A DNA stretch of 64,000 bases. It comes from Octopus vulgaris. Lineage: Eukaryota. How positions within the stretch are numbered: the first letter of the stretch is position 1; each line of letters opens with the position of its first letter. This document shows positions 1-64,000 of the stretch, in pieces. The notes beneath the pieces are model-generated. The model did no database searches. It saw only the letters and a list, made by a program, of their open reading frames with translations, and was not told where the DNA came from. The stretch is taken from the NCBI GenBank assembly GCA_951406725.2, contig OX597830.1, positions 33,480,001 to 33,544,000 of the forward strand. The letters are read 5' to 3'. The position numbers and the translations under genes are program-made.

Positions 1-103
1 ATCCACATATATTTTATATACATATATATGTATATGTGTATGTGTATATGTATATATATATACATATATACATATATATACATATATACACATATATATA
101 TAC

Positions 104-172
<69 letters not shown>

Positions 173-270
173 CATACACACATACATGTTTATCCATCTG
201 TCTATCTATCTATTTATCATCTATCTATCTGTTTGTCCGTCTGTCTGTCTGTCTGCATGTATGTATGTAA
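1..270. repeat. Compound (TA)n/(TACA)n/(TATC)n microsatellite
   Basis: Directly visible simple repeats; source of the YIYI ORFs. Confidence 0.95.
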
Positions 271-468
271 AACACGACTCCAAATTTAATCAATACACAT
301 CTATAATACCTTTCTATCACAACTTAATCTACAACCTAATTATCATTCAGCAGAGTTCTACTTATCCCAGAAAATCCAAAAACTTTGCAGTTACTGTCAA
401 TACTATGCTTATTAATGAATAATAAATATATATATATGTGTGTGTGTGTGTGTATATATATATGTATA

Positions 469-505
<37 letters not shown>

Positions 506-796
506 GGTATGTTTTTATATATATTTTTATAGGTGCTTGAAAGGCTTTGAGGCAAGAAGTTTGCATTCCAGTGACACAGTTTCCAGCCAGTACCAAAGAA
601 GGGTACCTTGGGTCAGTGTAGTCCAAGTTGACGAAAGCCTTGTGCGTAGATTTGAGAAAAGGAGGCTGAAAGAAGCCAGGGATTCACAGAGGGGATGATA
701 GGAGACTAAGAATCCTGGTGGTTTGCCAAGTAAGAGCATGGTTGTCCTTGCATAAAGGCTCATCCAGCTGTGTTATCACTAATCTCATAGGCTCAT

Positions 797-911
797 AGGT
801 GCTGGTGCCATGTTAAAAAACACCCAGTACACTCTGTAAAGTAGTTGGTGTGAGGAAGGGCATCCAGCCATAGAAACCATGCCAAAACAAACAGGGAGCC
901 TGTACAGCCCT
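797..911 (+). mobile_element. Degraded RTE-LINE 3' tail fragment
   Basis: GGAAGGGCATCCAGCCATAGAAAC matches the 3' UTR of the LINE at 49297-49321. Confidence 0.6.
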
Positions 912-1329
912 TCATTAGTCAGTCTAGATAGCAAAATAGTTAGTTTGAGAATTGCATGTCAATATGAGAGTCCCATGGAATAAAGACAAAATGCATGCAA
1001 GAACAGTATTCAGATGTATCCCAGTGCTGTCACTTACGTGCGAATATGACTCAATAGTATTTGTCATACCTTTTTTTTCTAATTCAGTTCTATATTTGTG
1101 AGATAAGGAATTTATATTATGTCTACTGTTGTACATTCCAGTCTACTTCAGGTCTCTTTGTGTTGAACTCGGTTCTTGTATTGGAATTTCAAACTTAACC
1201 CTTTATTTGATCCATGAGAGTACACTGTTCTCATTCTGTTCTCTGTGTTTTGTGACATTCTTTGCTTCAGTTGGTTATTTTTGTGAATTACTTTAGCATT
1301 TTGCCTGGGATGGAACTCAGAACATCTAG

Positions 1330-1560
1330 GTAAAAGTTAGGTAAAGTTACCTTCTGGTTTCCATGGCACATGAATTCCTCACCTGGACAGGACATCAGTC
1401 CATTACAGGATTATTCATTTTTGCCAGCTGACTGGACTGGAGTAACTTAAAATGAAGTCTTTTGCTCAAGAGCTCAACACATCAGCTGGTCCAGGAATTG
1501 AAACAGCAGTCTTACAACAAGGAATCCAGCATCCTAACCACTAAGCCACGTGCCTCCACC
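1330..1560 (-). mobile_element. tRNA-derived SINE (family C, V-SINE-like body)
   Basis: Minus strand begins GTGGAGGCACGTGGCTTAGTGG (A-box-like), then a TTCAATTCC B-box-like motif and a TTGAGCAA...CCAGTCCAGTCAGCTG body shared with 3292-3705. Confidence 0.75.
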
Positions 1561-1641
1561 AGAACTTCTAGGTGACTGCACTGCATTAACCAACGTCTTT
1601 ATCTACAACACTAAATGTATTTAGGTGCTTTTATAATAACC

Positions 1642-1855
1642 CTTTCTACTCTAGGTACAAGGCCTGAAATTTTTGGAGGAGGAAGCCAGTCAATTAGATC
1701 GACCCCAGTAAGCAACTGGTACTGAATTTATCGACCTTGAAAAAATGAAAAGCAAAGTTGACCTTGTCGGAATTTGAACTCAGAACATAAAGACAGATGA
1801 AATACCGCGAAGCATTTTGCCTGACATGCTAATGTTTCTGCCAGCATGCCGCCTT
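1642..1855 (-). mobile_element. tRNA-derived SINE (family B, MetaSINE-like core)
   Basis: Reverse complement of the 55012-55230 copy: GAGTTCAAATTCC B box, GTCGATAAATT.AGTACCAG core, GCCTTGT.CCTAGAGTAGAAA tail. Confidence 0.8.
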
Positions 1856-2470
1856 AGATGCCTTTATAATAACAAGCAAACAAATAGGCACTCACTCATA
1901 TCGCCCATTTTTGACCCAATAGAACATCTGTTGGTGTGAGAGAAGGCTGAACCAAAAGTCGGTTGGTACTCGTTTCGGCTGAGTAGACTGTAACAAACAT
2001 GAAATAAAATGCATTGCTCAAATGGCACAACATGCCACTGGAGCCAGGAATCGAACTCATGACCTCTTGATCACAGGCACAATATCCTATCTCGAAGACT
2101 ATTAGCCTTTCAATAAATAAATACAACTAATATCAGCAATTGGTGTCTAGACTTTGAAAAATAACTAAATTTTTAATTTCTCTGAAATACCTTCCAGGAA
2201 GAAATGTAATGAAATCGATATAAATTAAGAAGGACATAAATGAGTTGGATGCTCTTTTATGTTTTATGAGTTTATTAATTTCTATTAGCATATGCAGAAA
2301 AAATAAAGCAAAAAAAAAAAAAAAAAATAATCTTTTTATTGTTTTTTGAAATATTATGAAAGGATTTTTCATTTTGATTTTATTCTCTTCTTTTATTTGT
2401 CCATTACTCTATAGCAGCTGAGTGCATCTTCTGCTAGTTTTCTGATTGGCAAAGCTCTCCATCTCCCTTG

Positions 2471-2529
<59 letters not shown>

Positions 2530-2556
2530 CTATCTATCAATGTATATATATATATA

Positions 2557-2750
2557 GGGAGAGTTTATGAGAAAGCAAAAGACGAAGACAGGTGGTGTAC
2601 AAAACAAACAGATGTATTAGTATAATGCTCAAGTATAGAAAAAGTCTTTTACGTTTCGAGCCTATGCTCTTCTACAGAAAGGGACACAGAAAAAACAAGG
2701 AGAGAAACAAGGAGAGGAAAACATGTGTGTAGTGGCTAATGATCTATCAT
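2557..2750 (-). mobile_element. (TA)n-inserted short element, Penelope-like terminal fragment with hammerhead-like motif at 2644-2685
   Basis: Same family as 28800-28970 in opposite orientation. Minus strand reads CTTT-CTGTAGA-A-GAGC ATAG GCTC-GAAAC-GTA-AAAG. Confidence 0.5.
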
Positions 2751-2829
2751 GTATATATATATGTACATACATACATATATATACAGACATATATATTTAT
2801 ATATGTGTATATATATATATATATGTGTC

Positions 2830-3160
2830 CTCATCATAATCATTTAACGTCCGCTTTCCATGCTGGCATGGGTTGGACGATTTGACTGAGGACTGGCTAA
2901 TCAGATGGCTGCACCAGGCTCCAATCTGATTTGACAGAGTTTCTACTGCTAGATGCCCTTCCTAATGACAACTACTGTGAGAGTGTAGTGGGTGCTTTTA
3001 CGTGCCACTGGCATGAGGGCCAGTCAGGCGGTTCTGGCAACGGCCACACCCAAGTGGTGTTTTTTACATGCCACCTGCACAGGAGCCAATCCAGTGGCAC
3101 TGGCAATGACCTTGCTCAAATGTTTTTCATGTGCCAGTAAGGCAATGCTGGTAACGATCA
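2830..3160 (-). mobile_element. 5'-truncated RTE-LINE 3' end
   Basis: CATCAT...TTTAACGTCCGCTTTCCATGCTGGCATGGGTTGGACG is the reverse complement of the LINE terminus at about 49380-49420. Confidence 0.85.
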
Positions 3161-3174
3161 TGATTGAATCATTA

Positions 3175-3246
<72 letters not shown>

Positions 3247-3248
3247 GA

Positions 3249-3286
<38 letters not shown>

Positions 3287-3291
3287 CATAT

Positions 3292-3705
3292 GGGAAGGCA
3301 CATGGATTAATAGTTAGGGCATTCGGCTCATGATCGTAAGGCCGTTAGTTCAATTCCCGGCGACACGTTGTGTCCTTGAGCAAGACACTTTATCTGAGAA
3401 ATACAGTTACAACTCATTTTCACAAGCTGAGTGGACTGGAGCAATGTGAAATAAAGTGTCTTGCTCAAGGACACTTTATTTCACATTACTCCAGTCCACT
3501 CAGCTGGCAAAAATAAGTTATATACCTGTAATTCAAAGGGGGCCAGCCTTGTCCCATTCTGTGTCACACTGAATCTCCCTGAGAACTATGTTAAGAGTAC
3601 ACGTGTCTGTAGAGTGCTCAGCCACTTGCACGTTAATTTCAGGAGCAGGCTGTTCCATTGATCATATCAGCTGAGACCCCTAACCTCGTAACCAATGGAG
3701 TGCTC
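3292..3705 (+). mobile_element. tRNA-derived SINE (family C) with internal inverted duplication
   Basis: A/B-box-like head, GTGTCCTTGAGCAAGACAC core, inverted copy of the core at about 3405-3474. Confidence 0.8.
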
Positions 3706-4090
3706 CATATACACACGTATATATAAATATACATACATATACAATTTAAAAATAGGATAAAATCTTTATAAGAACTTATCAAGTTGTTAGTGTGAAAAAC
3801 CTCATAAGGGAAAAATTTATTAATTATTCCTTTTAAATATATTTATTTATATTAAGGGCATTACTATACATAAATGCCTCATGATAGGAGGGACTCTTAA
3901 AGTCAAAAACTACCATAATAAGCACATTGTACTGAATGTGAGGGAATGCAACTCTCGAAGTGAATGTATATACATATATATATATATATAAATTCAGCAA
4001 AAATTTAGATTCAAATGAATATGGTACTTAATTTAGATGCACCAGAATTCTGTATGGTGTTATCCATAAAAATCCGTGGGGTGATTATAA

Positions 4091-4207
4091 TCAAAATAAG
4101 CAACAAGAATGACTCCGATAATTTGGTACGATCGTTTCGTACTACATCGTACATAGTATGAAACAATCGTACCAAATTACCAGAGTCATTCTTGTTGCTT
4201 ATTTTGA
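4091..4207. repeat. Fold-back palindrome (~55-bp arms) in a (TA)n-flanked element
   Basis: TCAAAATAAGCAACAAGAATGACTC...GAGTCATTCTTGTTGCTTATTTTGA, near-perfect arms with a 9-nt loop. Confidence 0.95.
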
Positions 4208-4992
4208 AGATATATATATATATATATATATACATATTCAGATGATATATATATATATATATTCATATATATATGTACACACATAAATATATATATGTAT
4301 ATATATAAGACTTTGAAGGCAGTTGCTCCTGCAAACCAAAATAAAATTAGGGATTTGTGAAGAGTCAAAGTTGGTAACAAAAACAGGACATACAACAAAC
4401 CAAACGAAACAAATACAAACAGGGAGGGTGTGTGTATGTGTATATAAATACATACATACACACACTTAATATATATTCATACATATATATTTATGTGTGC
4501 ATGTAAATGGAGTGCATGAGGTCATTTGTTTGTCTAACTTTTCTATTTCTATTTCTTCTCTCAGTAAGAAATTATTCTCTAAAGCAATTTGCCGTCTAAC
4601 GAACATGCTCTCAAACATAACGAGTACGATAGTGTTTATATGCATATGTTCTAGCAGCACACTCTGGTTTCTGACCAGTTAAAGAAGATTTATATTGTTA
4701 TGATACCCATACCAATTCCTTGATTGTTTCTGCTTTACCATTATATACTGTGTACTTTGACACGGTTGCAAATTCTTGGGTGATGGGTATATATAGATGA
4801 GTGGTTGGTTGGATTGAAGCAAAGAATCTGGGCCACTTTACAGCTTTTTGGCTGGAGTCACCTAGCTCACTTTGTTAACAGCAATCATGAATATTACTTC
4901 GTTTTTTTTATATGTATAATATATTCCTTGGCTATGTAGCATAAACAGTTTTATGCATTTTTAGAAGAAATTCTTCTTATTTCATCATGATA

Positions 4993-5185
4993 GGCATAGG
5001 AGTGGCTGTGTGGTATAGGCATAGGAGTGGCTGTGTGGTAAGTAGTTTGTATACGAATCACATGGTTCCAGGATCAGTCCCACTGCGTGGCACCTTGGGC
5101 AACTGTCTTCTATTATTGCCGCGGGCTGACCAAAGCCTTGTGAGTGGATTTGGTAGACAGAAACTGAAAGAAGCCCGTCGTATAT
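4993..5185 (+). mobile_element. tRNA-derived SINE (family A, CORE-like), 5' half with duplicated head
   Basis: AGGAGTGGCTGTGTGGTA occurs twice, followed by GGTTCCAGGATCAGTCCC and CCTTGGGCAA. Confidence 0.85.
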
Positions 5186-5324
5186 ATGAATATAATTAAC
5201 AAATAAATATCCAGGCAAGGTTCGGCGAATTTATCTGCACACCTGCATATTTGTTTGTTAGTTACATATGTAACTGATAAAATATAAAATATAGGAATAG
5301 TTATAGAATTATAAAAAGTTATGA

Positions 5325-5423
5325 AGAGTCCTGATGATTGGGGTTGCAATTAAGACATTTTTCTGAGAAAGACTGAGGGAACCGGGAACGTTAAATGCAC
5401 CTCATGAAACATATGTAGAAGAG
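5325..5423 (+). ncRNA. Degenerate type-I hammerhead-like motif with long stem II
   Basis: CTGATGA at 5331-5337; stem II TGGGGTTGCAATTAA/TTAAATGCACCTCA; GAAAC-ATAT-GTA at 5406-5417; stem I only 2 bp. Confidence 0.4.
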
Positions 5424-5530
5424 AAATTTGGAACTGAAATAGTAAGTATTAAAATAAAATTCTATGATATGGCGTTATGTATATTAGGATTTGATGAATT
5501 GCATGGGGACTTCTATCTCTAAATTACATA

Positions 5531-5566
<36 letters not shown>

Positions 5567-5649
5567 AACATTATAAATAATATTAGGGTAATAAGAATTA
5601 TAGAAATTATTATTACCAGTGGTCTAGCACAAAAAATAGTCAATAGACT

Positions 5650-5852
5650 AATATCATGTACATTAGAACACATTAAGAGGCTTCCAAATAGGAAAGCCTT
5701 GTGCTAGAAAGAGCAGTAGAAAACTCAAACCACTAATTATGATTGAAAGGATTGAAAATTTATCCATAATTAGTGGTTTGAGTTTTCTACTGCTCTTTCT
5801 AGCACAAGGCTTTCCTATTTGGAAGCCTCTTAATGTGTTCTAATGTACACGA

Positions 5853-5856
<4 letters not shown>
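5650..5856. repeat. Fold-back palindrome, 92-bp arms with 23-nt spacer
   Basis: Arms 5650-5741 and 5765-5856 are reverse complements with one mismatch; (TA)n lies on both sides of the element. Confidence 0.97.
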
Positions 5857-5925
<69 letters not shown>

Positions 5926-6419
5926 ATATATGTATATAACTACTAAACAGCAACAACAGTCCTTTCACTAAGAAAACACTACAAAGGAAGGATAGAACAA
6001 ATAACCAGACCCTATTCTCAGTAAGTTTCCTTTCAATGATGATTCCTTTTGAATCCTTACCAAATTTTCATAACAAAATCTTTTTCTACTTAGTTGATTG
6101 GTTGTAACAAGCATCACATTGCACATAAGGCACCCAGCATTTGGCTTCGGTCAATCTTTGTCGTTTAAAATAAACTGATTTATTTATATCATTAGTTTCT
6201 ATCAAAATAAGGAGGTTTCTCTGAGGTAAAATAAATCTTGTTTATATTGCAAATAAATGGCCGAGATATTTAATGGATCAGAATGGAAACGGTTAGTGGT
6301 GGGTATGAACAGTGGAATATTTCTCTAGGTTTTGCTTTTTAATCATCGGTTATCCAATATTTGCGTGTACAGACAGATCCTTAATATAATATAATATAAT
6401 ATAATACTAATAAAATATA

Positions 6420-6492
<73 letters not shown>

Positions 6493-6508
6493 GATATATA
6501 TATATATA

Positions 6509-6573
<65 letters not shown>

Positions 6574-7320
6574 TATATATATGTGTGTCTGTGTATTTCT
6601 GTCTATATACATATACATATATATATGTATATATATGTGTGTATCAGTGAGTGTGCGAATATATATATATATGTGTATCAGTTTGTGTGTATATATATAT
6701 TTATATATATAAAGACATAAACATGCATTTGCATAGAAGCTTGTATGTGGATCCTTCATGAGCTCTGTTTTCTAATGTGTGCGTGTGTGTGTGCATGCAC
6801 GCGTGTGCACACACAACTGTGTGTGCTATTTTGAAAGGAAGAAAGAAAGAAAGAAAAAGCGAAAGAGCCAAAAAAAAAGACAAAAAATCGGTAGAAATTT
6901 CATTTATCTTACTAAACTGTATAAAAGAGACCAAAAGATGGCGACACAATGCGAACGAGACAATAAAACCATATTCTTTAATTCCATGCATTCTTGATAG
7001 ATTCTGTGACTTACAATAGGTTTCTGTTTCTATGTATTTGGCAAGCTTTCGGCTTCATTTACCAACCAATTCTTACTGTCACTCATTTAAAGAGAAGACC
7101 TAATGAAATATCATCAAATAAGAAGTGATTAATCATAATTTGGAAGAGAGAAAAAGAATGTGGGTGGGCAAGGAAGGAGAGGGGATTCTTTCAGGTTTCT
7201 TCTTTGCTTTTGTTTTCTCTTTTTTTATTTTGATGCAGTATATTTCTGTCTTTATCTAACTAGGTATATAGCTCTCTCACTCTCTCTCTCTTTCCTTCTT
7301 CCTCTATATATGTGTGTGTG

Positions 7321-7432
<112 letters not shown>

Positions 7433-7949
7433 CAAGTTTATACATGCACATATACACACACACTCACACTCATGCATACATACATACATATATACATACA
7501 TATCTATTTATATGTGGGTGTATAATATGCACACTATGGAGCTTGGCCAGCTATAGTTCAAATGAGAACTCAATGTGTGTGGTGTAGCATGAATAGCAAT
7601 ACACACACACACACATGCACATATACACATATATACAAAACAAAGCACAATATATTACAATACAGTGCAAAATAATATGATACAAACTTAATAAACAAAA
7701 AGTGATGGGGCATTACATAGAAGGGTGTGCATTTATACAATCATATTTATATACATTTGTATGAACGAGTGTGCATGCTCGTATATTTATGTAGATAAAG
7801 CTCTAAATAACAATGTGTAGAGTATTAGTTTAAAACTGTTTGGATGAAAAATAGTTGAAGGCTGCCTGTAGAGCACAAACCCACATCTGTAAACACGACA
7901 GATATGCTAGCATGTCTGTCATGTAAGCGAAGTCGATATAGAACCTCAT

Positions 7950-8361
7950 CCGACGACAGGCACCCATGCCAACCCCCTTTGCTTGCGAAGACATGTTGGG
8001 GCAAGCGAAATCGAATTGAACCAGCCAGGATCCCTGGTCTGGTGGTATGTAAAAAGCACTATCTGACTCGTGGCCGATGCCAGCACCGCCTCAACTGGCT
8101 TCCGTGCCGGTGGCACGTAAAATACACCAATCCGACCGTGGCCGTGGCCAGCCTCGCCTGGCACCTGTGCAGGTGGCACGTAAAAAGCATCCACTACACT
8201 CACGGAGTGGTTGACGTTAGGAAGGGCATCCAGCTGTAGAAACATTGCCAGATAAGACTGGAGCCTGGTGTAGCCTTCTGGCTTCCCAGATCCCCGGTCA
8301 AACCGTCCAACCCATGCTAGCATGGAGAATGGACGTTAAACGATGATGATGATGATGATGA

Positions 8362-8366
<5 letters not shown>
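7950..8366 (+). mobile_element. 5'-truncated RTE-LINE 3' end with (GAT)n tail
   Basis: GGTGGCACGTAAAA repeats, GGAAGGGCATCCAGCTGTAGAAAC, CCCATGCTAGCATGG, GGACGTTAAAC(GAT)n. Confidence 0.9.
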
Positions 8367-8396
<30 letters not shown>

Positions 8397-8749
8397 TATA
8401 TGTATATACACGTGTATGTATATCTATATATCTATCTATTTATATAATAAGGGATAAAATCATTCATGATTGTATCAGGTGGTCAGCGTGAAAATAAAAA
8501 CCTTATAGGTAAATTTTCTAAATATTATATTAATAATTATATGCATAAAGATGACAAGGGATCAGAAACAAGCCTCCCCACATGCTGGAAATAGATGCTA
8601 AATCATGCTGCTGTGGTTTTAGTGTCATTTGGCATCTATTTTCAATGTTTGGACAAGCTTGTCAAAAAATAGTACTCAAATACCAAAGGCAGAGTAAGAT
8701 GCTTTTTTTTCAATAAAGCTGTAAAAATATCACAAGAGTCTTAATCACT

Positions 8750-8789
8750 ACTGTCTGAAGAACAGAAATATGAAACTCTGAGTTGCAGT
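8750..8789 (+). ncRNA. Compact minimal type-I hammerhead-like motif
   Basis: Stem I ACTGT/GCAGT; CTGAAGA at 8755-8761; weak stem II; GAAAC-TCTGA-GTT (palindrome AACTC.GAGTT). Confidence 0.5.
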
Positions 8790-8896
8790 TTTTGTGCTGT
8801 TTATGCAGCTTTAATATGTGTGTATATGTGTTTATGTATAAGTGTGTATGTATGAGTGTGTGTGTGTGTGTGTTTATGTATAGACATTTACATACA

Positions 8897-9295
8897 GCAT
8901 CATCATCATCGTTGTCGCTTGATGTCTACCTTACATGCTGGCATGGGATGCATGGTTAGACTGAGGACTGGCAAGCCAGAAGGCTGTACCAGGCTCCAAT
9001 CTGATCTGGCAAAGTTTCTACAGCTTGATGCCCTTCCTAACACCAACGACTGCGAGAGTGTAGTAGCTGCTTTTTACATGCCACCTGCATGTGGGCTAAT
9101 CTGGCAGTACTGGCATCGACCATGTTTGATTGGTGCTTTTTATGTGCTACCAGCTCAGAAGCCAGTCAGGCAGCATTGGAAATGACCACACTCGAATGGT
9201 GCATTTTACGTGCCACCACCACAGGAGCCAATCAGGTGTCACTGGCAATAACCATGCTCGAAATGTGATCTTTACATGCCACCAGCATGAGTACC
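8897..9295 (-). mobile_element. 5'-truncated RTE-LINE 3' end (diverged)
   Basis: (CAT)n followed by CATGCTGGCATGGG, GATGCCCTTCCTAA and TTTTACGTGCCACC repeats. Confidence 0.8.
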
Positions 9296-9466
9296 AGTTA
9301 GATAAATAATTTATTTTAATGCTGAAGTGTATTTCTATATTTTCTTGTGTTTGACTGGTCTAGTATTCAGTTAATTTCTTTCTATCATAATTTAATTGCT
9401 TGCTCCTTTCTGGACTACTGGAAAGGCCTTTATATTTTTTGGGTTGAACCCATTCATTCCAATAAT

Positions 9467-9560
9467 GAATTCCTCAAGAAAAACCTAATTTGTGATTTCA
9501 AAAAGATTATATGTCATTTTATTTTGAATTAATTAGGCTTGGAAACAGCTTGTAGAGTTT
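9467..9560 (+). ncRNA. Degenerate type-I hammerhead-like motif (core mutated to CTCAAGA)
   Basis: Stem I GAATTC/GAGTTT; stem II AAACCTAATT/AATTAGGCTT; GAAAC-AGCTT-GTA at 9542-9554. Confidence 0.45.
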
Positions 9561-9574
9561 TCATTCATTATTCT

Positions 9575-9955
9575 TTTATTCTTTTACTTGTTTCAGTCGT
9601 TCGACTACGGCCATGCTGGAGTACCGCCTTTAATCGAACAAATCGACCCCAGATTGGCCCTCATTCTTTGTAAGCCTAATACTTATTCTATTGGTCTCTT
9701 CTGCCGAGCCACTAAGTTACAGGTTACAGGGACGTAAACACACCAACATCGGTTGTCAAGTGATGTTGGTAGGACAAACACAGACGTGCAAATATATATA
9801 TATACAACAGGCTTCTTTTAGTTTTCATCTACCAAATCCACTCACGAAGCTTTGGTCGGTCCGAGGCTATAGTAGAAGACACTTGTCCAAGGTGTCATAC
9901 AGTGGGACTGAACCTGGAACCCTGTGGCTGGTAAGCACACAGCCACTCCTGCTCA
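9575..9955 (-). mobile_element. SINE family A
   Basis: Reverse complement of 39398-39790 (CTTTTACTTGTTTCAGTC...CACACAGCCACTCCTGC). Confidence 0.9.
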
Positions 9956-9989
9956 TACACACACACATGCATATACATATATATATATA

Positions 9990-10043
<54 letters not shown>

Positions 10044-10239
10044 AATTTTCTAGAAATAGCAGCAATACATTCTGAAAATCATACGCTAACTTTTTCAAAA
10101 TTTTGGGACACATTGGATAATATAGTCTAAGTTATTCTTTAACTGGGCAGAAGCCAAAAGTGCATGCTTTGGCATTCCTTTCATCCCATGCCATCTTGAC
10201 GAAGCCTGAAACCCGTTGCTGGACAATAACACTATTGCC

Positions 10240-10640
10240 ATTGTTGTCATCGAAACTATCATCATCATTGTCATCATCATTATGGTGGTCCTCATCATCA
10301 TCACTATCTCACCACCACCACTTCCATCACCACGACCACCACTTCCATCACACCGACCACGGCTTCCAACACCACCACCATCATAACTGTCATCATCATC
10401 ATCAGCAGCAGCAACAACATCATTACCGAGACCAACATGATGACCACTACCAACATTATCACTACCACCACCATCATCCCCCTCCTCGTCCACCCACCTC
10501 CTTTTCTTCCATCTCCTTCTCCCCAATCACCTTCTCCTTCTCCTTCACCACCACCATCATTTTCCTTCTCCACCTTCTCCTCCTCTTTGACTTCTTCATC
10601 ATCCTCATCACCACCACCACAATCAGTAGCATCCTAACCA
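10240..10640. repeat. Degenerate (CAT)/(CAC)/(CCT) trinucleotide block
   Basis: Visible low-complexity repeats. Confidence 0.9.
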
Positions 10641-11269
10641 CTAGTGAACACCCTTTAACTCACGCCAATGAGTAAGTCTCTATGCAGTTAGTTAAACTGC
10701 TAAAAGTAGCAAGTAATTCTCCCTTAAAAATCACACCTGCAACACACCTTAAAAACGAAAAGTGAAGGAAGGTATATCAGATAATGTATTTCTAGAGACA
10801 ATGCCAGTGCCACCTGACTACGTGGTTGATGCCAGTGTCACCTGACTAGCTCCCATGCCGATGGCATGTAAAAATGCACTCACTACACCATATGCCATTG
10901 TGCAATTATGGAGTGAATTTTAGGGCTTATAAATCTAATATTCTCCTATCCTTCCTTAATACTGGTTCCTATATGCTGCTCGTATCTGCACTTGGTCTTC
11001 TTAGGAGGTTGTTGTGTCCTAACATATGTGCTGCTTCATTTAGTTTTCTTATTTTCCAGTGGAGTTCTCTGTTTATTATTTTAACTTCATCACACAAATA
11101 AGATGAGGACAAATATCCGTCAAATGTAAATAATGTAAATAATGTACATAATTCCTCATCTCTTAAATATAGAACTGTATTATCTGTATATTGATGTTTT
11201 TCATGAAATATTAAAAGTCTTGCCCTAAACTGAAATAAATTAAATATATGGTCTGAGCTGATCTCCAAT

Positions 11270-11560
11270 TGCCTCCATTAGAAACAACCCCTGTTGACAC
11301 AGGCATTTTTCCTCACATAACATGCCTATGATATTCCCCCACTTCTTGTGCTCATGATCAGAGATGCTCTTTTTGTCAGCCACTAAAGGAAATACTCGAC
11401 TTGTTAAGGTCAAGCAACTGCCAAACAATTTATTGCTATTGAGCAAAATATTTGCTGTAGCCCATCTTCTATGCTAATACAAAACATATACATGATAGCA
11501 CTTCCAATCAGTCAAGATCAGAAGCCATAAGAGCCACTGCCTGGTACTAAATCAGGGCAG
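11270..11560 (-). mobile_element. (AAT)n-associated non-coding interspersed element (family D)
   Basis: Reverse complement of 54297-54560 and 36107-36360; abuts (TAT)n at 11561. Confidence 0.75.
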
Positions 11561-11715
11561 TTATTATTATTGTTGTTGTTGTTATTATTATTATATCTAT
11601 ATGCGTGTATTATAAACTGGAAATTCCTTAGATGATGTTCCTTCTTTTGGCATCATTGATCTTCTCTCTACAGTCCTTTGTCACTTCACAAAGAAATGAA
11701 GAGTTAATATGGATC

Positions 11716-11755
11716 ATAACCTGAGGAGCCCAGTTATGGCAAAACTAGTTGTTGT
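11716..11755 (+). ncRNA. Minimal type-I hammerhead of Penelope pseudo-LTR type with G12>A mutation
   Basis: ATAAC-CTGAGGA-GCC CAGTTAT GGC-AAAAC-TA-GTT-GTTGT; palindrome AACTAGTT; AATAAA about 26 nt downstream. Confidence 0.6.
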
Positions 11756-12116
11756 TATACAATGGTGGAATTACATCTATTAATAAATATATATTCTAAT
11801 CTACATTCTGGCATTGGGATCTCTTTCACTTAGTAATGTTTTTGTCCCTTATTTTCTGACACATATACACACCCCATGCATTTACAAATGTTCAATCTAC
11901 TTTACTATACATACATGCATGCATATATACATATATACATATACATGCATGCATATATGATATATATATATATACATACATACATACATACATACATACA
12001 TACATACATACATACATACATACATACATACACATATATATATATGTACACCAACATCCTTCTACCTATCAGGTTATCTAATTTATCTATCGCTCACGGT
12101 TTCTCTCTCTCTCTCT

Positions 12117-12152
<36 letters not shown>

Positions 12153-12739
12153 ATGTATTTATATATATGTATATATGCCTGTGTATATGAGTGTGTATGT
12201 GTATACATATATATATGTGTGTGTATGTACATATATATACACACACAGATATAGATAAACAGATACACACACATGCATAAGCATACACACACGCACACAC
12301 ACTCTCACCCCAATATCTACACACACACACAAATACACACACACACACACATGCATAACTTTATCTATGTAGCTATCCATGCTATTTACATACCCTTATT
12401 TACCAATTTCCATAATGTCTTTGCTCTGTAATGAACAACTTCACAAGAACCACCACCACTACCAACACCACCACTGACACCACCACCACCACCACTGACA
12501 CCACCATTACCACCAACAACAACAACAGCAAGGTGAAAGAAAGAGAATGAATGCTGCATTGATGAAAAGAAAGCCTGGCTTCTGATGATAATACTTTGTA
12601 TATAAGAAACATTAATTACATGTACGCAAACAATTTGTGGCATTCTACAGCGAAGCTGTACACTACGGCTTTTCCATCTATATAACATTTACACTGCACC
12701 GATGTGCAAACAACTTCAAATATTTATGCATAAGCAATG

Positions 12740-27300: not shown

Positions 27301-28239
27301 TATTTGACTGCTATTTCTGGCAGGTCAAGCACAGAGCCTTGCTCATTAGCTACATAAATATCTGTTGTTTACTTTTGATAATTGATTCTTCACTTCATGT
27401 GCTTCTTTGATTGCCATTTGTTATGGCTCTTTAATGTTTATATTGTTTGTTCATCATCATCATCATCATCGTCATCATCATCGTCATCATCATCATCGTC
27501 ATCATCATCGTCATAACTGTTATCACCATCATCGTTACCATCATCATCATCATCATCATCCGTCTCCTCCTCTCCTCCTTATCATCATCACCATTATCCT
27601 CATAACTACCATCATCATCACTGCCATCGTCATCACCTTCACAGCATCACCATCATCATCATCATCATCATCATCACAACCGTCGTCATCATCTTCATTG
27701 CTGTCATCATCATCATCATTATAACAATCCTCATCATCATCATTATCATGACCATCATCATCATCATCATCATCATCATGACCACCACCACCATCATCAT
27801 CATCAATCACATCATCATTATTACCATTCCTACAACTGCCACGACTATAACCACAACCACCACAACCACAAACACCTCAACCACGACCACGACCATCACC
27901 ATCCACCTCCTATCTTCTTATATCTGTGTGATCTGTGTGACAATGTTTGTCAAGGCATTAGTCAACCTGAAACTATATTAAGAGATTCATGCCCAAGATG
28001 TCATACAATTGATTTGAACCAGAGACCTCTTGCTTGTAAAATAGCCCTCTTGACTGCTCAGTCTTCCCTGTTTCCATATTATCTATTCACGGGGGCGTAT
28101 GAGTATTAAGTATTAAATTGAAATGTATATGATTTGCTACAAATGGCCACAGGTTTCATTCTGTTCAAGGCTACCAAATGCATATCTGTATATATTTGTG
28201 TACATCAAAAATAATGTTGACTCTATAGCAACATAAAAG

Positions 28240-28530
28240 TGCATGGCTCAGTGGTTAGAGCATCAGGCTCACAACCATGAGGTAGTGAGTTCAACTCCTG
28301 GCCCAGGCAGTGTGTGATGTTCTTGAGTTATGAAATGAGTTGCAACATCACTGGTGCTAAGCTGTTTCAGCCTTTACCTTTCACTCGGATAATATCAGTG
28401 GCATGGGGAAGGGAAGCTGGTATGCATAGGTGACTGCTGGTCATCCATAAATAGCTTTGTCTGGACTTGTGCCAAGGATGGGAAGTTTCTAGGAGCAATC
28501 CCATGGTCATTCATGACTGAAGAGAGCCTT
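28240..28530 (+). mobile_element. tRNA-derived SINE (family C variant)
   Basis: GCATGGCTCAGTGGTTAGAG A box and GAGTTCAACTCC B box; body shared with 33890-34250. Confidence 0.8.
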
Positions 28531-28556
28531 TATATCATACATATATATATATATAT

Positions 28557-28745
28557 CATCATCATCATCATCATCGTTTAACGTCCGTTCTCCATGCTAG
28601 CATGGGTTGGACGGTTCGACCAGGGTTCTGGGAAGCCAGAAGGCTGCACCAGGCTCCAGTCTAATCTGGCAATGTTTCTACAGCTGGATGCCCTTCCTAA
28701 CGCCAGGATGCCCTTCCTAACGCCAGGATGCCCTTCCTAACGCCA
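28557..28745 (-). mobile_element. Short RTE-LINE 3' end with triplicated 20-mer at the truncation point
   Basis: (CAT)n-CGTTTAACGTCCG...; GGATGCCCTTCCTAACGCCA x3 at 28686-28745. Confidence 0.9.
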
Positions 28746-28799
28746 TATATATATATATATATATATGATAAAGGGCAAATACCCTGAAACATGTCTGCA

Positions 28800-28970
28800 G
28801 ATGCCTGACCAGCAAGGTTTTTCTCCTTGTTTTTTCTGTGTCCCTTTCTGTAGAAAAGCGTAGGCTTGAAACGTAAAAGACTTTTACTATTCCTGAGTGT
28901 TATACTAATACATCTGTTTGTTATGTACACCATCTGTCTTCGTCTTTTGTTTTTTTCATAAACTGTCCCT
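28800..28970 (+). mobile_element. (TA)n-inserted Penelope-like terminal fragment with hammerhead-like motif at 28840-28881
   Basis: CTTT-CTGTAGA-A-AAGC GTAG GCTT-GAAAC-GTA-AAAG; same family as 2557-2750. Confidence 0.5.
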
Positions 28971-29072
28971 ATATATATGTGTGTGTATATATATATATAT
29001 ATGTATATATATATGTGTATATATATATATGTGTGTGTGTGTGTATATATATATATATGTATATATATATTA

Positions 29073-29106
<34 letters not shown>

Positions 29107-29121
29107 ATATGTATATATATG

Positions 29122-29155
<34 letters not shown>

Positions 29156-29190
29156 CATATGTATATATATATATATATATACACATATAT

Positions 29191-30149
29191 ATAATAAATT
29201 AATAAATAAAACATATGCATATATACATACATATATGTACGTACTTACCTCTACATGTATATATACACACATATATGGGTACAAGACTCAAAAAAAAAAC
29301 GTTGAACACAATGAGAAACGAAAACATAAACACAAAACCAAGGAACTGGACTTTTTCTTTTTCTACAACGAAAAAATAGAGTACAGGACAAATAACACAA
29401 GGAAAATTCCCCTTCTTCAGTCGCCATGGTTTCATCTACTCTGCATTTCGAAGGTGAAGGCGATACGCATCTTTAATAGAAACTTTCCTTCCCACGAAAA
29501 GCAAATTAAATAAAATTTGAGATCTTTTTGCGGAGGGGTAAAAATGGTAACAAAAACAGGACAGTAACGACAGTACAAAATATAAACAGTAAAAGACAGG
29601 ACAAGGAGAATAACAAGACAAGAAGGGCTGTTAAGCCGAACGAGAAAAAGTATTACTAACGCTATTTTTGAGAACGGCGAAGGAGCAACAGAAAATGCCG
29701 TCCACACTTCAAGGAAGTCAGGCCAGAAAGACAGTAGCAGAGCTCTCGTTGCGGGTCAACGACGGGAGGAAGGGAGGAGGAGGGGCAAGAGGAAGGGAGA
29801 GACAAAAAGGGAATGGTTGTGAGGAAACCAGAAAGAATGAAGAATGAGAGAGACAGAGAGACAGTAAGGTAGAAGAAAAGGAAACCAGAAAGAATGAAGG
29901 CTGAGAAAGGGAGGGGGACAGAAAGGTCAAGAGTGCGCATCATTATTAATATCAAGAACAATCATACTTAGAAATGGATGCGTGCGTTCCGTCATATAAT
30001 AAATTAATAAATAAAACATATGCACATATATACATACATATATGTATGTACCTACCTCTACATGTATATATACACGCATATATGGGTACAGGACACCAAA
30101 AAAACGTCGAACACAATGAGAAACGAAAACATAAACACAAAACCAAGGA
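29191..30149. mobile_element. Non-coding element bounded by 154-bp direct repeats (pseudo-LTR/LTR-like) inserted in (TA)n
   Basis: Direct repeats at 29191-29344 and 29996-30149 flank a purine-rich interior with no ORF of note. Confidence 0.75.
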
Positions 30150-31032
30150 TATATATGTATATATACGTATATATTTTTATATTTGTTTGTTTTCATTTTC
30201 ACTCCTTTCATTGTATAGGTAGTTTCTTGTTTAACAATTAGTCTTGTTTTTGTTTCGTTACCTTTATCAGTGAGGGGGTTGGGTTGGGGGTTGGGGGTTG
30301 TCTGTCAACATTTTCAGCTTAATTGATGTAGTAATTATAGAAGCTATATTGTTTGTTTTTTACACCACTACCACCACCACCACCACCACCACCACCACTA
30401 CCACCACCATCGCCACCACCGCTGCCACCACCAATGTAGCTCTCACTATTACTACCGTTGTTAACATTACCTTCAACCCTTATCGCTACCACCAACCATG
30501 CCATTACCATTACTGCCGCCACCACCACCACCACCACCACTGACACTATTATCACTGCCACCTCAACCATTGTTGCCACTCTCATCATTGCTATTCTAAT
30601 TAATAAACTTGTCAATTAGGGTGATGATTTATCATTAAGAGACTAAGGAATAATCGTGGCTATGGTGCTGGTAATAGAGGGAGTGTTGGTGGTTTGGTGT
30701 TTGTGTTAGTGTACCTGCTATCTGTGACGGTGGTGGTGGTGGTGGTGGTGGTGGTGGTGGTGGTAGTGATGACAGTGGTAGTTGTGATTGTGATCACAGT
30801 AGTACTAATATTATAATAGTGGCGGTAGCAGTGATATTTGGTATTTGTGATGCCTGTGGTGGTGGTGGTGGTGGTGGTGGCTACAGCTGATACTTTGGTA
30901 ATGAATTAAGACAAAGCAAATCAGATATCATCAATTCTAATTTTTATTTTCTGATCAAGGAGAAATCAGGTAATATTTTATCAGAACTATTAGAGATCCT
31001 TGTTGTTGTTGTTATTATTATTATTATTATTC

Positions 31033-31945
31033 TATGTTTGACTTTTGCTTTATGTCTGTACAAGTTGGCTCCAAGTCTCACCCAGAGACCTCAAGAGACA
31101 ACAGGTTGGAAGTTCACGTTGTTGTTATGCCTAGTGTGCCATATATATATATTTATTTTTTTTTTGGTGTTGTACTAGTGAATGTCTAATACATAAATTA
31201 AAAAAAAAAAAAGAAACAAAAAATTTGTTTTAAACCTTGGGATTACTTAGAGAGTATTTTGTGTAGGATATGAGCAGTTCCCATGAGCACTATCTTTTGA
31301 ATTTCTGCCATTTTGGGGTTTCCTGGTATCTGAGTTAGGTAGCAATCAGCCCCTTTCGCTATCATTCCCAGGGCACCTATGACAACAGGTATTGTTTTAG
31401 TCTTCAGGTTCCACATTTTGCTGATTTCTATTTCAAGATCTTTATATTTGCTCAGTTTTTGGTAGGTCTTGACAGATACGTTTATATCGATTGGGACAGT
31501 CATATCAATGAGGAGGCATGTTCTTTGTCTGAAGTCTTTCAATATGATGTCTGGCCTATTTGCATCTATCTTTCTGTCAGTTTGAATGGTGAAGTTCCAG
31601 AGGAGTGAGATGTGGTCATTTTCAAGCACTGGAGGTGGATTGTGTTCCCACCAGTTTTTTTCATGGGGCAAATCCAGGTTTTTGCAAATTACCCAGTGAA
31701 TATATTGTGTAGCTATATCATGCCTGTTGAGGTACTCTGTAGGCGCTAGAAGACTGCACTTGGAGACAACATGATCAATGGTTTCATTTTGTTGTCGGCA
31801 TACACGACATGTTGGGCTGCTGCCGTTTTTAATATGTTGGCCTGGTAGTTTTTTGTTGGTAGGCATTGATCTTGAGCTGCTATGATAAACCCTTCTGTTT
31901 CAGATTTTAAACCAGAGGCTATTAGCCATTGATGGGTCAGTATTC
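31033..31945 (-). mobile_element. R4/Dong-like non-LTR retrotransposon 3' fragment (CCHC knuckle + restriction-like endonuclease)
   Basis: WLIASGLKSETEGFIIAAQDQ, then after a frameshift CRVC..ETIDHVVSKC, RHD, RPDII, LIDMTVP, KLSKYKDL, PVVIGALG; (AAT)n on both sides. Confidence 0.92.
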
Positions 31946-31956
31946 GCTCTCTTTGG

Positions 31957-32003
<47 letters not shown>

Positions 32004-32024
32004 GTTATTGTTATTATTATTATT

Positions 32025-32242
32025 CTATGTTTGACTTTTGCTTTACATTTGCACACGCTGGCTCCAAGTCTCACCCAGAGACCTCAAGAGACAACAAGTT
32101 GGAAGTTCATGTTGGTGTTATGCCTAGGGTGCCATATATTTGGTTTTGTACTGAGTGTTGTACTAGTGAATGCCTAAAAAACCATATGAAAATTATGTTT
32201 GTTTTAAAACTTGAGATTACAAAGAAAGTATTTTGCGTAGGA

Positions 32243-32245
<3 letters not shown>
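32025..32245 (-). mobile_element. Second R4/Dong-like 3' end (UTR plus last codons)
   Basis: CTATGTTTGACTTTTGCTTT..GGCTCCAAGTCTCACCCAGAGACCTCAAGAGACAAC nearly identical to 31032-31105; flanked by (TAT)n. Confidence 0.85.
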
Positions 32246-32282
<37 letters not shown>

Positions 32283-32690
32283 GAGTGAGAGAGCAGTGCA
32301 GGCCATCAAAGTGACACTGGGATAAAACATATGAAGCCCAGTATACACATCATGACTACCCGTCTGATAAGGGTACACCAGGCACATGCATCACAACCAT
32401 GTGTGTGCAACATGGGGATCTCATATCAAGATAATTAGCACATGATCTTGCAGGTGGGGCCCAGTTAGAATTTTCTTCAGGTCGAGTAGCCCATCCCACT
32501 CAAAAGGTCCCTGAATAAGGATTGTTTAAGGATGTTGAACAAACCACCCATGTTTCCAAAGGTGAATTATCCAAACCTCCAAGAATTCCTTTCAACACAC
32601 AGCCATGATGTTCCCCCACTACTTCTGCTTGTGGTCAGAGATGCACATAATGTCAGCCACTAAGAGATATGGTCAACTGGTTAAGGTCAT
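32283..32690 (-). mobile_element. (AAT)n-associated element family D
   Basis: GAGTGAGAGAGCAGTGCA..CCATCAAAGTGAC is the reverse complement of the 36107-36614 end; (TAT)n on both sides. Confidence 0.8.
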
Positions 32691-32724
32691 TATTATTATT
32701 ATCATTATTATTATTATTATTATT

Positions 32725-32931
32725 AAGGTGGCGAGCTGACAGAATCATTAGCATGCCAGGTGAAATGCTTAGCAGTATTTTGCCCGTTGCTACATTCTGA
32801 GTTCAAACTGTCCCTTTCATCTTTTCAGAGTCAATTAAATAAGTACCAGTTATACACTGTTGCGGGAGGGGGTCGATGTAATTGACTCATCCTTTCCCCA
32901 AAATTGCTGCCCTTGTGGCAAAATTTGAAAC

Positions 32932-32932
<1 letters not shown>
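32725..32932 (+). mobile_element. SINE family B
   Basis: AAGGTGGCGAGCTGACAGAATCATTAGC...GAGTTCAAA...AAGTACCAG. Confidence 0.8.
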
Positions 32933-32968
<36 letters not shown>

Positions 32969-32981
32969 GTTATTATTATTG

Positions 32982-33370
32982 GTGCCTGGCCTCCGTGCTG
33001 GTAGCACGTAACAAACACCATCCGATCGTGGCCGTTGCCAGCCTCGCCTGGCCTCCGTGCTGGTGGCATGTAACAAACACCATCCGATCGTGGCCGTTGC
33101 CAGCCTCGCCTGGCCTCAGTGCTGGTGGCACGTAAAAAACACCATCCGAGCTTGGCTGTTCGCCAGCCTCGTCTGGCACCTGTGTCGGTGGCACATAAAA
33201 AGCACCCACTACACTCACGGGGTGGTTGGCGTTAGGAAGGGCATCCAGCTGTAGAAACACTGCCAGATCTGACTGGGCCTGGTGCAGCCTTCGGGCTTCC
33301 CAGACCCCAGTTGAACCGTCCAACCCATGCTAGCATGGAAAGCGGACGTTAAACGATGACGATGATGATG
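32982..33370 (+). mobile_element. RTE-LINE 3' end with three ~60-bp internal repeats and (GAT)n tail
   Basis: CACCATCCGATCGTGGCCGTTGCCAGCCTCGCCTGG is repeated; terminus GGACGTTAAACGATGAC. Confidence 0.9.
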
Positions 33371-33375
33371 ATTAA

Positions 33376-33455
<80 letters not shown>

Positions 33456-33693
33456 ATGATAGCAGCAGCAGCAATGATAGCAGCAGCAGCAATGATAGCA
33501 GCAGCAGCTCTAGCCATGACTATCTCAGCTTTTATTCAAACTTCTAGAGCCACCTCACATAATTTTCCTTCATTATTTATTTAATGATGTTAAGTCTTAA
33601 ATTGAAGGAGATTTGACTGCCATTTCCAGCATGGTAAGTGACTAACTATAGGTGTCTTGCTTCAAAGAAAAGGTGAAATGAAATATACCTGGT

Positions 33694-34292
33694 ATAACTT
33701 TTTAGTGTTTAAACTGGCCATATCAGGCCCAAATATTTGACTGTGTTTTATGTTCAGACCAACCAGATCTGAATCTCCTACAATGTCATTCTAAAAATAA
33801 GCGATAACATCATCAAAATCTTGAAGCTATGAGATGATGCAAAATTAATTCAAAATAATGTGAATAAATAAGTATAACATTTTTGTTGAAGGCATATTGT
33901 TCAGTGGTTAGATCATCGAACTCACAATCATGTTGTAGTGAGTTCGATTCTTGGACCAGGTTGTATCCCTGAGCAAGACATTTTATTTCATGTTGCTCCA
34001 GTTCATTCAGAAATGAGTTGGGATGTCACTGGTGCCAAGCTGTATCGGCCTTTGCCTTTCCCTCGGATAACATCAGTGACATGGAGAGGTGAGGCTGATA
34101 TGTATCGGTAACTGCTGGTTTTCCATTAACAACCTTGCCCAGACTTATGCCTCAGAGGGGAACTTTCTAGCTACTTTCTCTTCATTTGCCTCAATGGGCA
34201 ATGGGGAACTTTCTAGGTGCAATCAATGCTCATTCATGACCAGACGGGTGTTTATTGCATTTGTCTGAGTAATTTGAATGTTAAAGGGTTAA
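33694..34292. mobile_element. Putative TTAA-ended (piggyBac-like) MITE interrupted by a family-C SINE at 33890-34250
   Basis: Right end GAATGTTAAAGGGTTAA; degenerate left end ATAACTTTTTAGTGTTTAAA; SINE A/B boxes at about 33895-33955. Confidence 0.45.
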
Positions 34293-34620
34293 GCTCATTT
34301 TGTGATATGAAAACAGGAAAAGGTTAACATCAAGCTGGTCAGCAGCCTCCACTCTATCATACTATTTGTTTTATTAATTAATGAACGAGGCTGTCTCTAC
34401 ATAGTCAGTTGCCTTATTAGAAATATCAGACAAATCTCCCTCAATTTAACTCCCTGGGGTCTTAGAGAGAAAAGAAGCACATTAAACAATAGGGCTCTCG
34501 AGATGGGTTGGTCATGGCTCAAAAATAAAAGCCTTTGATCTTAGGTCTGCTTGATCAAGGATGATTTGAAGATAAACAAATCAAGAACAAGAACAACAAG
34601 CACAAACATATGTACAAGTC

Positions 34621-34665
<45 letters not shown>

Positions 34666-35140
34666 GTACTTGTCTCCATGTTAAAGCTAGTTTCATTGAT
34701 AGCTCAAAGATGACACCAAAATTCTTCACAGTTGAAATAGCGCTTGATGGAGCGATAAATTGCTCATGATGCTTTCAAAATTCTTATATAAAGAATAATA
34801 TTAAATCCAACTAAAAAACACAAATTTTTAAAATAATAAAACAACACAGAAAGATGCTACATTTAACATTTAACTAACATCTGCTTATGAGATTAGACTT
34901 ATCCTTGGATAAACTCAAACTACTATTATAGTATTGTTAATTTGATCTGTAAAGAAAACTGTTTATTTTTGTTTTGTTTTGTTTTTTTGGTTACCCCTTT
35001 CCTTTGCCTCCTCCTCCTCCTCCCCCCACCCACCACTAGGCAATTGAAGGGCTTTTAAATGAATGTTTTGAGATATTTGGTCTAGCATGTCTGTGCGTAA
35101 ATATCTTAGGAAACATTAGATGCTAGCATTTTGCACAAAC

Positions 35141-35194
<54 letters not shown>

Positions 35195-36106
35195 ATACGC
35201 ATACACACATATGTATTTATATTTTCTTCTGTTTCTGTTTCTCTCTTTCACACACATGCATATCCACGAAAATATATGGTGATAAAGAAATGCACAGACA
35301 CAGACACACACACACACACTCAAGTACCATCATCATCATTATCATTGTTGTCATTGTCGTCGTCATTGTCATCGTCATCCTCATTTGTCATTGTTTTTCT
35401 CTCATTTTCCATACTAGCATGATTTAGTAAAAGTCATTCTGGCAGTATTCTACAGTTAAATAAATGTCCTTCTTGTTGTTAACCCTTGCTTGTTTTTGCA
35501 GTCAGTTAATTTTATTCCACTGGTATTTTACATACAACAAAACATGGAAACACACACACACACACATATATATTAGAAGGTTTGGAGGCGATGTACAGAT
35601 ATCATATATTAAAAGAAATAAGGTACTCAGAAATCTGGATGGTTTTATATTTACAGATTTTTATTAATATGTCACATGATTTTATAAATCATATTTTAGC
35701 ACTTGCATCCACTCTAGTAGATTCTTTATATATATATATATATACACACACCCTCTCACAGGTGTGTAACCTAACAGTCAGGGTCTTAGACACACAATCA
35801 TAAGATCATGAATTCATTTGCTGGGTGAGCTGTGCATTGTGTTCTTAACCCGTAAATAACCCTGGTTGAATTTTCACAAACCTGCTCCTACTTTTTGGGA
35901 CGACTGAATATACCAAATGGCTAACAGTTGCATAATGTCCTTCTCTTCTGGATTGTGACAGCTTACCAGAATGTCAGCTAGATGTTAAAAATTTATGAAG
36001 TTGTGGATATTTTGGATCCATCTATTCAGGCTATATGTATACTTGATCAGGACTCGCCTGAAACTGACACAACAATAACAACAACAACAAGAATAATAAT
36101 AAATAC

Positions 36107-36614
36107 CCTGATACAATACCACACTGTGATTCTCGTGGCTTCTGATCTTAACTGATTGGAAGTGTTATCATGTACATTGTTTTGTCTTGGTAAAAAAGAT
36201 GGGCTACAGCAAATATTCTGCTCAATACCACAGATTTGCTTGTCAGTTGCTTGACCATAACCAGTTGATCATGTCCCTTAGTGGCTGACATTATGTGCAT
36301 TTCTGACCACAAGCAGAAGTAGTGGGTGAGCATCATAGCTGTGTGTTGAGAGGAATTCTTGGAGGTTTAATGTGCTTCTTATTCAGGGACCTTTTGTGTG
36401 GGATGGGCTACCCAACCAGAAGAAAATTCTAACTGGGCTTCACCTGCAAGGTCATGCGCTGTTTATCTTGATATGAGATCACCATGTCTTACACATATGA
36501 TCGTGATGCATGTGCCTAGTGTACCCTTATCAGATGGGTAGTCATGATGGGTATACTGGGCTTCGTATATTTTACTCCAGGGTCACTTTGATGGCATGCA
36601 CTGCTCTCTCACTC
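36107..36614 (+). mobile_element. (AAT)n-associated element family D, near full length
   Basis: GGCTTCTGATCTTAACTGATTGGAAGTGTTATC...GCACTGCTCTCTCACTC followed by (AAT)n. Confidence 0.8.
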
Positions 36615-36669
36615 AATAATAATAGTAATAATAATAATAGTAATAATAATAGTAATAATAGTAATAATA

Positions 36670-36723
<54 letters not shown>

Positions 36724-36747
36724 TGTGCAAGGCTCAAATTATTATTA

Positions 36748-37340
36748 TTGCACAAAAAAGAATACAAGTGCCGCCACGGTACAGTGTGTGTGTATCTTCA
36801 TTGGCACTTATGCCATAAATACCAATATGAAGTAACAAAGAACTGGTATGAGTATGTCCTAAATTAAGTTATGCAGGAGGATGGAAGAGTAACGATACTC
36901 TGGGACTATGATTTTCAGATGGATCATGTAATTGAACACCATCGGCCGGATATTGTCATAATGAAAAAGAGAGACAAATACTGTCAGATCATTGATGTAG
37001 CCATACTAAATGACATGAATGTTGTGAGTAAAGAGGTTGAAAAATTCACAAAGTACTCCAAACTGAAAGTGAAAATGGCAAGACTGTATGGAATGTGAGA
37101 GGGTAATGTAAAAGTGATACCACTGGTGATCAGAGCATTGGACTCAGTCCCATTGAAACCTCAGAACTTCTTAAGACAACTGGAAATCCCATGCAAGATT
37201 GATGTCATGCAAAAAGCAGCCTTATTGGGTACAGAACACATCTTAAGGAAAATATTATCTGTATGAGGTCCTTGTTGTGGCTTGACAGATGACTAAAGAT
37301 TCCCGTGCATTTTTACCTACACTGTGTTACGAAGGAATCA
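36748..37340 (+). mobile_element. R4/Dong-like RLE retrotransposon 3' fragment (second subfamily, degraded)
   Basis: KEYKCRH..LHWHLC..WYEY, ILWDYDFQMDH..HRPDIV..IIDVA..KFTKY..VIPLVIRALD..QKAALLGTEHILRKIL with in-frame stops. Confidence 0.88.
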
Positions 37341-37374
37341 TGATGATGATGATGATGATGATGATGATAGTAAT

Positions 37375-37520
37375 CCTTTCTACTAAAGGCAGAAGGCTTG
37401 AAATTTGTGGAGGGGATTAGTCAATTACATCGATCTCGGTGTTTCACTAGTACTTGATTTATTAACACTGAAAAGATGAAAGGTAAAGTCGACCTTGGCA
37501 GAATTTGAACTCAGATTGTA
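37375..37520 (-). mobile_element. SINE family B fragment
   Basis: GATGAAAGGTAAAGTCGACCTTGGCAGAATTTGAACTCAG. Confidence 0.75.
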
Positions 37521-37563
37521 AAGATGAATAATAATAATAATGATGATGATAATAATGATGATG

Positions 37564-37607
<44 letters not shown>

Positions 37608-38625
37608 CACCCATGCAATGCAATCATGGAAAAAGTGAATACTAAAACACTTAAGATGATGATGATGATGGTGACGATGATGATGATGACGCTGATGGCG
37701 ACGACGACGACGACGGCGATGACGATGATGACGATGATGACAATGATGATGACGATGACGATGATGATGGTAATGAATTAGGATCTTTGAAATTACAAAC
37801 AAATCACGTGTAATTTGCTTCTGTTTGTACGTCTGTCTGTCTGTCTGTTTGTCAGTCTGTCCATCTGTCCGTCTGTCTGTTCATCTGTCTCTGTCTTCCC
37901 TGTCGCCCATTCCCTTTCTGTCCTCCTCTCCATCTCCTCCCATTCCTCGTCCCTACTTATAAAACGATATAGTACAGATGTTTGATGTTGTTGTTGCTGC
38001 TGTTGCCATTGTTGTTGTTGCAGTTGTTGTTGCTGTTATTGTTGTTGTTGTTGCTCTAATGTCCTCTTATGCTATCAATATCCCCTCTCCCCCACCTCTA
38101 TCTCTCTCACTCACTGTTGCTCTCCCTCTTATTTCCCCACGACCCATTTTCACCATGAGCAATATTATAAAATGAGATTGTTCCATATGCATGTGTATGA
38201 CCATATATATATTTATATTTATGTGTGTGAGTGTGTATACCTATATGTATGTATACATATGTGTGTGTATGTTTGTATATATATATATAGATATATACAC
38301 ACACATATATATATATGTATATATATATATATCTATGTATTTATGTATGTATATGTATATATATATACACACACAGCATGCATGCATATATTCACATATT
38401 CATCAATCAGTACATATGTATTGGCATTTTATAGGTATGTCTGTATACAGATGCGTGTATTCTGATATAAATATATAATTATACACAAGTGTTCATATAC
38501 AATAATTATATATGCATCGTTATACAACCTCACACGCATAGCAAACACTTACAAACACATTCGCACACAATATTGCCTTCTATAAATGCATCGCTGCTAT
38601 CATCACCACCACCACCACCACATCC

Positions 38626-38674
<49 letters not shown>

Positions 38675-39397
38675 CCACCACCACCACCATTATCATCATC
38701 ATCATCATCATCGTCATCATCACCACCATCATCGTCATCAGTACCATCATTATCATTATCATTATCATCTACTTTCCCTAATATCCATGGTTACAATCTG
38801 GCTAATTGCACTAATTGCATTTATTCCCAGAATACCTTTCATTTGATCTACTTTATTTACTTTACCAAGATTTACCATTTTTTTTTTTTTACCTGTTTTA
38901 TTTTTATTAATACGTTTTATTTATTTTTTACATTTGTTTATTTATTGTTAATTTACTTATTATATTTATATGTATATATATTTGTTTGTGTTTTAGTTCT
39001 CTTTTTACTTGCTGCTTTCTGCATTTCTGCTTTTTTTTTCATCATCTATTTCTCTCTTTTGTTTTTTTTTTTTTGTTTTAATGCTAAGCTCAGCTAGCTT
39101 GGCTGGCTTGGATAACTTGGATGGTTTGATGGTTGGATGGTTCTGTAAAGTTTTGGTGATATTTATATTATTAATTACTAGAGTGTAGAGGTGAAATTGG
39201 CCCAAGTGATGTTGGCGGCAGTGATGGTGGTGATTGATTGTGGCGGCGTTGGCGTTGGTGTTGGTGGGTGTAGTGGTAGTCATACTGGTAGCTGTAGAAT
39301 TGTTGTAGTAACCTCTGAGTTCTGTTCCTGAGTGTACGACCGTTTTTGAAGCATACATACATAGATGCATAATTACATGTTTATATGCACATAGGTG

Positions 39398-39790
39398 CAG
39401 GAGTGGCTGTGTGGTAAGTAGCTTGCTAACCAACCACATGGTTCCGGGTTCAGTCCCACTGCGTGGCATCTTGGGCAAGTGTCTTCTGCTATAGCTTCGG
39501 GCCGACCAATGCCTTGTGAGTGGATCTGGTAGACGGAAACTGAAAGAAGCCCGTCATATATATGTATATATATATATATATGTATGTGTGTGTTTGTCCC
39601 CCTAGCATTGCTTGACAACCGATGCTGGTGTGTTTACGTCCCCGTCACTTAGCGGTTCGGCAAAAGAGACTGATAGAATAAGTACTGGGCTTACAAAGAA
39701 TAAGTCCTTGGGTCGATTTGCACGACTAAAGGCGGTGCTCCAGCATGGCTGCAGTCAAATGACTGAAACAAGTAAAAGAGTAAAAGAGAT
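39398..39790 (+). mobile_element. SINE family A, full length, young
   Basis: tRNA-like head (TGGCTGTGTGG; GGTTCAGTCCC), CTTGGGCAAGT CORE-like motif, internal (TA)/(TG) tract, (GTAAAAGA)n tail. Confidence 0.92.
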
Positions 39791-39969
39791 AGATATTACA
39801 TACAGACAAACACATGTATACACATAGCTTTTTACTTACAGATGCACTCACATACTCAGACTTACATTTACACACACACACACACACACAACCACACACA
39901 CACATGTAATATTGTATTATCTACACTTTTAAGGTGTATTCTTGATGTACTTCAAAAAATAACTATAGA

Positions 39970-40635
39970 TGTGGATGTGTGACTGTGTGGTAAGAAGCTT
40001 GCTTACCGACCACATAGTTCTGGGTTCAGTTCCACTGCATGGTACCTTGGGCAAGTGTCTTCTACTATAGCCTTGGGCTGACCAAAGCATTGTGAATGGA
40101 TTTGGTAGAATGGAAACTTGAAAAGAAGCTTGTCATGTGTGTGCTTGCATGTGTGTGTGTGTGTGTGTGTGTATTTATATGTGTGTGTCTGTGTTTGTAA
40201 CTCCTGCCATCACTTGACAACCAATACTGGTGACTCTATGTTCCCATAACTTGGTAGTTCACCAAATGAGACCAATAGAATAAGTGCTAGGCTTACAAAG
40301 AATAAGTCTTGGGATCGATTTCTTAGGCTAAAACCCTTTAAGGCAGTGCTCCAGCATGGCCGTAGTCAAATGACTGAAACAAGTAAGAGAATAAAAGAAT
40401 GTGTGTATGTGTGTGTGTGTCTTTATGTCTGTGTTTTTTCCCTCACCACTGCTTGACAACTGGTGTTGGTGTGTTTCCATGCCCGTTACTTAGCAGTTTG
40501 GCAATGGATATGGATAGAATAAGTACCAGGCTTTAGAAAAAAATAAGTCTTGCAGTTGATATGTTCAACTAAAATCCTGTAAGATGGTGTTCCAGGATGG
40601 CCAATGTCAAATGACTGAAACAAATAAAAGATAAA
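39970..40635 (+). mobile_element. SINE family A (older) followed by an extra 3' half
   Basis: Full copy to about 40400, then a second CTTGACAAC..GAATAAGTAC..AAATGACTGAAACAA block. Confidence 0.85.
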
Positions 40636-40679
40636 ACACACACATAATCACACACACACACACATATCATCGTAACTGA

Positions 40680-41144
40680 ATGTCCATGTTTTATGCTGGC
40701 GGGGGTTAAATGTTTTAACACGATCAATTGAGTTGAAGAACTGCATCCAGCACCGATGTCTGCTTTGGCATGGTTTTTATGGCAGAATGCCCTTCTTAAC
40801 ACCAATCACTTTACCACATGGACTATACAATGTACATCATTTGTTTCACGCCTGCCTTCTCTGTTGGCATGGGTGGAATGGTTTGACAGGAGCCAGCCAG
40901 GCAGAAGTCTGCACCAGACTTCTGTGACTGTTTTAGCAGGATTTTTTTACAGCTGGAAGCCCTTCCTGGCACCAACCATCCAGCAGAGTCAATTTAGTGT
41001 TTTTTACATGGCACAAGCACAGGTGGGGTCAGTTTTGGCAAGGTTTTTTACAACTGGATGCCCTTCCAAATAACAACCTCTTTACAGTGTGGACTGGATG
41101 CTTTATAAGTGACACCTGCACTGACAGGGTCACCAAGTAACCTG

Positions 41145-41145
<1 letters not shown>
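40680..41145 (-). mobile_element. Diverged RTE-LINE 3' tail fragments (2-3 pieces)
   Basis: Repeated CTGGATGCCCTTCC / GCATGGGT motifs. Confidence 0.6.
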
Positions 41146-41202
<57 letters not shown>

Positions 41203-41204
41203 TA

Positions 41205-42195
41205 TTTTACTCTTTATCTTTTGCTTGTGTCAGCGGCCATGCTGGAGCACCCCAGGATTTACTCTAGTACTTATTCTATCAGTCTCTTTTGTCGAACCGC
41301 TATGTTACGGTGACGTAAACAAACCAGTATTGCATACACAATACACATACATATATATATACATATATACGATGGGGTTCTTTCAGTTTCCGTCTACCAA
41401 ATTCACTCACAAGGATTTGATTGGTCCTAGGCTATAATAGAAGACACTTGCTCAAGCTGCCATGCAGTGGGATTGAACCCAGACCCATGTGGTTGGTAAG
41501 CAAGCTACTTACCACACTGCCACTCCTATGCCTCATCATCATCATCATCATCGTTTAACGTCCGCTTTCCATGCTAGCATGGGTTGGACGGTTCAACTGG
41601 GGTCTGGCAAGTTCGAAGGCTGCACCAGGCCAGTCAGATCTGGCAGTGTTTCTACAGCTGGATGCCCTTCCTAACGCCAACCACTCCGAGAGTGTAGTGG
41701 GTGATTTTATGTGCCACCGACACATATATATTTATATTAAATATACATTCTAACATCTGTGTGTATATTCTTTTATTCTTTTATTTGTTTCAGACATTTG
41801 ACTGTGACCATGCTGGAGCACTGCCTTTTAGTCGAAGAAATCAACCCAAAGACTTATTCATTATAAGCCTGGTATTTATCCTATCAGTCTCTTTTGCCAA
41901 ACCACTAAGTTACAGGGACATAAACACACCAGCATTGATTGTCAAGCAATGGCAGGGGGGCAAACACAGATACACACACAAACAGACATACACACACATA
42001 CACACATGCACACACACACACATATTTGTGTATGTGACAGGCTTCTTTCAGTTTCAGTCTACCAAATCCATTTACAAAGCTTTGGTTGGTCCAAGGCCAT
42101 TGTAGAAGACACTTGCTGAAGGTACTATGTAGTGGGAATGAACCTGGAACCATGTGGTTGAGAAGCAAGCTTCTTACCACACAGCCACACCTCTG
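41205..42195 (-). mobile_element. Cluster: SINE A (41205-41530), RTE tail (41533-41720), SINE A (41770-42195)
   Basis: Reverse complements of the family A copies and the LINE terminus. Confidence 0.88.
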
Positions 42196-42243
42196 CTTAT
42201 TATAGCTCTGTACGTATATGTATATATCTGTATGAATAAATAA

Positions 42244-42274
<31 letters not shown>

Positions 42275-42448
42275 AATGAAAGAATGGAGTTTCATTTATC
42301 TATAGTAAAAAAAACACAAATTTCCACACGAAAGCACGTGATTTCTGCCCTTGGCATGTAGCTTCAACCGTGCTTTCTGACGTAAATTTGCTACCCGGGT
42401 ATCGGTTAACCGAATTATCCATACTAGGATAATTCATTCAACTACTTA

Positions 42449-42483
<35 letters not shown>

Positions 42484-42895
42484 ATGTATATATATATATA
42501 TATATATACACATACACATATACATATACATGCATATGTATGCATACCTGTGCATGCTCACACACACATAGACATATGTATGTATAATTCCCCACATATT
42601 GCTGACCTCTCCCATCATCCCTCCGCCCTCGTTTAACATTTTTAGACATTAACAAATGAGATGCTATTCATTTATTATGATTCATTTTGTTTGCTTTTGT
42701 TTGGAATTGTTTTATTTGTTTGATTGAATGTTTAATTGATTGATTACTTGTTTGATTATTATCTTATTGTGTTATCTTAGCAACTACAGAAATTAGAAAA
42801 GAAAGTTCATATTTATTTTACATCTGTGAATGTTAAGAAAAATAAAATTTTATGTAGCAGAGCATTGTAGTTCGCTTGAAGCATTCTGTATTGTT

Positions 42896-43538
42896 TGTAA
42901 AGAATAAAAAGTTTTGAATAGTACAACGATGCACTATAATACAAACAATGGACTATATACCTGTTGTAATTTAGTTATCCATAGTCCGATGATATTTCGG
43001 AATAAAATTCCTTCTTCAGAAATTCCTAGATGGAGTTGCTGCTGTAATCAGTTTTCCAAAGGCTTTTCTTTTTTCAGAAGCGTCTCAGCAGTGGTCTCAT
43101 GAGGCTCCTTGCGGAATTCCTCATGAGAAGTGCATGAGGTTGGCTATATCTCAATCTCATGTGTGTTGGTAGATCTGTAGCGCTGCTTCTAAGTTATGTA
43201 TTATACATGCAGCTTTTTCTTTTTTATCCCCCTTCTTTTTGTAGAAGCAGCGCTACATGTGTACCAACACACATGAGCTTGAGACATAGCTGACCTCACG
43301 CACTTCTCATGAGGAATTCTGGAAAGTGCTTATTGAGGCCACTGCTGAGATGCTTCCGAAAAAAGAAAAGCTGTTGAAAAACCAATTATAGTAGCCACTC
43401 CATCTAAGAATATCTGAAGAAGGAATTTTATGCCGAAATATCATCAGACTATGGATAACTAAATTACAACAAGTATATAGTCCATTTTTTTGTATTATAG
43501 TGCATTGTTGTACCATTCAAAACATTTCATTCTTTACA
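42896..43538. mobile_element. Long fold-back / MITE-like element with ~296-bp inverted arms and 50-bp spacer
   Basis: Arms 42896-43191 and 43242-43538; the ORF track shows mirrored peptides (42914+ and 43307-). Confidence 0.9.
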
Positions 43539-43904
43539 GAATTTTATGTGTTGCCTCTGATACAAAAATAAGGATTTTGTTTTTTAAATTGGTTTGAAAT
43601 GAGATTATTTGAGAAGGGAGTGGAGTGAATGATGCAATTTCAGAATACTGAAATAAGAACTTCCACTGTAGAAGGTATGTCATGAGACTCATAGACGAAA
43701 GGTGGACCTGTGTAGTTGCTCAGTGGCATCAAAGAGATCAGAAAAGGCTGTTTTGGAAGACCTCTGCATTAATAATGGTAGACGCTGACAATACATGGTA
43801 CACACACCATTAGCAACACCATTTCTACATGTAGAGAAATATTTTCACATGCATAATTAGCAACACCATTTCTATGTGTAGAAAAATATGTTCACATTCA
43901 CGCA

Positions 43905-44120
43905 CTGAAGTGCTGGAAACTTCCAGGTTTTAAGGATATTGTGAAAGGCCTGGTTGGAGGCCTAACCTTCTGAGTTCTTTTACAGGGCTTAGAAAAACTG
44001 AAGGACTGCTGAAATAAGTGTGTGTATCTGAGAGGGGAATAGGTTGGATAAAAGCATAATTAATCGATCCTCCTGCATTTTATTTTATCTAAGGCCAGGA
44101 ACTTTTCAGCACCCTCTCAT
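43905..44120 (+). mobile_element. Mariner-derived MITE (~215 bp)
   Basis: TIRs GTGCTGGAAACTTCCAGG / CCAGGAACTTTTCAGCAC; interior encodes LQGLEKLKDC*NKCVYLRGE, like a mariner transposase C-terminus. Confidence 0.8.
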
Positions 44121-44199
44121 GGATTAGCAACACTTTCTATTTTCACTCACATAATTAGCAACACCATTTCTATGTGCAGAAAAATATATTCACAAATAT

Positions 44200-44418
44200 G
44201 TGAGGGGATGCTGGAAACTTACTGGCTTTAAGGGTATTGCAGAAAGCCTGGCTGGAGGTCCAACCTTCTTGGTTGTTTTACAGGATTTAGAAAAACTGAA
44301 GGATAGCTGCAATAAGTGTGAATCTGAGAGGGAAATATGTTGGACAAATTCATAATTAACTGATCCTACTGTATTTTCTATTACTTAAAACCAAGAAATT
44401 TTCAGCACTGTCTCATTG
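44200..44418 (+). mobile_element. Mariner-derived MITE, second copy
   Basis: TGAGGGGATGCTGGAAACTTACTGG ... CCAAGAAATTTTCAGCAC. Confidence 0.8.
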
Positions 44419-44697
44419 ATTAGCAACACTATTTCTATGCGTAGAGAAATACTTTCACTCACGTAATTAGCAAGAAAAATACGTACAGAAAAATATTTTC
44501 CTGCACATAGATTAGCAACACCATTTCTATGTGTAGAGTTATGTGTTTATACTCAAAGATAATTAGCAGCACAGTTACTTCCAGGCATTAATAGTTGTAA
44601 TAGTATTTAAGCATGGGAGAGTAGTTGGAGATATGTGCTTATGCATATGCAGGTAGACAATTTCTCTGAGATATTTGAAGTTTTATTAGTTAGTTAT

Positions 44698-44857
44698 GCA
44701 GGAGTGGCTGTGTGGTAAGTAGCTTGCTAACCAACCACATGGTTCCGGGTTCAGTCCCACTGCGTGGCACCTTGGGCAAGTGTCTTCTGCTATAGCCTCG
44801 GGCCGACCAAAGCCTTGTGAGTGGATTTGGTAGACGGAAACTGAAAGAAGCCCGTTG

Positions 44858-44892
<35 letters not shown>

Positions 44893-45431
44893 GTGTATGT
44901 GTGTGTATATGTTTGTGCGTCTGTGTGTCCCCCAACATCGCCTGACAACCGATGCTGGTGTGTTTATGTCCCCGTCACTTAGCGGTTCGGCAAAAGAGAC
45001 CGATAGAATAAGTACTAGGCTTAGAAAGAATAAGTCCTGGGGTCGATTTGTTCGACTTAAGGCGGTGCTCCAGCATGGCTGCAGTCAAATGACTGAAACA
45101 AATAAAAGAGTAAAGAGTATAATAAATTCAAGCTACTGATTATCATCGTCTGCCTTTCATGCTAGCATGGGTTGGATGATTTTGACTGAGGGCTGGCAAA
45201 CCAAACAGCCGCACCAGGCTTCAATCTTGATCTGGCAGAGTTACTACAGCTGGATGCCCTTCCTAATGCCAACCACTCCGAGAGTGTAGTGGGTGCTTTT
45301 TATGTGCCACCGGCACGGGGCCAGTCAGGCGGTACTGGCAATGACCTTGCTCAAATCTTTTTACACATGCCACCAGCACAGGTGCCAGTAAGGCGACGTT
45401 GGTAATGATCACACTCAAATGGTGCCCTTCC

Positions 45432-45469
<38 letters not shown>

Positions 45470-45716
45470 AGAAAAATACATTCCTACATAGGGGTACACA
45501 GAAAATATAAAGGCGCAGGAGTGGCTGTATGGTAAGTAGCTTGCTAACCAACCACATAGTTCCGGGTTCAGTCCCACTGCGTGGCATCTTGGGCAAGTGT
45601 GTTCTGCTATAGCCCCAGGCCGACCAATGCCTTTGGTAGACGGAAACTGGTAGACGGAAACTGGTAGACGGATTTGGTAGACAGAAACTGAAAAAAACCT
45701 GTCATATGTATGTATA

Positions 45717-45760
<44 letters not shown>

Positions 45761-45970
45761 TGTGTGTGTTTGTATGTCTGTGTTTGTCACCTAGCATTGC
45801 TTGACAACCGATGCTGGTGTGGTTATGTCCCCATTACTTAGCAGTTCGGCTAAAGAGACTGATAGAATAAGTACTGGTCTTACAAAAGTATAAGTCCTGG
45901 GGTCAAGTTGCTCGATTAAAGGCGGTGCTCCAGCATGGCCGCAGTCAAATGCCTGAAACAAGTAAAAGAG
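44698..45970. mobile_element. Cluster: SINE A + (44698-45118), RTE tail - (45140-45425), SINE A + (45512-45970)
   Basis: Family-diagnostic heads and tails as in the other copies. Confidence 0.9.
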
Positions 45971-46104
45971 TATACTGTTACTTGGTTTTCATTTATTTAT
46001 TATTTGGTAAGTATTTACTAAAATGTTTAGTCACATTTTGGTGAGGAATGGTCAGTGTTCAGATCGAATGAATTCCCATTTGTCCAAATTTGTATTATTC
46101 ACTT

Positions 46105-46415
46105 GGTAACGGGTAAAGGATAAAGACCACTTTGGTAATGAATAACCATGGGATTGCCCTTACAAAGTTACCCTCTGAGGTACAAGTCCAGACAAGGTTG
46201 TTTGTGGAAGACCAATGCATATCAACCTCTCTTTTTCATGCCACCAATCTTATCCCAGAGAAAGGCAAAGGCCAGTACAGCTTGGCACCAGTGATGTTAC
46301 AACTCATTTCTTCAGCTGAGTGAAACAAAGTGTCTTGTTCAAGAACACAATACACAACCCAGTCTGGGAATCAAACTCACTACCTCATGATTGTCAGCTC
46401 GGCTCTCTATCCACT
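46105..46415 (-). mobile_element. SINE family C variant
   Basis: CAGCTTGGCACCAGTGATGTTACAACTCATTTC..GTGTCTTGTTCAAG..AACTCACTACCTCATG is the reverse complement of 28240-28370. Confidence 0.7.
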
Positions 46416-46521
46416 AGGTAGATTTTAAAGAAATATTTTTTCTTAAATTGGTCTTTCCTTCTCTTTATTTTAAATATATTTTTGGGTAAATGTTTCTCTA
46501 AACACCTTATGTGTTTGAACG

Positions 46522-46579
46522 TTTCAACTGACGAGGCAAAGCATTCATAAATGCAAAGTCAGAAATCTGGATCTAGAAT
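46522..46579 (+). ncRNA. Type-I minimal hammerhead-like motif, copy 1
   Basis: CTGACGA at 46528-46534; GGC-GCATT..AATGC-GTC stem II; A-GAAA-T-CTGG-A-TC; imperfect stem I. Confidence 0.4.
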
Positions 46580-47311
46580 TATCCAGTAATTTTTTATTCA
46601 TTTCATCTTGTCGCTTTGTTTTTTCTCCGTGTTGATATATGAACAATTTAGGTGGTTTTAAAGTCAGATCATGGCTGCTATTTTCAGCATGGTGGTATCT
46701 CGTAGATACCCTAATTTATAATTTTAATAATTATTACCTTTGAAAGTTATTTTTTCCATGCTGACCACTTGATAAAATCGTTATTTTATTTTTAAATTAA
46801 TGATCTTATCCATATTTATATAAATTTAAATTTATTTCTACACTGTATTTACTGCGGCGATATTTTGACCATATCTCACATGGAATAAAATGGTGGGCAT
46901 TTTGAACTGGCCATGATGCATACGTGCATATATATGTAAGTATATGTTCGTATATGTAAGTATTTGTATGTTGTATTTATATATATATGTATTTATGTTT
47001 CTCTTCTGTGTGTATTCTACTGATGAGGCAAAGCATTTCTAAATGCAAAGTCAGAAATCCAGATCTAGAATTATCCAGAAATTTTTTACTCATTTCATCT
47101 TGTCCCTGTTTTATCTCCGTGTGGATATATGAACAATTTAGGTGGTTTTAAAGTCAGATCATGGTTGCTATTTTCAGCATGGTGGTATCTTGTAGATACC
47201 CTAATTTATAATTTTAATAATTATTACCTTTGAAGGTTATTTTTTCCATGCTGACCACTTGATAAAATCGTTATTTTATTTTTAAATTAACGATCTTATC
47301 CTTATTTATAT
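46527..47311 (+). mobile_element. Tandem ~295-bp direct repeats (period 492), each starting with a hammerhead motif: Penelope pseudo-LTR / retrozyme-like element
   Basis: Repeats 46527-46821 and 47019-47311 are highly similar; the element ends in (TA)n. Confidence 0.75.
47014..47071 (+). ncRNA. Type-I minimal hammerhead-like motif, copy 2
   Basis: Perfect stem I ATTCTA/TAGAAT; CTGATGA at 47020-47026; stem II GGC+GCATTT/AAATGC+GTC; GAAA at 47054-47057; AUC triplet ending 47065. Confidence 0.6.
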
Positions 47312-47359
47312 ATATATATACATATATATATATACATACACATACATATATATATAAAC

Positions 47360-47402
<43 letters not shown>

Positions 47403-47418
47403 CATATATATATATCTG

Positions 47419-47455
<37 letters not shown>

Positions 47456-47513
47456 GCATATAATATAATTCGAGACAAAACCACTATGTATATATGCATA
47501 TATATATATATAT

Positions 47514-47815
47514 GTGGAGGCGCAATGGCCCAGTGGTTCGGGCAGCAGACTCATGCTCGTAGGATCACGGTTTCAATTCCCAGACCAGGCATTGTGAGTG
47601 TTTATTGAGCAGAAATACCTAAAGCTCCATGAGGCTCTGGCAGGGGGTGGTGGCGATCCCTGCTGTACTCTTTCACCACAACTTTCTCTCACTCTTTCTT
47701 CTGTTGGCCTGGGCACTTAGCCAGCGGAATGGTGTCATTTGAAGGCTAAAACAATCCGAAGCGCATTGTGACCAGTGATGTGTAGCAACATCTGATAGCC
47801 TGGTCGGTCATGGTT
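47514..47815 (+). mobile_element. tRNA-derived SINE (distinct family)
   Basis: GTGGAGGCGCAATGGCCCAGTGG A box and GGTTTCAATTCC B box; unrelated body; inserted in (TA)n. Confidence 0.75.
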
Positions 47816-47818
47816 ATG

Positions 47819-47876
<58 letters not shown>

Positions 47877-47902
47877 CATGTGTGTGTATGAATATATATA
47901 CA

Positions 47903-49421
47903 GATGAATTCTGGGTAGAAGTAGGGGTCCACCAAGGATCAGCCCTCAGTCCTCTTTTATTCATCATAGTCCTCCAGGCAATAACAGATGAATTCAAGAT
48001 GGCTTGCTCCTGGGTGCTCCTTGCCCTCACAGCAGAATCACTACCAGAATTAGAGTAGAAATTTCAGGTGTGGAAGCAAGGTTTCGAATCAAAAGGCTTT
48101 AGAGTCAATGTAGCAAAGACCAAAGTTCTAGTAAGTAGGAAGACGAATTCATCACATACCCTCTCAGGTAGGTGGCCCTGCTCGATGTGTAGAAAAGGTG
48201 TATGTAGAATCTCCATAAAATGTACCCAGTGTAAGCCAGGGACACATAAGAGGTGCAGCAACACCAAAGGAAAATTAACTGGGAAGACAGTTTTTGTGTT
48301 TGGCAGATGCACAGGGGCAATAAACACCACAGATGCTCAGAAAACAGATTCCATCACAATCCAGGGGGAGAAACTAGAAGTAGTTGATAGCTTCCACTAC
48401 CTAGGTAGCCAAGTTAGTATTAAGGGTAGATGCTCTGAGAGTGTTACCACTAGAATAAGAATAGCCTAGGCAAAGTTTAGAAAGCTTCTACCCCTGCTGG
48501 TTACAAAGGACATCTCACTCAGTGAAAGGTAGATTGTACAATGCATGAATGCAAACTTCCATCCTTCATGGCAGGGAAACATGGGCCATGACTGCAGAGG
48601 ATACGTGTTGGCTTGAAAGAAATGAGGCTAGCATGATTCGCTGGATGTGTAATGTCAGTGTGCACATACGACAGAGTATAAGCACCCTGTGAAAAATGTT
48701 GGACATAAGAAGCATCAGATGTGGCATGCAAGAGAGATGTTTGCACTGGTATGGTCATGTATTATGGATGGATGAGGAGAGCTGTGTGAAGAAGTGCCAC
48801 TCCCAAACAGTTGAAGGAATCTGGGGTAGAGGTAGACCCAGGAAGACATGGGATGAGGTGGTGAAGCATGACCTTCGACCGTTGGGCCTTACAGAGGCAA
48901 TGACAAAAGACTGAGACCTCTGGAGATATGCTGTGACTGCAAAGACCCGGCAAAAAGAGTGAGTTCACGGCTGTATCCTACACCAGTTTCACATAACCAG
49001 CCCCAGCCCACTCAAATGTACTTTGGATCGTGTGTGACCTGCTGTGCTTGAGGAGACCTATTGAGTCAAGTACATCAACATCAAAACAAAAATCAAATGG
49101 AAATTGTAGTTGTGATACTCGTGCCAGTGGCACGTAAAAAGCGCTATCTGAACGTGGCCGATGCCAGCACTGCCTTGACTGGCTTCCATGCTGGTGGCAC
49201 GTAAAAAGCACCAACCGATCTGTTGCCAGTCTCATCTGGCCCCTGTACCGGTGGCACATAAAAAGCACCCACTACACACATGGAGTGGTTGGCATTAGGA
49301 AGGGCATCCAGCTGTAGAAACACTGCCAGATCAGATTGGTGCCTGGTCCAGCCTCCTGGCTTTCCAGAACCCAGTCAAACCGTCCAGCCCATGCTAGCAT
49401 GGAAAACGGACGTTAAATGAC

Positions 49422-49457
<36 letters not shown>
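47903..49457 (+). mobile_element. 5'-truncated RTE-clade LINE: RT C-terminal half with Cys/His finger, 3' UTR and (GAT)n tail
   Basis: GVHQGSALSPLLF, GFRVNVAKTK, WPCSMC..CTQC..HKRC, VDSFHYLG, LHWYGHVL, GRGRPRKTW; stops and frameshifts; YADD missing. Confidence 0.95.
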
Positions 49458-49672
49458 ACAGATATATATACATATACATATATACATATATATATATATA
49501 TCATTATACATATCATTATACATTATACATATCCTATCATTATACATATCCACCTGCTTGATCCCTCCCCTCACCACCACATAATGTCTGCTCTACATAC
49601 TCATCTCACATACACACTTAATTTTCCTAACAACAAGGTCTGAAAGATGCACAAAGTAAATAGCATGCCTTC

Positions 49673-49798
49673 GATGCAAGTCTGAAGAAGTGCCTCTGCA
49701 ATGCTGTAAAACTGCAAGTATTACAAGATTTTTCATTTAGAAATTTAGCATAAACTGGCGTTGCAAATGGACATGGTACGGAAACATTTGTAATGTAT
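49673..49798 (+). ncRNA. Degenerate hammerhead-like motif with long stem II
   Basis: CTGAAGA at 49682-49688; GTGCC/GGTAC and TGCAATGC/GCGTTGCA pairings; GAAAC-ATTT-GTA at 49781-49792; (TA)n about 50 bp downstream. Confidence 0.35.
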
Positions 49799-49842
49799 GA
49801 TTAAAGATGGGTTAAAGAATTTTCTTTGTCTGCTTTTCATTG

Positions 49843-49957
<115 letters not shown>

Positions 49958-49967
49958 GATCTTTTCA

Positions 49968-50425
49968 TAGACACTCAATACAATATTATAAAGTGACAAT
50001 CATAAGAGAGAAAGACAGAACCAGCTCAATACAATACAATATTATAATGTGGAAATAATAAGATAGACTAACTAATACTCTATACAATAATATATATATT
50101 CAATACATTATAATGCGATAGTAATAAAACAGACTAACGCATAATGCAATAACACACATGTATAACAATATAAGGAGAAAATAATAACATTGAATAACAC
50201 TCAATGCAACATTATAACGTGAAAATATTAAGAGAAACTAACACACATATGTATTAGAAAGTGAAAGTGATAATACAGACTAATACTTAATACATAAATA
50301 ATACATTGTAAAGCGAAAGTAGTCAGACAATAACATGTACATACATTATAATGTGAAAGTAATATGACACACTAACACATATAAAGTGAAAGCAATGAGG
50401 GAGACTAACACACAATACAATAACT
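49968..50425. repeat. Degenerate AT-rich minisatellite (CATTATAATGTGAAA..AGACTAAC)
   Basis: About 8 recurrences of ATTATAA.GTGAAA and AGACTAAC. Confidence 0.65.
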
Positions 50426-50807
50426 CACTTACACAACGGACCAGTAAATGGAGTGATTGTAATAGTAACGTGATTAGGTTGACATATGCGAGTATAAGCA
50501 GATGTCCAAGCAGACGTAGATGGTCAAATGATTGGTAAAGATAGAGTTCGTTTATGGGTGTGACAGTCTTCTTCTTCTTGAACCTGTTCTTGATTAATCT
50601 TAATTTATCCTAATTAATGCTGAATTTCTTCTCATCAGTTTATGATCTGGTGCAAGATGGATGGTATTCAGCGGCAAGTCTTCTCTTGGAATGGAACGTG
50701 TTTCAATTAGTAGAAGAAGCCCCAAAATATGTGAATCATCCAAGATTCTAATGAATTAACGAAACCAATGTATGTTTGCTCTTTTGTGGGCATGTTTGTA
50801 TGTCTGT

Positions 50808-50850
<43 letters not shown>

Positions 50851-51009
50851 CACATATGTATGTGTGAGTGTGTGTACATATATATATATTTAGATATATA
50901 TATATACTCACATACACACACACACATACACAGATACATATACATGTATATTTATAAATACGCATACATATCTATATACATACACATACATATATATACA
51001 TATAATGTA

Positions 51010-51425
51010 TCATCGTCATCATCATCATCATCATCATTCTTTAATGTCTATTCTCCATGCTGGTATGGGTTGGACAGTTTGGCTAGAGCTAGCAAGCAGG
51101 TGACCTGCACCAGATTCCAATCTGATTTGCCTTGGTTTCTATGGCTGGGTGCCCTTCCTAATGCCAACCACATTATGGTGTGTACTGGGTGCCTTTAAAG
51201 TGGCACTGACATGAGCGCTCTTACATGATGCCAAGATGAGCGCTTTTTACATGGCACTGGCAGAGGACCCTTGCAGGCCAATCTTCTTCATCAGGAGGAG
51301 TGAGCCTAACATTCCTGCTATAGGGGATGGGTCTTCGTGATAACAGCAAGGCACCAGATATCTCTGTCCATTGCTATCTCCTCTGAAAGGTTCAGTGACT
51401 TGAGGTCATCCTTCATCCCGCATCT
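51010..51425 (-). mobile_element. Diverged RTE-LINE 3' end
   Basis: (CAT)n, CCATGCTGGTATGGGTTGGAC, GCCCTTCCTAATGCCAACC. Confidence 0.75.
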
Positions 51426-51899
51426 TCTTTATATATATATATATATATATAAACTGTTCAATGAGTTGAAGCATTGGTGTAACCGTGATGTTATTTTGTG
51501 GTGATCTGATGAATCAGCCTTCTTTATCAGCACTGCTTTATAAATATACACTTGTTTTATACAATCCATAGCATGCATATTAGTGTACACATGTAGAATA
51601 ATTTATAATACACTAAAATAATTATTACATGATGAAGAATGTGAAACAGCTGTAATCCTATGGATAACAAGTGGTTATATAGCTATATTCACCTTTCGTA
51701 CCTCCTAATTTTTATGGTCTATGTATTCCTCACCAAATGATTTCATTGATTGGATCTGCAGAATTTCAGCTGCGTAGAACTCTACATAACAATCCTCCAT
51801 ATTGGATTACTATGTGGTCTGCTAGCCAGGTCCACTAGAGGAGCTTTCTGTGATTGCCATAGGATTCTATGAATCCATAGATGTCTTGCAAACAACTTG

Positions 51900-52600
51900 C
51901 ACATGCAAGTGCTACCAGTTAAAAGCTCCGTATACCGGAAGCTAGCAAGTGTATGGGGCCATCAGGAGAGAATGCGTGCCGTTTCAGGGCCTACCTCTCG
52001 ACGGCATCAATGCGCACCGGCCCCCTCACTGATATGAGGCCCCGCTTGCTAGATCAGCTGGTTATGAAGAACTCAATATACTTCTAGCCATCACTCATCG
52101 TCTCTTTTTAACCAAATCCAGTGGCTAGCCTTCTCCACTGTAGATTGGATATCAGTCATGGTGGTATTGACTTTATGATGAGTTAAGCCTATCGATAACA
52201 ACAGTCGTCTCATGCTGTGTCCAATAAACCCTCTACATCTGACTTCGATAGGAAAACGTTCCGCTTTCCAGCCTGTGTCTTCACATTCCTCGAGGAGGTT
52301 TTCATAACGGTTCAATTTTCAAGCCCGAGTGGCGTCCATATTATCTTCATGAGGAACCGTTAGCTCGACTATATTTACAAGTTTCTTTCTTTCACACCAC
52401 ATCAAAATATCTGGTTTTTTCGAAACTGGGATGGGAAAGAAAACCTGGCACCCAGGTAAATCTGCAGTTACCTCCCAATAGCCGTTCCACTTTTCATTTT
52501 TCTCAGGAAGTTTCTTGATCTTCTTCTTGAAATGGATCCGCTGACCTGGTCGCACGAGGGTAATGAAATCTCTTGATGGTACTTTCAGCGATTTTTCCTC
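51900..52600 (-). mobile_element. HERO-like (R2 group) RLE retrotransposon 3' fragment
   Basis: KPDILMW..IVELTVPHEDN..KLNRYENL..C...GW...PIEVRCRGF..S..VEKASHWIWLKR with one in-frame stop; GC-richer 3' UTR. Confidence 0.8.
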
Positions 52601-52629
52601 AGTACAAATTTTTTATGTTTAGTCATCAT

Positions 52630-52965
52630 CATTATTTAGCATTATTCATTATTATCATTTAGCATCTGTTTTCCATGCTACTGGGGGGGGGGTCATATGG
52701 TTTGTCTGGAATGGGTAAACTGGTGACCTGTCCCATGCTCCAGCAGGATTTTGGTTTTGTTTCTTTGGCTGGATGGCTTTCCTAATGTCAAACACACCAA
52801 GAGTGTAGTGGGTGTCTTTTACGTGCTAGCATTATGAGTGCCTTTTACATGTCACAGTCACAGGTGCCTTTTATGTGCCACCATCACGAGTGCCTTTTAT
52901 GTATGGTGCCCAACACTGTCCATGACTGCGATTTCACTTAGACTGATGAGTTTTCTCAAGCACGT
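52630..52965 (-). mobile_element. Diverged RTE-LINE 3' end
   Basis: TTTCCATGCTA, GGATGGCTTTCCTAATG, GAGTGTAGTGGGTG and TTTTATGTGCCACC repeats. Confidence 0.65.
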
Positions 52966-53447
52966 GCAAAAGAAATGGAGAAATTATTAAAGTAAAAATA
53001 TCTGAAAGTAGTAATAACCAAATTGTGGAGAAAAAAAACATCATACACACACACATAAGCACAAAAAAACTTCCAGAAAAATCTGTATAAGAATAATGAT
53101 CTTGGAAATGATTAAAAAAATACAAGCACATATGTAACCAATGCCCGAGGACTTAGTGATATGTGCAACGTAAATAAAAAAAGGAAACAACATGACGAAG
53201 CCGCACATTTACCTGAGGTGCACAAAGCTGCATTTCTAGGCATGTGAAAGCATGAGTAAACAAAGAAAAAGAATAATTAATAAATGGAATGAAAATAATA
53301 AGTTTTAAAAGACAAAGGAAATGTAAAATGAATGCAAAAGCAAAAACAAAAAAATTAAAATTACGTTTTTCAAGAAAATTATTTTAAAAAAATCTCCCGA
53401 AATAAGAAAAATGAAGTAACAGCAGCAAAATAATGATGATGATGATG

Positions 53448-53499
<52 letters not shown>

Positions 53500-53600
53500 T
53501 AATAATAATATTAATAATAATGATAATAATAATATTAATAATGATAATAATAATAATATTAATAATAATAATAATAATAATATTAATAATGATAATAATA

Positions 53601-53890
53601 ATAGAGGTAACTAGAATGTGGAATCTGAAAACAGAAACAATTCCTATCATAGTAGGTGCATTAGGCATGAGAAAAAAATATTCAGACAAATACATAACAA
53701 AAACACCAGGACTTACAAACACATATAACATACAGAAAATTGCACTACTAGGCACTGCACACATCCTACGCAGAACACTTTCCATACAATAACCATCAGA
53801 GCATCACAACAAATCACAGCACATACCCAAGGCACACAGAGCTACGCTCGGTAGTGAAGTGAAAGCACGCTATAAAAATAAAACTACTGA
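53601..53890 (+). mobile_element. R4/Dong-like 3' terminal fragment inside (AAT)n
   Basis: IEVTRMWNLKTETIPIIVGALG..IQKIALLGTAHILRRTLS*, homologous to the 31243 C-terminus; (AAT)n on both sides. Confidence 0.9.
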
Positions 53891-53920
53891 ATAATAATAA
53901 TAATAATAATAATAATGATG

Positions 53921-53972
<52 letters not shown>

Positions 53973-54039
53973 CGATAATGATAAAAATGATGATGGTGGT
54001 GGTGGTGAGATGTTGATGTAGATGATAATAAAAGCAATA

Positions 54040-54255
54040 ACCCTTATACTATGGGCACAAAGCCTGAAATTTTGTTGGGGGGGACTAGTTGATTACATCA
54101 ACTCCAGTGCTTAACTGGTACTTATTTTATCAGGCCCGAAATGATGAAAAGGCAAAGTTGACATTTGGGGAATTTGAACTCAGAACGTAAGGACAGATGA
54201 AATGCCACTAAGCATTTTGTCCAGTGTACTAATAATTCTGGCAGCTCACTGCCTT
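54040..54255 (-). mobile_element. SINE family B
   Basis: TGAAAAGGCAAAGTTGAC..GAATTTGAACTCAGAACG..GCAGCTCACTGCCTT. Confidence 0.8.
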
Positions 54256-54292
54256 GATAATAATAATAGTAATAATAATAATGATGATAATG

Positions 54293-54640
54293 CCATGATG
54301 CAGTACCAGGCAGTGGCTCTCATGGCTTCTGATCTTAACTGATTGGAAGTGTTATCATGTACATTGTTTTGTCTTGGTATAAAAGATGGGCTACAGCAAA
54401 TATTCTGCTCAATACCACAGATTTGCTTGTCAGTTGTTTGACCTTAACGAGTTGAGCATGTCCCTTAGTAGCTGACGATATGTGCATCTCTGATCATGAG
54501 CAGAAGTAGTGGGGGAGCATCAAAGCCATGTGTTGAGAGGGATTCTTTGGGGTTTGGATAATTCCCCTTTGGAAACATGGGTGTTTCGTTCATCATCCTT
54601 AAACAAGCCTTATTCAGGGACCTTTTGAACATGATGGGTT
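54293..54640 (+). mobile_element. (AAT)n-associated element family D
   Basis: Closely matches 36107-36410 and follows an (AAT)n tract. Confidence 0.8.
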
Positions 54641-54687
54641 ATAACAGAGGGACAGAAATAGGTGCCTTCATACACATGGCCATGTAT

Positions 54688-54879
54688 AAGGAGGTGAAAA
54701 GGTGAAAAGTTCCTGGCTTTAAGGGTAGTGCAAAAGGCCTGATTAGAGGCCATCAGAGTTCTTTTTATAGGGTTTAGAAAAACTGAAGGACTTTTGCAAT
54801 AAGTGCGTGAATCTGAGAAGGATATATGTTGAATAAAATCATAATTAACTGATCCTTGTGTGTTTTCTTTTACCGCACA

Positions 54880-54882
<3 letters not shown>
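54688..54882 (+). mobile_element. Mariner-derived MITE, third copy
   Basis: TGAAAAGTTCCTGGCTTT TIR; encodes EFFL*GLEKLKDFCNKCVNLRRIYVE*. Confidence 0.8.
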
Positions 54883-54931
<49 letters not shown>

Positions 54932-55011
54932 ATGTATAGATACACATATATATAGTGTAAAAATGGCTTAGGTGGCTGAAACTTCGAAGTCATTGTCAAT
55001 AATATTCGTGT

Positions 55012-55230
55012 TTAGGATGGCGACCTGAGAGAAACATTAGCATGCCGGGCGAAATGCTTCACAATATTTTGTCTGTCTTTACGTTCTGAGTTCAAATTCC
55101 ACCGACGTCGACTTTGCCTTTCATTCTTTTGAGGTTGATAAATTAAGCACCAGTTGCTTACTGGGGTTGATCTAATTGACAGGCCCCCTCCCTCAAAATT
55201 TCGGCCCTTGTGCCTAGAGTAGAAAAGAAT
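55012..55230 (+). mobile_element. SINE family B, near full length
   Basis: GAGTTCAAATTCC, GTCGACTTTGCCTTTCAT, GATAAATTAAGCACCAG, GTGCCTAGAGTAGAAAAGAAT. Confidence 0.85.
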
Positions 55231-55319
55231 GATATTCTTGTTTAAGTATAATTCATTTTTATGCAACAGAAGTATAGATTAACTCTTTAGAATAAAGCAA
55301 AATTTTCTTTATTATAACT

Positions 55320-55337
55320 GAGCATAATAACAAACAC

Positions 55338-55394
<57 letters not shown>

Positions 55395-55412
55395 AATCTA
55401 TCTATCTATCTA

Positions 55413-55463
<51 letters not shown>

Positions 55464-55546
55464 CTCCTTCTATCTCTGTCTATCTATCTATCTCTATCTC
55501 TCTATGTATGAATGTATGTATGTATGTGCATATATATATATATATG

Positions 55547-55595
<49 letters not shown>

Positions 55596-55608
55596 GTATG
55601 TATGTATG

Positions 55609-55647
<39 letters not shown>

Positions 55648-56041
55648 GGGTCATACGCACACATTCATTGATGTACACATTCTACACTATTTGCGGTTAA
55701 GTAAACATTATATAAATAATCTCCTCATTCTCTTTATTATTCACTCTCCTCTACATTGATCACTCTTTCTTGATCTCACTGACACCCTCTGTTACTCTCA
55801 TTCTTTTTCTTATCACTCTCTGTCACCCATCCATTCTCTCCCTCTCTCTCTTTCTCTCTCATTATCTTTCCCTTTCTCCCTCTTTCCTCCAAATTGTTTC
55901 TGCTTGGTCTGCTGTTTTAACGTAATATCTATTCATGTTTGCAAACATGTGAGTACACTTACCATACACACACACACAGATACACACACACATCAGACAC
56001 ATGCATTACCATTCATTAATATATATATATATATATAATAT

Positions 56042-56074
<33 letters not shown>

Positions 56075-56075
56075 C

Positions 56076-56119
<44 letters not shown>

Positions 56120-56269
56120 GTATGTATGCATACACACAACGGATATAGTTTCATAGATATATATAGATACATACTTATATATAGACACACACACACAAAC
56201 ATATACACACACATGTAATTGTATAAGTATGTATAGGGAAAGACATAGATGAGTATGTATGTAATTATG

Positions 56270-56329
<60 letters not shown>

Positions 56330-57142
56330 TATACATGATATATGTATAAATATATATGCATATGCATGTGTGTGTGTGTGTACATATATATTTATATACA
56401 TATATATATATGTATATATATATATACATGTATATGTTTATATATACATACATATATACAAGCATGTCTATAAAGTTTATATGTGTGTATGGGAAGGTGT
56501 GGGTCTGGCTAATATGTAATTGTGTGTGTCCTATGTTAATGGTGAAAATATTTGATTTTCACTGATAAACCATTATTTCCACTTTAATGGAATCGGTAAA
56601 CAGTGTAGCAGAGCAATTAGACAAGTGGCCAAGTTTTTGCCTGAGAGGCGCAGAAAAACTTAGCCTCAGGCCTCAGACTGAAGCGTGTGCGAGAAGGCAT
56701 GCTCGCTGGTGGCGTTGATGGTGACGACGACAACAATGACGATGATGGTGATGATGATGATGATGATGATTATGACTGTGATAATGATGATAATGAAGGG
56801 GCTGTCATGGAGGTAGTATATGGTGTATGTATGTGTGTGTGTGTGTGCATGTGTGTGTGTATGTGTATGTGATTAATGCATAGAAATTGTGCATGTGTTC
56901 TATTAGTGTTCATTGATGTGTTGTAAGTAAAAGGTTATTGGTCTGGATGTGTTTGATATTGTCTTTATGCACACACATGCATGCATGCACACACATGCAC
57001 ACATATGCATAGATAGTTACACAGATATAAATATGCATCTTTACAAAAACATCCCCTCTCTCTTCAAGGTGTTTTCAATACTATGTTTCTCTTTATATGT
57101 ATGTATATGAGCATGTTTCTGTCTGTGTAGCTATCTATCTTT

Positions 57143-57183
<41 letters not shown>

Positions 57184-57249
57184 ACTCTATCTATCTACCT
57201 ACCTATTTTTCATCTATTTATCTTCCTATCTTTTAATCTATCTATCTTT

Positions 57250-57328
<79 letters not shown>

Positions 57329-58067
57329 GCTAGCTAGCTAGCTAGCTATCTATCTTTCTATCTATCTATCTATCTATCTATCTATTTATCTATCTATCAG
57401 TCTGTATGTATCTCCATCTCTCTATCTATCTACCTACCTACCTATTTTTCATCTATCTATCTATCTTTTTATCTATCTATCTATCTACCTATCTTTCTAT
57501 CTATCTATCTATCGATCTATCTACCCATCTTTTTTATCGATCTATCTATCTATCTATCTATCTCTCTATCTATCTATTTATCGATGTCTATGCATGTATG
57601 TATGTATCTATCTCTCTTATTCTCTTTCTCTCTATATATATATATTTGTGTGTGTCTGTGTATTTATATATATATGTATATGTATGTACATGCACATATG
57701 TGTGTTCAATATATATACACATACACACAAACAGATGCACACATATTCATTTACATATGTGTGTGTAGCTGAAGACAATCTTCAGAGAATATCATATTAA
57801 ATAGGTAGATTTTGTGGATGAACACGTATAATAATTTATAATATATGTATTTATTAATTTGTGTATGCAAGTGTGTGTATGTCTGTGTGTGCATAGGAGT
57901 ATACATGAATGTATCTGAATGTATGTTTGTCATTTTTTTTAGTGCATGCATACATAATTGTGTCTGTTACTATATGTATGTATCTATGCAGCTTTATGTA
58001 TATATGTATGGGCATTTATGCATATTGGTATGCACAACACACATATAATATATACTATGCATAACCT

Positions 58068-58105
<38 letters not shown>

Positions 58106-58112
58106 CACATAC

Positions 58113-58157
<45 letters not shown>

Positions 58158-58259
58158 TATACATATATATATACATACATATATATATGCATATATATAC
58201 ATATATATATACATATTTATACATATATATATATACATATATATATACATATATATTTA

Positions 58260-58299
<40 letters not shown>

Positions 58300-58318
58300 A
58301 ATACATGTATACATACAA

Positions 58319-58359
<41 letters not shown>

Positions 58360-58400
58360 CACATATATGTTTGTATATGTAAGTGCATGTGAATATGTAT
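55320..58400. repeat. Run of (TATC)n, (TA)n, (TG)n and (GAT)n microsatellites with short unique spacers
   Basis: Directly visible. Confidence 0.9.
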
Positions 58401-58815
58401 ATAAACTGCAACAGTGAGCTATGATGCGTTATCAGACCAGGTAAGCAATGAGGTTGGAGAGGCGGGTGGGGTGCAGTCGGAGTGGAGAAGAGGTTGGCGT
58501 GGGTGGAGTGATGCTACGCATACATCATCCACTGAAGCTGTGTGTCTCTATTGAGATTAGGTGACTAATTACTTATTAGGGAAATATTTCAGGCTCCATG
58601 ATGTTGAGTTGAGTGTTATCGGTGTGGTCTAACAGAAACGCTAACGCATATATACATGCATAATCACACAAACACACACATGAAGTACATACACAAGTAT
58701 ACACATAGATAAACAGATGCATGAGTATATAAATGTTAACCAATATACATGCACGGCTGTGCTTATGCATACACAATCACATGTGTAGACAAACTCATGT
58801 ATAAACAGCTATATG

Positions 58816-58849
<34 letters not shown>

Positions 58850-58897
58850 TATATATATATATATATGTATATTTATATATATATATATATATATATA

Positions 58898-59321
58898 CTC
58901 TTTTACTCTTTTACTTGTTTCAGTCATTTGACTGCGACCATGCTGGAGCACCGCCTTTAGTCGAGCAAATCGACCCCCGGGACTTATTCTTTTTGTAAGC
59001 CCAGTACTTATTCTATCGGTCTCTTTTTGCCGAAGCGCTAAGTTACGGTGATGTAAACACACCAGCATTGGTTGTCAAGCAATGCTAGGGGGACAAACAC
59101 AGACACACAAACACACACACACACATACACACATATATATATATATATATGCATATATACGACAGTCTTCTTTCAGTTTCCGTCTACCAAATCCACTCAC
59201 AAGGCATTGGTCGGCCCGGGGCTATAGCACAAGACACTTGCCCAAGATGCCACACAGTGGGACTGAACCCGAAACCATGTGGTTTGTTAGCAAGCTAATA
59301 TATATATATATATATATATAC

Positions 59322-59353
<32 letters not shown>

Positions 59354-59532
59354 GTATGTATATATATATATGTATATTCCAGTATACACACATATACATA
59401 TATATAGATAAATACATGCACAAATATATACTAGCCTACATATATATGCATAAATAAACTCATATACAAATATAAATACTTCCACCAGCAGCCATGCAGC
59501 CATTGCACTTATATACATACACACACACCCAT

Positions 59533-59571
<39 letters not shown>

Positions 59572-59812
59572 TAAATGTAGAATGATATATATATATTCTT
59601 TTATTCTTTTACTCGCTTCAGTAATTTGATTGTGGCCATGCTGGAGCAATGCCTTTAGTCAAAAAAATCAACTCCAGACCGTATTCTTTGTAAGCCTGGT
59701 ACTTATTCTATCGGTCACTTTTGCTGAACCATCAAATTACAGGGACGTAAGCACATCAACATCGGTTGTCAAGTGATGATGGGGAGACAAACACAGACCC
59801 ACATTTGAACAT

Positions 59813-59843
<31 letters not shown>

Positions 59844-59945
59844 TACATACGACGGGCTTCTTTCAGTTTCCACATACCAAATCCACTCATAAGGCCTTGG
59901 TTAGCCTAAGGTTATAGTAGAAGACACTTGCTCAAAGTGCCACAA
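58898..59945 (-). mobile_element. Two SINE family A copies (58898-59297 and 59596-59945)
   Basis: Reverse complement of family A; both lack the extreme 5' head. Confidence 0.9.
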
Positions 59946-60081
59946 TTATCTATCTATCTATCTGTCTGTCTGTCTATCTATAGATACGTGTATATATATA
60001 TGTATATATATATATAGTAGATATATATATGTACTTCTATGTATATATGCATATGTGTGTATAAATATATGTATATATGTG

Positions 60082-60136
<55 letters not shown>

Positions 60137-60508
60137 CTCAACATACACAAGTTTATACATACATGAACTTGTATGACTAAATATTGACCAACATGTATTT
60201 ACTCATACACCTAACCATACACACACATAGTCACATGCACATAGAGACAAACATATATTGGCACTCATGTAAGGGAAATTTTTAGGTGGTAGCTTGACCT
60301 GCTGTAAAGAGCAGCTAAATCTCTCTCGAATCACATTTCACTGACTTCGAAATGGAAGGAGCCACCACTTTTAACGTGGTGATATGTAACTGAAGAGACA
60401 AGATGGTCATGGCTGGAAGGACTTTGATCTTCAACAAGTATCAGTGTTAACATCTTGCTAAACAAATTCACACAGGTACACTGACATAGACATAAATGCA
60501 GACATATG

Positions 60509-60551
<43 letters not shown>

Positions 60552-61264
60552 ACACACATACACATGCACATTAATACATGTGAACACATACAAACAACTG
60601 CACACCCGTCCTCTTAGAAATAACAGCCAAATCTCTTCAAATCTCAGGCTACTGTTTTTGAAAATGACTAACTAGAAAGGGTTATTATGTCGCTCCGGGT
60701 TACTTTGTTGCATCAAAGAAATGAAGGGATGGCCACATTTGGACTACCTTTTGATAACAAGTCTACTCAGTCAGTACTGACCAGGGGCTAAACAACAAGA
60801 ACAAAACACATATGCATATGATCATACACACATTCACACACCAATATACATACATATCCACGTACATACCTGACGACCTACACATATATACACACACACA
60901 CATACATACATACATACATACATACATACATACATACATACATACATACATACATAGGTACATACATACATACACATACATACATACATACATACATACA
61001 TGCATGCATACATACATACATACATACATACACACATACACACATACATACATACATACATACATGCATACGGACAGACAAACATACATACCTACATATA
61101 CGTAGAGAGGAACACATGCAAACGCATAGAAGCATATATGCCTACTGTCACAAGACCCTTACATATACATACGCATGACATTCCTATGTGCTGTGATTAA
61201 AAGTCCGCAAATGTATTTGCAACAAATATGCACATTAGCAAGTCAAGTTGCTGCAACAGATGTG

Positions 61265-62300
61265 AGTGGTGGTGGTGGTGGTGGTAGTGGTGGTGGTGGT
61301 GGTGGTGGTGGTGGTTGTGGTTGTCGTAGTAGTTTTGAAAGTGGCGGTAATACAGGAATTGGTTAAGAGTGGTGGTAGTGGTGGTGGGTGTTGTCGTCGG
61401 TCGTGGTGTTGGTCGAGGAGGATGAGGTGGTGGTGGTGGTGGTATTGGTGGGGTTGGTAGGTTTAGTGGCAGATGAGGTGGTAGCAGCTCTGGCGGTGGT
61501 GGTAGAAGGGGTTGCTTTTATAGTCATGGGTATGGTGGCTGTAGGGGTGGCAGTGGTGAAGGTAGTGGTGTGGTAGCAGTGATGGTGGTGGTGGTAGCGA
61601 TGGCGACAGTGGTGGTGGTGACAGTAGTAGTGATGCTGGTGGTGATGGTGATGAAGATGGTGGTAGTGATAGTGGTGATAGTGGTGGTGGTGGTGGCGGT
61701 GGTGGTGGTGGTGGTACTGTTGGAGGTACTGTTGGCAGTAGTAGTGGTAGTAGTAGTAGTGGTAGTGGTGATGCTGGCAGTGATGGTGGTAGTGGTGGTG
61801 GTCGTAGTGGTGGTGGTGGCGGTGGTACTGTTAGTGGTACTGTTGTGGGTGGTAGTGGTGGTGGTGGTGGTGGTGGTGATGCTGGCTGTGATGGTGGTAG
61901 TGGTTGTGGTCGTAATGGTAGTGGTGGAAGTGGTGGTACTGTTGGTGGTGGTAATGGTAGTGATGGTGGTGGTGGTCGTCATAGTGGTAGTGGTGGTGGT
62001 GAGGGTGGCAGTGATAGTAGTGGTGGTGGTGGGAGGGGTGAGTGGGTGTACTGTTGTTGGTAGTGATTGTGGTAGTGGTGATGATGGTAGTGGGGTTGAG
62101 TGGAGGTACTGTTGCTGTTGGTGCTGATGGTGATGGTGGTGGTGGTGGTGGTGGTGGTGATGGTGACAGTATTGTCATTGTTGTTGTTGTTGTCCTTGTT
62201 ATTGTTGTTGTTGTTAGTGCTGGTGGTGGTGGTGGTGGTGGTGGAGTGTTTAGTGGTAGTGTCAGCGAAGGGTGGTAGCATTAGTATCTCATGGTGATAA
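61265..62300. repeat. (GGT)/(AGT)-rich trinucleotide array
   Basis: Visible; recurrent GGTACTGTT variant; source of the poly-V/T/G ORFs. Confidence 0.95.
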
Positions 62301-62616
62301 CCGTAGTATCTGTGATATCAGTATTATCAGTATAGGTATTAGTAATGGTAATGATGTCACCCGTAGCAGAGATGGTGCAGGTACAATGGAAGCTAAATTA
62401 AAGGTATGAAATCTCCCCTCAACCCCCAACCCCAACACCAATCACCCAGGCCAATACCAAAACATTTCGTCTATGTCTTCATGCATGTATGTATATGCAC
62501 CTGTGTGTATATATGCATATACGTACACCTGTGTATGTGTGTGCGCATACCTGATTGGAATTAAGTCATATAATGGTCAATAGTGTGATTCAACCATGCA
62601 TGGAACTTGTAGCCGG

Positions 62617-62846
62617 AGTTAAATTACTCAATGTCTCCCACTCTTTCACTCTCTCTGCTTCTGTCTCTCTCTTATACACACTCTCTCTCTCTCTCTCTCT
62701 CTCTCTCATTCTTACTCTCTCCATTACTCTTCTTCTCACATGCTCTCTTATACATTTATCTACCTAATTGTATAACCTTTTATTATAAGAAGTTAAATTA
62801 CACAATGTCTCCCTCCCTTTCACTCTCTCTGCTTCCGTCTCTCTCT

Positions 62847-62882
<36 letters not shown>

Positions 62883-63012
62883 CATCTCTCTCTGTTACAT
62901 ACACATACACACTCTCTCTCTCTTTCTTACTCTCTCCATCACCCTTCTTCTCACATGCTCTCTTATGCATTTACTTACCAAATTGTATTACCTATTATTA
63001 TAAGAAGTTAAA
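62617..63012. repeat. Tandem duplication of a ~175-220-bp CT-rich unit
   Basis: AGTTAAATTAC.CAATGTCTCCC at 62617 and 62791; shared TTCTCACATGCTCTCTTAT and ATTATAAGAAGTTAAA. Confidence 0.9.
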
Positions 63013-63014
63013 AG

Positions 63015-63695
63015 ACAGGAAGATGGCAGAATTATTAGCCTACCGGACAAAATGCTAAGCAGCCTTTCATCTGTCTTCACATCATGAGTTCAAATTTGAT
63101 CAAGGTCGACTTCACCTTTTGTTCTTTTGGGGAGTTTAGGAAATAAGTAAGTACCACTCGAAACTCTTAGGTAGTGGGGTTCAATGTAATTGACGTAGCC
63201 CCACCCTTCCACAAAATTTCAAGCTTCATGCATATAGAAGAAAGATTAGAAGTTAATAAGGGCCAGAGCTGGCCTAATGATTAGAGCATCCGAAACAATT
63301 CTTTGTGGCATTTCTTTCAGTCCTTTACATTCTGAGTTCAAATCCTGCCAAAGTCAACGTCTCCCCTAAGGTTTACAGAAATAAAGTTCCAGCCAAGTAC
63401 TTCCCTCAAGCTCCTCCCTTCAAATTTTCTGTTTTTGTACACAAATCAGAAACCTTTATTAGAAGTTAAGACAGTTACTTTGCAATGACATGGTTCTGAG
63501 TTCAAATCACTGCAATGTTTTAAGTAATGGTTTGTGAATTTCTTTTCAGTTTACATCAGCCAAATTTTCTCACAAAGTTTTGTTCATTCTGGAGCTATAG
63601 TAGAAGAGACTTGACCAAGGTTCCATGCAATGGAAGTGAACCTAGGACTCCAAGGTTGTGAAGTAAATTTCTTAACCCAACAGCTACGCCTGCAA
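63015..63695. mobile_element. Degraded SINE cluster (two family B on +, one family A on -)
   Basis: GAGTTCAAAT..GTCGAC/GTCAAC motifs; GCTATAGTAGAAGAGACTTGACCAAGG. Confidence 0.6.
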
Positions 63696-64000
63696 CCACG
63701 AATATCTCTGAGATTTGGAGAGACAAATAGACAGAGAGACAGACAGTCAGACAAACAAACAAACAAACAGATAGAAATAATGATAGACAGACAGACAGAT
63801 AGGTAGACAGGTAAGTAGGTAGGTAGGTAGGTAGGTAGGTAGGTAGATAGATATGTTTCTTTATTAGCGACACAGGGCTGCACACAGACGGGATAGATCA
63901 CAAAGTAGAGCTTTTCTTTTTTGGGGAAAGAAAAAAAAAGGATCGTAAAAGGGGAAGAAGAAAAAAAGAAGACAGAGAGACACGTAAGTAGATAGATAGA

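Follow-up and report, generated by a model that had tools for sequence, protein, structure and literature searches.

A dispersed family of retrozyme-like elements in Octopus vulgaris with an extra adenosine in the predicted hammerhead core

Animal non-LTR retrozymes, as described in the available text of PMC7229834 and bioRxiv 10.64898/2026.07.22.740005, are non-coding units of low G+C content and a few hundred base pairs, each with one type I hammerhead. They have a short palindromic helix III, lie as head-to-tail copies and occur alongside autonomous Penelope-like elements (PLEs). The mussel families have units of 350-390 bp (Cervera and de la Pena 2020, PMC7229834), and the group is described as derived from PLE terminal repeats (Li, Clavereau and Pollet 2026, bioRxiv 10.64898/2026.07.22.740005). 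PLEs themselves leave partial tandems, 5'-truncated copies and inversions at microsatellite targets (PMC8557442), and in a lizard PLE internal starts of reverse transcription (RT) define alternative 3' ends (PMC11167929). In one in vitro study, of the lizard PLE, ribozyme cleavage was dispensable for insertion and uncut RNA was the main template (PMC11167929); of nine predicted frog retrozyme dimers, eight did not cleave (bioRxiv 10.64898/2026.07.22.740005). Natural hammerheads vary in the core: single-base insertions (2a, 6a, 9a, 13a) are known, some of them in active ribozymes (Perreault et al. 2011, PMC3088659), nucleotide 9a occurs in the minimal hammerheads of PLEs, and the G10.1-C11.1 pair is described as highly conserved (PMC4209133). 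The axolotl retrozyme HHR_Amex2, whose helix II has U opposite U at its base, is slow yet cleaves (PMC7229834).

The window analysed here, a 64-kb stretch of O. vulgaris DNA, contains two direct repeats that are 94% identical over about 295 bp. Read directly, CUGACGA begins at 46528 in copy 1 and CUGAUGA at 47020 in copy 2, a period of 492 bp; GAAA follows at 46562 and 47054, in each case after an additional A (46561 and 47053), and an AUC triplet ends at 46573 and 47065, the predicted cut sites. Both hammerhead-like motifs (copy 1, 46522-46579; copy 2, 47014-47071; plus strand) have the type I core C3-U4-G5-A6-N7-G8-A9, G12-A13-A14-A15.1 and U16.1-H17, which in copy 1 occupies 46528-46534 and 46562-46565. 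Stem I of copy 2 is 6 bp long (AUUCUA/UAGAAU), its stem II consists of 3 bp, a purine internal loop and a 5-bp hairpin, and its stem III has 2 bp; in copy 1, pair I.2 is an A-A mismatch. The repeats, their period, both motifs and the intact stem I of copy 2 are thus as the original prediction had them. The apparent spacer of about 195 bp that this leaves between the repeats (46820-47013, plus strand) is the rest of the unit and stands in the same order at many other loci.

The motif does not stand out in the window by itself. A loose core pattern gave 11 matches in the 64 kb against a shuffle mean of 6.5, with 20 of 100 shuffles scoring as high, which is not above chance, and local folds at the motif show no exceptional stability (z -0.93 to +0.28). 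A check with hammerhead models had been proposed: the Rfam hammerhead models found no match at E<=10 between 44000 and 50000, whereas the pattern with stem filters added picked out copy 2 as its sole match in the window. In the whole genome RF00163 had six matches, none from the families described here; among the other hammerhead families that it matched (L314-L319), three have a very long helix II.

We searched the 2.8-Gb assembly (227 contigs) for the 492-bp unit, as had been suggested, and found a dispersed family with a consistent unit, here called family A. A first-look search with the repeat gave 2756 candidates, 40 of which, the window copy aside, scored at 91-94%. An 18-mer spanning the extra A has 326 exact matches in the genome, against one for a control and two for the version without the A. 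The spacer and the head-to-tail junction recur elsewhere (57 matches), so that the spacer belongs to the unit. When a natural 492-bp monomer was mapped on family A loci, 178 chains were obtained. The predicted cut site lies outside 63 of them, is crossed once by 111 and twice by four. At least 492 nt is reached by 37 chains, and the longest has 817 nt, or 1.66 units; neither two full units nor a longer array was found among the 178, a sample that covers part of family A and is biased toward long, hammerhead-bearing copies. Upstream of the hammerhead, all long copies re-enter the 3' module of the unit itself and never an ORF. We conclude that the insertion in the window is a single, decayed member of a non-coding family that is dispersed in the genome in at least hundreds of copies. 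The window copy shows no sign of a host function.

The 790 bp of the original prediction amount to 1.6 head-to-tail units of the element of about 490 bp, in one insertion (46523-47311, plus strand). It is 5'-truncated within stem I of the first hammerhead, and contains one complete 492-bp unit from predicted cut site to predicted cut site (46574-47065, plus strand). This unit has 29% G+C and no ORF of at least 150 aa, and no LTR, primer-binding site or polypurine tract was noticed in it by eye. Downstream of the second motif lies a conserved 3' module (47174-47254, plus strand), in which a 9-bp helix (47174-47182 with 47246-47254) encloses a 7-bp hairpin (47184-47200). Across the family loci collected, 3' ends fall at two fixed sites, about 150 and 250 nt beyond the cut site, and just before each stands a hairpin in which one pair shows a compensatory change from family to family. 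Site 1 (about 47210-47220 in the window, plus strand) lies just downstream of the 7-bp hairpin, which covaries between A-U and G-C; 53 of the 58 copies that end there run into a TA/CA repeat, and 86 others continue past it. At site 2, 80 of 86 ending copies run into such a repeat, and 66 others continue. The second conserved hairpin, with one U-A/A-U covariation, and site 2 after it occupy 47261-47311 (plus strand), so that the window insertion ends at site 2 and adjoins a (TA)n-rich microsatellite (47312-47460), the probable insertion target. The 5' ends of copies are scattered, and an opposite-strand piece is present at nine of the 27 loci of the 18-mer search. Family A thus has the partial tandems, 5' truncation, 5' inversion, AT-rich or microsatellite target and alternative fixed 3' ends of PLE insertions.

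Several other repeats lie in the window. SINE-like repeats, present in several copies, flank the insertion at 44700-45980 and 47450-47800; we take them to resemble cephalopod SINEs. Fragments that by eye look like LINE reverse transcriptase or C-terminal domains (47900-48500 and 31243-31899) are unrelated to the element. Older and more distant relatives of the 3' module, likewise ending in (TA)n, were seen in the window at 8453-8602 (minus strand), at L100 2622-2781 and at L318, and their sequences suggest a larger superfamily.

Three other families share this anatomy: B and C, the sisters of A, and a fourth, weakly homologous family, D. Family B is 71-76% identical to A, with a period of 485, and family C (L223-L281, e.g., L223 1516-1605, minus strand) is about 71-80% identical over long matches and has 151 exact pattern matches; of 65 family C candidates, 54 were parsed and 11 were not. 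Family D (L154 4530-5040, L284-L313) has a period of 456, a canonical hammerhead core and a 5-bp helix III. It is younger, differing by 2.6% from the column majority, and has the same two (TA)n-joined ends; its 3' module shows weak homology to that of A-C (E 6e-4 to 0.4). That D carries a canonical core at the same position within the same anatomy is a reason to read the motif of A-C as a hammerhead. The type I core letters seen in the window are also the majority in A, B and C, and they are identical among the three; outside the motif, by comparison, the three agree on the commonest letter in 103 of 168 columns. Of the core, 11 of the 12 columns match as aligned, and the twelfth is a matter of gap placement beside an insertion in C.

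The extra A had been regarded as a possible defect of the two window copies. Instead, it precedes GAAA in 97/99 copies of family A, 16/16 of B and 54/54 of C, and in 36 of 37 and 31 of 33 loci picked irrespective of it; because it is present throughout A, B and C, and given the 326 exact matches with the A and only two without, it is not a product of decay in the window. In consequence the canonical 10.1-11.1 pair does not directly adjoin A9 and G12 in A-C, the extra A intervening. The base of helix II is G-U in family B and an A opposite an A in family C, which also has an A after A9 (9a in 50 of 54 copies, partly by pattern selection, and 11a in all 54). Families A and B may, to judge from these sequences, have lost the 5' A of a C-like A-A state. 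An alternative register of helix II with the extra A as 11.1, examined by hand, was rejected, as it leaves that position unpaired in A and B.

Support for the hammerhead reading comes from covariation between the families. Among the 99 copies of family A, 80 have U-A at pair I.2 and 10 have C-G; all 16 of B have A-U, and 49 of the 54 of C have C-G. The covariation as a whole amounts to three or four events, and the copy counts are not independent support. Helix I is a 6-bp, open-ended helix supported by these pair types, and copy 1 in the window is mismatched at that very pair. Pairs of helix II swap between G-C and G-U, with pairing kept. When the named structure was imposed on 14 hand-picked copies, 99% of cells were paired and three pairs were changed on both sides, against 30-39% in a slid control, a score inflated by the relatedness of the copies and by the choice of structure. 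RNAalifold run on 14 copies did not recover stem I unaided, and the named-structure count leans toward stem I. The U at 1.7 is kept (98/99 in A, 16/16 in B, 53/54 in C), and a purine internal loop interrupts helix II; both may take part in a tertiary contact between loop 1 and loop 2. A lack of conservation or covariation of the stems and core would have spoken against the hammerhead: I.2 covaries between families, but within family A the core decays like its flanks. In loci not picked by their core, the counts were 16/407 for the core against 175/3510 for the flanks (p 0.40) and 9/362 against 130/3618 (p 0.37). In another comparison of copies the core had looked conserved (11/705 against 1122/28369), but this was discarded as a sampling bias, 30 of the loci having been picked by a pattern that contains GAAA. 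Since the core decays at the rate of the flanks, the genomic copies, those in the window included, are neutral fossils.

The two fixed ends before (TA)n, the 5' truncation and the inversions, together with the lack of an ORF, lead us to classify the element as a probable non-LTR retrozyme of the PLE type; judged by sequence, it has the short non-coding unit of low G+C content with one type I hammerhead that marks that group. Its units of 456-492 bp exceed the 150-450 bp given in PMC7229834 and lie within the 51-972 bp of bioRxiv 10.64898/2026.07.22.740005, as far as the available text of both goes. Whereas many retrozymes form multimers, the 178 chains sampled here have at most 1.66 units; the elements also differ in the extra A between helix II and G12 and in having two fixed, (TA)n-joined 3' ends, and here cleavage and circles are predictions. 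Tandems, truncation, inversions, microsatellite targets, a hammerhead in the terminal repeat and two alternative 3' ends that would fit internal RT starts are shared with the Neptune and Poseidon clades of PLEs and the non-autonomous MRC1 (PMC8557442, PMC4209133, PMC11167929, as far as the available text describes them). Those elements have a tail of 30-40 bp, whereas the ends here lie about 100 nt apart and the unit has no ORF; their hammerhead is of the minimal form, in contrast with the 6-bp helix I found here, as in the canonical type I. The PLE families sampled in this genome have no sequence link to the element. Natural variants are known to include core insertions and mismatches in the basal pair of helix II (PMC3088659, PMC4209133, PMC7229834), and the 9a of family C is among them, but an unpaired A located 3' of helix II, between positions 11.1 and G12, was not found in the accessible text of these sources. 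Neither an insertion between helix II and G12 nor a description of hammerheads in cephalopods was found in the literature available to us, the former within main texts, figures, supplements and Lunse et al. 2017 aside. Thus, the kind of element is already known, and the predicted ribozyme variant common to A-C appears, within that literature, to be new.

We consider it probable that the element is a non-LTR retrozyme of about 490 bp copied in trans by a Penelope-like RT/endonuclease, with a hammerhead that is predicted to be slow and would probably act as a dimer or with the help of a protein. In such a cycle, the transcript would come from a locus of at least two units, and a PLE protein would bind the structured module downstream of the hammerhead and nick (TA)n DNA. 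Reverse transcription would begin internally at either site, about 150 or 250 nt past the cut site, and the cDNA would run back through the hammerhead to a random stop. The copies left behind would be truncated at the 5' end, often inverted and up to 1.7 units long. The template would be an uncut multimeric RNA or a religated circle, because most of the sampled copies read through the cut site. The context of PLEs and retrozymes in which the original prediction had placed a type I hammerhead is in agreement with the core, the covariation and the PLE-like ends and truncation.

A different course, in which an active ribozyme releases a 492-nt monomer, a host ligase joins its ends to give abundant circles, and copies longer than the unit arise from these by rolling-circle reverse transcription, seems to us possible but not the likelier one. 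Such circles are described for the retrozymes of mussel, coral and axolotl in the available text of PMC7229834. The two halves of the same insertion agree in 106 of 116 comparisons of subfamily markers, against 82 expected if they were unrelated (columns at the (TA)n junction and CpG columns excluded), and are 93.0% identical, compared with 90.6% between insertions (27 pairs). An earlier count of this concordance (127/184) was set aside as distorted by columns at the (TA)n junction. A circle and a homogeneous tandem master would explain the concordance equally well, however, and the two hammerheads in the window differ at three of four markers, including one CpG. For the circular monomer the fold is calculated at -107.8 kcal/mol (z -4.3, 40 shuffles), but TA-rich self-complementary sequence contributes to this value, and none of the sampled copies attains two units. 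Nor do the 5' ends support the release of a 492-nt monomer and its closure into a circle, as originally envisaged: among 100 listed copies of 286 there is no excess at the predicted cut site, which is the exact start of one, and by eye six or seven breaks lie 4-13 nt upstream of it. Reads joining 47065 to 46574 had been proposed as a test for circles. Because that junction is ordinary linear genomic sequence in hundreds of copies, such reads cannot discriminate; the same joint, going back 492 nt, is also present in the two large ones among four sequencing runs examined as contigs; the type of these two is unrecorded, and they look DNA-like.

It is also conceivable, though we find it doubtful, that the mobile element is as we describe it and that the hammerhead of A-C is catalytically dead or nearly so, its fold being kept as a signal for a PLE protein and copies arising from uncut read-through transcripts. 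The extra A and the weak or non-canonical base of helix II would fit this, as would the missing spike of 5' ends at the cut site, the read-through of 115 of the 178 chains and the finding that ribozyme mutants left PLE insertion in vitro unaffected (PMC11167929, in its available text). Moreover, the imposed monomeric hammerhead folds at +2.5 and -2.9 kcal/mol against minima of -11.7 and -9.6, that is, 7-14 kcal/mol above the minimum. These points, together with the neutral decay of the core within the family, argue against activity. On the other hand, the catalytic core letters and the UC doublet at the cut are kept across three families that are 71-79% identical, which a protein-binding fold need not require, and the mismatched axolotl ribozyme of PMC7229834 cleaves, as noted above. 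Helix III, with 2 bp and a palindromic or near-palindromic loop, is predicted to be competent for dimers, as had been proposed: the duplex of copy 1 with copy 2 is calculated at -9.6 kcal/mol, that of a CpG-intact copy at -11.1, and four natural copies range from -7.8 to -11.1. The loops of the window copies, TCTGGA and TCCAGA, had been explained as decay products of a CpG in TCCGGA. Both are there, in line with that explanation, and TCCGGA occurs in 19 of 99 family A copies, but as a consensus it fits one subfamily, TCCGGGA being commoner (42/99). The core kept across families, the dimeric helix III and the precedent of natural hammerheads that are active despite a core insertion or a mismatched helix II base would, by modelling and analogy, favour activity.

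That the copies are the 5'-truncated 3' ends, or pseudo-LTRs, of an autonomous PLE outside those we found is unlikely. Most PLE insertions consist of truncated ends that carry a hammerhead, as the available text of PMC4209133 has it, and tblastn placed fragments of PLE ORFs near four distinct sites among the 248 family loci. The two of these sites examined, however, are insertions into a PLE body (L224 on the opposite strand, L144 with an inverted junction; the others are L155 and L210), and long copies lead upstream into the unit's own 3' module and never into an ORF. The defining feature of an autonomous PLE, an ORF with RT and GIY-YIG domains, is absent from the unit, which rules the element out as an autonomous PLE. 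Intact Neptune-type RT/GIY-YIG ORFs of 765-781 aa are present in the genome, as is another abundant PLE family; with a GIY-YIG scan, the flanks of PLEs, this second family and the tblastn search, neither the hammerhead nor the 3' module was found as a PLE's own end in about 75 PLE loci from a few families, the genome containing many more. A young Neptune-type PLE (L153 1293-3590, L331), with the intact ORFs at many loci, has in its 3' region a hammerhead-like motif of its own, with covariation at U3-A8.

Finally, a local tandem duplication with a hammerhead-like pattern by chance, for which the unremarkable loose-pattern count, Rfam search and fold z-scores might speak, is very improbable in view of the hundreds of dispersed copies with the same head-to-tail junction, which refute locality, and of three Watson-Crick pair types at I.2.

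To return to the probable trans-copied retrozyme, a hammerhead motif occupies the same place in four related families of high copy number, its core being odd in A-C and canonical in D. Should the extra-A form cleave, the hammerhead consensus would widen, and descriptor searches would be missing whole families; should it not, a ribozyme fold would have been kept without catalysis. We put forward only tentatively, as a rather doubtful proposal when taken whole, that the hammerhead of A-C works with an undescribed core, in which an unpaired A reached by way of an A-A intermediate separates helix II from the general base G12, that replication passes through a circle of 490 nt, and that two hairpins define the starts of reverse transcription. 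If a new active core and a circle were real, such motifs would be invisible to Rfam and standard descriptors, and families A-D would form a natural test series within one genome for the part played by the ribozyme when PLEs and retrozymes replicate. The two conserved hairpins before the fixed 3' ends are candidate start signals for a PLE reverse transcriptase.
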